Shown here: positions 1 through 64,000 of the stretch, in pieces | Numbering within the stretch: position 1 is the first letter of the stretch | Layout: every line of letters begins with the position of its first letter | DNA from: Octopus vulgaris | Lineage: Eukaryota | Direction of reading: 5' to 3' | DNA: 64,000 nucleotides | Assembly (NCBI GenBank): GCA_951406725.2 | Contig: OX597819.1 | Location: forward strand, 94,736,001-94,800,000 | Made by a program: the position numbers and the translations under genes | The notes under the pieces: generated by a model | Databases searched by the model: none | What the model saw: only the letters and a program-made list of their open reading frames with translations | Told to the model about the DNA's origin: nothing

Positions 1-580
1 AAAGCACCGTCCGTTCGTGGCCGTTGGCCAGCTCTGTCTGGCCCTGTGTCGGTGGCACGTAAAAGCACCATCCGACCGTGTCCGTTGCCAGCCTCGGCTG
101 GCCCCCGTGCCGGTGACACGTAAAAGCACCGTCCGCTCGTGGCCGTTTGCCAGCTCTGTCTGGCAACCGTGTCGGTGGCACGTAAAAGCACCATCTGTTC
201 GCGTCCGTTGCCAGCCTCGGCTGGCCCCCGTGCCGGTGACACGTAAAAGCACCGTCCATTTGTGGCCGGTTGCCAGCTCTGTCTGGCCCCGTAAAAGCAC
301 CATCCGTTCGTGTCCGTTGCCAGCATCGCCTGGCCCCGTGCCGGTGACACGTAAAAGCACCATCCGTTCGTCAGCTCTGTCTGGCACCTGTGCAGGTGGC
401 ACGTAAAAAACACACACTACACTCGCGGAGTGGTTGGCGTTAGGAAGGGCATCCAGCCGTAGAAACACTGCCAGATCTGACTGGGCCTGACGAAGCCTTC
501 CAGCTTCACAGACCCCAGTTGACCCGTCCAACCCATGCTAGCATGGAAAGCGGACGCTAAACGATGATGATGATGGTGAT
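1..580 (+). mobile_element. SINE-like repeat (family C) with tandem ~61-bp internal units and RTE-type 3' tail ending in (GAT)n
   Basis: About 7 units containing GGTG(G/A)CACGTAAAAGCACC, then ...AGGAAGGGCATCCAGC...CCAACCCATGCTAGCATGGAAAGCGGACG and (GAT)n. The same family recurs at 1670, 13013, 32760, 51291 and 63525. Confidence 0.8.
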
Positions 581-1601
581 ACTGATTGTCAAAAGGTTCC
601 TGATAGCTTCAGTAATTTGTAATTCTGGGTAACTGTCTAATACCCATAATAATATTTATGGCAATAAATGCCCGTATTTTTTCTACAGTTGTGGGAAACC
701 ACAGGCTATCTTTTTTTCCAGCTTCTTTACATAGTGCATAATGGTTTGTTTCCGCAGTGATTGCTTCAAACAAGCATGCTGGAAAAAATAATAAGAAAAA
801 GTCTAATTCGCTTCCTGAGAAAGACTATGGGTAGATACTGGCTCCTCAGAGAAATTCTTAATAAAAACATTTTTAAAGTTTTTGCTCCATTCTGGTGTAA
901 AATCATCCTAGATGTCGCTGTCACTGCTTTCAGTTTCGGATGCAGAAATATGCGATTCATTTTCGTTCACAACGTGCTTTTGTACCTCATTCATTCTTTT
1001 AAATATATTTGTGTAGGAATTGCCAATTTCTTTCTGCATGCCCTTAGTTACAATTATTAGTGCAGCCTTTGTTTTCCTTCTTTTTTTTTTCTATGCTTCT
1101 CTGCCTGCACTGCCACTGGGGTCGATAAATTAAGTACCAGTTGCTTACTGGAGTTCATCTAATTGATTGGCCCCCACCCCCAAAATTTTGGATCTTGTGC
1201 CTAGAGTAGAAAAAAAAAATTAAAATTGATTTAATCCCTGTTTGTATCTTTCAATAAAACTTGCTTTGAAATTTGTTGCACACCTGCACAACTGTTATAT
1301 AATTTCAACCTCTGCCTGAACTCTATGTGTACTTCCACGGAATGAATGTCACATTTGCTTTTCAAAGTGTAATATCCTGCATTAAAATTGATTTAATCTT
1401 TATCCGTTTGTTTTGTTTTTCCTTTTGTTTACATTGTGTGCATGCCTTGTTATGGGTTATGTTAGGGTTAGAGCTATGGTTTCAAATTGGCATTAGATAG
1501 CATGCTAAAGTGTAAATGGCCACGTATACTGTATGCTAAAGTGACACTAAAGATTTATTGAAACAGTTTACCTATCAGAAATTAAGTCATGAAAGGGTTA
1601 A
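581..1601 (-). mobile_element. piggyBac transposon remnant (PGBD-like transposase N-terminal part plus one terminus)
   Basis: The minus strand reads GKKDSLWFPTTVEKIRAFIAINIIMGIRQLPRITNY*S, a piggyBac W..TT..E..AFI..MG..LP..YWS motif with W mutated to stop. Terminus TTAA|CCCTTTC at 1591-1601. Confidence 0.75.
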
Positions 1602-1669
1602 CAGTGTCAACACACTTCACTTCACATTTCTATATTTCTGAGGGCAATGAAATAAAATACTAGATAAGA

Positions 1670-1976
1670 CCTGTTGAGGCAAGTAAAATCGTTGTGCCCA
1701 ATGTCAGTGCCGCCTGACTGGCACCTGTACTGGTGGCACGTAAAAAGCACCATTCAATCATAGTTGATGCCAGTACTGCCTGACTGGCTCCTGTGCCGGT
1801 GGCACGTAAAAAGCACCCACTACACTCTCAGAGTGGTTGGCATTAGGAAGGGCATCCAGCTGTAGAAACTCTGCCAGATCAAGATTGGAGCCTGGTGCAG
1901 CCATCTGGTTCGCCAGCCCTCAAATTGTCCAACCCATGCCAACATGGAAAGAGATGTTAAATGATGATGATGATGA
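1670..1976 (+). mobile_element. SINE family C copy
   Basis: Two GGTGGCACGTAAAAAGCACC units, the shared 3' body and a (GAT)n tail. Confidence 0.8.
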
Positions 1977-2921
1977 AGTACTGGGTCAATATAGTTGACA
2001 AATTATGTCCTCCTATAAAATTTCTTGCTTTGTGCCTTTGTTAGAAATTCATGTTAGTACTATTATATAGTGCGAGCAAGAGAAAAAATGATGCTCAGAG
2101 AATGTCTGTAGGCTTTCCCAAACTGTTAATGTGACTGTAGATGATGTCTTTTTTCAACTTCTGTAAATTAATGTCTGATGAGAAAGTGATTCTGTGTAGA
2201 GATTGCCATTCTGGAGAGAAATGATTGGATAAAATATTTGGTATAAGGTTTGAGCTGTGAGACATGTTAAAGATGATGATGTGGGCTCAGTTGGATATAG
2301 TATACAGCTTATTAATTCACAGGAATAGCAGTGGGTGTTTTTTTTTTTGGGGGGGGGTTATTTTTTTCTCTTGTTTTATTTGAACAATTTGGCTGGATAA
2401 AGGGGGCTGCATCCTTGGCTTTTGCATTCCTTCTGAGATGAAAGGCAAGAGCTGTGCCTTCAAAACTGGTAAGATTGACATAGTTGATCTTGAATATGTG
2501 GATGGCTGCAGAAGGAAAAACATGGACAAGGGAATTTTATAAGACTGACAATCTGGTAAGAAAGGATTTAATTCTTCGTTTGTAAGTGAAATACAACCTA
2601 CATGAGCTTCAAATCTCCCGTCGCCAGATGCTGTAATGTGGTTTGTATCCAATATAGTAGTACCACCACTATTGGGATAATGGCCTACAATACACGGTAC
2701 CAGTGTGATATAATCAATTGTAATGCATGATATTACTTTAATCCAGATTTTCACTGTATGTTTTTGTTTTATTCTTATTCTAGTAAAAAAAATTTGCCAT
2801 ATCAATCTGAGAAAATTATAAAATGTTGTGTTTTGAATTTAAATATGCTGTTGCATTTCAACATAAAACATTTATTCTTTATTGGCCTTTCAAATGATTT
2901 GGGAATGTACTTGTAAAATTA

Positions 2922-3818
2922 CGTAAATCCTCGAATATAATCCGCATTTTTTTCCCAAAATTTAAAGGTCAAAATCCCTAGTGCGTACTATATACGAGGT
3001 TAAAAATGAAAAATATTTTCTAAGCAATGTCTGAGTCTCTATTTGCTGTCCGGCAATGTTTATTCAGATGCATTTTGTGATGTCGGGAGCGAAAATACCT
3101 TAAGCTAAGCCTGAAAGCAATGAAGTCATAAAAGAATCATCTGTAAGTTGCAGTAAGCAACACTTATTAAAATAAAAGTATTCAGAACACAGAATAACAT
3201 GTAACAAAAACAATTTGCAAACATATTTACATTCCCATATAACAATTAAGAACATCACCATTATTGTATTATGCATGTGCGGAAGTGTTTGTTCGACTAG
3301 GTGCTGCTGGCTTAATTACACACGAATTGTGCTTAATAGTTTAGCACTAAATAGTTCATCTTCATCCTGCCGTTTGTAATGGCAGTTTGCATCATTACCG
3401 TGGCAAACAATAGATACTTAATTAAATGTGGGTCTTTGCTAGTCTCCAATAAAACATTTTATACATTACATGCCCATAAAATGCCTCGTAGATCTTATTC
3501 AGCTATGTTTAAACATGAAGTTATATCATATGCTGAAGAGCATGGTAATAAGGCCGCTGGAAGAAAATTTGATGTTGACGAAAGCAATGTCAGGTTATGG
3601 AGAAGAAATAAAGATGAAATTAAGCAGATACCAAAGATAAAGAAGGCAAGAAGGCAATAATAAAGGACGTTACCATATACATTTTTACAAACCAAGGACG
3701 TTATATAAACCTCCTTGACTCAAGTTAGAGAAGGGGTGCGTATTATACACAAGGTTTAGGTTTTTCAGAGGTACAGCCCCCTAGAAATCCCCTGCGTACT
3801 ATACTCGAGGATTTACGG
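2922..3818 (+). mobile_element. Internally deleted pogo/Tc2-like DNA transposon
   Basis: TIRs CGTAAATCCTCGAATATA ... TATACTCGAGGATTTACGG with TA flanks. ORF 3481-3660 (MPRRSYSAMFKHEVISYAEEHGNKAAGRKFDVDESNVRLWR) is a Brinker/psq-type HTH of POGK-like transposases. Confidence 0.8.
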
Positions 3819-4579
3819 TACTGGTGTCTTACCTTGAGAAAGCTCTATGCTCTATCTGGTTTATAGCCTAAAACTGGAACTATGCACCATTTGACTAGTA
3901 AGTGATGTTTTTTGTTGTTGTTCTTTTAATCTTTAGTATAGTCATTGCCAATATTCCATAATAAATGGATGATACTCTATTGTTTGGAGATAAGGTATGC
4001 TATTCTACTTGTTTCAGTTGACTTGATTGGATAATAGCTAATAAGGGAATCAAGCCAACAAAATAGTTGAAACAAAGGGCTTCCAAACAGTTGCTTCACT
4101 TCCTAGAAATAGCAGCCAAATCTTCCTCAAATCAAACTACCATCATTTAGAAAATGTGCTACTGAGTACGCTGTACCTATAAACAAATTGATACTATGAT
4201 TTACTGATGAAGTCTAATAATTCCAGAGCTTTCCTAAAGTTATAACCCTACTATTGAAGAACAAACTTACCCACTGTCTTTATTTATTTATTGTGATGGT
4301 AGCTAGCCATATAAATTACCATTTTTCTGTACTTTTAATCAGAAATTCTTGGTAAACTACATTAAAAATGCTAGCCTACTTAACTAACCAGGTGAAATTT
4401 TGGCGATTTGATTTTTTTGAGTGGTACAGCAATGTTTCCAAGGAGAAGATACAACAAATCTATTGATCATATTTGGTTTTAAGAAGATGAATTTCCAATT
4501 CCAAAATTTAAGATAACCAGGGGTGGTAAAAAGAAAATCATAAATAATGATTTCTACCTACTTCCTGCATTTAATATGT

Positions 4580-5386
4580 TGTAGTGGATCTTGCATGCAT
4601 GAAGTGGATTCGATCCATCATAGCCAAATTTTAATTAACACTGCAACAGAACTTTTCCCACGGTGGAACAATGGTTTTTCTCTTACAGCAGTTTTATATT
4701 TTCCAGATGCCTTTAGCTAGGCTGAAATAATGTCTTCACCACTTGACCCTAACCTCTTCTACTTCACCAAAAGCTAGAATAGAGATAACAAGACCACCAA
4801 CTAAATCTATTGTTCTCAATAATATATCTATCCTTCTGGATAGTTATAAAAGCAAGAACACGCCAAGCAAAAATCAGTTAGTCACAGTCGGTGATGACTC
4901 AATGAGTCCAGTCACATGGTGACGACTCAATGAGAACGAAGCCTGTCTGACCAGCTAAAACCTTGGTCAGGGGGAGAAATGAAGTTTACTGTCAGCAACT
5001 GTGAGACAACATCCTACAATTCTCTCTAACTCTAATTCTGTTCTCTTACAACAGCATTCTATCGCTATCTGCAGATTACTACTAATTATTTGTATATGCC
5101 AAACTATGTAAAGAAACATTCTACTGCATCTAACTTTCTTTCGCATGCTTTTGGATTTATCATAACCTGCCTGTCGAGGCATGGTATTTTTCAACGTAAT
5201 GGTAAATAAATATTTCCTTAAAACTTCATGCATTGTTCATCTTTCACATCCTACAATAAGCAATTATAACAACAAATTTTTATCGTTACAACTGGTGACT
5301 CCGACATTTCATAATATTGTTTACTAATCAATTTCTCCCGCTATAATTGGTGACCCTTGACTTCAACTAAAAACTTTATCGTTACA
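4580..5386 (+). mobile_element. LTR retrotransposon remnant (solo-LTR-like, gypsy type)
   Basis: TGTA...TACA ends with 4-bp direct flanks ATGT (4576-4579, 5387-5390). An internal LTR end TTATCGTTACA is followed by PBS-like TGGTGACTCCGAC, complementary to the tRNA-Trp 3' end. Confidence 0.6.
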
Positions 5387-5599
5387 ATGTAAGCAACTAG
5401 TGCTTTTTAAGCGTAATTTATTATCTAAATATGTGTTCCATGTATAAAGCCTTCTTTTAAGTGTCTGCTTCATTTTGTTTACAGTTTAACAGGTTCAAAA
5501 GAAAACAAACAAAATACCAAGTAAAGACTTGCCAAGACTGAAAATAGTAGGTGAAAAACAGGAAAAAAAAACCCCCTAAAAGCAGTAGAAATGCACGAA

Positions 5600-5830
5600 T
5601 GATTATGCTAAATGAAATATACACCACCAGAAGTTGTTGACAAACAGCAGCAGTAATTTTATTCAGCTGAATATATGTCACTGATTGGTTGAAATTACCA
5701 AAATACGACAATTTTAACATGAAATAACTTTGAAAATAGAAACTTTTCTCAACAACGCTAAGAGTAAAAGATGTTCTCTGACACATTCTACCAGTATCCG
5801 AAGTTTGAAAGTATTTAGTTAAAGAAAATT
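5600..5830 (+). mobile_element. Fragment of the long TIR of the GGATC-ended transposon family
   Basis: Colinear with 52860-53080 (GTAATTTTATTCAGCTGAATA...TGATTGGTTGAAATTACC...GACACATTCTACCAGT). Confidence 0.7.
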
Positions 5831-7107
5831 AATTAATCGTTTGTTTTGGCTTGGTTTCGACAGCTGGATGCCCTTCCCGACGTCAATCAGTTATGAGTGT
5901 ATTGGATGTTTTTACATGGCACATGAATTGCAATGATTGATGCAAAAGATTACTTATTCAAACTCATGGATGATTATGAAATAAACAAAGCATTAGGTTT
6001 TACATTAGTTAAATGAATAAGTTAAGAAGTTATAAACAATTTAAATCCAGACAGTTAAGATAGTAATGTTATGAAAGAACATGAAATGTTTCTGAGAGAG
6101 TAGAAAACTAGACTCTGGATATGAAAACTCATTGCATTTATTGTAGGTGCTGTTTTAAGGAGTAATTTATTTGTGAACTGAAGCTGCGATTTGGTTTTAA
6201 TCTATGGTCGAAATCATTCTGATACAGGAACAAGAATACATTATCCAACACCTGTATAATTTGAAGATCTGTAGGTAATTTTAGTAAGTTGTAAAAAAGA
6301 GCTATTGGCCCTTTCATTAGCTCGATATATCTAATCTTTGTAACATGGGTTGTTAGGATCTCGACCAATTATGTTCGCAAGTCATTTATGATTCTCACGT
6401 GGAACATCTACTTACATGTACACCAATGCCCTTCATAGAGGAAAACTTTCAAAACTTCTTATCTCTGAGGTTTTTTGAAAAGATTGTTCGACAGAATTGT
6501 TAAAGCATCGAACTTCAAATCTTGCTGAGATCAGCTTTGCCTTTCATCTCTATGGCATCAACTAAGTACCAGTTAAATAATGAAGTCAATGTAATCTACT
6601 AACCACCTTCCCTCAAGACTGCTAGCGTTATATCAAAATTTTAAAAAATAATTTATATAACGCACAAACATCTTGATTTTTTAAAAAAGAAGGAAATGAA
6701 GAACAGTAACGCTCAAAATTACCCTTTTAAAATTTATCAATACATTCCAATTGTTTTGTTCCAAAGTAAAGAATCACTTAGAATTACGTTTCCATGGGAA
6801 AAATCAGGGGGTTCGGGAAGTTCTGATTTCGATCCCACGGCGCAGTACCATCAGTGCGTGTCTTCTATTATAACATCAGATTTGTTAGTGAAAGTATGTA
6901 AATGAAAATTGTATGGAAATCTATTGAATGAGATGTACTTGTAACCCAGAGACTTCGCCATGTTACCCATGAGTCTAACAGAACATTCTGTTAGAGTGGA
7001 ACATCCAACCAATTACACTATAATATAGTAGCTAGTTCCGTTGATCAAATAACTAGAACCCCTTTTTCGCCAGGATAGACATAATTATATATAATCTCTA
7101 TAAATGT

Positions 7108-8593
7108 GTTTACTACACATTTTTTTTTACACCTATTATACTTTTTTTTCTTTTTGGTGGTCAGGTGTTAAACTTGATATTAACCGACAAGTTAAATTTG
7201 CGCAACCCAACCGAGGAGTGGGGAGAGGACTTTCGGAAAATTTACATGATCCCTCATAACTTTCAGGGAAATGGATATCTTTCAATGAAAGTTTTTCAAA
7301 TACTTTTTAAACAGCATAGATTACAATTATAAAGAAATTCGTAGGGAAAATTTTTTTCCGAGGCGGTGGGGAGAGGAGTTTCAGATCAAGAAGACCATAT
7401 AAGTTGGAATTTCTCCGTTTTGACAAGAGATTTTCCAATTGTTTTTCACCACAGCCTTCGAAATGATGGGGAGCATCTTTTTATGAAAAAACGGTTTGGA
7501 AAAATTATGATTTTTTTTTTTACTCCCCTCCTTCCTTAATGATGATACCAATGGACCACACTCATGCTCCATTGGTGGAATATAAGCATTAACAACAACA
7601 AAAAATAGTAATTTAAATATTTACCCCCACCTTAATTAAGTGAGGCCGTGTGTGTGTGAAAAAAAGAAAAAACAATTCCTAACAGAAGTATGCTATTAAA
7701 ATGAATTATCTTTTACATACCCTTTTTTTTTTAATGCCAGAAATGCCAGAAATGACCTCAGGATCTCCAATATTTTAAATTATAAACAGAAACAATCAAG
7801 AGCGGGGAGTGGGATTGAAAAAAATCATAAATTTTCAAATTGTTTTTTTTTTTTATTGCATAGATGTGTTTATGAGGAGAAAATATTGAGAAAAAAATCA
7901 ATACATGCGAGAGTGAGAAAGAAACAAGGAGGGTTGTTTTGGGATGTGCTAGAAACGACAGTCAAAACTTTCTTAAATCACACGTTTTCCTCTGAAAATA
8001 TATACATTTTTTTTTTTACCGTAAAGGCTTCCCCCATAGTTTTTAAGCGCAAAAAATTAGCCAAAATCGATCCAGAGGTGGGATGTGGAGAGTAAAAAAA
8101 AATTAAATTAATGTTGTCTTCCTGATCTGAAACTCCTCTCCCTACTCACTCAGAAAAAGACTTTTCCTCACAAATTTCTTTGTAATCGTAATCTATGCCG
8201 TTTGAAAGGTATTTGTATAAACTTTCATTAAAAGATACCCATTTTCCTGAAAGTTATGAGGGAAAAAATAGGATCGTGTGAAATTTTCTCCAAATCCGCC
8301 CCCCCACTCCTTCAGAAAAAATCTCCCCCCCTCCCATATTTCTATAAAATTGTATTCTATGCTGTTTGAAAGTATTTATATAAAATTTTATCAAAAGATA
8401 TCCATTTTCCTGAAAGTTATGAGGGGAAAAATCGTATCGTGTGAATTTTCCGAAAGTCCTCTCCCTAACCCTCAGTTGGTTTGTGCAAATTTGGTTTTCA
8501 GATTCGTTTACTACACATTTTTTTTACACCTATTACACTTGCTTTCTTTTTTTTTTTTTTCTATGGTGGCCGGGTGTTAAACTAGATATTAAC
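7108..8593. repeat. Fold-back-type element with long degenerate inverted arms and ~80-bp direct repeats
   Basis: Direct repeats GTTTACTACACATTTT...GATATTAAC at 7108-7184 and 8506-8593. Inverted arms at about 7194-7400 and 8120-8492, with internal sub-repeats TTTTCCTGAAAGTTATGAGGG. Confidence 0.55.
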
Positions 8594-8599
8594 TCATAA

Positions 8600-8953
8600 T
8601 TATGACCCTAGTATCGATCTATTGCATTTCAATCTGTTTTAGGGTTAGTTAGGGTTAGGGATGGGAGAGGGTATTTTTTTTCTTCAGAAATGTAAATAAA
8701 CCCAATCTGTTTCTTAAACGAGGGACATATTCATACGGCACAGAATGTTTTCATCTCAATAGACATCATTGATTGGTTGAAATTGCAGAAATTGAAGAAA
8801 AAACAACAAATATCTTACAAACTATATAATTTTCTCAATAAAGCCAAGAGAGAAAGATGTTTTATAAACACATTCTACCAATATACGAAGTTTAAAAGCG
8901 TTTAGTTACGTGGAAATCATTTTTAAAAACTGCCGGTCAAACCGAAAAGATCC
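8600..8953 (+). mobile_element. GGATC-family right end with internal TTAGGG repeats
   Basis: TTAGGGTTAGTTAGGGTTAGGG at about 8639-8661, then the TIR body (ACACATTCTACCA..ACGAAGTTT) ending AAAAGATCC. Confidence 0.65.
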
Positions 8954-9017
8954 CATTATTTTACAATATTTGATAAAAAGTTGTCAAGTAAAAGAGAAAA
9001 AATTACATAGACTCTAA

Positions 9018-9046
9018 GGATCTTTTCCGTTCAAATCGAAAGATCC
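9018..9046. mobile_element. 29-bp minimal GGATC-family element with 8-bp TSD
   Basis: GACTCTAA|GGATCTTTTCCGTTCAAATCGAAAGATCC|GACTCTAA. Confidence 0.75.
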
Positions 9047-9929
9047 GACTCTAATTTCTTTCAAGTAATACTATCATAATAACCACACTTTTAATGAGGG
9101 AAAACATTTTACAATATCTGAAGAAAAGCTAGATAATGAAAGATAAAAAAAAAAGTAACATATACGAGTAATTTTTTAAACAGTTACAATATCGTAAAAA
9201 CCACGATTTGAATTAGGATAAATATTATTTTACCATTTATGATGAAAAGCTTTTCATGAAAGGAAAAAAGTTTTAAGCCTGTTGTCATAGTAACGTAACC
9301 GACATAGTATGATGTATCTGAACTGCTATGGAGAAACTTTCGTAAATAATGCAATCTCACAAAACAGTTGAGTAATATTGACTTTGTTTCCATTATTTAC
9401 TGTTTCATCTATTTACCTATATTTTCCATTGTTCCTTTTAATTGTATTATGTTAATAGTATATAATTTTTTATGTAATTTGTTTTGCAAACAACGGCCAC
9501 TGCCAACTGGTTGGAACTTGTAAAAGGGAAGTACAATACTTTTTTCTTGTAATCTGAAAAGATTATAGTCAATCGAAGCTCAATGTATTAAATAGCATAC
9601 TTACTTGTACTGATGCTAAAAAGCAAGGTCAATCTTAAATCGTAAAATTGAGTTATTACATGGCCATGGCTACTTACACTTTCTTCTTTAAACCTGCTTG
9701 ACATAGCGATTTTTTCAAGTGCATTAGGAAATCAAAACCAGTTCCTAAATTTCAATTTGATGAGAACTTATCGCGTTTTTATCAATATTGTTTGCTTGTT
9801 CCTTTTTAACAATGATGTTGCTTTGCATAAGTGCTCTGGAGACAGCTTATAGAGCAGTATGTCCATACTATTTTCTTTCGGTGCTCGACGTTCGAAGTAT
9901 AAATTTCAGCTTTTATCTGTACTTGATCA

Positions 9930-10021
9930 TGGTGGATAAAACAAAACAAAACAACAACAAATACGAAGTTTCAAATTGTTTAGTTAACTAGGAAAATCTG
10001 GCTTTCAAAAGGAAAAGATCC
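9930..10021 (+). mobile_element. GGATC-family right TIR fragment
   Basis: ATACGAAGTTTCAAATTGTTTAGTTAACTAGGAAAATCTGG...AAAAGATCC, nearly identical to 31807-31867. Confidence 0.7.
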
Positions 10022-10122
10022 GAATTCTTTTTATGATTTTTTGTGGAGGTGTGTGTGTGTGGGGGGGGTCTGTGAGTTTGGAGAAGGGAAGAGAGGAGAA
10101 AAAGGAAAAATAAAAAAATAAA

Positions 10123-10295
10123 TAGGCACAGGAGTGGCTCTGTGGCAAGTAGCTTGCTAACCAACCACATGGTTCCGGGTTCAGTCCCGCTGCGTGGCAT
10201 CTTGGGCAAGTGTCTTCTACTATAGCCTCGGGCTGACCAAAGCCTTGTGAGTGGATTTGGTAGACGGAAACTGAAAGAAGCCCGTCGTATATATG

Positions 10296-10326
<31 letters not shown>

Positions 10327-10522
10327 TTCTGTGTTTGTCCCCCTAGCATTGCTTGACAACCGATGCTGGTGTGTGTATGTCCTCCGTAAATTAGCGGTTT
10401 GGCAAAAGAGAGCGATAGAATAAGTATTGGGCTTACAAAGAATAAATCATGGGGTCGAGTTGCTCGACTAAAGGCGGTGCTCCAGCATGGCCGCAGTCAA
10501 ATGACTGAAACAAGTAAAAGAG
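10123..10522 (+). mobile_element. tRNA-derived SINE (family A)
   Basis: A-box-like GTGGCTCTGTGG and B-box-like GGTTCAGTCCC, a CORE-like CTTGGGCAAGT segment and an internal (TA)/(TG) run. Other copies at 29740-30132, 50102-50505 and 61445-61620. Confidence 0.85.
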
Positions 10523-10636
10523 TATATATATGACCAGAGCAGCGCTTCTATATAAATTTTTCTTGAGAACATTTCTTAGTGGTAAGACCATAGCGGATCT
10601 ATTTCTAGCATAAGGGTGTCCACATAGTGGTTTCCC

Positions 10637-10721
<85 letters not shown>

Positions 10722-10819
10722 GGAGTAAACACATAAATGTGAAACAAGGTGGAAAAAAGAGTACTCAAATACCAGTGGTAGAGTAATATGCTTTATTTTA
10801 AGCAGCAGAAAATTCAACA

Positions 10820-10906
10820 AAATCTGTTACTCTGAGTTTCTCGTTGCCGTTCATCAGACAGTTTTTGTCTGATGAACGGCAACGAGAAACTCAGAGTAAC
10901 AGATTT
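10820..10906. ncRNA. Back-to-back minimal type I hammerhead ribozyme motifs in a perfect 41-bp inverted repeat
   Basis: Each arm reads (C/U)UGU-CUGAUGA-ACG GCAA CGA-GAA-ACUC A GAGU-A-ACAG: stem I, canonical core, GNRA-capped stem II, near-palindromic stem III and a GUA cleavage triplet. Confidence 0.7.
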
Positions 10907-10909
10907 CTT

Positions 10910-10947
10910 AGAAATTTGAAAAGCTACACGCGAAACCGGTAATTTCT
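10910..10947 (+). ncRNA. Minimal type I hammerhead motif with U3-A8 variant core
   Basis: AGAAAU-UUGAAAA-GC UACAC GC-GAA-ACCGGU-A-AUUUCU: 6-bp stem I, 2-bp stem II, palindromic stem III, GUA site. Confidence 0.65.
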
Positions 10948-11074
10948 TTAAAAATTTTAAAATTATGTCATTTTAAGGAAAGGGAAAAAAATTTTTCCAA
11001 TATTCTCCAGACATTTTGACACATATATATATAACATTTAAGCCTTCTGTCGTTTTTTCACACTTTACTATTTT

Positions 11075-11161
<87 letters not shown>

Positions 11162-11516
11162 CAATTAAGGACAACTTCTTAATAAGGAAAACTTAACAAG
11201 AAATTATCGGGTAGATAGCGTGAAAAACCTCATAAAAGAAAAAATTTCGAAAATAATTCTTTCTTATTGAACATATTAATTTATATATAGAGGGCATTAT
11301 TATACATACATGCCACACGCTAAGAGGGACAAAATTAGTCATTTCTACCAAAAATTTTACTAATCCCACCGAATGCAATTTTTCAAAATTGCATTCGTAA
11401 AAGTCTGCCATTTACCGGATGTAATATATGTAAACCCACCCATGTGCTTTGTTGAAGTTGATCAGATAGTTGCTCGGCTTAGACGAGTTGGGTTCGTTTA
11501 TTTATGATACGTCCAA

Positions 11517-11555
11517 ACTTGCTGATAGATGTATGAAATCACAGGTGATACAAGT
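11517..11555 (+). ncRNA. Hammerhead-like motif with one extra core nucleotide and no stem II
   Basis: ACUUG-CUGAUAGA-UGUAU-GAA-AUCAC AG GUGAU-A-CAAGU: 5-bp stem I and 5-bp stem III. Confidence 0.45.
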
Positions 11556-11671
11556 CCATATCTTTAAATGTCTTACTTTGAAAAATTGCATTCGGTGGGA
11601 TTAGTAAGATTTTTGGTAGAAATGACTAATTTTGTCCCTCTTAGCGTGTGGCATGTATGTATAATAATGCC

Positions 11672-11716
<45 letters not shown>

Positions 11717-12013
11717 CAGAGCAGTGCTTCTATATATATATATGTGTGTGTGTAACAACAACAATAGATTTACTGATCCTTTTCAAGTGGTGATTTGATT
11801 TATTTTGCAGATCGACAGACATTTGTTTTTAGACGTGTCTGTCGCTAGTCGAGCAGACCAATAACCATCCCGTTTTTTTTTTCAGGTTTTCTGTAAAATA
11901 GCCTGTAGTTTCTTTTAGATGGAATTTTTATAACGAGATTTATGTATCGAGGGGGAACGTAGCTGCTGTTTCTAGCATGTTGGACGAGTACACACACACA
12001 CACACACACACAT

Positions 12014-12063
<50 letters not shown>

Positions 12064-12355
12064 CGTACTTATCCAGTAATAAATTAATGTATGCAAGAAC
12101 GAAGCTTATTATCATAATATATTGGCGAAGTTTCGCCAAATTGGCGAAGTTTCTCCAAATTGGCGAAGACCGAAACTATGCCAATATATTAATATTTGTT
12201 TCATATCAAAGGACTGCAGGTACTACTTAAGAAGAATGGTGCCGGTGCGTGCACTCGCGCTAGTTACTCGTGACTAGTCGATCCTACAACGACTACCTAG
12301 CAAAGTAAATAAAACACAAAATAAATATTTTTTTTACACAAAGTAAATACTTTTT

Positions 12356-12450
12356 GGATCTTTTCCTTTTGAACGGCAAACAATTTCTAGTTATCTAAAC
12401 ACTTTAAAACTTCGTATACTGGTAGAATGTGTCAAAATAAAACAATAATA
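12356..12450 (+). mobile_element. GGATC-family left TIR fragment
   Basis: GGATCTTTTCC...AAACTTCGTATACTGGTAGAATGTGTCAAA, the reverse complement of the right ends at 8953, 10021 and 31867. Confidence 0.7.
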
Positions 12451-12473
12451 CTTTCTGTAAGATGTTTACAAAC

Positions 12474-12674
12474 CTTTTCACTGGCATTTGCAGCAACCTC
12501 AGCGTATCCTTTTAGGACATGTTTCATTTGTTCGATGGCATTGTCGCGCGAAACCAAACCCATGGAAGACCTCCTTGGTATTGTCGGCTCAAAAACGGCG
12601 GCCGTAAAAGTTTTCTCCGCAGACAGCAACATGGGTAGTTGCAAGAAAAATATAATAGTATACACGAAATTCAT
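12474..12674 (-). CDS. First coding exon of a vanin/pantetheinase-biotinidase (nitrilase superfamily) gene
   Basis: MNFVYTIIFFLQLPMLLSAEKTFTAAVFEP...VSRDNAIEQMKHVLKGYAEVAANASEK: a signal peptide plus the FTAAVxE and VSRxxA motifs of VNN1. A phase-0 GT donor follows 67 codons, where vertebrate VNN1 exon 1 ends. Downstream exons were not found in the window. Confidence 0.75.
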
Positions 12675-13012
12675 TTTAGGAATTTGTTTGTTGTGGATCT
12701 TGCAATCTCTCAAGTCCTTTCAGTGAAAGCCCAACTTCCCTCATAGTAATTAATAGCTTGTTTAACAATATTGGTTCAAAATCTGGCTGTCTGCCTTGAA
12801 GCAGACCTTTCCGTTGCCACTGCCTGATATTTATGATTGATCTTTCTAAATATTTTATTTCTCAACTTACTCAAGATCTTCTGTTGTTTATAAATGGGAG
12901 AGAGATAGATAAAGATAGAGAGTAAGAGAAAGCGAGGGAGAGTCCGAGAGAAAAGAAAAGTAAGAGAGTGGGAAAGTGAGAGAGAAAGGAGAGAGAAACA
13001 AAGACGGAGAAT

Positions 13013-13320
13013 CATCATCATCATCATCATTTAACGTCCGTTTTCCGTGCTAGCACGGGTTGGACAGTGTGACCGGGGTCTGGGAAGCCAGGAGGCTGCA
13101 CCAGGCTCCAGTCTGATCTGGCAGTGTTTCTACAGGTGGATGACCTTCCTAACGCCAACCACTCTGTGAGTGTAGTGGGTGCTTTTTTCGTGCCGCCGGC
13201 ACAGGTGCCAGGGGGCTCGCAGCGGCAACGATCGGTTGGTGCTTTTTACGTGCCACCGGCACAGAAGCAATTCAAGGCGGCGCTGCAATCGGCCACGTTC
13301 GGATGGTGCTTTTTACGTGC
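13013..13320 (-). mobile_element. SINE family C copy
   Basis: (CAT)n tail then the reverse complement of the family C body, with three GGTGCTTTTT..GTG units. Confidence 0.8.
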
Positions 13321-13324
13321 TGAA

Positions 13325-13800
13325 AGGAAGCAACAGAAAGTAACAACCACACTCTTACCCGCGCGTAGAGCGGGTCACCTTCAGCTAGTCTTCTTCTATA
13401 TATAAAACTGAAATGCGTTTTTACCGCTTGGTTCGCTTTCAATGCCACTACGTCCCGTCCGATTCGCTCCAAAATTTACAGGGACATGTAGAATGAGGTG
13501 ACGATGCCCGTGGGCTACCTTAGAAATCCCTAGCTTAAAAGGTGTGGTTGCTAGGGGCCATCTTCCTCACTCACGTTATTTCCTCCTTTCACCCTCTCAC
13601 TCCCCTTCATTTGACAATTCCACTCCCGTTATTTAATGTAAAGTCTTCCTCAAATCACTCTCTCGCTATTTCCTCTCTTCTAAGAACATTTTCACTCACT
13701 CTATCTCTTAGCTTCCCATACATTTTACTCATGTATCTGTCTGCGTTCATAGACAGAAACAAATATTCCATCGCCATCGCATTCTATTGTCTACCTGTCA
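13325..13800 (+). mobile_element. Non-autonomous Helitron pieces: a 3' end joined to a 5' end
   Basis: Hairpin ACCCGC-GCGTAGA-GCGGGT, then CTAG (13385-13388), immediately followed by TC...TATATATAAAA. The right boundary is approximate. Confidence 0.55.
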
Positions 13801-14443
13801 ACACACACACATATATATAATATAATATTTTTATTTTTTTACTGTTTCATTTGCCTATTAGTGGTTTTATCTCTAATTTAATTTCTACAGCGTGCACACA
13901 CACACACCTATATGTGGCCCCAGTAGACGGGCTCGGCTCGGCAGAAAAATTATAATTACACAGAGAACTATAGCTTGAAGGTAGTATATAAAAAAAGAAC
14001 CCTCCCTCAGTTGTTGCCAGTATCACCTACTCCGCATTGCAACAAGATGTGTCTTCGTCAAAGCAATTGCTCGCCCAAAGCAAATTAGATAAAATTTGAG
14101 ATACGTGGAACGTCAAAGCTGCTAACAAAATCAGGACAGTCAAAATTTTCGCTAAGGGCTGTTTAACCCTAACGAGGTGGCGTGGTGAACGCTGAAGAAA
14201 GAAAGCTTTGTTAAGAGACAGACGGGAATGCATTAACGAAAAGAAAAAGAATTACATTTAGAAATAGATCTATAATTATTGAGGACAGAATTTCTGTTAG
14301 AAATAGAGAACTATAAATATTGAATTATGCATAAAGCGCTGACTTACATTCGGGGCTTCCAATTTCTCTGTAAAATATAAGATTGTCGCAAAATCATCGC
14401 ACATGTCACCATCGATTACAAATGCCGGTGGAAGATAAACGTT

Positions 14444-15147
14444 CCAATGTGGATTACCTCGAGACCAGTATAGAAGATTCTGTCTGTTGACCTCACCATT
14501 TACATAAAACGTAGCTTTGTCACTGAACAACACAAAGTTTTTCGTAAAATTGATATTTTCATCCAATTTATCTGAAAACCATTCGCACGTCTACATTCGT
14601 CTATCAGGATCGTCTTCATTTAAGTGATGCAATATCTGTAGGTTGTATCGATGAAACTTTTCCTCAACCAGCATTTTGTGGATGGTTGGTTTTGGAACAC
14701 CTAACACCGTAGATGTCCGACGAAGTGATTTTTTGGGGCTAGCTAGCAGAAACTTTAGCCTCGACAGCCTCTTTAGTTTCATCTGAAGTCTTTGGTCGCC
14801 CGGAACGGGGTTTATCCGAAACACTGCCTGTTTCTTTAAATTTCTTGATCAATTTCCTGACGGCAGTAAAATAAATTGGTTGCCTACAAGGGGGTGGAAG
14901 ATTAAATTCTTCCGCAATTTTGCGATAAGACCATCCCTCTCGTCCACTTAATAATACTAACTCGATTCTTTCTTTAGACAGAGCCATCATTCGATCATCT
15001 GTAGAAAAAATAACAAATAAATTTAGAAAAGTAAAGTATTTTTTTCATTTAATTTAAACAAAAGTAAAAAAGGAAAATTATTATTTCTTATATTTATTTG
15101 TTTATGTTATGATTTTATTCCATAAACCCAGACTTCGTGGACACCCT
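14444..15147 (-). mobile_element. Truncated Tc1/mariner transposon (DD41D/rosa-Visitor-like), frameshifted
   Basis: MALSKERIELV...KFKETGSVSDKPRSGRPKT, ASPKKSLRR, FSDKATFYVNGEVNRQNLLYWSRGNPH. TIR-like AGGGTGTCCACGAAG at 15133-15147. Confidence 0.75.
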
Positions 15148-16248
15148 AAAATTGCTTTGATTAAAACCCTTTCAACATGGAAGTATCCAAGGAGCATTTA
15201 AGGCACATATAATTCTTTATGAGTACAATAAAGGTAACCCTGCTGCCGAAGTGACTCGAAACATACACTCAGTTTATGGCAAAGTGCTCGAACGAAAGAA
15301 CTTGCAGGAGATCGTCTGCAAAATTGAAGATGAATATCGAACAGGATGTCCAGTTGAGTTTGACAAGCTCCTTGAGGCATTACTTGAAGAAAATCCGTCA
15401 TTATCAGTTGAAGAATTGGCAATAAAGCTTACTTCAAACCATACAACAGTTCATCGTCATCTTCAACAACGTGAAAAGATTCCTAAACTTGGAAAATAGG
15501 TGCCTTATGTATTGTCCGAAAGCAACCGCAAATCCCGAGTTGGCATCTGCTCTTCTCTCCATTCTCACAAACTCATTTCACCCTTTTTCGATAGACTTGT
15601 GATGAAAATGGATTTTCCATCGAAATGTTAGACGTCGTAAACAGTGGCTTGGTAAAAGGGAAAATTCTCAACCACAACCGAGAAGGGAACTTCATGGGAA
15701 AAAGGTTCTACTCTCTATCTGGTGCGATTGCAAAGGCGTAATTCACTTTATATTGTTACCACCTAATGCAACAATCAATGCTCAAGTCTACTGTCAGCAA
15801 TTAGAGCGTTTGAACCAAGCTTTGAAGGAAAAAAGAGCCGCTTTAGTGAGTCGAAAACGAGTGATGTTTCATCAGGACAATGCGCAACCCCACACTGCAA
15901 ATATCACATCACAGAAGATCGAAGGGGTCGGTTTGGAAAAAAATTCTTCATCCAACTTATTCTCCCGACCTTACTCCTTCAGGATACCATTTGTTTCATA
16001 GTTTACAGAATTAGTAGGGGGATACAATTTTCGCAAGCCAGTGGGAGGTCGAACCTGACATTTCAGAGTTCTTCGCTTTGAAACCAAAAGAGTTTTACGT
16101 TTATGGGATTAAAAAGCTTGTAAATAGATGGAGGTAAGTCATAGATAATTAGGGAAAGTACATTGATGATTAACTTTCAATTAAATATAACATTTGATCA
16201 CTTGTATTCTTTATCCAAAATTCAGACAGAACTTATGGGATGACCTGA
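15148..16248 (+). mobile_element. Degenerate mariner (DD34D) transposon
   Basis: MEVSKEHLRHIILYEYNKG, TINAQVYCQQL and FHQDNAQPH, with many stops and frameshifts. 3' TIR AGAACTTATGGGATGACCTGA. Confidence 0.85.
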
Positions 16249-16647
16249 GATATATACATTGGCGAAAATATATTTAAGACAGACGATAAAAGTTCTATTT
16301 CTTACAAAATATTTTGTTACTAACACCGTACAAATTATTTTTATCTTTTACACCTTATGCAAAATTTATTTCGCTTTCGAATGATGCAGACAATAACCAT
16401 TTTTATACAACTTGAAGAATTCTAATGCTAAATATAATTTTAATGAAGATAACCTGCAGTATATAGTACAACATTTTTGTCTCCGTATATGAGCTAAGTA
16501 TTAATAAAATGTGGTATACGATAAAAATTTCGGATATTTGTCTTAAAACATTCAGACAAGAAAATTCAGATGTAGCACATGAGGTATTATTCCATACGAA
16601 TATCCACATATTTATATTAAGAATTTCATGATAAAAATATAGAAATA

Positions 16648-17214
16648 TTGGGTTGTCCGGAAAGTTCTTGCCGATTTATAGTAGCTTATCTTTCGACTTA
16701 TTTTAGAACATGTTCGAGTCCATAAAATAGGATTTGACTACACCTCCATTTGGAGCACAGTTTAATCTATCTTTTCGTGTAAGAAGGTTTATGTTCCAAT
16801 AACCTGTGTTAATTCTGTAACCCTTTAAAATAAAAGATGAGAAAAATTCATTATCGGCATTTGATGCTTTGGGAACCAGACAAAAATTGCTGCAGCTTGG
16901 CTGGGGTGACTTACCCCACCCTCCATATTCACCAGATATTACTCCTTCGGATTTCCACTTATTCAGGTCTCTGCAGAATAGTCTTAATGGTGCAAATTTC
17001 AATTCCTTAGATGACGTAAAAAGATACCTTGATGAATTATTTGCCTTGAAACCACCCCAATTCTGGGAAGAGGGTATTTTTAAGGTAAAGGTAAGATGGA
17101 GACGTATTGTGCAACGAAATGGTTCAGATTTGGTTCATTAAAAATGTAATGGCAAGTATTTAGTGACCATGTACTTTCCTTTAAAAATCGGAACGAACTT
17201 TCCGGACAACCCAA
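16648..17214 (+). mobile_element. Internally deleted mariner with both TIRs and TA TSD
   Basis: TA|TTGGGTTGTCCGGAAAGTTC...GAACTTTCCGGACAACCCAA|TA, encoding LPHPPYSPDITPSDFHLFRSLQN. Confidence 0.9.
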
Positions 17215-17661
17215 TATAAACATAATGAAATACGAATATAAACATGAAAAATAAAAACGTAAATTGAAAGAGGCGATTAAAATTTTTTCCTAACTTGCAG
17301 CCGTTTGTTGTACGAAGTATTCGAAATTTAGTCCTCCTTCCTCAGGGTTCCTTTCTCGAGGTAAAATCCAACAGAAAGCAGTAAGGCACTACATGATAAT
17401 ATTTCTTTATTACCCACAAGGGGCTAACGAAGAGGGGGACAACACATCATGATTTGGGGTCATGAGACACGGATGAAATTTACATATAAATGATCTTTAA
17501 AAATATTACATGAAATCGAAGACAAAATCGAGGAAATTCGAATGATACATAATTTTTTACAGCACAACATAAAAACGACACATGAAGTGGGAACACCAGG
17601 ATTGCCGACCCCACGAGCCCTGTTTTTCCCACCGAAACTCAGCAGCCAACTTACAGCGTGT

Positions 17662-20600
17662 TCATGTGGCCCCTTTCACTCGCAGCAATCGTGCCACATG
17701 TTTCCATCTTTTGTCAAACTCACACGCAGACAGACACCTTTTCTCTATCTCCACCTTTCTTTTTAGGTGGAACCTGAAAAAGGTCACCAAGGCGGAGCCA
17801 GAGATCATGGTGCCTGTCTTTACAACTTTCATTCTAGTCTTCTGTACTGAGAAAGCAATGCTTATCTTCACTTGTCAAAAAGCTAGGCGAGTCAATTTTT
17901 ATAATTGTCTCAGCCGATAGCTGTACTCTTCTTCCGTCTGACAACAGGTGTTCCGCATATACCCACACGTCCGAAACTTCTGGACACTGAACAATAGCGT
18001 GCGAGACTGTTTCCAGATCCCGCTCGCATCTTGGACAGTTCGATGGTCCACTCCAACCATGCCTTGTGAGTTTATCCCGAACGGGTAAAGCTCCTCTGAA
18101 ACATTGCCAGGTCAAAGACTTCTGGAAGTTATCCAATGTCTTCGGCCCGAACGTCCTTCGGAACAGGCTGTCTAACTGATTTCGATCGAGGCCCAAGGTC
18201 CTTCCTAAGGCATCGTCATTTCCGGCCTCTACCAACCTGCTATAGAAAGCTGCGGTGGTACCAAAGCCGCCGGCATTGCCCGACTTGCGGAAGTGGCAGA
18301 GTGCCTTATGGCACTCCGAATACCACATGCTCGATCTAAGTCTACGACGATACCGGGTTTCTCTGCCACCGAAACTGGCAAAGCTGGGGAACATCTGCCT
18401 CGCAAGCGGGGACCACACCCGTTCACCATCCAGGTAGAGCCAAAGATGCCTTAACCTCAACGCATATCTGCGCATCAACAGCCAAGGCATCCCTAAGCTA
18501 CCCTTTAACGGTTTCTGACAGCAAATAGAACGTCTTACAAGAGGAGTGGTTCCCTTCCACAAAAAGTGGAAGATCTGCCTCTCCAACTTGCTTAACCACG
18601 AATCCGGACAAGGGACGACGGTCAGGCGGTAGGTGATGACCGATGCTAAAAACACATTGGCCACCTCCGCCCTCCCTTTCAAGGATAGTCACCGTCCGGA
18701 CCAAGTCCCGACCGCGTGAGCCACCCTGCTCGTCACCTCAGATCAGTTCTTTTCTATCTGGAGATCTGGACCAAACCAGATCCCTAGCAGCTTAACCGGG
18801 CCCTCCGTCCAGCATCCCACGATGCTATTCGAAGGCATCGACTTGCCCCTCCAGGTGCCGAGTTGCAAGCCGACCGATTTTTCCCGGTTAATCTTTGCTC
18901 CTGTCGCCGTCTCGTAAGCCTTGATGGCATCTCCCACATTACGTAGGAGTTCCACCTCTGTCACGATGATCGTGATGTCGTCCGCATACGATGCCACAGA
19001 TCCTCCACCTCCTGGATTCATCGGGATGGCGCTCAGCTTTCGCAGTAATGGCTCGAGAGCCATCACATACAAAATCGGGGAGAGCGGACACCCTTGACGA
19101 ACAGACCGTCTGATGCGGAACGGCTTCGAAAAGAAGCCATTCACCCGAACGATCGAGTCGATGTTATTGTACAATTGTATGATCCACATGAGGAAGCCAA
19201 CACCCAGACCGAACTGCGCCAGCACGGACACCACGTACCGATGGTTCACCCTATCAAACGCTTTACTCTGGTCTAAATGGACCAGTGCCCCACCTTTGCC
19301 AGAGTCATTCCCAAACCTCTCTATGGTGTAGCGTACTAGGTGAAGATTGTCCTGGATGGTTCTTCCGGGAACCGCACAGGTTTGTGCGTCCCCGATCAGA
19401 CCACCCGCGACACGCGTCAACCTTTTCGCTAGCACCTTGGCCAAAATTTTCACGTCTGTATTTAGCAGAGTGATGGGCCGAAAGTTGTCTATGCTGTCCC
19501 CCTTGCTCGGGTCCTTTCTGATCAGCGTCACCACTCCCCGACGTACAGATCTGGGAATGAACCCATTCTGCCGCCTGTTCGCGAAAACGCCGGCCTGCAC
19601 GTTCCCGAACAAGTCTGGCATTCTTTTATATAGCTCGTAAGGTAAACCATCAATTCCCGGCGCCTTACCTTCACCGCAGTCGACCAAGGCCTCAGCTATC
19701 TCCTCAGGCGAGATCGACGCTTCACAGCTCTCCGCGTCCTGCCCCGAGAGGCGCGGCAACCCGGCGAGGATGTCCGTAAGGTCCACCCTCTCCTCCGGCC
19801 CGCCATCGCCCCCGAAAAGCCGAGCGAAGTGCTCCTGAAACGTCCGACACATCTCCTCTGGTTCGGTAATCACATCGCCTTGCCCGTTCGTCACAGACTT
19901 AATTGTGGAATCGTTTCCACGTCGAGCCTCCACAACTCGTGCCCATCCGGCAGCCTTAATACCCTCTCACCCCATTGCGCGGATTCTAGCTCTGACGATA
20001 CAACCCATATGTTTGGCTTCGAGGTGCTGGTTTAACTCCAGTCTCTTCAGCCTAACTTGGGCTCCATCGCCAGATCTCATGGCTTCCTCTAAGGCTTTAA
20101 CTAGCCCCATCTCTTTCCTACGCCCACTAGTTACTAGACCTATGCTGTATCTAACGGACTCGTACTTGATGGCTCTTTTGAGGGCGTACCAACATTTGTT
20201 ATTAATAATGGAACCGGTTAACGCCCTCTGCACTAATAACTCAATCCGGTTTCTGTACTCCTCAATAGCCAGAAGGGACTTATTGAGTTTCCAATAACCG
20301 AATCCCTTACTACATAACTTATCTAGGTTCAGTTCGCCAGTGACCATCTTGTGGTCGCTGTAACTGACCAGGTGAAACTGTGGACACTGAACTAATCCTT
20401 TATCTATTTTTCTAATAAAAATTCTGTCTATGTAGGACCTGACAGACTCGTCGCTATTTAACCACGTCAACTGTGGAGCGTTCGGGAATTCAAGTCTGTA
20501 GGGATCTACCAGCTGAAAGCGACTCAGTAGATCCCGGTAGCCAGGGTTTGGTTTTCTATCTTTTGAGCCAACGCCATCGACGCGCGCATCGACTATGACG

Positions 20601-21023
20601 TTAAAGTCCCCTAGCATGACTATGGATTTTGACGTGCCAAGAAACTTCTCCAGGTCTCGATAAAAATCAGTCTGACTCGAATTAGGTGCATATACTGCTA
20701 CCAGCCTGATTTCTTTACCACAACTGAACGTCAGATCTAAGACGACTAGCCTACCTTCTGAATCAGAAAAAAATCAACTTTTTCTCTGAGACTATCTTTC
20801 TTAAGCAGGGCCAACACCCCACTCTCACCCACCCCCGCCGGCCAGGAGAAATAAATTTCTCGTAGCCATCCAGGAGCGGGAGTAGATCTCTTGGCCCTTC
20901 GATTCGTGTCTCAGTAGCTACAATTACATCTAAATTCTGCGACCTGACATCATTTAGTAAACGGCCTTGTTTCCAGTTCGATGTCAGGCCGCGCACATTT
21001 ATACAGCCAACGTGAACAGCCAT
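17662..21023 (-). pseudogene. Tx1 ORF2 (APE endonuclease, reverse transcriptase, zf-RVT), disrupted
   Basis: MAVHVGCINVRGL, LGDFN, YIDRIF, SDH, KAPGIDGLP, LDQSKAFDRVNH, VRQGCPLSP, YADD and CPRC...ETVSHAIVQC, spread across several frameshifted or stopped ORFs. Confidence 0.93.
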
Positions 21024-21030
21024 AGTTCGC

Positions 21031-22437
21031 TTACCTTGTTTCGTCTGGGTCCGGCAGACGGGGGGAACCCGTCTCTTCTGCCTCCTGGGTCCGTGGAATC
21101 GGCGTGCTGATGCTCCTCCTTTCCACATCTTTCTGGGCATCTTCTTTGCTCATTCTGGATGGGCACACATCTTTTCGGAAGTCGTTCGCCAGCGTGTTGA
21201 ACACTCTCTGTCCCATCATGTAGCACTTCCATTCTCCTTGTTTTTCTTCAGTTTCTATCTCTTCAATGTGTTACGTCTCTACTCTGCGCATCACTTCTCT
21301 GTTTGAAGTGTTCATCGCCGCGTAGATTTTGTTCTCTTTATCGGGTTTCTTGGCTTTTTTCACCTCCCTTTTCTCTCTACTTTTGGTTTTCTCCGGGGAG
21401 GGGTTGTTATGTTTACGTTTTGTAGCTGCAACTTGTGACCAGCCCTCCCCTTCTTCTGGTGCAGGTGCTGTCGCCGTTACCGCTACTTGAGAGCTTGATT
21501 TTATGGGCTCATCTTTTTTCTCCTTCTCTGCCGGCTTACAGTCTTTTTTGATGTGTCCTTTTTTGCCACAGGTGAAACACCTGGGCTTCCGGCCCTCCAC
21601 CATTACGGCCATCCGGCTGTCTCCAATTTCAATTACTTCACCTATATCTTCTAAGACGTCCGGCTCGGCTTGTATTGTTATCCTCACCTTCTGCCCCTGC
21701 CACTTTTTGGCATCTTCGACAGTGGCGTCTCGTATTTCCAATTTCTCCTCTAGTCCTGCGGTGACTCCTGCCACTATTTGCTCGGGTTCGACTTCTGGCG
21801 GAATGTTTGTTACCGTTATTCAGGAGACGCGTCTCCCTCTATAGATAGGGAGAAGGGTTATCGCCTATGTTCTTAGGGGAATCATAGACTGCTCCCTTGC
21901 CTCCTCCTCTGTTCCAAATCTGGTTTCTACAGTTCCGTATCGTTTTCCCCTGGTTATGAATTTAATCTTTTCCCAGATGGGTTTCATACACAGCTCTACT
22001 TCCTTTTCCGAAGAAAAGTCTATCTTTCTCTCTTTGTTTCGGTACGTTTTATAAACGATTGTCCTTCTTTCTATCTCTTCACGAGATTCTTGGGTCTGGT
22101 GTATTTTTATTTCGTACCCGCTTCTTGATACGGTTTTCTTAACCTCTTCCAATTTGGACAAATCAATCTTCCTTTCTTTGGGACTTGCCGCTTCGGCGAA
22201 GTTCAACATCTTCTTTGCCAAGCTTGGCACGTCTATATTCCTGCGTACTTTTAATGCTTTTTTGGTTCCCCTACTTTCTTCTTCGTCGGTATCCGAGGAA
22301 AAAACGGGTATACCCACTTTTTCGGGGCTAGACATCCTGCTAACTGGTATTCCTTCTGGGCTGGACATCTCGTCAGCTGGACTCTTGTTCAGGACCTGGG
22401 TTCGGTCCTCAGTTCTGTCCGCCTTCGGGCTGGCCAT
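21031..22437 (-). pseudogene. Tx1 ORF1 (gag-like, zinc knuckle), disrupted
   Basis: Split over ORFs 21865-22467, 21271-21774 (CFTCGKKGHIKKDC) and 21031-21219. Confidence 0.85.
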
Positions 22438-22640
22438 TATTGGCCTACCCCTCCTTAGCGGCTTCAATAAATATCAGTCAAATATTATACTTCGACTAAC
22501 AATTCGAAAAAAAACTTACTTTTTCTTTTTTTTCCTTTTCAACAACCAACAGCTGGTAACAAAACACACCGACAAAAATATTTTCAATAAATAAGTAATC
22601 GGCACTACGTGGATTCAGTTGGTGAAAGTTCCGTTTTTCC

Positions 22641-24400
22641 TTTCTTTATTACCCACTAGGGGCGACATAGAGTATACATACAATGACGAATGATGAAATA
22701 ATTATGAACATTTGGGGTCAGTTAAAATCGAAAATGAATAATAAAAATCGAATGATTACACAAAGACAAAATAAACAAAAATACAAAATGCAGTGGGGCG
22801 GGTCCGCGACCCCATGCTCGCCGCCACGACACTTAGCCTTGTGGTTTCATTTTTTCCTCCTATCTCGCATTTGTGAGGGATCTTTTACTTGTCACATTTT
22901 TCCATCTTTCATAAAACACTTTCTTACTCAGGCTCCTTCTCTCCAGTTCTATATGTCTTTTCAGGTGGAATTTAAAATATTCCACCAGACCTGAACCAGA
23001 GATGAAGTCGCCTGTTATCATCCCTTTCATCCTTGTCTTCCATACTACCTGTTTCGCTGTTGAAACCACGGCAAGAAAACAAAACTTACCTTCTTTCGTT
23101 AAGAAATCAGGTGGGCTGATTTTTACAATATATTCGGCTGATAGCTGTACTCTTCGTTCACCTGACATCAGTTGTTCGGCACAAGCCCACATATCTGCCA
23201 CCCCCGGACACTGCACGATCGCGTGCGAGACGGTTTCCCGTTCTCGCCCACATCTCGTACAGGTCGGGCTGACTTGGCAACCGTGCCTTGCAAGCTTGTC
23301 CCGAACAGGTAAGGCTCCTCGGTAGCACTGCCAAGCCAAAGACTTCTGGAAATTATCCAGTGTCTTCGGCCCGAATGTACGTTGGAACAGACTGGCCAGC
23401 TGATTATCGTCGAAACCTAGGGCTTCCCCTAGCGTATCATCGTTACCGGCCTCTACAAACCCTCTATAAAACACAGCGGTAGAACCACTGCCGCAGGCAT
23501 TACCCGAGCGACGGAATAGACGGAGTGCCTTGCGACACTCCGTATACCACGTACCCAACTTCGATCTGCGATTATACCAGTCCTCTCGGCCACCGAAACT
23601 GGTGAACCTGGGGAACATCTGTTTCGCCAGCTGAGACCACACCCGTTCACTACCCAGATGGAGCCACAGGTGCCTTAGCCTCAGCGCATTTCTGCGCATC
23701 ATTAGCCACGGCATCCCTAGTCCACCCTGTAACGGTTTTTGACAACAGACAGAGCGTCTCACAAGCGGTTTCGAGCCCTTCCACAAGAAGCGAAAGAGCT
23801 GTCTCTCCAACATGCTCAACCACGAATCCGGGCAAGGCACGACGGCAAGGCGGTAGGTGATCACCGATGCGATAAACACATTGGCTACCTCCGCCCTACC
23901 TTTCAAGGATAACCACCGCCAAGACCAAATCTTGACTATTGCAGCCACCTTGCTCGATACCTCGCTCCAGTTCTTCTCTATTTGGAGGTCTGGACCGAAC
24001 CAAACCCCGAGCAACTTAATCGGGCCCTCCGTCCAACGTCCCACGACGCTGTCTGGAGGCATCGACTTGCCTCTCCAGGTGCCGAGTTGCAAGCCGACCG
24101 ACTTTTCACGATTAACTTTTGCTCCTGTCACCGTCTCGTAAACCTCTATGGCTTTGCCTACTTTACGTAGGTGGTCCACTTCAGTCACGATGATAGTGAT
24201 GTCATCCGCGTACGCCAAAACCGACATATCACGTCCTGGTTGCCTCGGGATGCCGCTCAGTTTTCGCAGCAGCGGCTCCAGAGCCACTACATACAAAAGC
24301 GGGGAGAGCGGACATCCCTGGCGGACCGAGCGTTTGACTTTGAACGACGTTGTCGTACATTTCTATGATCCACCTGAGGAAGCCAAGGCCCAGGCCGAAC
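22641..24400 (-). mobile_element. 5'-truncated Tx1-clade LINE (element 2, a different subfamily)
   Basis: ORF 22860-24296 (YADD...CTRC...ETVSHAIVQC) is clearly homologous to, but diverged from, element 1. The 3' end is ...GCCCCTAGTGGGTAATAAAGAAA; the truncated 5' end abuts a (GACA/GACG)n run at 24401-24471. Confidence 0.93.
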
Positions 24401-24904
24401 TGATAGACAGATAGACAGACGGCCGGACAGACAGACAGACGGCCGGACAGACGGACGGACGGACGGACGGATGCCGTATTTACTTGTGTATAAGCAACAC
24501 CCCAGATTTTTCAGTTAAAATCAAGTATAAAATTGTGCGATTTATACACGCGTAGATACAGTGTGTGTGTGTGTGTATGTGGACTACCTTACATCGTTGA
24601 AGAGTTGTTAAGTACCACAAAATGCCAAGCTTCACAGTTTATGTTTTATTAAAAAGGCCCTTATTATATGCAGGGCGCGTCAGCTATATGAGAACAACAT
24701 TTTAATTGAAGGGAAAGTGTTTATAAGAGAGAAAAAGAAAACAGAATATGTTTATAGAATTTGGCTCACGTTTTTTCATGCACGTAGCAAAAGGCCGTTC
24801 AATAAAACTGCCATTAGCCTCGATTTCCGTCTCAATACTGCGTCTGAAACAACTAAATGCGTTTTTATTCGTGTTGGTCATAATTGGCACGCCATCAGTT
24901 ACGA

Positions 24905-25207
24905 GGACGAGTCTTCCTGTTGGTTTGATTAACAGAACAGCTTGCTAGTGAAGTTAACGTGAAAGTAGTGGTTGAGCACTCCATGGACACGTGTACCCTT
25001 AACGTAGTTCTCAGGGAGATTGAGCGGGACACATAATGTTATAAGGTGGACCCTTTGAAATACAGGCACTAATCATTTTTGCCAGTGGAATGAACTGGAG
25101 CAATGGAAATAAAGTGTCTCGCTCAAGGACACTATGCACTGCAGGGAATCGAACTCACAACCTTGAGATCTTGAGCGAAATACCAACCCACTTAGCCATG
25201 CACCTTC
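24905..25207 (-). mobile_element. tRNA-derived SINE (family D)
   Basis: The minus strand has an A-box (TGGCTAAGTGG) and a B-box (GAGTTCGATTCCC), then GTGTCCTTGAGCGAGACAC. Confidence 0.65.
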
Positions 25208-25209
25208 AC

Positions 25210-26060
25210 TGTTGCCCATAGCATCCCCAATAGCAGACTTCAACGAGTCCTTGGTACTGGGAGCATACTTGTTGTTCTCCCGATGTAGCGGTCCAGACGG
25301 TTGAAATCAAGAGATCTCGGTGGCCAAATATTAGGAGTCAGATGAATTGAAAATCGTCAGCCAACCCCTCCTGGGTCACGCAAGGTGAGCTAGAACGCCT
25401 CAGAGTCTCGCTGGAACACCAAGGCCTCCTTCGAGTACTTCTTTCCGATCATTTTGTATGTAGGCTACCACATTGACTCAAAGCATTTGCAGCAAAAAGT
25501 ATGAAAGCATGACAAAGTCCACATTGCTCACGACCTCAAGACGATGGGAACTTGGTATGCATAAAAATGGGTGTTCAGTGGAGTTGGAACAGAGACATCT
25601 AACATACCTCTCGTTCACTTTTTATCTTGGACAAAGTTCTTCCCATCTGAAAAGAACCAGAGCTTGTCGGGTTTCTCGATGTGCTTGAGTTTATTTAGCA
25701 AGTACTCCCACCGGATCACAGGGGTCTTACCGGATACAAACTTCCCTCTTTCATAACAAAGGATATGTATATCTTCATGCACCACACATCTAGTCGTTGA
25801 CACATGAATATGATTGACAATGACCCTTATTAACTTGCCGGGACTTTTGTTGATGATACCCTAGACTTACTGGAGAAACTCAACTTTTCAGACCATGTCT
25901 GACTCAAGAATGTTTCTTTTGGACACAGAAGATACATTCCCACCAGTGGCCAGAAACTCTTTTCTGGTCTTAAACACGAAGGACCTGATGACATATACAA
26001 AGGATGAAATCGCAGAAACGATGTGGTTGACAGCTAAGGAGATCAGAAGAGCATGCCTTT
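25210..26060 (-). mobile_element. Degenerate Tc1/maT (DD37D-like) transposase remnant
   Basis: LLNKLKH...LWFFSDGKNFVQDKK and WPPRSLDFNRLD (a degenerate WPPxSPDLNPLD). Confidence 0.6.
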
Positions 26061-26569
26061 TACATACATACCCTCTTCACCGTTCCCTCTCTCTCACTCT
26101 TCCTTGACACTCTCGTCGCTGACACGTGACGAAAGGGAATCTATCTTTCTGTCCATTTCCTTCCTGAAGAAAACACGTGTTTATACTGTCTCCTCTCGCA
26201 AGCTCGTCTTCCTAGGGTCCATAATAATTTTTCTATCGTCTTGGCTTAACAGCCCTCACAGTTTGTTTTTACTGTCTTATTCTCACTGTCATGTTCTCGT
26301 TACCACTTTCACCCTACGCAAAAAATCCCAAATTTTATTTGATTTGCTTTGCGGGAAGGACTGTTTCAACGAAGTCGCCTATTGCCCTTGCCTTCGAACG
26401 CGGAATAGATGAAACAGGGACAACTGATGAAGGGGGATATTCTTTATGTTGCATGTCACGGTTCTCTTTTTGTTTTGTTTTTTTCGTTGTTCGAAAAAGT
26501 TCGTTTTCTATGTTTTTCTTTTTATATTTTCGTTTCTCATTGTGTTCAACGTTTTTTTATGTCCTGTAT

Positions 26570-26640
26570 CCATATATGCATGTATATATACATATATATG
26601 TAGGTATGTACATATATGTATGTATATATGTGTGTACATA

Positions 26641-26705
<65 letters not shown>

Positions 26706-26758
26706 TTTAAGCAGCAGAAAATTCAACAAAATCTGTTACTCTGAGTTTCTCGTTGCCG

Positions 26759-26803
<45 letters not shown>

Positions 26804-27330
26804 TGTTGTGTCTGGGGAGAGTCATTTTCTTTTTGTGCCTTATAATAATAACACACTCACCGGTAAAATTTCCACTTTTTTTTCTTATTTTTATTTTCTT
26901 AAAATTTTCGTTGCGTCTTGCAACCTTTTCAATAGTTTTGACTCTGTCCGTTATTTACACTGCGTTCCCTTTTGTTTGTTTGTGCGCATGTGTGTGGGTC
27001 AGTGTGTGTGCCTATACATGCATGCATGTACGTATGTATGTATGTGTGTTTGCATGTGTATGTATGTATATATGTGTGTGCATGCATATGTATATATGTA
27101 TGTATGTGTGTGCATCTGTATGTACGTACCCTGCATATTTATGTGCATGCATGTCCGTGTTTGTGTATTTTCTATGTATGTGTGTGTGAGCATGTGTTTG
27201 TATATGTATGCACCGCTGTCTCCTTGTGTGTGCATGTCTGTGTGTGTGTGTGTGTTATGCAACTATGTACCATGTTTGTATGTATGGATGTGCATCTTTA
27301 TATGTGTGGATCCGTGTCTTGTAACCTATG
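26570..27330. repeat. (TA)n / (TATG)n / (TG)n microsatellite complex with embedded Penelope-type fragments
   Basis: Pure TA runs at 26645-26700 and 26762-26802, and a degenerate TG/TA tract at 26985-27310. Confidence 0.85.
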
Positions 27331-27530
27331 TTCTTGTGTCTGTCCTTGTAACCTACGTACCTATCCGTCTCTATGTTGATCTGTTTATTTATTTATTTTC
27401 TATCTATGTGCTTACACACACACACTCACACCCCCCCACACACACATACATACATTTATCTACCTAACAGTCCACTAACTATTCTACTCTACCTGTGTAA
27501 ACTGTGGGTATGGACAATGGTATTTACTAT

Positions 27531-27949
27531 ATAAGGCGGCGAGCTGGCAGAAACGTTAGCACGCCGGGCGAAACGCTTAGCAGTATTTCGTCTGCCGCTA
27601 CGTTCTGAGTTCAAATTCCGCCGAGGTCGACTTTGCCTTTCATCCTTTCGGGATCGATTAAATAAGTACCAGTTACGCACTGGGGTCGATGTAATCGACT
27701 TAATCCGTTTGTCTGTCCTTGTTTGTCCTCTCTATGTTTAGCCCCTTGTGGGTAGTAAAGAAATAGGTATTTCGTCTGCCGTTACGTTCTGAGTTCAAAT
27801 TCCGCCGAGGTCGACTTTGCCTTTCATCCTTTCGGGATCGATTAAATAAGTACCAGTTACGCACTGGGGTCGATGTAATCGACTTAATCCGTTTGTCTGT
27901 CCTTGTTTGTCCTCTCCATGTTTAACCACTTGTGGGTAGTAAAGAAATA
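27531..27949 (+). mobile_element. tRNA-type SINE (family B) with a 184-bp internal tandem duplication and 12-bp TSD
   Basis: GAGCTGGCAGAA and B-box GAGTTCAAATTCC; duplicated units start at 27583 and 27767; TSD GGTATTTACTAT at 27519-27530 and 27950-27961. Related partial copies near 1118, 40850, 41620, 41930 and 62150. Confidence 0.88.
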
Positions 27950-28168
27950 GGTATTTACTATGTATATTTCCTATGACGTAACAAAAATGTTGGTTAATTA
28001 GCATATAATGGGTTTACGTCATCAATATTTGTGCGTAAATGTACGGTCAATATAGACTTTGTAAAGAAAAGCAAAACCTAGATATTACCAGAGACTATTT
28101 ATAGATAAGTTGTATTAAAACGAAGTACACTAAAGTAATTTACTATTAAGATAATGTTTTATCTCAAA

Positions 28169-28559
28169 CTAGCAGTATCGCCCGGCGTTGCTCGGGTTTG
28201 TAAGGGAAATAACTATATAAGCATTTATAGCCAAAAAAAATAGCAAAAAAATGCATCAAAAATGGAAAAAAAATTATGGTAAATTTTTTTTTAAATCGTT
28301 GACTCATCGTAGACATTTTTAGAGAGTTACTTCCCCTATATAATAGCGAAAAACATGCATTAAAATGGAATAAAATGATGGTAAATTATTTTTTAAATCG
28401 TAGACTCATCGTAGACGCGCGCTAATACCCAGAAGGGCTCGATATGAATCACGACTATAAGATACCCGGTTTTGGTTAAACTGCACCGCAAAATGTGGGA
28501 GTAGTTAGGAATCTAAATCGTAGGAGACAGACACACAACTTCACTTTTATATATAAAGA
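28169..28559 (-). mobile_element. Non-autonomous Helitron (~390 bp)
   Basis: The minus strand reads A|TCTTTATATATAAAAG ... hairpin CCCGAGCAACGCCGGG ... CTAG|T. Confidence 0.85.
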
Positions 28560-28769
28560 TTTAGTTTTATGAATTATTATAAAAATTTCAACGATATAGT
28601 TATGAGAGACGTGCTTAATTGAATTTATTGTAAAATACCAATACACTGCCACGCATAGAAGACATAATGTACATCTACACTGTTTAATTAAAATATTATA
28701 CTGTATTATATCATATTATGTTAAATCATATTATATTATAAATATATGTTTTTTCCGCAATATTACAAA

Positions 28770-29400
28770 TACTAACCGTTTTTTAACGCTTATCATCAAA
28801 GAGGATTATATATTTAATGGTAGCTTTTAAGAGTCTATTTACATGCATGAACACATAAAAAAACCAGTCTGTTTTAGCATTTAAGAGACGTCTCCTAGAA
28901 CGTAAGATCAAAAATAATTCTTCTAGACAGAGAAAGCAATAGAAGTTTCCAGGCTTATAAGCAGTTGCCTTGCTTATAATCTCCCACTCCTCAGAAAAAC
29001 TTCTTTTCTTTTTTTTCTTTTTGTCTTTCAAGTCCCGAATAAATTTACTGTGGCTGGTAGAAGATCTGTTCCTATTATTAAAGGTGTAAATATGGTTACA
29101 GACGTGCTTCTTAACAAAATTTTGCGTATCCCCTATGTAGAAGAAACTTTTACCTTCAAGTATCACCTTACATCTATAAACAACATTCTTTTGTTTACAA
29201 TGATTTTAAAATAAAAATTCACTTCTAACCCTGCAATTACAAAAAGTATTTTCATTAGTACTCGTATTATTACTCTGTTTCATATCATTACATCCAGTAA
29301 AATTGCTACTTGCTATTTTATCTGCATTCAAGAGTTTGTGATGGGATTTCACACAGGTTGATTTCCCTTGTACACTTGACATCCCAAATTTACTTTCATT
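28770..29400 (-). mobile_element. Penelope-like retroelement 3' fragment (GIY-YIG endonuclease)
   Basis: CNCRVRSE...C.QKNVVYRCKV...FYIGDTQ...NH..TF...W.II...Y......C.LCLEE matches the PLE Cys-rich linker and GIY-YIG. A degenerate hammerhead core overlaps the ORF end (28775-28804, - strand). Confidence 0.8.
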
Positions 29401-29438
29401 ACTAGCGTTTATTCCATTAGTATTACTGTTAAAATTTT

Positions 29439-29551
29439 TCCCTGATGAAATATCTAATTAACCAGTTTCGATATGAAAATTTAAATCAAATTAAATTAAT
29501 TTAATTTAATTTCTGTAATTGCACTAAATGGGTATCGAAACGGCTGTAGGA
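29439..29551 (+). ncRNA. Type I hammerhead motif with a long AT-rich loop II
   Basis: UCC-CUGAUGA-aAUAUCUA...(~70 nt)...UGGGUAUc-GAA-ACGGCUGU-A-GGA. Confidence 0.5.
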
Positions 29552-29662
29552 CTGGAATTTCATTATATGGATTTGAATATCTTTAAATAAACTGATGTCT
29601 GCATGTCAATTTCTTCATTTTCTTCTTTTCCTCATTCATATATATACATATATGAAGCCCGT

Positions 29663-29729
<67 letters not shown>

Positions 29730-29739
29730 GATGGGCTTA

Positions 29740-30132
29740 AGAGTGGATGTGTGGTAAGTAGCTTGCTTACGAAGCACATAGTTCCAGGTTCAGTCCCACT
29801 GCGTGACACATTGGGCAAGTGTCTTTTACTATAGCCTCGGGCCGACCAAAGCCTTGTAAGTGGATTTGGCAGATGGAAACTGAAAGAAGCCCGTCGTATA
29901 TATCTGCGTGTGTGTGTGTGTTTATGTCTGTGTTTGTCCCCCCAACATCGCTTGACAACCAATGCTGATGTGTTTACTTCCCCGTAACAACTCTTGCGGT
30001 TCGGCAAAAGAGACCGATAGAATAAGTACTAGGCCTACAAAGAATAAGTCCTGGGGTCGATTTGTTTGACCAAAGGCGGTGCTTCAGCATGGCTGCAGTC
30101 AAATGCCCGAAACAAATAAAAGAATAAAAGAA
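29740..30132 (+). mobile_element. SINE family A copy
   Basis: Colinear with 10123-10522. Confidence 0.85.
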
Positions 30133-30360
30133 TATATGTGTACATATATATCATACATTTCAAAGCTTCTCTGCCGTTATTGGCTACCATATGCCAGGAT
30201 TACTCCTCTTACCACTTATGGATGTGGAAATCTGTTAGTGTACGCAGAATTCATATACAAATCTATAAGACAAGAAAATGGAATGAACAGACTTTAATAA
30301 CAAATCACAACAATTGTTTCTGAGGATCAGTAACAGCTATTAGTTGCTGAGTTTCCCATA

Positions 30361-30762
30361 TCTATCTATTTATATAAAAGTGAAGTTGTGTGAGTGTCTG
30401 TCTCCTACGATTTAGATTCCTAACTACTCCCACATTTTACGGTGCAGTTTAACCAAATTCGGGTATCTTATAGTCATGATTCATATCGAGCCCGTCTGGG
30501 TATTAGCGCGCGTCTACGATGAGTCTACAATTTAAAAAAAATTTACCATAATTTTTTTCCATTTTAACGCATATTTTTTAAATAAAGGGAAGTAACTCTT
30601 TAAAAATGTCTACGATGAGTCAACAATTTAAAAAAAAAATTTACCATCATTTTTTTTCCATTTTTAATGCATTTTTTTGCTATCTTTTGGCTATAACTCT
30701 CTAAAAATGCTTATATAGTTATTTCCCTTACAAACCCGAGCAACGCCGGGCGATACTGCTAG
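30361..30762 (+). mobile_element. Non-autonomous Helitron copy, inverted relative to 28169-28559
   Basis: TC...TATATAAAAGTGAAG...CCCGAGCAACGCCGGG...CTAG|T. A truncated third copy lies at 30984-31080. Confidence 0.85.
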
Positions 30763-31554
30763 TTATACATATAATTATATGAATATCATATGAATATGAT
30801 CCAACAGTAGTTGTGCACATGCACGTTATCAGGTTATTTCAGAATATGCCTTTATTCTAAAGTAGAATATGTGTATGAAGCAATGGGAAACTAGACGTGA
30901 TCCAGCAGTGGTCACAAGGCTACTCACCTGATTGAGTGCCAGTACACAGCTGTTGGCGCTGGATCGTATTTATTTATATAGCACTAGCAGTATCGCCCAG
31001 CGTTGCTCGGGTTTGTAAGGGAAATAACTATATAAGCATTTTTAGAGAGTTATAGCCAAAAAATAGCAAAAAAATGCATTAGCACAGAATAATTGCTCGG
31101 CTAGAGGTGGCGCTGCCAAATTCGCGATACCCAGATATTGTTTTGAGCTGAGTGGGGGGTGCTAGTCAATAATTCTTAAATTTCGGAGATCATAAGATAG
31201 AGAACAAGAAGTTAAAAGTTCCAATACTGGCCCAATACCTACACCCCAGATTCTTCAACTATTTTATAAGAAAGGGGTTAATGGCAGGATAGGGATTCAG
31301 CTTTAAAATAAATTGTATAACAAAAAATACATAAATAAATTACTGCTCCAATGATGTAATTTTAGTATGTGTGTATGTATGTATGTGTGTGTGTGTGTGT
31401 GTAAGCAATGCAAACAATGGAAAATAATTTAAACACTCATTTTCTGATGTCTAAGGATGGATATTTATGCATATGAATCTTTTTCTTTTTATTTTCTTTC
31501 AAATATAATTCTAGGGAACTGAAAAAGCTGTGTACGATGCCAAGCGAATTTAGC

Positions 31555-31655
31555 TATTTACGATGAGCGGATGTTTACGTTACAAACGAATCTGTAGGTC
31601 TATTTACATGTTTACGTTAACTACATCACAAAATAGCTGTTTACGTCACAGTAAC
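31555..31655 (+). promoter_or_regulatory. Cluster of forkhead-type TRTTTAC motifs; candidate RNF32 promoter region
   Basis: TATTTAC at 31555 and 31601; TGTTTAC at 31572, 31609 and 31638; also TTACGTCA and CAGTAAC. Confidence 0.3.
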
Positions 31656-31779
31656 AATATTTTGAGAGGCAGTAAATAATATGAGGTTGAAAGAAAGAAT
31701 ACCATTGGTTAAAATTCGAATTATTAAACAACGTTAAACTTAGAAATTACAATTCCGTTTTCATTTTGGTTTACAATTA

Positions 31780-31867
31780 TGTTTTCTTTTGACACATTCT
31801 ACCAGTATACGAAGTTTCAAATTGTTTAGTTAACTAGGAAAATCTGGCCTTCAAACTGAAAAGATCC
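31780..31867 (+). mobile_element. GGATC-family right TIR fragment
   Basis: GACACATTCTACCAGTATACGAAGTTT...AAAAGATCC. Confidence 0.7.
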
Positions 31868-32759
31868 ACAAATAATAATAATTAATAAAATAAAACTTCA
31901 GGTTGATCAATCAATTGTTCCCAAATAAATAAAATAATGCTTCAAGTTGAACTGTTCCCTACTCCACAAAATTTTTTAAAAATCATTTTAAATAGCCAGA
32001 GAGCCCGAGAAGGATAAAATATAAAACTATCGTTTAAAGCTCTACAAATAACTCACTAAGAAATAAATATCTACACGCTTCAGACCAGATCTTGTGCAAC
32101 ACTCATAAGAACTTTTGTTGCTAATAAATAAGAAACAAAATATACCTGAATTCATAACCGATCTGTAAAATGATGCAATAAAAAAGCTATATAGCATTTA
32201 AATCTTTAAGATCTACAACTTCGGCAAATACAAATCAGTCAGGTGATTCCGGTGGGAATAAAACATTTGATTTTGCCATATCTCAATATGCAGTTAATAT
32301 AGTTTAGTATTGATTATGCTGTACCGCCAGCAATAAAATCAATAATGAATATGTAGTATCTATACCACAAAAAAAAAAAAAATAAAAAAAAAAAAAAACT
32401 CATATACTTTTAATTCAAATGGTATTACAAAGAATTTTTTTCAATCTTTCAGTACGGAAGAAAGGCAGTATTCACGACTCTTTGCAGGTGCCTCCAAAAC
32501 TAGTGGTTGGGTAGGAAGAAGGTATGCATAAGCTGGAAAATAAGTTCTAAGTGCTTGCAACATAAGGAATTCTGGTAAAGGCACCCAAAATGCCTGACAA
32601 GTAGTACTAAACTAAATGGTAGTTTAAGTTTTCCCATATGTGTATAATCGTAGCAGATATTCATTCAGTTATCCTTTGGCAAATATGATACCAAAAAACA
32701 TTTTCAACATATTGCTGTACTCCAAAAGATCTATCCACCACAACAAAATTGATATCCTA

Positions 32760-33012
32760 ATACTAAGGTGCATTGGTGTGGGTGCAAGTGCTATGTGAAA
32801 AGCACTGGTGCTGATGCCACATAAAAAGTACTGGTGATGGTGCCACATAAAAAGCATCCAGTGCACTCTGTAAAGTAGTTGGCATTAGGAAGGACATCCA
32901 GCTGTAGAAACCAAGCCAAAACAGATTGTGGAGCCTGGTGCAGTCCCTGATTTTTCCAGTTCCTGTCAAGCTATTCAACCCATGATAAACAGACGTTAAA
33001 TGATGATGATGA
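32760..33012 (+). mobile_element. SINE family C copy (older)
   Basis: Degenerate AAAAGCA units, AGGAAGGACATCCAGC and a (GAT)n tail. Confidence 0.7.
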
Positions 33013-33785
33013 ACACCACCAAAGCACCAACAAATAAGTTCAAAACAATGTATCCTACAATGTATAATCTAAGACAATATCTAATCTAAATAAAGTAATA
33101 GAGTAACGAACATTAGAGTGAGTTGTTGCATACACAAATGGTCATGTCATATATCTAGCAGTCCTTCACTCATTGTGCTATTCTGGATTAATATACTGAG
33201 TACCCAACTTTCCAAGGACACACACTGCATGTCTTTTTCTTTCTTTTTTTTTCTGTTCTTTTATCATCCTAAATATTTCTCATTTTTGGAAGCTTGTACA
33301 AGCCACTTTGTCTCATTTTTATTTCCTATCAAAACGACAATCTTCAAGGAATTTCTTCTATAAACATTAACCTAAGCTCTGTTATTAATCAATGTTCGAT
33401 GAATAAGAATGACAATGAAGATGACAAATATTTACATGGCTGTTGTGTCTAAAATGTTTTTGAGAAGTAGAATGAAAAAGGATACAAATAACAACAGCAA
33501 AAAAAAAAAATTGATGTAAATCAAATCCATTTGAAGCAAGAATTTTTCCAATGATAGTATGCAATCTCTATAAAATTCTTCAGGTTTAACAATTACAAAT
33601 TCAGTAAAAGCACTAATTATGGCTTCTCAAGTTTTGACTGTTTTATTATAGATTGATAGCTCAATATGTTTAGCAAAATATCAAGTAAAAGTGAAGTAAG
33701 CTGCAAGACTCCATATTTCAATTTTCTAACCTTAGACACTGCCAGTTGAGAAGCATATTATAATTTGTATATGGCTATTTTAAAT

Positions 33786-34124
33786 CAGTTGCAGCGTGGA
33801 AGGTATTTATAAGCCATTTAAGAAACACACAAAAAGCGTTAGATTCACTTCAACATTTAAATTTAATTTGTCAAAATATTTTCGTCGTTTCAAGACCGCA
33901 ACCTGTTCACTGACAAAATTCCATGCAGCACGGAATTTTGTCAGTGAACAAGTTGTGGTCTCAAAACGACGAAAATATTTTGACAAATTAAATTTAAATG
34001 TTGAAGTGAATTTAACGGTTTTGGGGTGTTTCTTAAATGGCTTATAAACACCTTCCGTGCTGCAATTGTTTTTGTTCCTGCACACGATCTCAGAACAGGT
34101 CACTTGCTATGCAAGTACATCTCC
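33786..34124. mobile_element. Fold-back retro-insertion: ~283-bp palindrome plus tail, 12-bp TSD, G3-C8 hammerhead motif in each arm
   Basis: Near-perfect palindrome at 33786-34068 centred near 33927. TSD GCTATTTTAAAT at 33774-33785 and 34125-34136. Confidence 0.8.
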
Positions 34125-34458
34125 GCTATTTTAAATGTTTTTCAGTAATCACTTGACAATATGACTGGGCTAGTGTTTTCCCAAGCTCTAAGGTAGAGAC
34201 AAACAAATATTATATTAGATATACAAGTGAAACATAGTGGAAAAAGTGCAGAAAATTCAAATGAATTAATAATAACCAAAGAGTGTGTACAATGAAAATA
34301 AATATGCCAAATGAAAAGAAATGGAAGAGGATCTAATGTTAAAAGTTATACCCTGAAGAACAGTAAAAATTAAGAAGAGGAGAAGAAAAATATAGGAATG
34401 CTATCAATTTTACATGTACACATCTATATATCTACATATGTTTCTGGGTTTTTTTTAG

Positions 34459-34612
34459 ATGCCCCAAAACTATAATGCAGCTTTAATTGCTGCAGCTATT
34501 CAAGACCATTTAAGTTTGAAGGCATCTGGGAATAAAGCAGTTACGAGAATTCCTCCACTCTACTCTCTGACAAGAAAGAAGAATATCAAAGCAGTGGTTG
34601 ACACTGGACTTA
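34459..34612 (+). CDS. RNF32: RING finger protein 32, coding exon 1
   Basis: ttttttag|ATG, MPQNYNAALIAAAIQDHL...KAVVDTGL, GTAAGT donor (phase 1). Matches human AVALQDH...KAIIDTGL. Confidence 0.85.
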
Positions 34613-34619
34613 GTAAGTC

Positions 34620-36130
34620 ATAACTGAATAACATTATTTTAAACTATTGAGTTTCTTAATATAAAATGAATTATTGCACTAGAAAAAGCCCCTGGTCTAT
34701 CAGAAGTTACTTCAGAAATGCTTAAACTATCTGGCAGAATGAGATACAGCCTGGTCATCTGTAGAGTTAATCAAGTTGTACAGAAAGATATCATACCCAA
34801 TAACTGATGTAGTGGTATTAAATACACTATTGCAAGGGTAAAGGAAATATCTAAGAAAGGAATAAATAAATACAGCAGTATGAATTTGCTGGACCAGCAG
34901 TATGAAAGTTACAGACAAAGTTGTAGGTCATTTAATTATGGTGAAAGTTAGACTAGATAAGAATGCGGTTTGGCTTTGTGACAGGGAGAAGTACTGCTGA
35001 TATCCTCTTCCTAGTAAGGCAATTTCAGGAAAGGTGTTTAGCCAAAAGTAAACTACTTCATTTGGCTTTTGTCAATCTGGAGAAAGCCTTCAATATTACC
35101 TCTTGCTCCTTGATCTGATGGTTACTCTGTCAGTAACTTAAGAGTTAGCATCAAGTAGTTCAATAAATTTACTGTAGAAGTAGTCCACCATGGTTTGGCT
35201 TTCAGTTCTATTTATCATAGTCCTCCAGACCAGAACTGAGGAATTTTAGACTAGCTGTTCATGAGAACTCCTTTATGCTGATGACCCTGTTTTTATTGTT
35301 GAATCTGTTGTAGCATTATAAAAGAACTCCCAGGCATGGAAGCAAAACCTGGAATCAAAGAGCCTTAATGTTAACTTAGCAAAGACTATAATTCTTATAA
35401 GCAGGAAACAGATAGTATGCTAATTCCTTCAAGAAAATAGCCTTGTTCGGTATGTTGAAAAGGAGCAGGTAAAAATTCCCTTCAGTGTACACTGTGCAAA
35501 CTATGGACACAAAAGAGGTGCAGTAGAGTCACAAGAAGATAAACTTTGTGGAAGATGTGTATGAGTGATAAATACTAAGAGCAACTAGGAAACATATTTT
35601 TTTCAAATGTCCAGGAGGATCATTAGAGGTAGGAGATAGTTTCTGTTACCTAGGTAACCTAATTAGCAGTGGAGAAGGATGTTCTGAAAGTATAGTTTCT
35701 AGAATATGAATTGGCTGGAGAAAGTTCAGAAGGCTATTATGCCTGATGGTAACAAAAGGTTTCTCTAAGAGTGTAAGGCAGATTGTATGATGCTTGTGTA
35801 TGGACAATTATACTGTATGGCAGTGAAATGTAAACCCAGAAGACATGTGTAGTCTACAAAGAAACAAAACTAGCATGCTCCACTGGATGTGCAGTGTCAG
35901 TGTACATGTGTGATAAAGTGTAAATGCCTTGAGAGAAAAATTGTGCATAAGTGGCATCAAATCTGGAGTGCAAGAGAGAAAACTGTGCTGGTATGGTGAT
36001 GTGATGCATATGGATGAGAAAAACTGCACATAGAAGTGCTGATCGCTGGATGTGGATGGAACTTGTGGAAGAATGACACCCAGGAAGATGTGGGGTGAAG
36101 TTGTGAAGTCCTCCTTATGTGGGGGAGGGA
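34620..36130 (+). mobile_element. Degenerate RTE-clade LINE in an RNF32 intron
   Basis: FVNLEKAF, LLYADD, a Cys-rich segment and KGRLYDAC remnants. A further 3' piece lies at about 36950-37660. Confidence 0.75.
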
Positions 36131-36577
36131 ACTAAGGATTGAGATGATTGGCAATTTTCTAGGCTTGAGAAAACCTCTGCCCTTCAGCAAAAATGAGGTC
36201 CTAAAGGTATATAATTTATGTCTATGACCCCCATACCCAATCAAGCCTCCAAAACTCATCTTCATAGAACTTATCCTTCTATCACACTTCTAACTACAGC
36301 ACTATTTACTCAGCTGCTATAATTGTACAAGACCAGAACTGCACATGTTTTACCTCCAGTTTTCCCTCTCCTTAGAACTACTAGAAAAGTAAAAATACTT
36401 GGGATAATAATAACTGAATATATGTTCTGTATGTAGCGTATTTGTCAACAAATGCTAATCAGTTAATGTAGAAAATGTGCAATATGCCATTAAGAACAAA
36501 AAATTTTTTTAATCTTTTAGCCACTGGCTTTAATTCTTGGTATTGCTTTCTTTTCAATGTGATCTCTTGACAAAAAG

Positions 36578-36664
36578 GACAGTCCTCTACCAAGCTTCCA
36601 AAATTCCCCTTTGAGAAGGTACAAGCTGAATATGTACTTGATGCGGCTCCATCACTTTCACTTG
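36578..36664 (+). CDS. RNF32: RNF32 coding exon 2 (GC donor)
   Basis: ...EKVQAEYVLDAAPSLSL matches human EYVLDPKPPPLTL. The AAG acceptor is weak and inferred; the donor is G|GCAAGT. Confidence 0.75.
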
Positions 36665-39364
36665 GCAAGTATTGAAATTAACTTTGCAGATTAATTCTAT
36701 GTGTGTGTGAGTGTGTGTGTGTCTGTCTTTTTTTAACATTTGTGCTCCATGAGAGTTGCTATGAGTGGTGATATTATTGACAATTTTATCTCCAAATTAT
36801 CTATTTGCTTCACACTTTCAAAGACATAAAATAAAAGATTACTAACTTGAAAATAAGTTTAGGGTTAGCAATAAGAAAGGTATCCACCCATAAAACAATG
36901 CCTCAATAATATATTCATCTAAATTCCTTGCATTGTACTCCATGTAAACTATGGAAGCAAATTAGCCTGCCAATGAAATCACTGGCAGATTAATGGAGAA
37001 GGTGAACATGATTTGTGGTATATACACAAAGATAATAAGCATTAAAGGCACACTGTAAATTGATTTTGTCAAATGTCCAGAAAGCTCTGGACATAGGTAG
37101 GTGACCTAATTAGTAATGGAGGTGGCTGTTCTGAAAGTATAGACGTTTGAGTAACAACAGGCTGGAGAAAATTTGAGATGCTATTACACTTCTGCTAGCA
37201 GCAAAGGTTTTCTCTCTCAAAGTGAAAGGCAGATTGCATGATGCTACTGTGTGAACTTGATGTAAAATAGTGAGACATGGATCCTGAATATGGGAGACTT
37301 GCAGAAGCTGGACGAAATTATAAGGTGAATATGCTCCACTGGCTCCTTAATATTAGTGTGTGTTAACAATTAGGTGTAGATTAACCAAGACAAAAATTGG
37401 CTATAAGTGAAATCAGATACAATGTATAAGAGGGAGATGTGTGCTGAAATGAGCTTGTGATTAGCATGAAGGTTGACAGTTAGATAAAAAAAGAAACCTG
37501 TATGAAATCTGTGGAAGAATGAGACCAAGGAAGACTTAGCATAAAGTGGTGCAACATCTCAAGAAAGTGATGATTAAGAATTATGTCAATAGGTAACATG
37601 GAATGCTGGAGAAGACCTAACCTCATGTAAGTGTGGTAAATCAAATGTTAAAAATAGTGATAGTAATGGAGACCAGGAAGTGTGTGTGTGTGTGTGTGCA
37701 TGTTTTAGGTCTCTCACTCAGTGTGTACTTGTTGCGTCTGCTGCTTTTCCTGCCTCTTTGATGCTCTTTCATTTCCCTACTACTCATCTCTCTACCACTC
37801 ATATAGTGTATTGCTCATCTTTCTAGCTTCCATCTCTCTATCACCCATCTCTCTATAATTCTCTTTTTCTCTTCATCCAACTTATTTTCTATCCACTATT
37901 ATGTGGCAAGTGTTAGTAAAATTGGTAGTACCCAGAACTCCCTGATGTCAGCCCTTTTATACTATTTGTCATGAGTCCCTCTTCTTCAAGTCACTTGTTC
38001 TTGACACCCATCACTTACACAGACCATTGTCCTTCTCTGTTACTATCCATCACTTCATCACTCTCTATTACCCTTTCACCCCAATCACTTTATTTCTACC
38101 ATCACTCTCTTGCCAGCTCCACTCAATCATCCTCATTCTTCAATCATCAATTCCTCTTTTAGACAACCTCTTGGTCACTTCCCTTGAGCAAACAAATCCA
38201 TCATAGAATAGTGATGATTAAAATGTCCACTATCCTATGATTTTTTAGTCTTACAGGATGCAAAAATTCAGTAGTGCCAGTGCCTTGATAAAATGCACCC
38301 AGTACTCTTTTTAAAGCAGTTAATAAATAAGTGAAGATAATATTAGATCAAGAGAACACTTTTACTCGTGATTAGGACATAAAATTGAAAGGATCACTTT
38401 TTACAAGTCAAATTTGTTCCAAACATATTCAGACTGATCTAAAGTCTTGTTTATCCTGCAACACTACTTTGCAAGCCTTCTATATAATTTGTTCAAGCCT
38501 GGTGGCCATTTGCTGCAGTTAGTGAATATTTTCTACTGATTTTCTATAAGGAAGCTATGACTTCCAAAGTCATTTCAGGGTTATCCTGCTTGGAATCCAG
38601 TGCTGACAATAGTTAAGGAGCTTGAAATGCATTCATCAGTCCACAGGGAGCACTTTAAATGGCTGTTCTCTGATGCAAGAAATGTTTCCTTGGCAAACCA
38701 CAATAAAAATGATCTTTTTACAGATCAGATATGTCCCAAACATATTTGAACTGATCTAAGTTTGTTTCTTTCACAACACTGCTTTGTGTGCCTACATTAT
38801 AACACACACACATATGCACATACACATGTGCACACACGTGCACACACGTGCACATACACATGTGCATATGCATATGTCTTTAGATGAGAGTATTGCCTAT
38901 CATATGATGCATAACTTTGGAAATATATTTTTGTCTCATCAAGAAATATGGCTTACATACAATAATTATAATTTAACTTTCATATATAATTTCTTGTTAC
39001 TTATACAAAATTATGAAATGAATACTAATTGTGAAAAAAAATGTTAATTACCTTAAAATAAAAATAAATTTAAAAATTTCTCATTTGAATAATATCTCCT
39101 ATAACTAATCTGTCATTTGCTCCCTCTCCCCACTCTATCTTTATGATTATTTCTCACTCTCTATGTGTGTAGTGTTCTTTTACTCTTTACCTGCCACCAA
39201 GCCAAGTATGTGCACTCATCCTGCACCTCTTATATTAACTCTCTCTCTGTACCTCACTTTTACTCTCTCTCCTCCCTTTTCTATATAATGCAAAATGTGA
39301 CTGGAGAAATCATCCAACAAAGCAATATTTATATCCACTATAATTATAATTTCATCTTTTGTAG

Positions 39365-39507
39365 CCCAGAAACTTGGTATTGTTGAATGCCCAGCAAAAC
39401 GGTTATCAGAATTTGACTGGAAGACTGTAAAAGAGAAATCTAACTCAAGACATGATTCTTGTCAACCATGTGTTATCTGTAAAGAAAATTTTGGAGAAGA
39501 ATCTCAA
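39365..39507 (+). CDS. RNF32: RNF32 coding exon 3
   Basis: (A)QKLGIVECPAKRLSEFDWKTVKEKS...DSCQPCVICKENFGEESQ, bounded by AG/GT. Confidence 0.92.
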
Positions 39508-39679
39508 GTTTGTTGATTTAAGAACAAATATTTTATAAATAGTGATGTTTTTTTTAATATTTTTCAGACTTGAAAATCTTAGCTAATCGTTTTGTTGTAG
39601 CTGTTTCATTCTGTCCTTAAATGTCTTAATTCCTTGAACTAAATTTCGAAAATTCAGACACATAATAAATAAGGTACTA

Positions 39680-40595
39680 TAAGGTTGTCTGGAAAGTTCT
39701 GAGTATTTTTAAGCTAAATTTCTTAACATTTCATTGAACACACCTGAAATGTAACACAGTTAAAACTTTGGCATTGCTTGAAGTGGTAGTGCATCTCTTC
39801 TTTGTTCCTGACTAAAAATAGATTTATCTTTCATTCTTGTTACTCCTTATTAACATTTGAAATAGATAACCAAACATTTCCTATTCACTCTGTCATGCTT
39901 TTCGTTTTTTTTAAAAGGAAAAAATGCTGCAAAGTCTTGCAAAAACATTTGTGAAGTTTATGATGATGCTGCTGTAGGTTAATCAACTGTTTGAAGGTGG
40001 TTTGCAAAATTTAAAGCTGGAGAGTTTAGCTTTGAAGATGACAGTCACAGTGGAAGATCTTCAAAATTGGATGAAGATGTTTTGAAGGCAAAAATTAAAG
40101 AAAACTCAAATATCACAACTAGAGAACTTGCAGAGGAGTTGGAAGTTTCTAGAAGTATCGCTCATGAATACCTAGTGAAGCTAGGATACATTTCACGCTA
40201 TAATGTATGGGTCCCTCACAAACTCTCAGAAAAGAATTGCTTGGACTGGTATTCCGTTTGTGATATACTTTTGAAACAGAACGAGAGCATGCCTTTTTTG
40301 AAACAACTTGTGACTGGAGATGAAAAATGGATTGTGTATGGAAATGTGTGTAAAAGATCCTAGAGTTTGTGTAAAGATCCCCAAAAATAGCAAGATGAAT
40401 ATCCATGACAAAAAAGCTATACTTTGTATTTGGTGGGATCATAAAAGTATTATTTATTATAAGCTTCTCCTACAAAACGAGACCATTAATTCTGATGTGT
40501 ATTGTCGTCAGCTGGCTAATTTGAACCAAAAAATCAAAGAATTGAGGCCAGAGATTGCCAACAAGAAAGAGGTAGTGTTCCAACAGCAAAATTAA
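39680..40595 (+). mobile_element. Truncated mariner (DD34D)
   Basis: TIR TAAGGTTGTCTGGAAAGTTC; WVPHKL, LVTGDEKWIVY, LCIWWD and ETINSDVYC. Confidence 0.88.
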
Positions 40596-41059
40596 CTTGC
40601 TCTCAAGTTGGAATTGAGACAATATTGCTCCTGAGAAACAAAATTGTAGACTTATCCTTTGTAAATGAACCATCTTGTAAGATACTGTTCTATTTTTAAA
40701 AATTGGCATCGCCATGATTTCAAAACCTTGCATTACTCTCCAAGTGGGAAGGAGAGGAGTATAGTTCATTGAATTTTCCCATTTGTATGACAACAATGAC
40801 GACCATCATCATCATCATCAGCAGCAGCAGCAGTAGCATAATCTTGTTTATTATAGGTACAAGGCCAGAAATCTTGGTACTAGACAAATACACCAACCCC
40901 AGTGCTCAACTCACACTTAATTTACCAATCCAGAAACAATGAAAGGCAGTGAAATTTGAACTCAGAATGTACGGACATACAGACATATAGACAAAATGCC
41001 AGTAAGCACGTCATATTGCATGCTAACAGTTCTGTCAGCTTACTGCGTTAATAATAATA

Positions 41060-41600
41060 AAGCAGAGACACAACAAGGTAGCCAAAACCTTCTCTGGCTA
41101 CTATGCCAGAAGTATGGATACAAGGCAACAGGTGCTTGGTACCAACATACATTGAAAAAAGTAATGAATAAAAAGAGGAAGGCAAAGATCCAGACAGACA
41201 AGGTGTTAGAACATCAAAGGCCTGACATAGTAACCTTTAGGAGGGACAAACAAGAATACCAAATAACTGATGTGGCAGTGCCAGGAGATCAGCATATTAT
41301 TTTGAAAGAAAGAGAAAAGATTGATAAATATGTAGATCTGAGAATTGAGATCACCAAGATGTGGTAACTCTGAGAGTCAAACGTAAAGGTTGTCTGAAGA
41401 AACATCTGGAAACATTAGAAATACCCTACAATCTAGGTGTATTGCAAAAATCAGCTTCACCTAGAACTACATGCATATTGTATAAAGTACTGTCTGTTTG
41501 AAGTCCTTGTTGTGACTTGACAGTCAGTACAAACCCTTGGTAAACACAATATCTTCGATCAACAACATCATGGTATTGAATACTGTGCGATATCTTAAGT
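41060..41600 (+). mobile_element. R4/Dong-clade LINE 3' fragment (restriction-like endonuclease)
   Basis: RHNKVA...WYQH...IQTDKVLEHQRPDIV...DVAVPGD...EKIDKY. Flanked by TAA-type repeats, the known Dong target. Confidence 0.75.
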
Positions 41601-42084
41601 AATAATAGTAATAGTAATGGTTTCAAATTTTGGTACAAGTCCAGCAAGTTTTGGGGAAGTGGGTAAGTCGATTACATCGACCCCATTGTTCAGCTGGTAT
41701 TTTATTGACCCTGGAAGGATAAAAGGCAAAGTTGACCTCAGCAGAATTTGAACTCAGAATGTAAAGATGGATGAAATGCCACTAAGTACTCTACCTGGCC
41801 TGCTAACAATTCTGCCAACCCTTCAGTCAGTTATGAACGTTACACAGTCACTTTCTCTTTGTGTATAAATTTTCTAGCCTCAGTCTAAGTAAGAATTCAG
41901 TGTTAATATTATTATTATGAAAGCAGCAGCTTCTGCTGAGGTCAACTTTGCCTTTCATCCTTTGGGGGGTCGATTAAATAAGTACCAGTTGAGCACTGGA
42001 GTCAATGTAATTGACTTAATCCCTTCCCCAAATTTGAGGCCTTGTACTTCCAGTAGAAAGGATTATTAGGACAACAGCAGCAGC

Positions 42085-42103
42085 AATAGTAGTAGTGGTT
42101 GTG

Positions 42104-42153
<50 letters not shown>
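42085..42153. repeat. (TAG)n microsatellite
   Basis: Directly visible in the sequence. Confidence 0.95.
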
Positions 42154-42244
42154 TAGAATATATGAATAAATTGATCAGCAAAACTTGAGTTGATGAGTAA
42201 TCATTGGATGAATCTGTGTGTATTATCTCTGTTATGTATTTCAG

Positions 42245-42277
42245 GTGCTGCTTTCTTGTTCACACGTCTTCCATAAG
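42245..42277 (+). CDS. RNF32: RNF32 coding exon 4 (33 nt)
   Basis: tttcag|VLLSCSHVFHK|gtaact, identical to the human RING-H2 segment. Confidence 0.92.
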
Positions 42278-42690
42278 GTAACTATAATTATTCAAAACAG
42301 ATTTGATATGTCTATAATTTCATGTCACTTCAGATAGTTAATCTCTCTCCAGGAAGCAATGCAATTAATATTTTTGGTGAGTAACTCTGGTTAGCTTTAC
42401 TCAAGCAGACTTAAGCAACTGAATTTTTAATTACTGGTGATAATGTGTTAAAATTTGTAACATTTGATATCATATACATATAACTGAAGATTTATTAGCA
42501 TTATATTAGGTTTCATTTTATTTTTAAATACCAAATCCCAATGCAAGGCAAAACAACATACATTTTCTAAGGTTTTACATCAAGTTTCCTAAATGATGTA
42601 AACATATTTGGTACAAATTGCTGGTGTAACTTTTTTTTAAGATTTTATAAATTATTACTCAATAGCAAAAGAGAAATACTATATTAAATA

Positions 42691-42994
42691 CTAGCAGTAT
42701 TGCCCAGCGTTGCTCGGGTTTGTAAGGGAAATGACTGTATAAGCATTTTTAGAGAGTTACTTCCCTTATATAAACCAAGCAAAAAATGCATTAAAAATGC
42801 GGAAAAATGATGGTAAATTTTTTTTAAATCGTAGACTCATCGTAGACACGCGCTAATACCCAGAAGGGCTCGATATGAATCACAACTATAAGATACCCGC
42901 TTTTGGTTAAACTGCACTGCAAAATGTGGGAGTAGTTAGGAATCTAAATTGGAGTAGACAGACTCTCACACAACTTCATTTTTATATATAAAGA
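42691..42994 (-). mobile_element. Non-autonomous Helitron copy
   Basis: Same family as 28169-28559, with an internal deletion. Confidence 0.85.
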
Positions 42995-43359
42995 TTAGCC
43001 AAATAAAGAAATGTATGATGATGTTTTCACTAAGGCCAAAGCAGAACATCTATAAAAGAATTTACTTCATGAAGCATTCTAGCATCATAGCTTCATAGCC
43101 ATATTCTTTATGATTGTGCCTTAGAAGCCAAAGTTGAAGATTCTTCTTTTTTCATGATGATCTTCATTTAGGAGAGATTATTGAATAATCACACACTGCT
43201 TATATTCAAGATGGTTTTCCAGATAATTAAGAAGTTTGATGTGAGGCTGTTCATATTCTTTTTCAAAATGGAATTTGTTTCTAAACAAAATTATATATAA
43301 ACACTTCCTATTCAATGGGCAGAGGTCTGAATAATATCTTTTATATTATTACATAATAG

Positions 43360-43509
<150 letters not shown>

Positions 43510-44172
43510 TAGTACTAAATGCTAGATGCCATTTTTTTTTTAACTTTTAAATGATTATATGTTGAACTTTTAGAACCAGTAATACATTTTGTTTGAGTTG
43601 ATTAAACGAGGATGACCAATCACTGCTAAGGTACAAGATTAAAACAGTGATGTTTTTAAAGGCCAGAATTGAAAATCCCTCATACTACACAAGCCTTTTC
43701 TCATTTCTGAAGTCTTGAGCAAAGTCTTGTGTGTAGTGTTTGAGGGAATGAGACAAATGTGGATGATGAGAGATTTTCAATTCTGGCCTTTAAATACATC
43801 ACTGTTTTAATCTTGTACCTTAGCAGTAATTGGGCATCCTTGTTTAATCAACTCAAAGAAAGTGTATCACCTTCTGAAAATTTTTCTATTCCCATTTTTC
43901 CACTCGTCAACAATATGCAAAAGTTGAAGCTGAACATCAGCTGCATTGGCTACCTTGTCAGAGGGTCTACAAAGGTGTGCGCTGCTACATCAGAATACAT
44001 GGTAAATTGTTTTAAATCTCAGTTTGCCTTCAACTGGTTTATAAATGACAAGTTGAAAGAAAGCTGCTCTAAATTCTTAAATGATTATTAGATTTAATCC
44101 GTTCGTTAATATAATAGCTATGAAATGTAGGTAGTTTGTTTTTAGAGTCAGCACAATTATGAAAACAGCTGA

Positions 44173-44493
<321 letters not shown>

Positions 44494-44712
44494 TGAGTAG
44501 CACAACATACACACACACATATATGTGCGTGCATGTGCACACACACACACACACACAGGTACACAAACCAACAGACAGACACACACACACATGTACACAT
44601 ATGAAGTGTGAGTGTGCATATGTGTGTAGACTTTGTCATCTCACGCAGTTGGTTGTCATTCTTTTGACCTGCTGTCTGTCATGCTGTTATTTATTCTTTC
44701 TATTTCTAATAG

Positions 44713-44871
44713 TTGGAAGAAATTGTTGACAAGACACTTAAAAGTTACGATATTGGTGTTGATGAATTCTTGGAGGAAATGGATCAGAGTATTGCAGCAC
44801 ACCGTCAACTGTTTAATTCCTTCAATCACTGCCAGATTGGCTTGGAAGAATGGAAAAAGATCAAATCAAAG
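44713..44871 (+). CDS. RNF32: RNF32 coding exon 7
   Basis: LEEIVDKTLKSYDIGVDEFLEEMDQSIA...EEWKKIKSK|gtgagt. Confidence 0.9.
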
Positions 44872-45907
44872 GTGAGTAGAACATTAGCAAAATAATTTCA
44901 AGTCATAAAATTCTCCTGAAGAATAATTTCAGAAAGATGAAAAGTTTTGAAAGATCTTTTTGAAAATAATTTTGAAATAATAAAAGCATACAGTATCGAA
45001 AAATGAATTTCAAAGATAATCATTGCATTACATGGTGGTGCTCTATAATGTATAATATTGTCCTTTGCCTCCAGAATTGGTTTATTGTGTTAAATAATCA
45101 ATGAATATTTATTATCTCATACTTGAATGAAATAAACATTGGTTATACTTGCATAACAAATGGAATAATTTATTTGATGCTTCCTAACTAGATGCTGCTT
45201 TGTATTACCTCTATTGTCATGCAGAGAGTGACCTTTCCATATAGTGTCCATGGATAAGTTGAGCTTATTCTATTTCATTTTTGACAGGTGGCTTGATACG
45301 CTATAAACTCAGTCAGTGACAACTTTCTGCTAAAGTTAGGTTGTAGAAAATTTGATGTAATAAACTAAAAACATTTTAATTAATTAAAATTATACACTCA
45401 GTGGTGAGAACAATCATAATCTAAATGATTAGTTTTGATTTTTAAAAAAATAAGGGGCACAACTTCAAAATTTTAATTAATTAAAATGAATTGAATATGG
45501 AATGTATCCAGGAGCATTAAATTTGTAAAGTGCTTATATTTTATTTAATCTCTTTGAAGAATGTAAGCAGAGTTAAATAAACATGACTAAAACAACAAAA
45601 AGAAATAAGTCTCAGGATTCTTCAGAAACTTCATTGTATGTAATACATTAGTGATTGACCAGATTGCAAATATCTTGATCCAGGTGCCATTGCACTATAT
45701 TTTATAGTATGTGGGGTTACATTTGATATCATTTAATAGTAACAAGGCAATTTTAGTTTAGATCAACTGTATGCTATTCATATGTAGCAAGCCATACTAA
45801 TTATTTTCAGGTAAACATTGCATTCCAGGGAGTAAGATTCTAAATTTAAGATGTCTCCTTTAGAAAGACACTTGCTTACAGTTTGCATATGGTTGAATGC
45901 CTGATTA

Positions 45908-46560
45908 CACTGTGCAACAAATTTCAGGTTCAAAAAAAGTACAAGTTAAGTAAGACTTGTATCTGGGTCAAAAGATTGTCCTGATTCTGATTCTGACCTT
46001 TATTTCTCCAGATTAGGCACCGTTTTCCTGTACCATGAACCATATGTTTTATAATATATTGCATAATATTGCGTATTGAACACAACGTTGCAAATGGTGA
46101 AAGTTACAAAAAACAAAACAAAAATTTAGTTGGTATAATAAAACATATATTGGCTATGAATTAAAAACACACCTGACAGTTTAAACAATTTTTGTCCTTC
46201 TAAGCCTCTTGTGCGGAGTGTGATCTTTTTTTATACCCCAGCAGTTGTCTGCCAACATACCACGGTCCCATTTTCCTTTGAATCATCGCTCCATCACTGA
46301 AATATCCTAATGGAATCTTTTGCCATGTTCATCACTCACATTACCAAGATTTTCCGCAAAAAAATCCAAATGAGAGTGAAGCACATGAACTTTTAGAGAC
46401 ATGTTACATCCCATATCATGATACCAGGCACTCAATGTCTTCACACATGTAAGGCAACACACATGAGGCGCCCATGACTTATCCTGGTCTCCTAAGTAAC
46501 AATCGAAGTATGCCTTGTATATTTTCTTGATATGGCATGTAATACTGTGCTTTTCTTTAG
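45908..46560 (-). mobile_element. Chapaev3-like DNA transposon remnant
   Basis: YFDCYLGDQDKSWAPHVCCLTC fused by deletion to GCNMSLKVHVLHSHLDFF..SDEHGKRFH; terminus CACTGTGCAACAAAT. The family assignment is from recall. Confidence 0.6.
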
Positions 46561-46569
46561 CAAAAGTCA

Positions 46570-47196
46570 CTCTATGTCACCACCACTGAAAAAGTTCAAG
46601 ATGCAAAAATCAGCTGGTAAAATCATGGCGACTGTCTTTTGGGATGCTCAAGGTGTCATTCTGGTCAATTTTCTGCCAAAAGGAAAAACAATAAACTCTG
46701 AGGCCTATATTGAGACCCTAATGAGGCTCAGAGCAAGAATCCGATGAGCAAGACCCAACTTGCCAATTGACAATGTCCTCCTTCTGCATGACAATGCTCA
46801 ACCACACACGAGCATCAGGACAAGGGAGACAATGGTCTCATTTGGGTGGAAAACTTTACCGCATCCTCCATATTCACCTGATTTAGTGCCTTCAGACTAT
46901 CATCTCTTTGGCCCCATGAAAGAGGGTTTGAGAGGCAAACATTATTCCAGTGATAAAGAAGTGAAAACTGTTGTGAAGAAGTGGCTCAAAGAACAGCCAA
47001 CAGAATTTTACGGGGCAGGGATACAAGCTCTCGTTCAAAGTGGAATATAGCTATTGTGAGAAATGGTGACTATGTTGAAAAGTAGGGATGTGATCCACAG
47101 AGGACCAGCTTCATTTTGATGTATGATACATGTTCCTGTGTTGGTAATTATGCCCGTCTTAAACAAAATGGCATTACTTTTTGACTCACCCTTGTA
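46570..47196 (+). mobile_element. mariner 3' half
   Basis: SAGKIMATVFWD, LLHDNAQPH and HPPYSPDLVPSDYHLF; TIR CATTACTTTTTGACTCACCCTTG|TA. Confidence 0.9.
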
Positions 47197-47640
47197 ATAC
47201 CAAACTAGATCCAAAGTAAGAAACCAAAAGTAATAATCCTCTTCTTCACCACTAGTACATGCATCAGTGGATGAGACTCCTAATTTATTAATAAAGATTG
47301 TTATTTTAAATCCACTCTGATACTATTCCTTTACTAGTTTCAGTCATTGGACTGTGGTTATGCTGGAGCACCACATCAGAGAATAAGATACTTAATGATG
47401 ATTAGAAGTAAAAATGTAATGTAGATGTAAATATTAAGAAAAGATAATTAAAATTAATCTGTAAAGATGAAGTTAATGATTGAAAAATTGAAGAGCATAC
47501 TGCTAAAAGTGCCTGAGACATTTATTTTTGTTTTGTGTGATTTAAAGAATAGGGCTTTCAATTATAATTTTTTTAATAACAAATCACTAAGAGAATATAA
47601 GTTTAAATTACTTTTTAAAAAACAATCTCTTTTTTTACAG

Positions 47641-47934
47641 GCTCTACAACGTGAACATTTGGACTGTCCCATTTGTGTTACTTCAATAACTGTTGATAAT
47701 GGACCAATTCCTGAAACAAACTCTCTATTTGATTTGGAGTGCAGATCTCAGGATCTTTCTGGAATACCATACACTTCAAATTCACCAAAACGAGTAGCTT
47801 TGCTTTTGTCATGTTCCCATATTTTCCATAAAACCTGTCTAGAGACATTTGAATCTTTTATGAGAGATTCTGCTCCACTGGTATGTCCTGTATGCAGATC
47901 ATCGTACAGCAAAAGGTTATTGTCAGCCATCTAA
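47641..47934 (+). CDS. RNF32: RNF32 coding exon 8 (second RING-H2, stop)
   Basis: ALQREHLDCPIC...LLSCSHIFHKTCL...CPVCRSSYSKRLL*. The joined exons total 1104 nt, or 367 aa, in one frame. Confidence 0.93.
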   Translation, partial: ALQREHLDCPICVTSITVDNGPIPETNSLFDLECRSQDLSGIPYTSNSPKRVALLLSCSHIFHKTCLETFESFMRDSAPLVCPVCRSSYSKRLLSAI

Positions 47935-50101
47935 ATGTAAACAGCCATGATCAATGCAGCATATTTATATCAGTGCACAAACATACATGTATACATAGTA
48001 ACCCTTAAGCTTGTGGAATAGACACAACATGTTATCTTGCTGTGAGAATACTTATTAAGAGACTTATGTATTTCATTGAGAGACAAATTAATTTTATTCT
48101 TGACAATATTCCACACAGTTGATACTTGATTACTACAAAGTAGGGATCATTACTTGAGTTATATACAGATTTACTAAGGCAATGTAAATGATTTTTTTTT
48201 TGTTTAGATGAATATATTTAAAGTGTACAAGATGTAATGTCTGAGCAATTGCATAAAAAAGGTTATAATGATGATAGGTATCAAATTATAAAATTTAGGA
48301 AATGTAAACACAGAGCAAAATTTTTCTATCGAGATACTTTCTTCACTTTGTACAAAAAAATAAATAGATATGAAATAAAAGATTATACAAATATCACACA
48401 GTCTGCATAGAAAAATAAATCGGATGAAACGAAAGTGAAGTCCTCTTTCATATTTATGTGTGTACATGTTTTTTATTTCTTTATATTTTTTCACATTTTT
48501 CAAAATCCTTGCTTAAACAGAAGGAACAAAATGGAGACGACCTAAAGATGCTTTAGCTTTGTCAAGGATAATTTTTCTAGTGTCAGTAGCATTATAAGAT
48601 GTACCCAATCTATGCTGTAAAGTGATTTGTGTTTAAAAGAACATTCAGCTTTAAAAATCATGCTGAAAAAAAGCAACAAACAGTCACAATGCAGGATAGA
48701 GGAAAACTCCTTTAACATTGGTGAAATAATAAAATGCCCCTTCCCTGTAAAATAGTTGATGATGGAAAAGACACCATACCATAGAAGCCATGTGTGAAAT
48801 TACAATGTACCAACAACAGAGCTGGCTGAGTTATTTTTCTCTGTTACTGTTTGAGCGAGATTACAAAAGATGGTGTGATACAGCAAGATGTTTTTGAGAC
48901 TCTGCCAACCCATGCCAACATGGAAAAATGGACATAAAATGATGATGAGCAAATATCAAACATATAAACCAATCTATACCAATTATGATAAAACACTTGA
49001 GTTATTCAGTAACAACCTTCTTTTTTAGAAAACATTGTTGTGGTCTGCTAATGCAATGCAGGACGATATTGCTTAACTGACAATGACGATATTGCTTAAC
49101 TGACAACAGTATAATGAGGCCAGGAAAGGTCATAAGAACCATCTATCCTCCTTGAACTTAGGGGGCTCAGTCTGAAGCCTTCTATTTTAGATATAGTTTC
49201 AACTGAATTGATTCAAGCAATATGAGAAGGAAACTTTTATGAGCTACAATGGAAAGAGGTTAACAAGAATGGGTATAAAAAAATATTTTTTCATAGGTAA
49301 TATTGCTAAATTAAGTTATATGTTCTTAAAGTAGATTTTGAAGACATACATGTATTGTTTCTAACTTCAGTACAAGGCTAGTAATTTTGGGAGATGAGAT
49401 TAGTTGTTTATATTTACCCATTATTTTTTGGCCTTTATTTCATTTTTCTATTTTATATGAATAAGAAAAATTGCCAAACATTTTAAGATAAATTTTAAAA
49501 TCAAGACAAATTACAACCAATGAAGTCAAAATAGTACTGGACAACTACGCTGTAGTTCTAACAATCCTACTCTATGCAGATGACATCAGCCTGCCATCTA
49601 ACAGTGGAAGTGAGTGCAAGAGCTCTTGAATAGAGTTTTGATGGTTTACCAAGGTTGATCTTCAGTTAGTTGCTGTAAGAACCATTATCCTCTTGGACTA
49701 TCCATCTCTAATGACAAGAAGCACTGCTCTGTGTGAATGACTTCTAATACCTAGGCTCATGAATCAACTCATCAGAATAAGACCTAATAGTAAAAGAAAA
49801 GGCAGAGAGGGGATCAGAGGGTGGAATGTGTTGGCAAGGAGTTTCATGCCAATCATTTGAATGGCTTAGTGACTAATACTAATTTAATCTACATTTGGCA
49901 AGTATGGATGACAATTGTGGACATGTTTCAGTCTCAATAAAAAAAAAAAAAACGTAACTTGACTGTTATGCCACATACAGATGGGAACCCAAGTAATTTC
50001 CCTGTTTTTATTCTTTGACGTACAGGGTGTTAGCATAGACCTACTTGGTTGCCGTTGAAGCGCTATTAAGCAGTTGTTTCAACATAAACATAAACAAATA
50101 T

Positions 50102-50505
50102 AGGCGCAGGAGTGGCTGTGTGGTAAGTAGCTTGCTAACCAACCACATGGTTGCGGGTTCAGTCCCACTGTGTGGCATCTTGGGCAAGTGTCTTCTGCTA
50201 TAGCCCCGGGCCGACCAATGCCTTGTGAGTGGATTTGGTAAACGGAAACTGAAAGAAGCCTGTTGTATATATGTATATATATATATATGTGTGTGTGTGT
50301 GTGATTGTGTGTCTGTGTTTGTCCCCTAGCATTGCTTGACAACCGATGCTGGTGTGTTTACGTCCCCGTCACTTAGCGGTTCGGCAAAAGAGACCGATAG
50401 AATAAGTACTGGGCTTACAAAGAATAAGTCCCGGGGTCGATTTGCTCGACTAAAGGCGGTGCTCCAGCATGGCTGCAGTCAAATGACTGAAACAAGTAAA
50501 AGAGT
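50102..50505 (+). mobile_element. SINE family A copy
   Basis: Colinear with 10123-10522. Confidence 0.88.
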
Positions 50506-51288
50506 AAATATAACAGGATCTTCAATATTTCCCACATGCGCTACTATCTCTCATTTCAATGTACATCATTCATTTGAGTCAAAGACCAAGTAAACGTATA
50601 AGATTCTACAGAGTTGCTTGACCTGCTCAACCTATCACCTTGTTTTCAAACTTTTCTGTATAGTTTCCAGACTGGAAACTACACTGATAATATAAACGGT
50701 AATAACATTTTATTAGTGTCTTGAGTATCAGAATGTTGAAAGGCACCCAAGTTTTGATTTACAGTTGTACCTCTTTCATATTACATGGTAATGGTATAAA
50801 CGTAATTTTGGAAAATTGTACTTTAGTCTTCAAAAAAATCGCAGGCTGAAGCGGATAAAAGAATTATTAAAGTTTTATTTTCTTATAGAGGAAAAATTGT
50901 TTGCTTACTTAAGAAACTTTTTGACTGAAAACTTAGAAATGATACAATGATGAATCAAGATGGAATTGGATTGAAAATGTCTAAAGTTTCAAGTAGTATG
51001 TTTCTGCGTACTTTTGTGTGAAATAACTGAAGATTTATTTTATATATTTTGAAGATATTGAAGTAAAAAGATTCATTGTTTTGACCTTTATTTTAATGTA
51101 AACACCCATCACAATTTCTGGGTTTTTTTATTATAATAAGAGTTTTACAATTTCTTGAATTTAAAAAAAACATTTTGGATTTTTACCTTTTGACCTACAG
51201 ATTTAAAAAATAATTTTTTGTAACTAAACACTTTCAAACTTCATATATTGGTAGAATGTGTCACATAAAACATCGCTTACTCTTGGCA

Positions 51289-51290
<2 letters not shown>

Positions 51291-51324
<34 letters not shown>

Positions 51325-51860
51325 GTTTAACGTCTGCTTTCCATGCTAGCATGGGTTGGACGATTTTGACTGAGGGCTGGCGAACCAGATGGTTGCACCA
51401 GGCTCCAATCTTGATTTAGCAGAATTTCTACACCTGGATGCCCTTCCTAATGCCAACCACTCCAAGAGTGTAGTGGGTGCTTTTTACATGCCACCGGCAC
51501 GGGGGCCAGTCAGGCGATACTGGCAATGACCTTGCTTGAATCCTTTTACACATGCCACCAGTACAAGTGCCAGTAAGGCGACTTTGGTAACAATCACGCT
51601 CGAATGGTGCCCTTTTACGTGTCACCGGTACGGAAACCAGTTGGCTGCTCTGGCAACGATCACACTCAGACAGTGCTCTTGGCACCCTACTAGCATGGGC
51701 ACAAGTGCCAGTAAGGCGACGCTGGTAATGATCACGCTTGAATGGTGCCCTTTAAGTACCACTAGCACGGAAGCCGGTTAGCCGCTCTGTCAATGATCAC
51801 ACTCGTTTGGTGCTCTTTGCACCCTGCCAGCACGGACGCCAGTCATCGAATTTGATTTTG
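51291..51860 (-). mobile_element. SINE family C copy nested in the left TIR
   Basis: (CAT)n tail plus the family C body with tandem units. Confidence 0.85.
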
Positions 51861-52437
51861 ATTTTGCTTTTGATTGATTTGAAAAATCTGCAATTTGTAA
51901 GTTATTTGTTGTTAAAGTTATCGTATTTCGGTAATTTCAACCAATCACTGACGTCTATTGAGGTGAATACAATTACTACTGTTGTTTGTCAGCAAGAAGT
52001 TCCGGTGGTGTATATTTCGTTTGTCACTGTTATTTCTGACATATTTTGTTTGAGATACACGTGTGTATAATTTATTTTGTTTGTTAAATTATTTTCATTT
52101 GGTTTTAGCGTTTCAGTTCATTTTGTTTATTAAAATATTTTCGTTTGCTTTTAGCGTTTCAGTTCATTTTGTTTATTAAAGTATTTTCGTTTGCTTTTAG
52201 CATTTCAGTTTCTTGTGGCTGTGGAGATGTGCATGGTGGGTTTGTTTCAGAGGAGGATGACTGCATTGGATTAAGGAGCATTGAAGAATGTAGCTTTGGA
52301 GATTCGTATTGGCGAAACTTACTAAAACTTACCGACAGCCTTCACAAAAAGGGACCTAGCCCTTTAATCTAACTCAATAAACATCTGACAAAGTGAGAAT
52401 TGTTTCTGTTGAGGATAGCATTGGTATACCAATGCAT

Positions 52438-52690
52438 TTACAAATGCTTATCCAAAATCTCATTGTAAACAATATTGCGGGTTTTACTCTCAGGGACATA
52501 TACAAACAGGGCATTCCTACTTCCAACGCTGGAGCATGCAACATAAAGTTGCCCATGCGAAAAGCAGCGCTTGCCCAAATGTATTCCTGTAACTGAGAGT
52601 GTCTGTCCCTGTGATTTGTTAATTGACATTGCAAAGCAAGGCTTCACCGGAAATTGCGTCTGGCGTAACATGAAGGGAATGTTTTTTTAA
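52438..52690 (-). pseudogene. Helitron PIF1-type helicase C-terminal fragment
   Basis: QFPVKPCFAMSINKSQGQTL...CFSHGQLYVACSSV...TRNIVYNEIL (helicase motifs V and VI). Confidence 0.9.
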
Positions 52691-52749
52691 TGGCTTTCTG
52701 GGGTGACTGGGGAAATGAATAGATCTTCACGACCACTCGCAGTCACGGC

Positions 52750-52836
52750 TAGGGTTTTAGGGTTTTAGGGGTAGGTTTTAAGGATAGGGTTTTAGGGTTA
52801 GGGTTAGGGTTAAGGTTTTAGGGTTAGGGTTAGGGT
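52750..52836 (+). repeat. Interstitial telomere-like (TTAGGG)n tract
   Basis: Degenerate and perfect TTAGGG units. Confidence 0.85.
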
Positions 52837-53299
52837 TGTCATAAATAACAGTGACAAACGAAAAATACACCGCTAGAAGTTCTTGTTGACAAACAATGGT
52901 AGTAATTTTATTCAGCTGAATACATGTCATTGATTGGTTGAAATTACCAAAATAGGCCTACTTTAACGTGAAATTACTTCGTAAATATAAGTTTTTCCCA
53001 AAAATGCTAAGAGTAAAACATGTTTTATATGACACATTCTACCAGTGTCCGAAGTTTGAAAGTGTTTAGTTACAAAAAATTATTTTTTAACTCTGTAAGT
53101 CAAAAGGTAAAGAATCAACATTTTAAATATATATATATATTGGAGCATATTTTGAATATAAACTTCCTGATTGTAGATCCGAAGTCAGCCTACTAAGTGT
53201 TAATATATTCAAAATATTTCGTGAAGGCACTTAGACATTATTAGAAGTTTAGTGGGTTCTAAGTAGATACAGCTAACGACTCTGTGAAATAATGGTTGA

Positions 53300-53400
53300 C
53301 AATTCTGCTCAGCTTCTGCCAATAAGTCCATACCGCAAAATGGCTGCCAAATCCGGCATGTAATATCTACGTTAGCACCTAGTTTTGATCAGTATCTTCG
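53300..53400 (+). promoter_or_regulatory. Probable non-coding first exon of TBRG4 with a YY1-like site
   Basis: CAAAATGGCTGCC (YY1-like) at about 53336 and a strong donor CG|GTGAGT at 53400/53401. The exon start is not defined. Confidence 0.45.
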
Positions 53401-53667
53401 GTGAGTTTTTGCGATTTCTTTTTCATTGAAAATTGACATTTATATTCGTAGAAATAAATTTACAGTACTTTATTTTGTCTCATCGTGCATTGTATTTTTT
53501 TATAGTTTCATAGTGCCGGTAATTGTGATTACACACCTCACCTTTACTCCTGTCAGTTGATATCCTTCATAAGACATTAATTTATAGCGATCATTTCTTT
53601 TTTGTTGGAATATAGCATTTGCACATTACTAATATAATAAATATATGTGTGTATGTATGTATGTATG

Positions 53668-53707
<40 letters not shown>

Positions 53708-54363
53708 CATGCGTATATATATATGTGTGTGTGTAGATAGATAGGTAGTTCACATATATGTTTATACGTCGTGTTTTCTAATAGATGCATTAAATAAAAC
53801 TATATGTTTTGCTATTACGTTTTCGTTTCTAATCTCCTGATTGTCATATTTCACCCAATTTCTTAAAGATGGTTTAACAGCACTTAATTTGAGGGCATAA
53901 TTACAGTAGATTATTATTATTATTATTTGTCATTTCTCAATGATATAGATTGCTTTGTTTCCTCCCACTAAACATCACTTTTCTATTGTCATCTTGATAA
54001 GTTCTTCAGTATTATCCTAATTTTTAACGATTTTGTTTAATCGATCGTTTTGTCTATCTTATAGTCCAGTGTATGTTTTTATTCCGATAACATTGTGTGA
54101 TTTTCGGTTGGGATCAGCATATCTAGTGATTATATACACTAAGTCAGTTTAATAGAGTAGATCTGTGGTGACAAGTGTTCCAAACATGACCATCATGTCT
54201 TTTTTCACGCAGCGTACCTAGTACTACTTTATCCAATGTCGTCTCGCCTCTTTTTTTTTTCTTTTCTTAAGACGACACAGTATGCTTTAAGGGACTTTTG
54301 GCTGGCTGCTATTTCTAGCATGTTGAGCGATCACATACAAACTCCTTTTTTTACTTATATATA

Positions 54364-54600
54364 TATGGACATTTCATATAAACTCTAGATCTGGCTGTAA
54401 TAGTCGGGCTGTTTAAGTCGTCTTTTAATCAACAGAATGGGTAGAGACCGAATTGAACTACAGCTACAGACAGAATTACTTGTGATTCTCTTTCCGTCCC
54501 TTATAATTCGGTCTACCCATACCACATTCTGTTGATTAAAAGACGACTTAAACAGCCCGACTATTACAGCCAGATCTGGTGTTTATATGAAATGTCCATA
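54364..54600. repeat. Long inverted repeat (~76-bp arms plus an inner stem), MITE-like or fold-back
   Basis: TATGGACATTTCATATAAAC...CAACAGAATG and its reverse complement ending GTCCATA; inner stem GACCGAATT/AATTCGGTC. Confidence 0.85.
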
Positions 54601-56199
54601 ATTTTGCTTATTTAAAGATTAATGATATTTATAATAACTCAATGCAGCTTCCACTTCAGATATTGTTTCTAATTTTTATTCTATGCCTCAATAAATACTT
54701 TACATTCCTTTGAATTTTGCACAACTTAATTATCTATGCAGAATGTCGGGTGATCGTTTCAGTGATTTAAAGAAAATATGTTAATGTTTATATCATTACA
54801 TTTTATATGTCGTAATTATTTTGAAGTTAGATGATTTGTTCACTAAAACAAATAAGCTTTTGCGTTTATCGGTTGTTTTGAATTATCTTTGTTTAAAATC
54901 CATTCATATTCCATGTCACATATCGTTTTACGTGACCTCTTGTCATTCAGTAAAACTGCATAGCTTCAAGTTTTTAGATTAGGCTAGTTTCAAGTTAGCT
55001 ATTTGGATTTTATTTGTTAATTATCAGTATTAGAATACTGTCCTTTTGTCATGAAAACACTTGAACAAGTCTCTTTTCTTATTCGAAATCCTGTCGCTGA
55101 CTTTCTGCAGCACTACGTCATTTCACATGTTCAACAAGAGATAAACTTGACACTTTCGAAAGGGGAAGAAACTAAAGGTCATATGAATATATTTAATCGA
55201 ATATATTACGAAAGTATCGACGAATTCTAACGTTTTAACTGAAAGCTGATAACTTACTCGGGATATTTTTTTTTTACTGATTATTGGGAAATAAATATAT
55301 ATATATCAAGCACATCTAAAAAATAACCATCAACTATTGCAGGATTTTTTTCCTTGTTGCTTTCCATCACCTACTCCCACCTAGCGATGAGGTATACGTC
55401 CTCCTTTGATGATGTTTAGGTTTATGATTAAAATAAGTTAATGTATTTTTGTACAGTTTTGTTTATTCCATAGTTAAAAGAAGATCAGTGTCCATTGAGT
55501 TTCCAAGTCTCTCTTTGTCTGGATAGGAAAAGCTAGATATCGTTCAAATAGTTAGTGAAAGGGGCGGGTTTTAAACACAGGTAGAGTAAAGGTTTCAAAG
55601 AAATGTGGCAGACTAAACATGATGTGCGCAATGGACCTCATCTCTTTTTTTTTTATGTTGGAGAGAGGCCTCAGTCATATGCTGTTATGCGCCAATTGGC
55701 AGGGGCAAGTTTACAATTTTAGATCCTTAATTACATAGTAGCGTTTCGTTTCTGAGAAGCCTTGCTTTTTTCATGAGAACTTGCTGACATTTAGTAGCAC
55801 AAACTAGCAGGTGAAGTGTTTAGATAATCTTCATATCAAATGTTAATTTTATTTTAATTATTGTTGTTTAGCCCCAAGTAGGAGCTTATTGAGCAGATTT
55901 ATGATCAAAACTATTCCAGCCATAAACGTTTTGTCGTCCTCTCATATTCAGGGAATTTAAGGCTACATTAACCAAAGTGTCATTTTCTAAGATGATAGAG
56001 TGTCAATGTAGGGAATTTGAATGTTATTTTTACCTGGTCAAATAAAAAGTCGAGAGAAATATGAGCAGTTCTGTTCTCATATAATTACAGTAGCTAAGAA
56101 ATAGCGTTCTAGTTATATATGTGAGGGAGGGATGGAAATTTCAAAGCTGTGTTTCTGGGAAGTCCTGACTGGTACAGATTAAGTGTGGGGGCATAGACA

Positions 56200-57490
56200 T
56201 TAACAATATGCTTTTGGGAGCACAACAAACCACCTTTCATTTTGGTCGTTGTCATTTCCTTCATGAGCCTCAACAACCTGAGGTCAGATTCTACATCTTC
56301 CTGGGTCTCCCTCTTCCACGAATTCTTTCTACATTTAGTGATCAGCACTTCTTTATACATACGTATCATATGACCATATTAGTGTAGTCTTCTCTGTAGC
56401 ATACTACATCTGATGACATTTTCCTTAACATGTTTTGCACTGTTGTACATGCACACTGGCACTGCACATCCAGTGGAGCATGCTAGCTTTATTTCTATTT
56501 AGTTTTTTTAGTTTTTTTTGCCTGTCTTCTACACTCACAGCTCACACTTCACTACCATATGGCATTGCTGTTTATAATTCATCATACAATCTGCCTTACA
56601 TTCTGAGAGAGAGGCTTTTGTTACCAACAGAGGTAACTGCTCTGAACTTTCTCTGGCCAGTTCGTATCTTAGCAACTACACTTTCAGAACACCCTCCTTC
56701 ACTGCTAATTGTCACCTAAATAACATAAATTGCCTAATACCTCTAAGGATCCTCATAGGCATTTGAGAAAAATCTGGTTTTTGTGTCTTCTTAATGTTTA
56801 CATTGGATACACCATATGAAATTATTATCTACACCATTTCTATATTTCAAACTGGGCCATTTTCCTGAAAGGATAAGTGTACCATCTGTTTTCCTGTTTA
56901 CTAGGGCTTTAGTCTTTTCTAAGTCAACTTTAAAACCTTTTAATTCCAGAAATTGCTTCCTCACCTGGAATTTGCTACAGCTTTAACTATAAAAACAAGT
57001 TCAACAGCATAAAAGCTCTCATGGGTAACTAGTCTTAAACTCCTCTACTATAGTCTGGAGGGCTATGATATATAGACGGGATTGAGAGCCAAACCCTGGT
57101 AAACTTCTACCTGCTCACCAAATTTTCCACTACTCATTTTTAACTCTCACCTTACTACCAGCAGACTTGTGCATAGTTTGGATGGCTCTCACCAACCATT
57201 CATACTCCTAGCTTTCATAACAACCACCAGATTTGGGAATGAGGCACCCTGTTGAAGGCTTTCTTCAGGTTGATGAAAGCCAAATACACTGGTTTATTTT
57301 TGGCTAAATACTTCTTGTGCAGTTGCCTTACTAGGAAGAGAACATTAGTGGCACTTCTCTCTAGCCCAAAACTGAACTACTTCTCACCTACTTATCCTTG
57401 GTAACTCTTTCATTAACCTAAGCCCTGGACCAGCAGTTGATACCTCTGAATTACTCTTCTCTAAGGTATCTCCTTTATCCTTGCTATTCT
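56200..57490 (-). mobile_element. Degenerate RTE-clade LINE
   Basis: The minus strand has AKNKPVYLAFINLKKAF, ELLCC (decayed LLYADD) and a 3' RGRPRK remnant. Confidence 0.7.
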
Positions 57491-58652
57491 CCTAGATGGA
57501 TTGTGGAACGACATCTTGCTCATAAGTTTTATCTTTGGTTTGATTTCTACAGCTGGATGCCCTTCTTAAGATCAGAGTGTTTGGAGTACATTTTTTTCAT
57601 GGTACCTGCACTAGGGTACTTATTATGTTTTTGACAAGACTAAAGGATCCTCCCAAGTTTATACTTACCAGAGTATAATCAATGCATTAAAGAGGATATG
57701 AATGAAAGAGTGATGGATGGCAAGAAGTTGATGACAAATAGCAAGAGTGAATGATGGATGTTGATACCAAATGATTAGTGGGGTGTATAGTTAGATTGCA
57801 TGGAGTATATACAAACCTGATGGGGTTCCTCAAGATGATGAGAGAGTTGGGTTATAACAGTTTCCTCATAAATTAATAACCTTATTCCATGAGCTGTTGT
57901 ACTCAGTTCATTCCTCTCCATTTATTGTCAGTCCTTTATATTCATTACCAAAGTTGTACATCTTTTACTCATCCATCATATAGATAGTATGTTGTACAGT
58001 AATGATCCCCCACCTTTCTGCTATAGTCTGCTGAAGCAGAGTGGACTGGAGCTATTCAACAATAAAGTATGTTTTTCAAACCTCCCACACTTATATTTAT
58101 TTACTATAAACTAAACATTATGTTATGTTCAGATTAGTTATTTTGGCAAACATCTTTCGAGATAAATGTGAACATAAAACCTTTTTGTTTTGATTAATAT
58201 GTTGAAGTTTTATATTGAAAGCTCAACTAATTTTGAATGGGAGTTCATTCAGGTTTTCATTCCTGACTCAATCAAATGGAATAATCTATTTTCAGGGTAT
58301 ATATATGAAGCAATGTGATGATCTAAGACTGCACAATTTCCAGTAGTGTTTAGTCCTTTAGCCTTTTAACTAGCCATATCCAGCCCAAATATTCTATGTG
58401 TTTTATGTTTAAACCAGTCAGATCTGGCTTCTCATAAATACCCTATAACGATGTGTGAGTGTGTTGCAAGAGTCAGAAGCCTGTTTACCATGTGATTGTT
58501 GGGAGTAAGCACATCATGGTAACTTTGTTAAATGTACAGTTTGGATAATTTATTATATAAAGAGATTTAGTTGTGACGCTAATGTGTCACTTATGGTGTA
58601 CTCCTTGTGTTATTTTTATCATTTTTGTATTAGGATATAGTATGCGCATTAA

Positions 58653-58872
58653 CCTTTCAGCATTTAAACTGACAATATCCAGCCCAAATATTCTACCTGT
58701 TTTATGTTGAAACTGGCCAGATCCAGCATCTTGCACCTACCTTACAATGTCAGTCTAAAAATAAATTATCACATCATTGAAATATTGAAGCTACAAGATA
58801 ATGCATGATTCATTCAAAACAATGTGAATGAATAAGCATTACATTTGATAGAGTAATCTGAATGCTAAAGGG
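58653..58872. mobile_element. piggyBac-type MITE
   Basis: TTAA|CCTTTCAGCATT...AATGCTAAAGGG|TTAA. A partial copy lies at about 58350-58450. Confidence 0.75.
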
Positions 58873-59017
58873 TTAATATTTTAATTTTGTTCTTAATTAA
58901 TTCAAATAAACCTTCATGCTAAAATTAATTAATCTTTTTATATTTGTTTTTGTAATTGTATTTTATCAAATAGATTGTGCAAAGATCTTTTTTCTTTTCC
59001 AGTTTCAACTATTTTCT

Positions 59018-60434
59018 ATGTTGACTATGTGGAGACAGCCATCTGCCATCCAGGCATATGCCAGGACTGCATACCAGTGTCATCGGCAACAGATTTCGGA
59101 TGTTTGTAAAGCTGGAGGTTTGCTAGTGCACCCGTTTCCTCCAGAATTTCCAATGGTTGATAATACTGGAGTACATAGGTATACTACGCAGGCTTTCAAA
59201 TCTAAAACTGGTTTCCGGCCTGCTGCTCACAGTAACACTGCCAATAGTAATGTTAACCACAATAGTTACCAAAGTGGACACCAAAGTTATAACAATACAA
59301 ACAGAAAGACAAAACAAGCTGCAGCCAATTTGTACCTGTATGGGAAATTTAACGAGACTGATAACATAGAATTATTACTAGATCAAGTACATTTACGATC
59401 ATTAACTGTTCAAGATCTACCACAGTTTCTGTCCAAGATGAATAATTTGCTACACCATCAAATTGATCTTGATGTTCTTCTGAAAGATGATCGTTTTGAC
59501 AAAGTTAGTAGCACTCTGCACAATAATGTACGTGCCCTAAGCCCAAGTAGTTTGCTACAATGTCTGGAAGCTTTATTTCAGATGAGCAACAAAGATATTT
59601 ATCTGATAGAATCTTTAGAAAAACAAGTACAATGGCTTCTATGGAAGATGTCCATTGGAAGTCTTATTAGAACGCTTGCTATACACAAGCAACACCAAGA
59701 GACACCATTGCGGAAGAAACTTCTCTCAGAGACACTGGGTGTTATTGAAAAGCGTTGGGTAGAGCTGTCTTGTCCCAAAGATCTGATTACCTTGATGTAC
59801 ATTTTAGATGACAACAGTGACCACTTATTTTCTAAAGTGGAAACAAGGGCTTTTGATTTGGTTGAGAAAATGGAAGTGAAAGAGTTGTATCGTGTGACTT
59901 ACCTGCTGTCACGACGTAAACATCGTAACACACCATTGATACGTGCTTTGATTTATCATCTGAATAAAAGCTGCCTCAAGCTTAGTAATATGCATCTGGT
60001 CAACCTCCTTTATGCTTGCTGCAGCCTCAAGATCTATGATAACCATTTGCTGAATAAAATGTCCAACACTTTGGAAAAAAAGGTTCCCCATTTGGAGAGT
60101 AATGTTCTGCTATTCTCCATCTTGACGTCTTTTTCCAAACTTCGTTGGCATCATACACCAGTACTTGATGCTGTATTTAATAAGATTTTTGCTATCCAAG
60201 ATCACCTTGGCCCTAAAGAAATATCACAAATTGTTATTAGCTTTTCTCATTTAGTCTACGACAATAAGGATATGGCAGCCATTTTGCCTAATTTTATGCC
60301 TCGTCTTCATACTTTCCGTGAACATGATCCAATGCAGTGGCTTGAAATTGTCTGGTGCTTGGCTGTTCTGAGACTTTGTGACCAAGAAACTGCTGCAACG
60401 GTGTTGAATTCACACTTTCTCCATCACTTAGACG
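59018..60434 (+). CDS. TBRG4: TBRG4 / FAST kinase domain-containing protein 4, first large coding exon
   Basis: Acceptor at 59001-59002, ATG at 59018 and donor G|GTATGT. ESLEKQVQW, IEKRWVEL, RNTPLIRALIYHL, SFSKLRW and EIVWCLAVL match human QSVEQEVRW, LERRWTEI, RSVPLLRAISYHL, SFALLKW and DLVWALCVL. The RAP-domain exons were not found and probably lie beyond the window. Confidence 0.9.
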
Positions 60435-62340
60435 GTATGTTTTAAGAATTGTTTCTTTGTGGCTCATTCCATCTCTTTAATATTAGAGATGAATACCAGT
60501 TGTGTGGCTCACTATATGCACTGCGTTTTAATGTTCATTCGGTTTCAGGTTCTCAATGTATCTACTTTTCCTTTCTATCCTTTACTTTATTGATGCTATA
60601 TATAATGAATGTTCAACTTCAGGATCCATTTAAATATGTTCTACATTCTAAATGCACAGATGTGACTGTTCATTTTGCAATCACATGATTTTAGTTTTGA
60701 TCTCACTGTATGTCACCTTAGATAAGTGCCTCGTATCATAACCTCAGGTTGACCAATATCTTGTGAGTGAAACTTTGTAGACAGAAAGCCCATTGTTTTT
60801 ATATATATATATATCATCATTTCACTTCTGCTTTTCACACTGGCATGAGTTGGGTGGCTTACCACAATCTGAATTAATTCTTATTTGGAGTTATTGCTCT
60901 CCTAGGCATGATCAGTGGATACATCTTGCTGGTATGTTTTCTTTTGGCATGGCTTCTCAGGTTGGAAGCACTTCCTAACACCTTTTTATAGAGTGTGCTG
61001 GGTGCATTTTATTGTGACACCCAGTAAACATGTGTTTGTTAGTTTCCACTTGGGTTTGATACCACTTAGTGATGTTTGTTTATGTATGTAACTCATAGAC
61101 AAACCCCTGCAACCTTCCGAGAAAGGTTTGAGCGACCTACAATCTCATTTCTTCCTGTTGCCTTGTGAATATGTAAAGAATCAATATTCTCATCTCCTTA
61201 GTCGTGCATATGTTGAATCCCTTATGCATCATGCATTGATTAATCTATTGCCTGGTTTAATGCCATCACATGGCCACCCTTGAGTGTCTTAAGCAGAGTT
61301 TACTCTTGCAAGCATTCAGAGCAGGTCTTTAGTTTAAGGATAACTTCCTCCCAGAAGTTTAGATAACCTTGGAAAAATGTAATGGTTCAACATTCTCTCA
61401 CTGATATAGCAGTAAAAAGAAAAATTGTTTTTGATTTATAGTTGCAGGCATAGCTGTGTGGTTAAGAAGCTTTCTTCCCAACCATATAGTTTCAGATTCT
61501 GTCCTACTGTCTGGCACTTTGGGCAAGTGTCCTCTACTCCAGCATCAGGCAAACCAAAGCCTTACCAGTGGACTTGCTAGGTGGAAACTGAAGAAGCCTG
61601 TTGTGTGTGTGTGTGTGTGTAATCATTATCTGTTAACGTCCATTTTCAATGCTCACATAGGTTGGACGGTTTGACAGGAGCTATCTAAGAGGCCTGCACC
61701 AGGTTTTAGATCTGTTTTGGCATGGTTATTACGGCTGTTTATTCGCACACATACACACACACACATATATCTAATATAATAAATGTGAAAACTAATTTCT
61801 GTGTGTCACATTTAGACCCCCCCCTCTCTCACTATTCAATGACAGTCCTACTATTCCTCATGATGGGGTGAGAGTAATAGTAGGCATAGAGACTGTGAGG
61901 GTGGTGGTGAAGACAGAGAGAAAGAGGGAGATTATGTATAACTTTGTTTAACCATGTCTCTTTGACAGAAATTCCTGTTGCCAACGTACTGAACACTATC
62001 ATTTTTGTTTTTATTTTGCACACAGACACATATATAAAATACACTTTAAATTGAAATAAAGTTTCCCCAAAATTAAACGTATCTAATATAATATATGTGA
62101 ATGTCAGTGTGTCATACTTTTTCAACTTTATCCTTTCTACTGGAAGCACAAAGCTTCAAATTTTGGGGGAAGGGATTAAGTCAATTACATCAACCCCAGT
62201 ATGTAGCTGGTACTAATTTTATTGACTCCGGAAGAATGAAAGGCAAAGTCAACCTCGGCTGAATTTGATCTCAAAACCTAAAGACAGACAAAATACTGCT
62301 AAGCATTTCGCTCGGTGTGCTAACAATTCTGCCAGCTTGT

Positions 62341-62925
62341 TAGGGTTGACAACATGTACACAGAAGAATTCAAAGTAGAGGTTGGGGTCCACCAGGGTTC
62401 AGTACTCAGCCCCCTCCTATTTATCATAGTCCTCCAGGCAATTACGGAGGAATTCAAGACAGGTTGCCCCTGGGAGCTCCTCTATGCTGACGACCTTGCT
62501 CTAATTGCTGAGTCATTATCAGAACTGGAGAAGTTCCAGGTGTGGAAGGAGGGTTTAGAATCGAGGGGCCTTAGAGTCAACCTAGCTAAAACCAAAGTAC
62601 TAATAAGTAGAAAGGTAGACAATCCACAAATGTCTTCAGGAAGATGGCCCTGCTCGATCTGTAGAAAAGGTGTAGGTAGAAACTCTATAAGATGTACCCA
62701 GTGTAAGCTATGGACACATAAGAGGTGCAGCAATGTCAAAGGAAGGCTATCTGGGAAGATAGTTTTTGTATGTGGCAGATGCTCGGGAGCATTAAACTCT
62801 GAAAATCTGCAGAAAACAACTTCCGTCACTTTCCAGGGGGAAAAACTAGAAGTAGTTGATAGCTTCGGTTATCTAGGTGACCAAGTCAGTAGTGGGGGTG
62901 GGTGCGTTGAAAGTGTAAGCTGCCC
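62341..62925 (+). mobile_element. Young RTE-clade LINE fragment (RT C-terminal half plus PHD-like finger)
   Basis: Open frame VGVHQGSVLSPLLF...LLYADD...CSICRKGVGRNSIRCTQCKLWTHKRC...CGRC...FGYLG. Confidence 0.9.
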
Positions 62926-62997
62926 AGTAGAGTGACTTTTAAGCTAGTATATGTCCAGCCCATGCCAGAATGGAATGTGGACAATGTGATGATGATG

Positions 62998-63030
<33 letters not shown>

Positions 63031-63524
63031 GTATGTATGTGTGAGTGTGTGTATGTTTGACTCCTTGTCTTGACATATGATTGTTGTAAATATGTGTTAC
63101 TGCTATGCAAGCAGTGTCATTCATTTTCAGTATTCTCTGAAAGAATATCTGGCTACAGGAAAGTATTACCTTGCTTTGAAACAAGTTAGGATTAGACAGG
63201 AAGGGCATCTTACTATAGAAAACCTGCTTCAATACTTTCCATCCGACCCTTGAAAGCAAAAAAGGGTATGTTACGCTGACGATGATTTGCTTGAGGATAT
63301 ATTTTGAAGATTTAACTTTATTACTAATGGTTGTAACAATTTTAACAACTTTTGAATATATTTTCAGTTGTGCTTTGTATCTGTTCATATGTTTGAGCTT
63401 TAATAATTGTTATTAATATATTAACCATCTTTTAACAACTTTAGTAGGCTTTGTATATTTATTTTAACTAGATCATTACTCTCACACCTGGGATGGTGTT
63501 ACCACCATATAAGCAAACATTATT

Positions 63525-63715
63525 GACCATCATCATCATCATTATTTAACGTCTGCTTTCCATGCTGGCGTAGGTTGGACGATTTGACTGAGGACTGGTG
63601 AACCAGATGGCTACACCAGGCTCCAATCTGATCTGGCAGAGTTTTTATAGCTGAATGCCTTTCCTAACGCCAACCACTCTGAGAGTGTAGTGGGTGCTTT
63701 TATGTGCCACCGGCA
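63525..63715 (-). mobile_element. SINE family C 3' part
   Basis: (CAT)n tail plus the family C body. Confidence 0.8.
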
Positions 63716-64000
63716 ACTGATTGACATGTTGTCATTTACCAATACACTTCAACCATTGTCTCACAAATTTACTTGTCTCTTCATTCTTCTTATTCCTGCT
63801 ACAGTGGTCTCTGTTTCTTGGAGATGGTTTGTCTTGTGTCACCTTTGCCCAGGCTCATCCAATTCACTTGTTTCTCCTCTCATCACCCATATTATGTCTA
63901 CTTACCCACCTACATTAATTGCTACATTTATCCTTCCTTCATAAGATCATCGTCATATGTTTTCCCCGCAGTCATTGATTTGTAGATGACTGCATTGTAG

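What the first reader, a model, noticed from the sequence alone, without database searches (positions are those of the whole stretch)
33786..34124. 283-bp palindromic retro-insertion with a 12-bp TSD and a G3-C8 hammerhead in each arm
Seen: a near-perfect palindrome plus a ~56-bp tail, bounded by an exact 12-bp duplication GCTATTTTAAAT. Each arm reads UUUGUCA / GUGAACA / R / GUUGY..9 nt..ACGAC / GAA / AAUAUU / U / UGACAAA: a 7-bp stem I, a G3-C8 swapped core, one extra purine after A9 and a palindromic stem III. Known: an extra nucleotide after A9 is tolerated in a natural viroid hammerhead, and Penelope-like elements leave inverted-terminal insertions. Inference: this is a non-coding, ribozyme-bearing fold-back element mobilised by a Penelope-type RT. 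It lies ~335 bp upstream of the RNF32 ATG exon, probably in a 5'UTR intron, where it would form a ~140-bp dsRNA.
Basis: partly seen in the sequence, partly recalled or inferred. Interest (0 to 1): 0.8.

Follow-up and report, generated by a model that had tools for sequence, protein, structure and literature searches.

The report
Mirror-image stump of a Penelope retrotransposon
This palindrome is two head-to-head copies of the short end piece of a protein-coding Penelope-type jumping gene, carrying an untested hammerhead-ribozyme motif with a swapped core pair, and its unequal arms likely record the enzyme starting to copy the RNA at two fixed sites about 56 bases apart.

Summary
In detail: 141-bp arms (13 mismatches), a 56-bp tail, a 12-bp duplication, and a hammerhead-like motif in each arm. 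A related species' contig shows the empty site.

It is not a separate non-coding family. The arm is the terminal pLTR piece of an autonomous-type Penelope-like element (PLE; RT plus C-terminal GIY-YIG, Neptune/Nematis-type linker), and its last 88 bases are the first 29 codons of that ORF.

Copies end at two sites about 56 nt apart. Inverted pairs join one long and one short end in 30 of 31 classable cases, and in 12 of 13 in a young sister family. Some partner arms hold sequence that the other arm lacks. This points to two separate primings, not fold-back.

G3 and C8 each occur in 25 of 27 copies; the sister family has C3-G8 at the same place. Cleavage is untested. In any transcript the one sense motif is predicted to be locked in the long hairpin.

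The scan noted similar stumps in shark and fish DNA.

The parts
33774..33785 (+). Left copy of the target-site duplication
   Evidence: a contig of organism B joins 33758 to 34125 with 12 letters between, where the window has 15 non-element bases (record 12)
33786..33926 (-). Inverted arm: pLTR end piece ending at the family's short 3' terminus (about ATG+32)
33867..33917 (-). Hammerhead-like motif of the left arm (G3-C8, extra G, 4-bp stem II)
33923..33926 (+). Junction microhomology ATGC; also the family's preferred 5' boundary
   Evidence: 78 of 91 sampled copies begin within 6 nt of this point
33923..34124 (+). Direct arm plus tail: pLTR end piece ending at the family's long 3' terminus (about ATG+88)
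   Evidence: 85-92% identical to the pLTR ends of RT/EN-coding copies L152, L156, L158, L159, L161
33937..33987 (+). Type I minimal hammerhead-like motif: stem I 33937-43 with 33981-87, core GUGAACA 33944-50, extra A 33951, stem II 33952-56 with 33966-70, GAA plus palindromic AAUAUU 33971-79, predicted cut after U 33980
   Evidence: activity untested
34037..34124 (+). Start codon and first 29 codons of the PLE RT-endonuclease ORF (MAYKHLPC...)
   Evidence: 72% identical to the N-terminus read from L161, which aligns with the sister family and with P0015 and P0017
34069..34124 (+). 56-bp PLE 'tail': the stretch between the two 3' termini, coding sequence in the full element
   Evidence: same spacing (ATG+26 and +82) in the sister family
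34125..34136 (+). Right copy of the target-site duplication
34459..34612 (+). Host ATG exon of a RING-IQ-RING gene (RNF32-like); context, not part of the element

Best explanation
The 339-bp insert is two head-to-head copies of the terminal pLTR piece of a coding Penelope-like retrotransposon between target duplications, likely made in one integration event in which both nicked target strands primed reverse transcription, one at each of two fixed start sites about 56 nt apart in the element's RNA. Shown: family membership, the ORF start inside the arm, two discrete 3' ends, long-with-short pairing, the duplication and the empty site. Inferred: the GIY-YIG endonuclease makes an 11-12-bp staggered cut in AT-rich DNA. 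One strand primes at the far site (arm plus tail) and the other at the near site (arm only). Both cDNAs run to the RNA's 5' end, probably a capped start about 20 nt before the hammerhead core, and join through the ATGC microhomology. The hammerhead motif belongs to the parent pLTR, where it would act weakly and as a dimer, if at all. In this copy it is predicted to be trapped in the hairpin, and the insert is likely a neutral passenger in the host gene's first intron.
For: Family and parent: the arm plus tail has 1,540 first-look candidates genome-wide, 40 scored. Walking upstream led through a microsatellite-rich spacer (572 junction matches) to a GIY-YIG end and an RT. L150 has an 839-aa open frame with DKS, RT motifs (SMDVVSLYPSI, GGAIG, YVDD), CxxxCxxC and GIY-YIG/CCHH-like residues. 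L161 is the full textbook layout: inverted truncated copy with the short end, pLTR, ORF, pLTR with the long end. In L096 and L161 the tail runs on into the ORF. Two ends: of 91 copies anchored on an exact 27-mer in genome order, 43 end at 198-205 and 32 at 129-153, while 16 end elsewhere; none of the 43 long ones continues into the ORF. Pairing: of 44 with an adjacent inverted arm, 31 were classable, giving 30 long+short, 1 short+short and 0 long+long. In 11 pairs the arm reaching the 5' boundary is the short one and its truncated partner is long, against 8 the other way. In L218 the partner (178-205) lies wholly in the tail, which the other arm lacks. The sister family repeats this: ends at ATG+26 and +82, 12 of 13 pairs long+short, and a partner arm confined to the tail in L284. 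5' end: 78 of 91 start within 6 nt of one point. Of 21 that keep AG before it (5 more dropped as explained by microhomology), 15 have G at -3 where the parent has C (p 5e-7 against 20%). Literature: a Poseidon PLE cuts and extends both strands and starts RT at two internal sites that bound the tail (PMC11167929, parts 1-2 of 4 read).
Against: No biochemistry exists for this family. [quoted passage not shown] 13 of 44 pairs could not be classed. Clear duplications of 10-16 bp were recovered in only 12 of 33 non-simple flanks, and 31 more flanks were simple repeats. The 91-copy sample is conditioned on holding the 27-mer, so it excludes shorter truncations. Pfam gave no RT or GIY-YIG hit for L150 or the sister ORF, so the domains are called from motifs and homologs. 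The 5' boundary also reads as a splice acceptor (CTAAC..TTTCTCAG), so 'transcription start' is not proven. The empty site rests on one contig.
Confidence: 0.8

Rival explanations
1. Same PLE origin, but the inverted arm is made by self-priming: one cDNA (or an antisense template) folds back at the ATGCA palindrome and copies itself, and the endonuclease later trims one end to leave the tail.
For: Self-priming is proposed for head-to-head junctions in PMC3846280 (passages read), and endonuclease resolution for the tail in PMC8557442 (passages). In the window both arms reach the 5' boundary and meet at a short palindrome, as do 11 of 31 classed pairs.
Against: A fold-back copy cannot hold sequence missing from its template arm. 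In 11 pairs the boundary-reaching arm is short and the truncated partner carries the tail; in L218 and L284 the two arms do not overlap.
Confidence: 0.1
2. One reading: a distinct non-coding, ribozyme-bearing fold-back element (retrozyme- or SINE-like) that spreads as a palindromic unit using a PLE enzyme in trans.
For: 78 of 91 sampled copies are short and lack the upstream body. Non-autonomous pLTR derivatives exist (bioRxiv 10.64898/2026.07.22.740005, part 1 of 5 read). Some short copies could be transcribed and re-copied.
Against: The unit is the pLTR end plus ORF start of coding copies. Palindrome centres differ from copy to copy, and 47 of 91 have no adjacent inverted arm. I saw no head-to-tail arrays of the 200-nt unit in the sampled copies. 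A short RNA ending at the tail would lack the downstream ORF stretch that the Poseidon protein needed (PMC11167929).
Confidence: 0.06
3. The hammerhead is only a look-alike or a dead relic in this family, and the G3-C8 state is a decayed core that spread with an active element that does not need cleavage. This rival concerns the ribozyme only and is compatible with the best explanation of the insertion.
For: HHR mutants did not impair insertion in vitro, and the C3G/G8C double mutant only partly rescues cleavage (PMC11167929; PMC8495972 passage). The cut site is UUU. The family's extra base is G (24 of 27), which I recall as harmful in the viroid case (De la Pena and Flores 2001, not read). 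5' ends do not cluster at the predicted cut. The sister motif has C at position 9.
Against: 1 in 20,000 shuffles. It has the position and traits of PLE minimal hammerheads: extra base between 9 and 10.1, G10.1-C11.1 and a palindromic helix III (PMC4209133, parts 1-2 of 4 read). Against the sister motif, both the 3-8 pair and a stem II pair change on both sides. Two subfamilies differ at 0 of 42 stem and core positions, 5 of 9 loop II positions and 5 of 81 downstream positions (weak, only 5 copies in the second subfamily).
Confidence: 0.35
4. A MITE or other DNA fold-back transposon whose inverted arms are transposase ends.
For: Long inverted arms and a target duplication.
Against: One-sided tail, variable duplication length, variable junctions, solo arms, and identity with an RT-coding element.
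Confidence: 0.01

Closest known systems
Inverted-pLTR, tail-bearing insertions of endonuclease-positive Penelope-like elements (PMC3846280, PMC8557442; passages read)
   Same: Head-to-head inverted truncated copy, one-sided tail, duplication of about 8-12 bp, pLTR that includes the first codons of the ORF, AT and (TA)n targets, partial tandems in full copies.
   Different: The tail is 56 nt, not 30-40. The insert is reduced to the last 205 nt. The long-with-short pairing is counted here; those passages call the tail optional or one-sided and give no count.
Poseidon element of Anolis carolinensis (PAc), PMC11167929
   Same: Two RT start sites inside the ORF bound the tail; hammerhead next to the start codon; AT-rich targets.
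   Different: PAc starts 111-118 nt into the ORF and has a C3-G8 core. Poseidon lacks the CX2-5CxxC linker that this family has.
Neptune/Nematis-type PLEs
   Same: C-terminal GIY-YIG with CCHH-like residues and an upstream CxxxCxxC linker; (TA)n bias.
   Different: The DKG motif reads DKS. No tree against named reference families was built, so the clade is not assigned.
Minimal type I hammerheads of metazoan PLEs (PMC4209133)
   Same: Extra base between 9 and 10.1, G10.1-C11.1, palindromic helix III for dimer folding, located in the pLTR.
   Different: The 3-8 pair is G-C. The natural covariant reported in PMC4209133 and in PMC3088659 (passages) is U3-A8; G3-C8 appeared only as an engineered variant in the papers I saw.
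Animal non-LTR retrozymes (bioRxiv 10.64898/2026.07.22.740005)
   Same: Short repeats with a type I hammerhead, derived from pLTRs.
   Different: Retrozymes are head-to-tail tandem and non-coding. This is head-to-head, dispersed, and carries the ORF start.

Membership tests
EN+ Penelope-like element (parent family) | Single ORF with RT and C-terminal GIY-YIG endonuclease bearing CCHH | tested here: met
   839-aa open frame in L150 by motif inspection; 279 homologs; no Pfam hit
EN+ Penelope-like element (parent family) | pLTRs from partial tandems flank the ORF | tested here: met
   L161
EN+ Penelope-like element (parent family) | Adjacent inverted 5'-truncated copy and one-sided tail | tested here: met
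   window, L161, and 44 of 91 sampled copies
EN+ Penelope-like element (parent family) | pLTR plus tail overlaps the ORF start | tested here: met
   ATG at 34037
EN+ Penelope-like element (parent family) | Target-site duplication made on insertion | tested here: met
   12 bp in the window; empty site in one contig of organism B; 10-16 bp in 12 of 33 non-simple flanks
EN+ Penelope-like element (parent family) | Retained spliceosomal intron in the pLTR or 5' UTR | tested here: inconclusive
   branch-point and acceptor-like sequence at the 5' boundary; no donor or spliced copy found
Neptune/Nematis clades | CX2-5CxxC linker between RT and EN | tested here: met
   CQSNCAVC in L150
Neptune/Nematis clades | RT phylogeny with named members | not tested
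   no named reference proteins were among the hits
Minimal type I hammerhead ribozyme | Core with a Watson-Crick 3-8 pair, GAAA and NUH | tested here: met
   G3 25 of 27, C8 25 of 27; site UUU (3 of 30 loci dropped: one duplicate, two ending early); non-canonical order of the pair
Minimal type I hammerhead ribozyme | Stems I and II, G10.1-C11.1, palindromic helix III | tested here: met
Minimal type I hammerhead ribozyme | Matches a curated hammerhead model | tested here: not met
   no Rfam hammerhead family at E up to 10
Minimal type I hammerhead ribozyme | Self-cleavage | not testable with these tools
   only assembled contigs were laid
Non-LTR retrozyme | Head-to-tail tandem units, each with a hammerhead | tested here: not met
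   head-to-head or solo in the sampled copies
Non-LTR retrozyme | Non-coding | tested here: not met
   carries the first 29 codons of the parent ORF
MITE / DNA fold-back transposon | Symmetric terminal inverted repeats, fixed unit and fixed duplication length | tested here: not met

The most novel reading that the evidence does not exclude
Octopod PLEs integrate by obligate twin priming on one RNA: a protein dimer primes the two target strands at two fixed sites 56 nt apart, and transcripts that start just upstream give about 205-nt 'strong-stop' cDNAs ending at the cap, which explains the tail, the inverted pLTR and the mass of short copies at once. The family also carries a natural, working G3-C8 hammerhead. 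A young sister family with intact 1,312-aa ORFs offers the enzyme to test it.
Probability: 0.4. Interest if true: 0.7.

Novelty: new variant of a known kind. Interest (0 to 1): 0.45.

Why it matters
The single insertion is an ordinary dead PLE stump and probably neutral. The family data matter more. How PLEs make inverted pLTRs and tails is still open: self-priming and endonuclease resolution were proposed, and internal initiation was shown in vitro in 2024. The near-strict long-with-short rule in two families, with non-overlapping arms in some pairs, argues for two primings and can be tested with the intact sister enzyme. A fixed G3-C8 core would extend known natural hammerhead covariation, and descriptors limited to C3-G8 or U3-A8 would miss these copies. 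Such palindromes in introns are also candidate double-stranded RNA in an animal group known for heavy A-to-I editing (recalled; not tested here).

Tried and rejected
1. Rfam at E up to 10: only generic miRNA-type hairpin matches, rejected.
2. ORF scan and all-against-all comparison of flanks of the first 30 copies: no shared coding sequence, because these are short copies; the link came from two copies with shared upstream sequence.
3. Search for a C3-G8 version with the same stem II: 2 genome hits, neither folding as a hammerhead under my descriptor.
4. A first regular-expression hammerhead scan returned nothing owing to a script flaw and was rewritten.
5. A short spliced first exon as the source of the 5' boundary: no shared bases beyond -3, so disfavoured.
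6. Ribozyme cleavage as the source of the 5' boundary: the boundary lies about 58 nt upstream of the predicted cut, rejected.
7. A helix closing the 5' end onto the short terminus: appears in the window copy but not in the folds of two other copies; not relied on.
8. No RNA holder was listed for the window stretch, and only contigs could be laid, so expression, strand and A-to-I editing could not be judged; A>G differences appear in the DNA runs too.
9. The upstream exon of the host gene was not located.
10. Pfam missed the RT and endonuclease.
11. One search was a self-comparison with no information.
12. Literature: 'hammerhead + G3C8' gave 0 papers. Searches gave only engineered G3-C8 or C3G/G8C in the passages read. 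In one search no listed paper held both 'twin priming' and 'pLTR' (15 of 16 listed). PMC13282606 (passages) counts recently active Penelope families in Octopus vulgaris but has no 'hammerhead' or 'ribozyme' in its main text. Lunse et al. 2017, De la Pena and Flores 2001 and all supplements were not seen and could already report these points.

Full report
**Observation.** A 12-bp direct repeat (33774-33785, 34125-34136) brackets two 141-bp inverted arms with 13 mismatches and a 56-bp tail. The fold is far beyond shuffles (z -28.6). Each arm holds a type I hammerhead-like motif with a G3-C8 core. These were the only strict hits in the window, and 1 of 20,000 shuffles matched as well. Rfam did not recognise the motif. 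Contigs of organisms C and D cross both junctions of the insert, while one contig of organism B joins 33758 to 34125 with 12 letters between, the expected empty site.

**What it belongs to.** The right arm plus tail is a high-copy repeat (1,540 first-look candidates). Two of 51 early copies shared upstream sequence. That junction occurs 572 times and leads through a microsatellite-rich spacer to a GIY-YIG domain and an RT. L150 holds an 839-aa open frame with DKS, RT, CxxxCxxC and GIY-YIG motifs. L161 shows the complete layout: inverted truncated copy, pLTR, ORF, pLTR with tail. In L096 and L161 the tail continues into the ORF, whose start codon lies inside the repeat, at window 34037. This N-terminus aligns with a sister family and with database homologs. 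So the window element is the last 205 nt of a pLTR, ORF start included, plus an inverted copy. It is not a separate non-coding family. Pfam did not recognise the domains, and no tree was built, so 'Neptune/Nematis-type' rests on the linker described in PMC8557442 (passages).

**How it likely formed.** I took the first 90 of 575 exact matches to a 27-mer in genome order, which gave 91 anchors in 90 loci. 43 end at the long terminus, 32 at the short one and 16 elsewhere. 44 have an adjacent inverted arm. Of the 31 classable pairs, 30 are long+short, 1 is short+short and none is long+long. In 11 pairs the arm that reaches the 5' boundary is short while its truncated partner carries the tail, against 8 the other way, and in L218 the arms do not overlap. 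A simple fold-back cannot produce these.

A homolog search gave P0001 (60% identical, named by its source as an Octopus vulgaris protein). It marks a young family in this genome, with copies about 99% identical and open frames up to 1,312 aa and 3,050 exact matches to its hammerhead-like 29-mer. In its first 30 anchors the ends fall at ATG+26 and about +82, again 56 nt apart. 12 of 13 inverted pairs are long+short and one has an intermediate end; two of the pairs were paired by coordinates. PMC11167929 (parts 1-2 of 4 read) showed that a Poseidon protein extends both target strands and starts at two internal sites bounding the tail. My inference is twin priming at those two sites. That paper saw no strand preference for either site, so the strict pairing asks for coupling, for example a dimer on one RNA, which is untested.

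**The 5' boundary.** 78 of 91 copies start within 6 nt of ATGCAGC, and 13 extend upstream. Of 21 that keep the AG before it, 15 have G where the parent has C (5 microhomology cases dropped). No base further upstream is shared. This fits an extra G copied from a cap at a transcription start (mechanism recalled), giving short complete cDNAs of the RNA's 5' end. The same bases also read as a splice acceptor, so this step is inferred. The boundary is about 58 nt upstream of the predicted ribozyme cut, so cleavage does not make it. In the sister family only 7 of 30 anchors start in one zone (-58 to -70 from the core).

**The hammerhead.** In 27 copies chosen by the upstream junction and not by the motif, G3 and C8 each occur 25 times, the extra base is G in 24, and stem II is GUCGC/GCGAC. 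The window's A and its G-U pairs are departures from that. The sister family has CUGAUGC-G-GUCACA/UGUGAC-GAAA-UU upstream of its own start codon, so the 3-8 pair and one stem II pair change on both sides between families, though the sister has C at position 9. The extra base, G10.1-C11.1 and the palindromic helix III are the stated traits of PLE minimal hammerheads, which cleave poorly in vitro (PMC4209133, parts 1-2 of 4). Natural U3-A8 is reported there and in PMC3088659 (passages). I found G3-C8 only as an engineered, partly active variant (PMC11167929; passages of PMC8495972 and PMC3884650; searches), and I did not see Lunse et al. 2017 or any supplement. Subfamily comparison is weakly in favour of constraint (0 of 42 stem and core positions differ). 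In the window, either strand's transcript makes the antisense arm first, and the ribozyme fold is about 67 kcal/mol worse than the hairpin, so this copy is predicted not to cleave.

**Host context.** The exon at 34459-34612 follows an AG, splices to 36578 in two RNA-guessed runs, and has 49 upstream letters from elsewhere in one contig. RING, IQ-like and RING pieces follow, which fits RNF32 as I recall it. An unspliced contig of organism B spans the site, compatible with an intron, though it may be DNA. The first exon was not placed and editing could not be tested.

**Verdict.** A real feature and a known kind of insertion. What is new is modest but testable: a family-wide G3-C8 core and a counted long-with-short rule in two families. 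Earlier notes of this scan describe similar stumps in shark and fish DNA; they are unchecked and add no independent support.

Noticed in passing
L254-L283, for example L259:184-4119 (+); tandem at G000:C19:14370617-14385160: A young, probably still active PLE family: 56 scored matches, most 98-99% identical, with open frames up to 1,312 aa that include a long asparagine-rich stretch (similar inserts are described in PMC3846280). Its hammerhead-like motif has C at position 9.
   Followed up: partly
L297 and the L259 pLTR, 25 nt before the hammerhead core: A GTAAGT donor-like site in the sister pLTR; one copy begins exactly on it. A possible 5' UTR intron.
   Followed up: no
L091 (G000:C2:171239000-171248900): Three copies of the unit about 3.4 kb apart, with flanks 95-97% identical between two of them: a local tandem duplication, not a PLE tandem.
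   Followed up: no
L146 (+) 3-641: A 213-aa open stretch of a different GIY-YIG-type protein beside a copy of this family; probably another PLE family.
   Followed up: no
window 43579-43870, 54364-54600, 10809-10917: Three other self-complementary repeats in the window that do not match this family.
   Followed up: no
window 30364-31081: A repeat with a nested 115-bp inverted copy, also present at 28144-28560 and 42690-42996.
   Followed up: no
window about 31520-31700: A CpG-richer stretch with TGTTTAC and GTTAAC/GTAAC-like words (recalled as FOXJ1- and RFX-type sites); a candidate promoter of the host gene, but laid contigs suggest that part of it is repetitive.
   Followed up: no
G000:C16, first 17 Mb: Many endonuclease-bearing copies of this family, 90-97% identical to each other, cluster on C16.
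   Followed up: no
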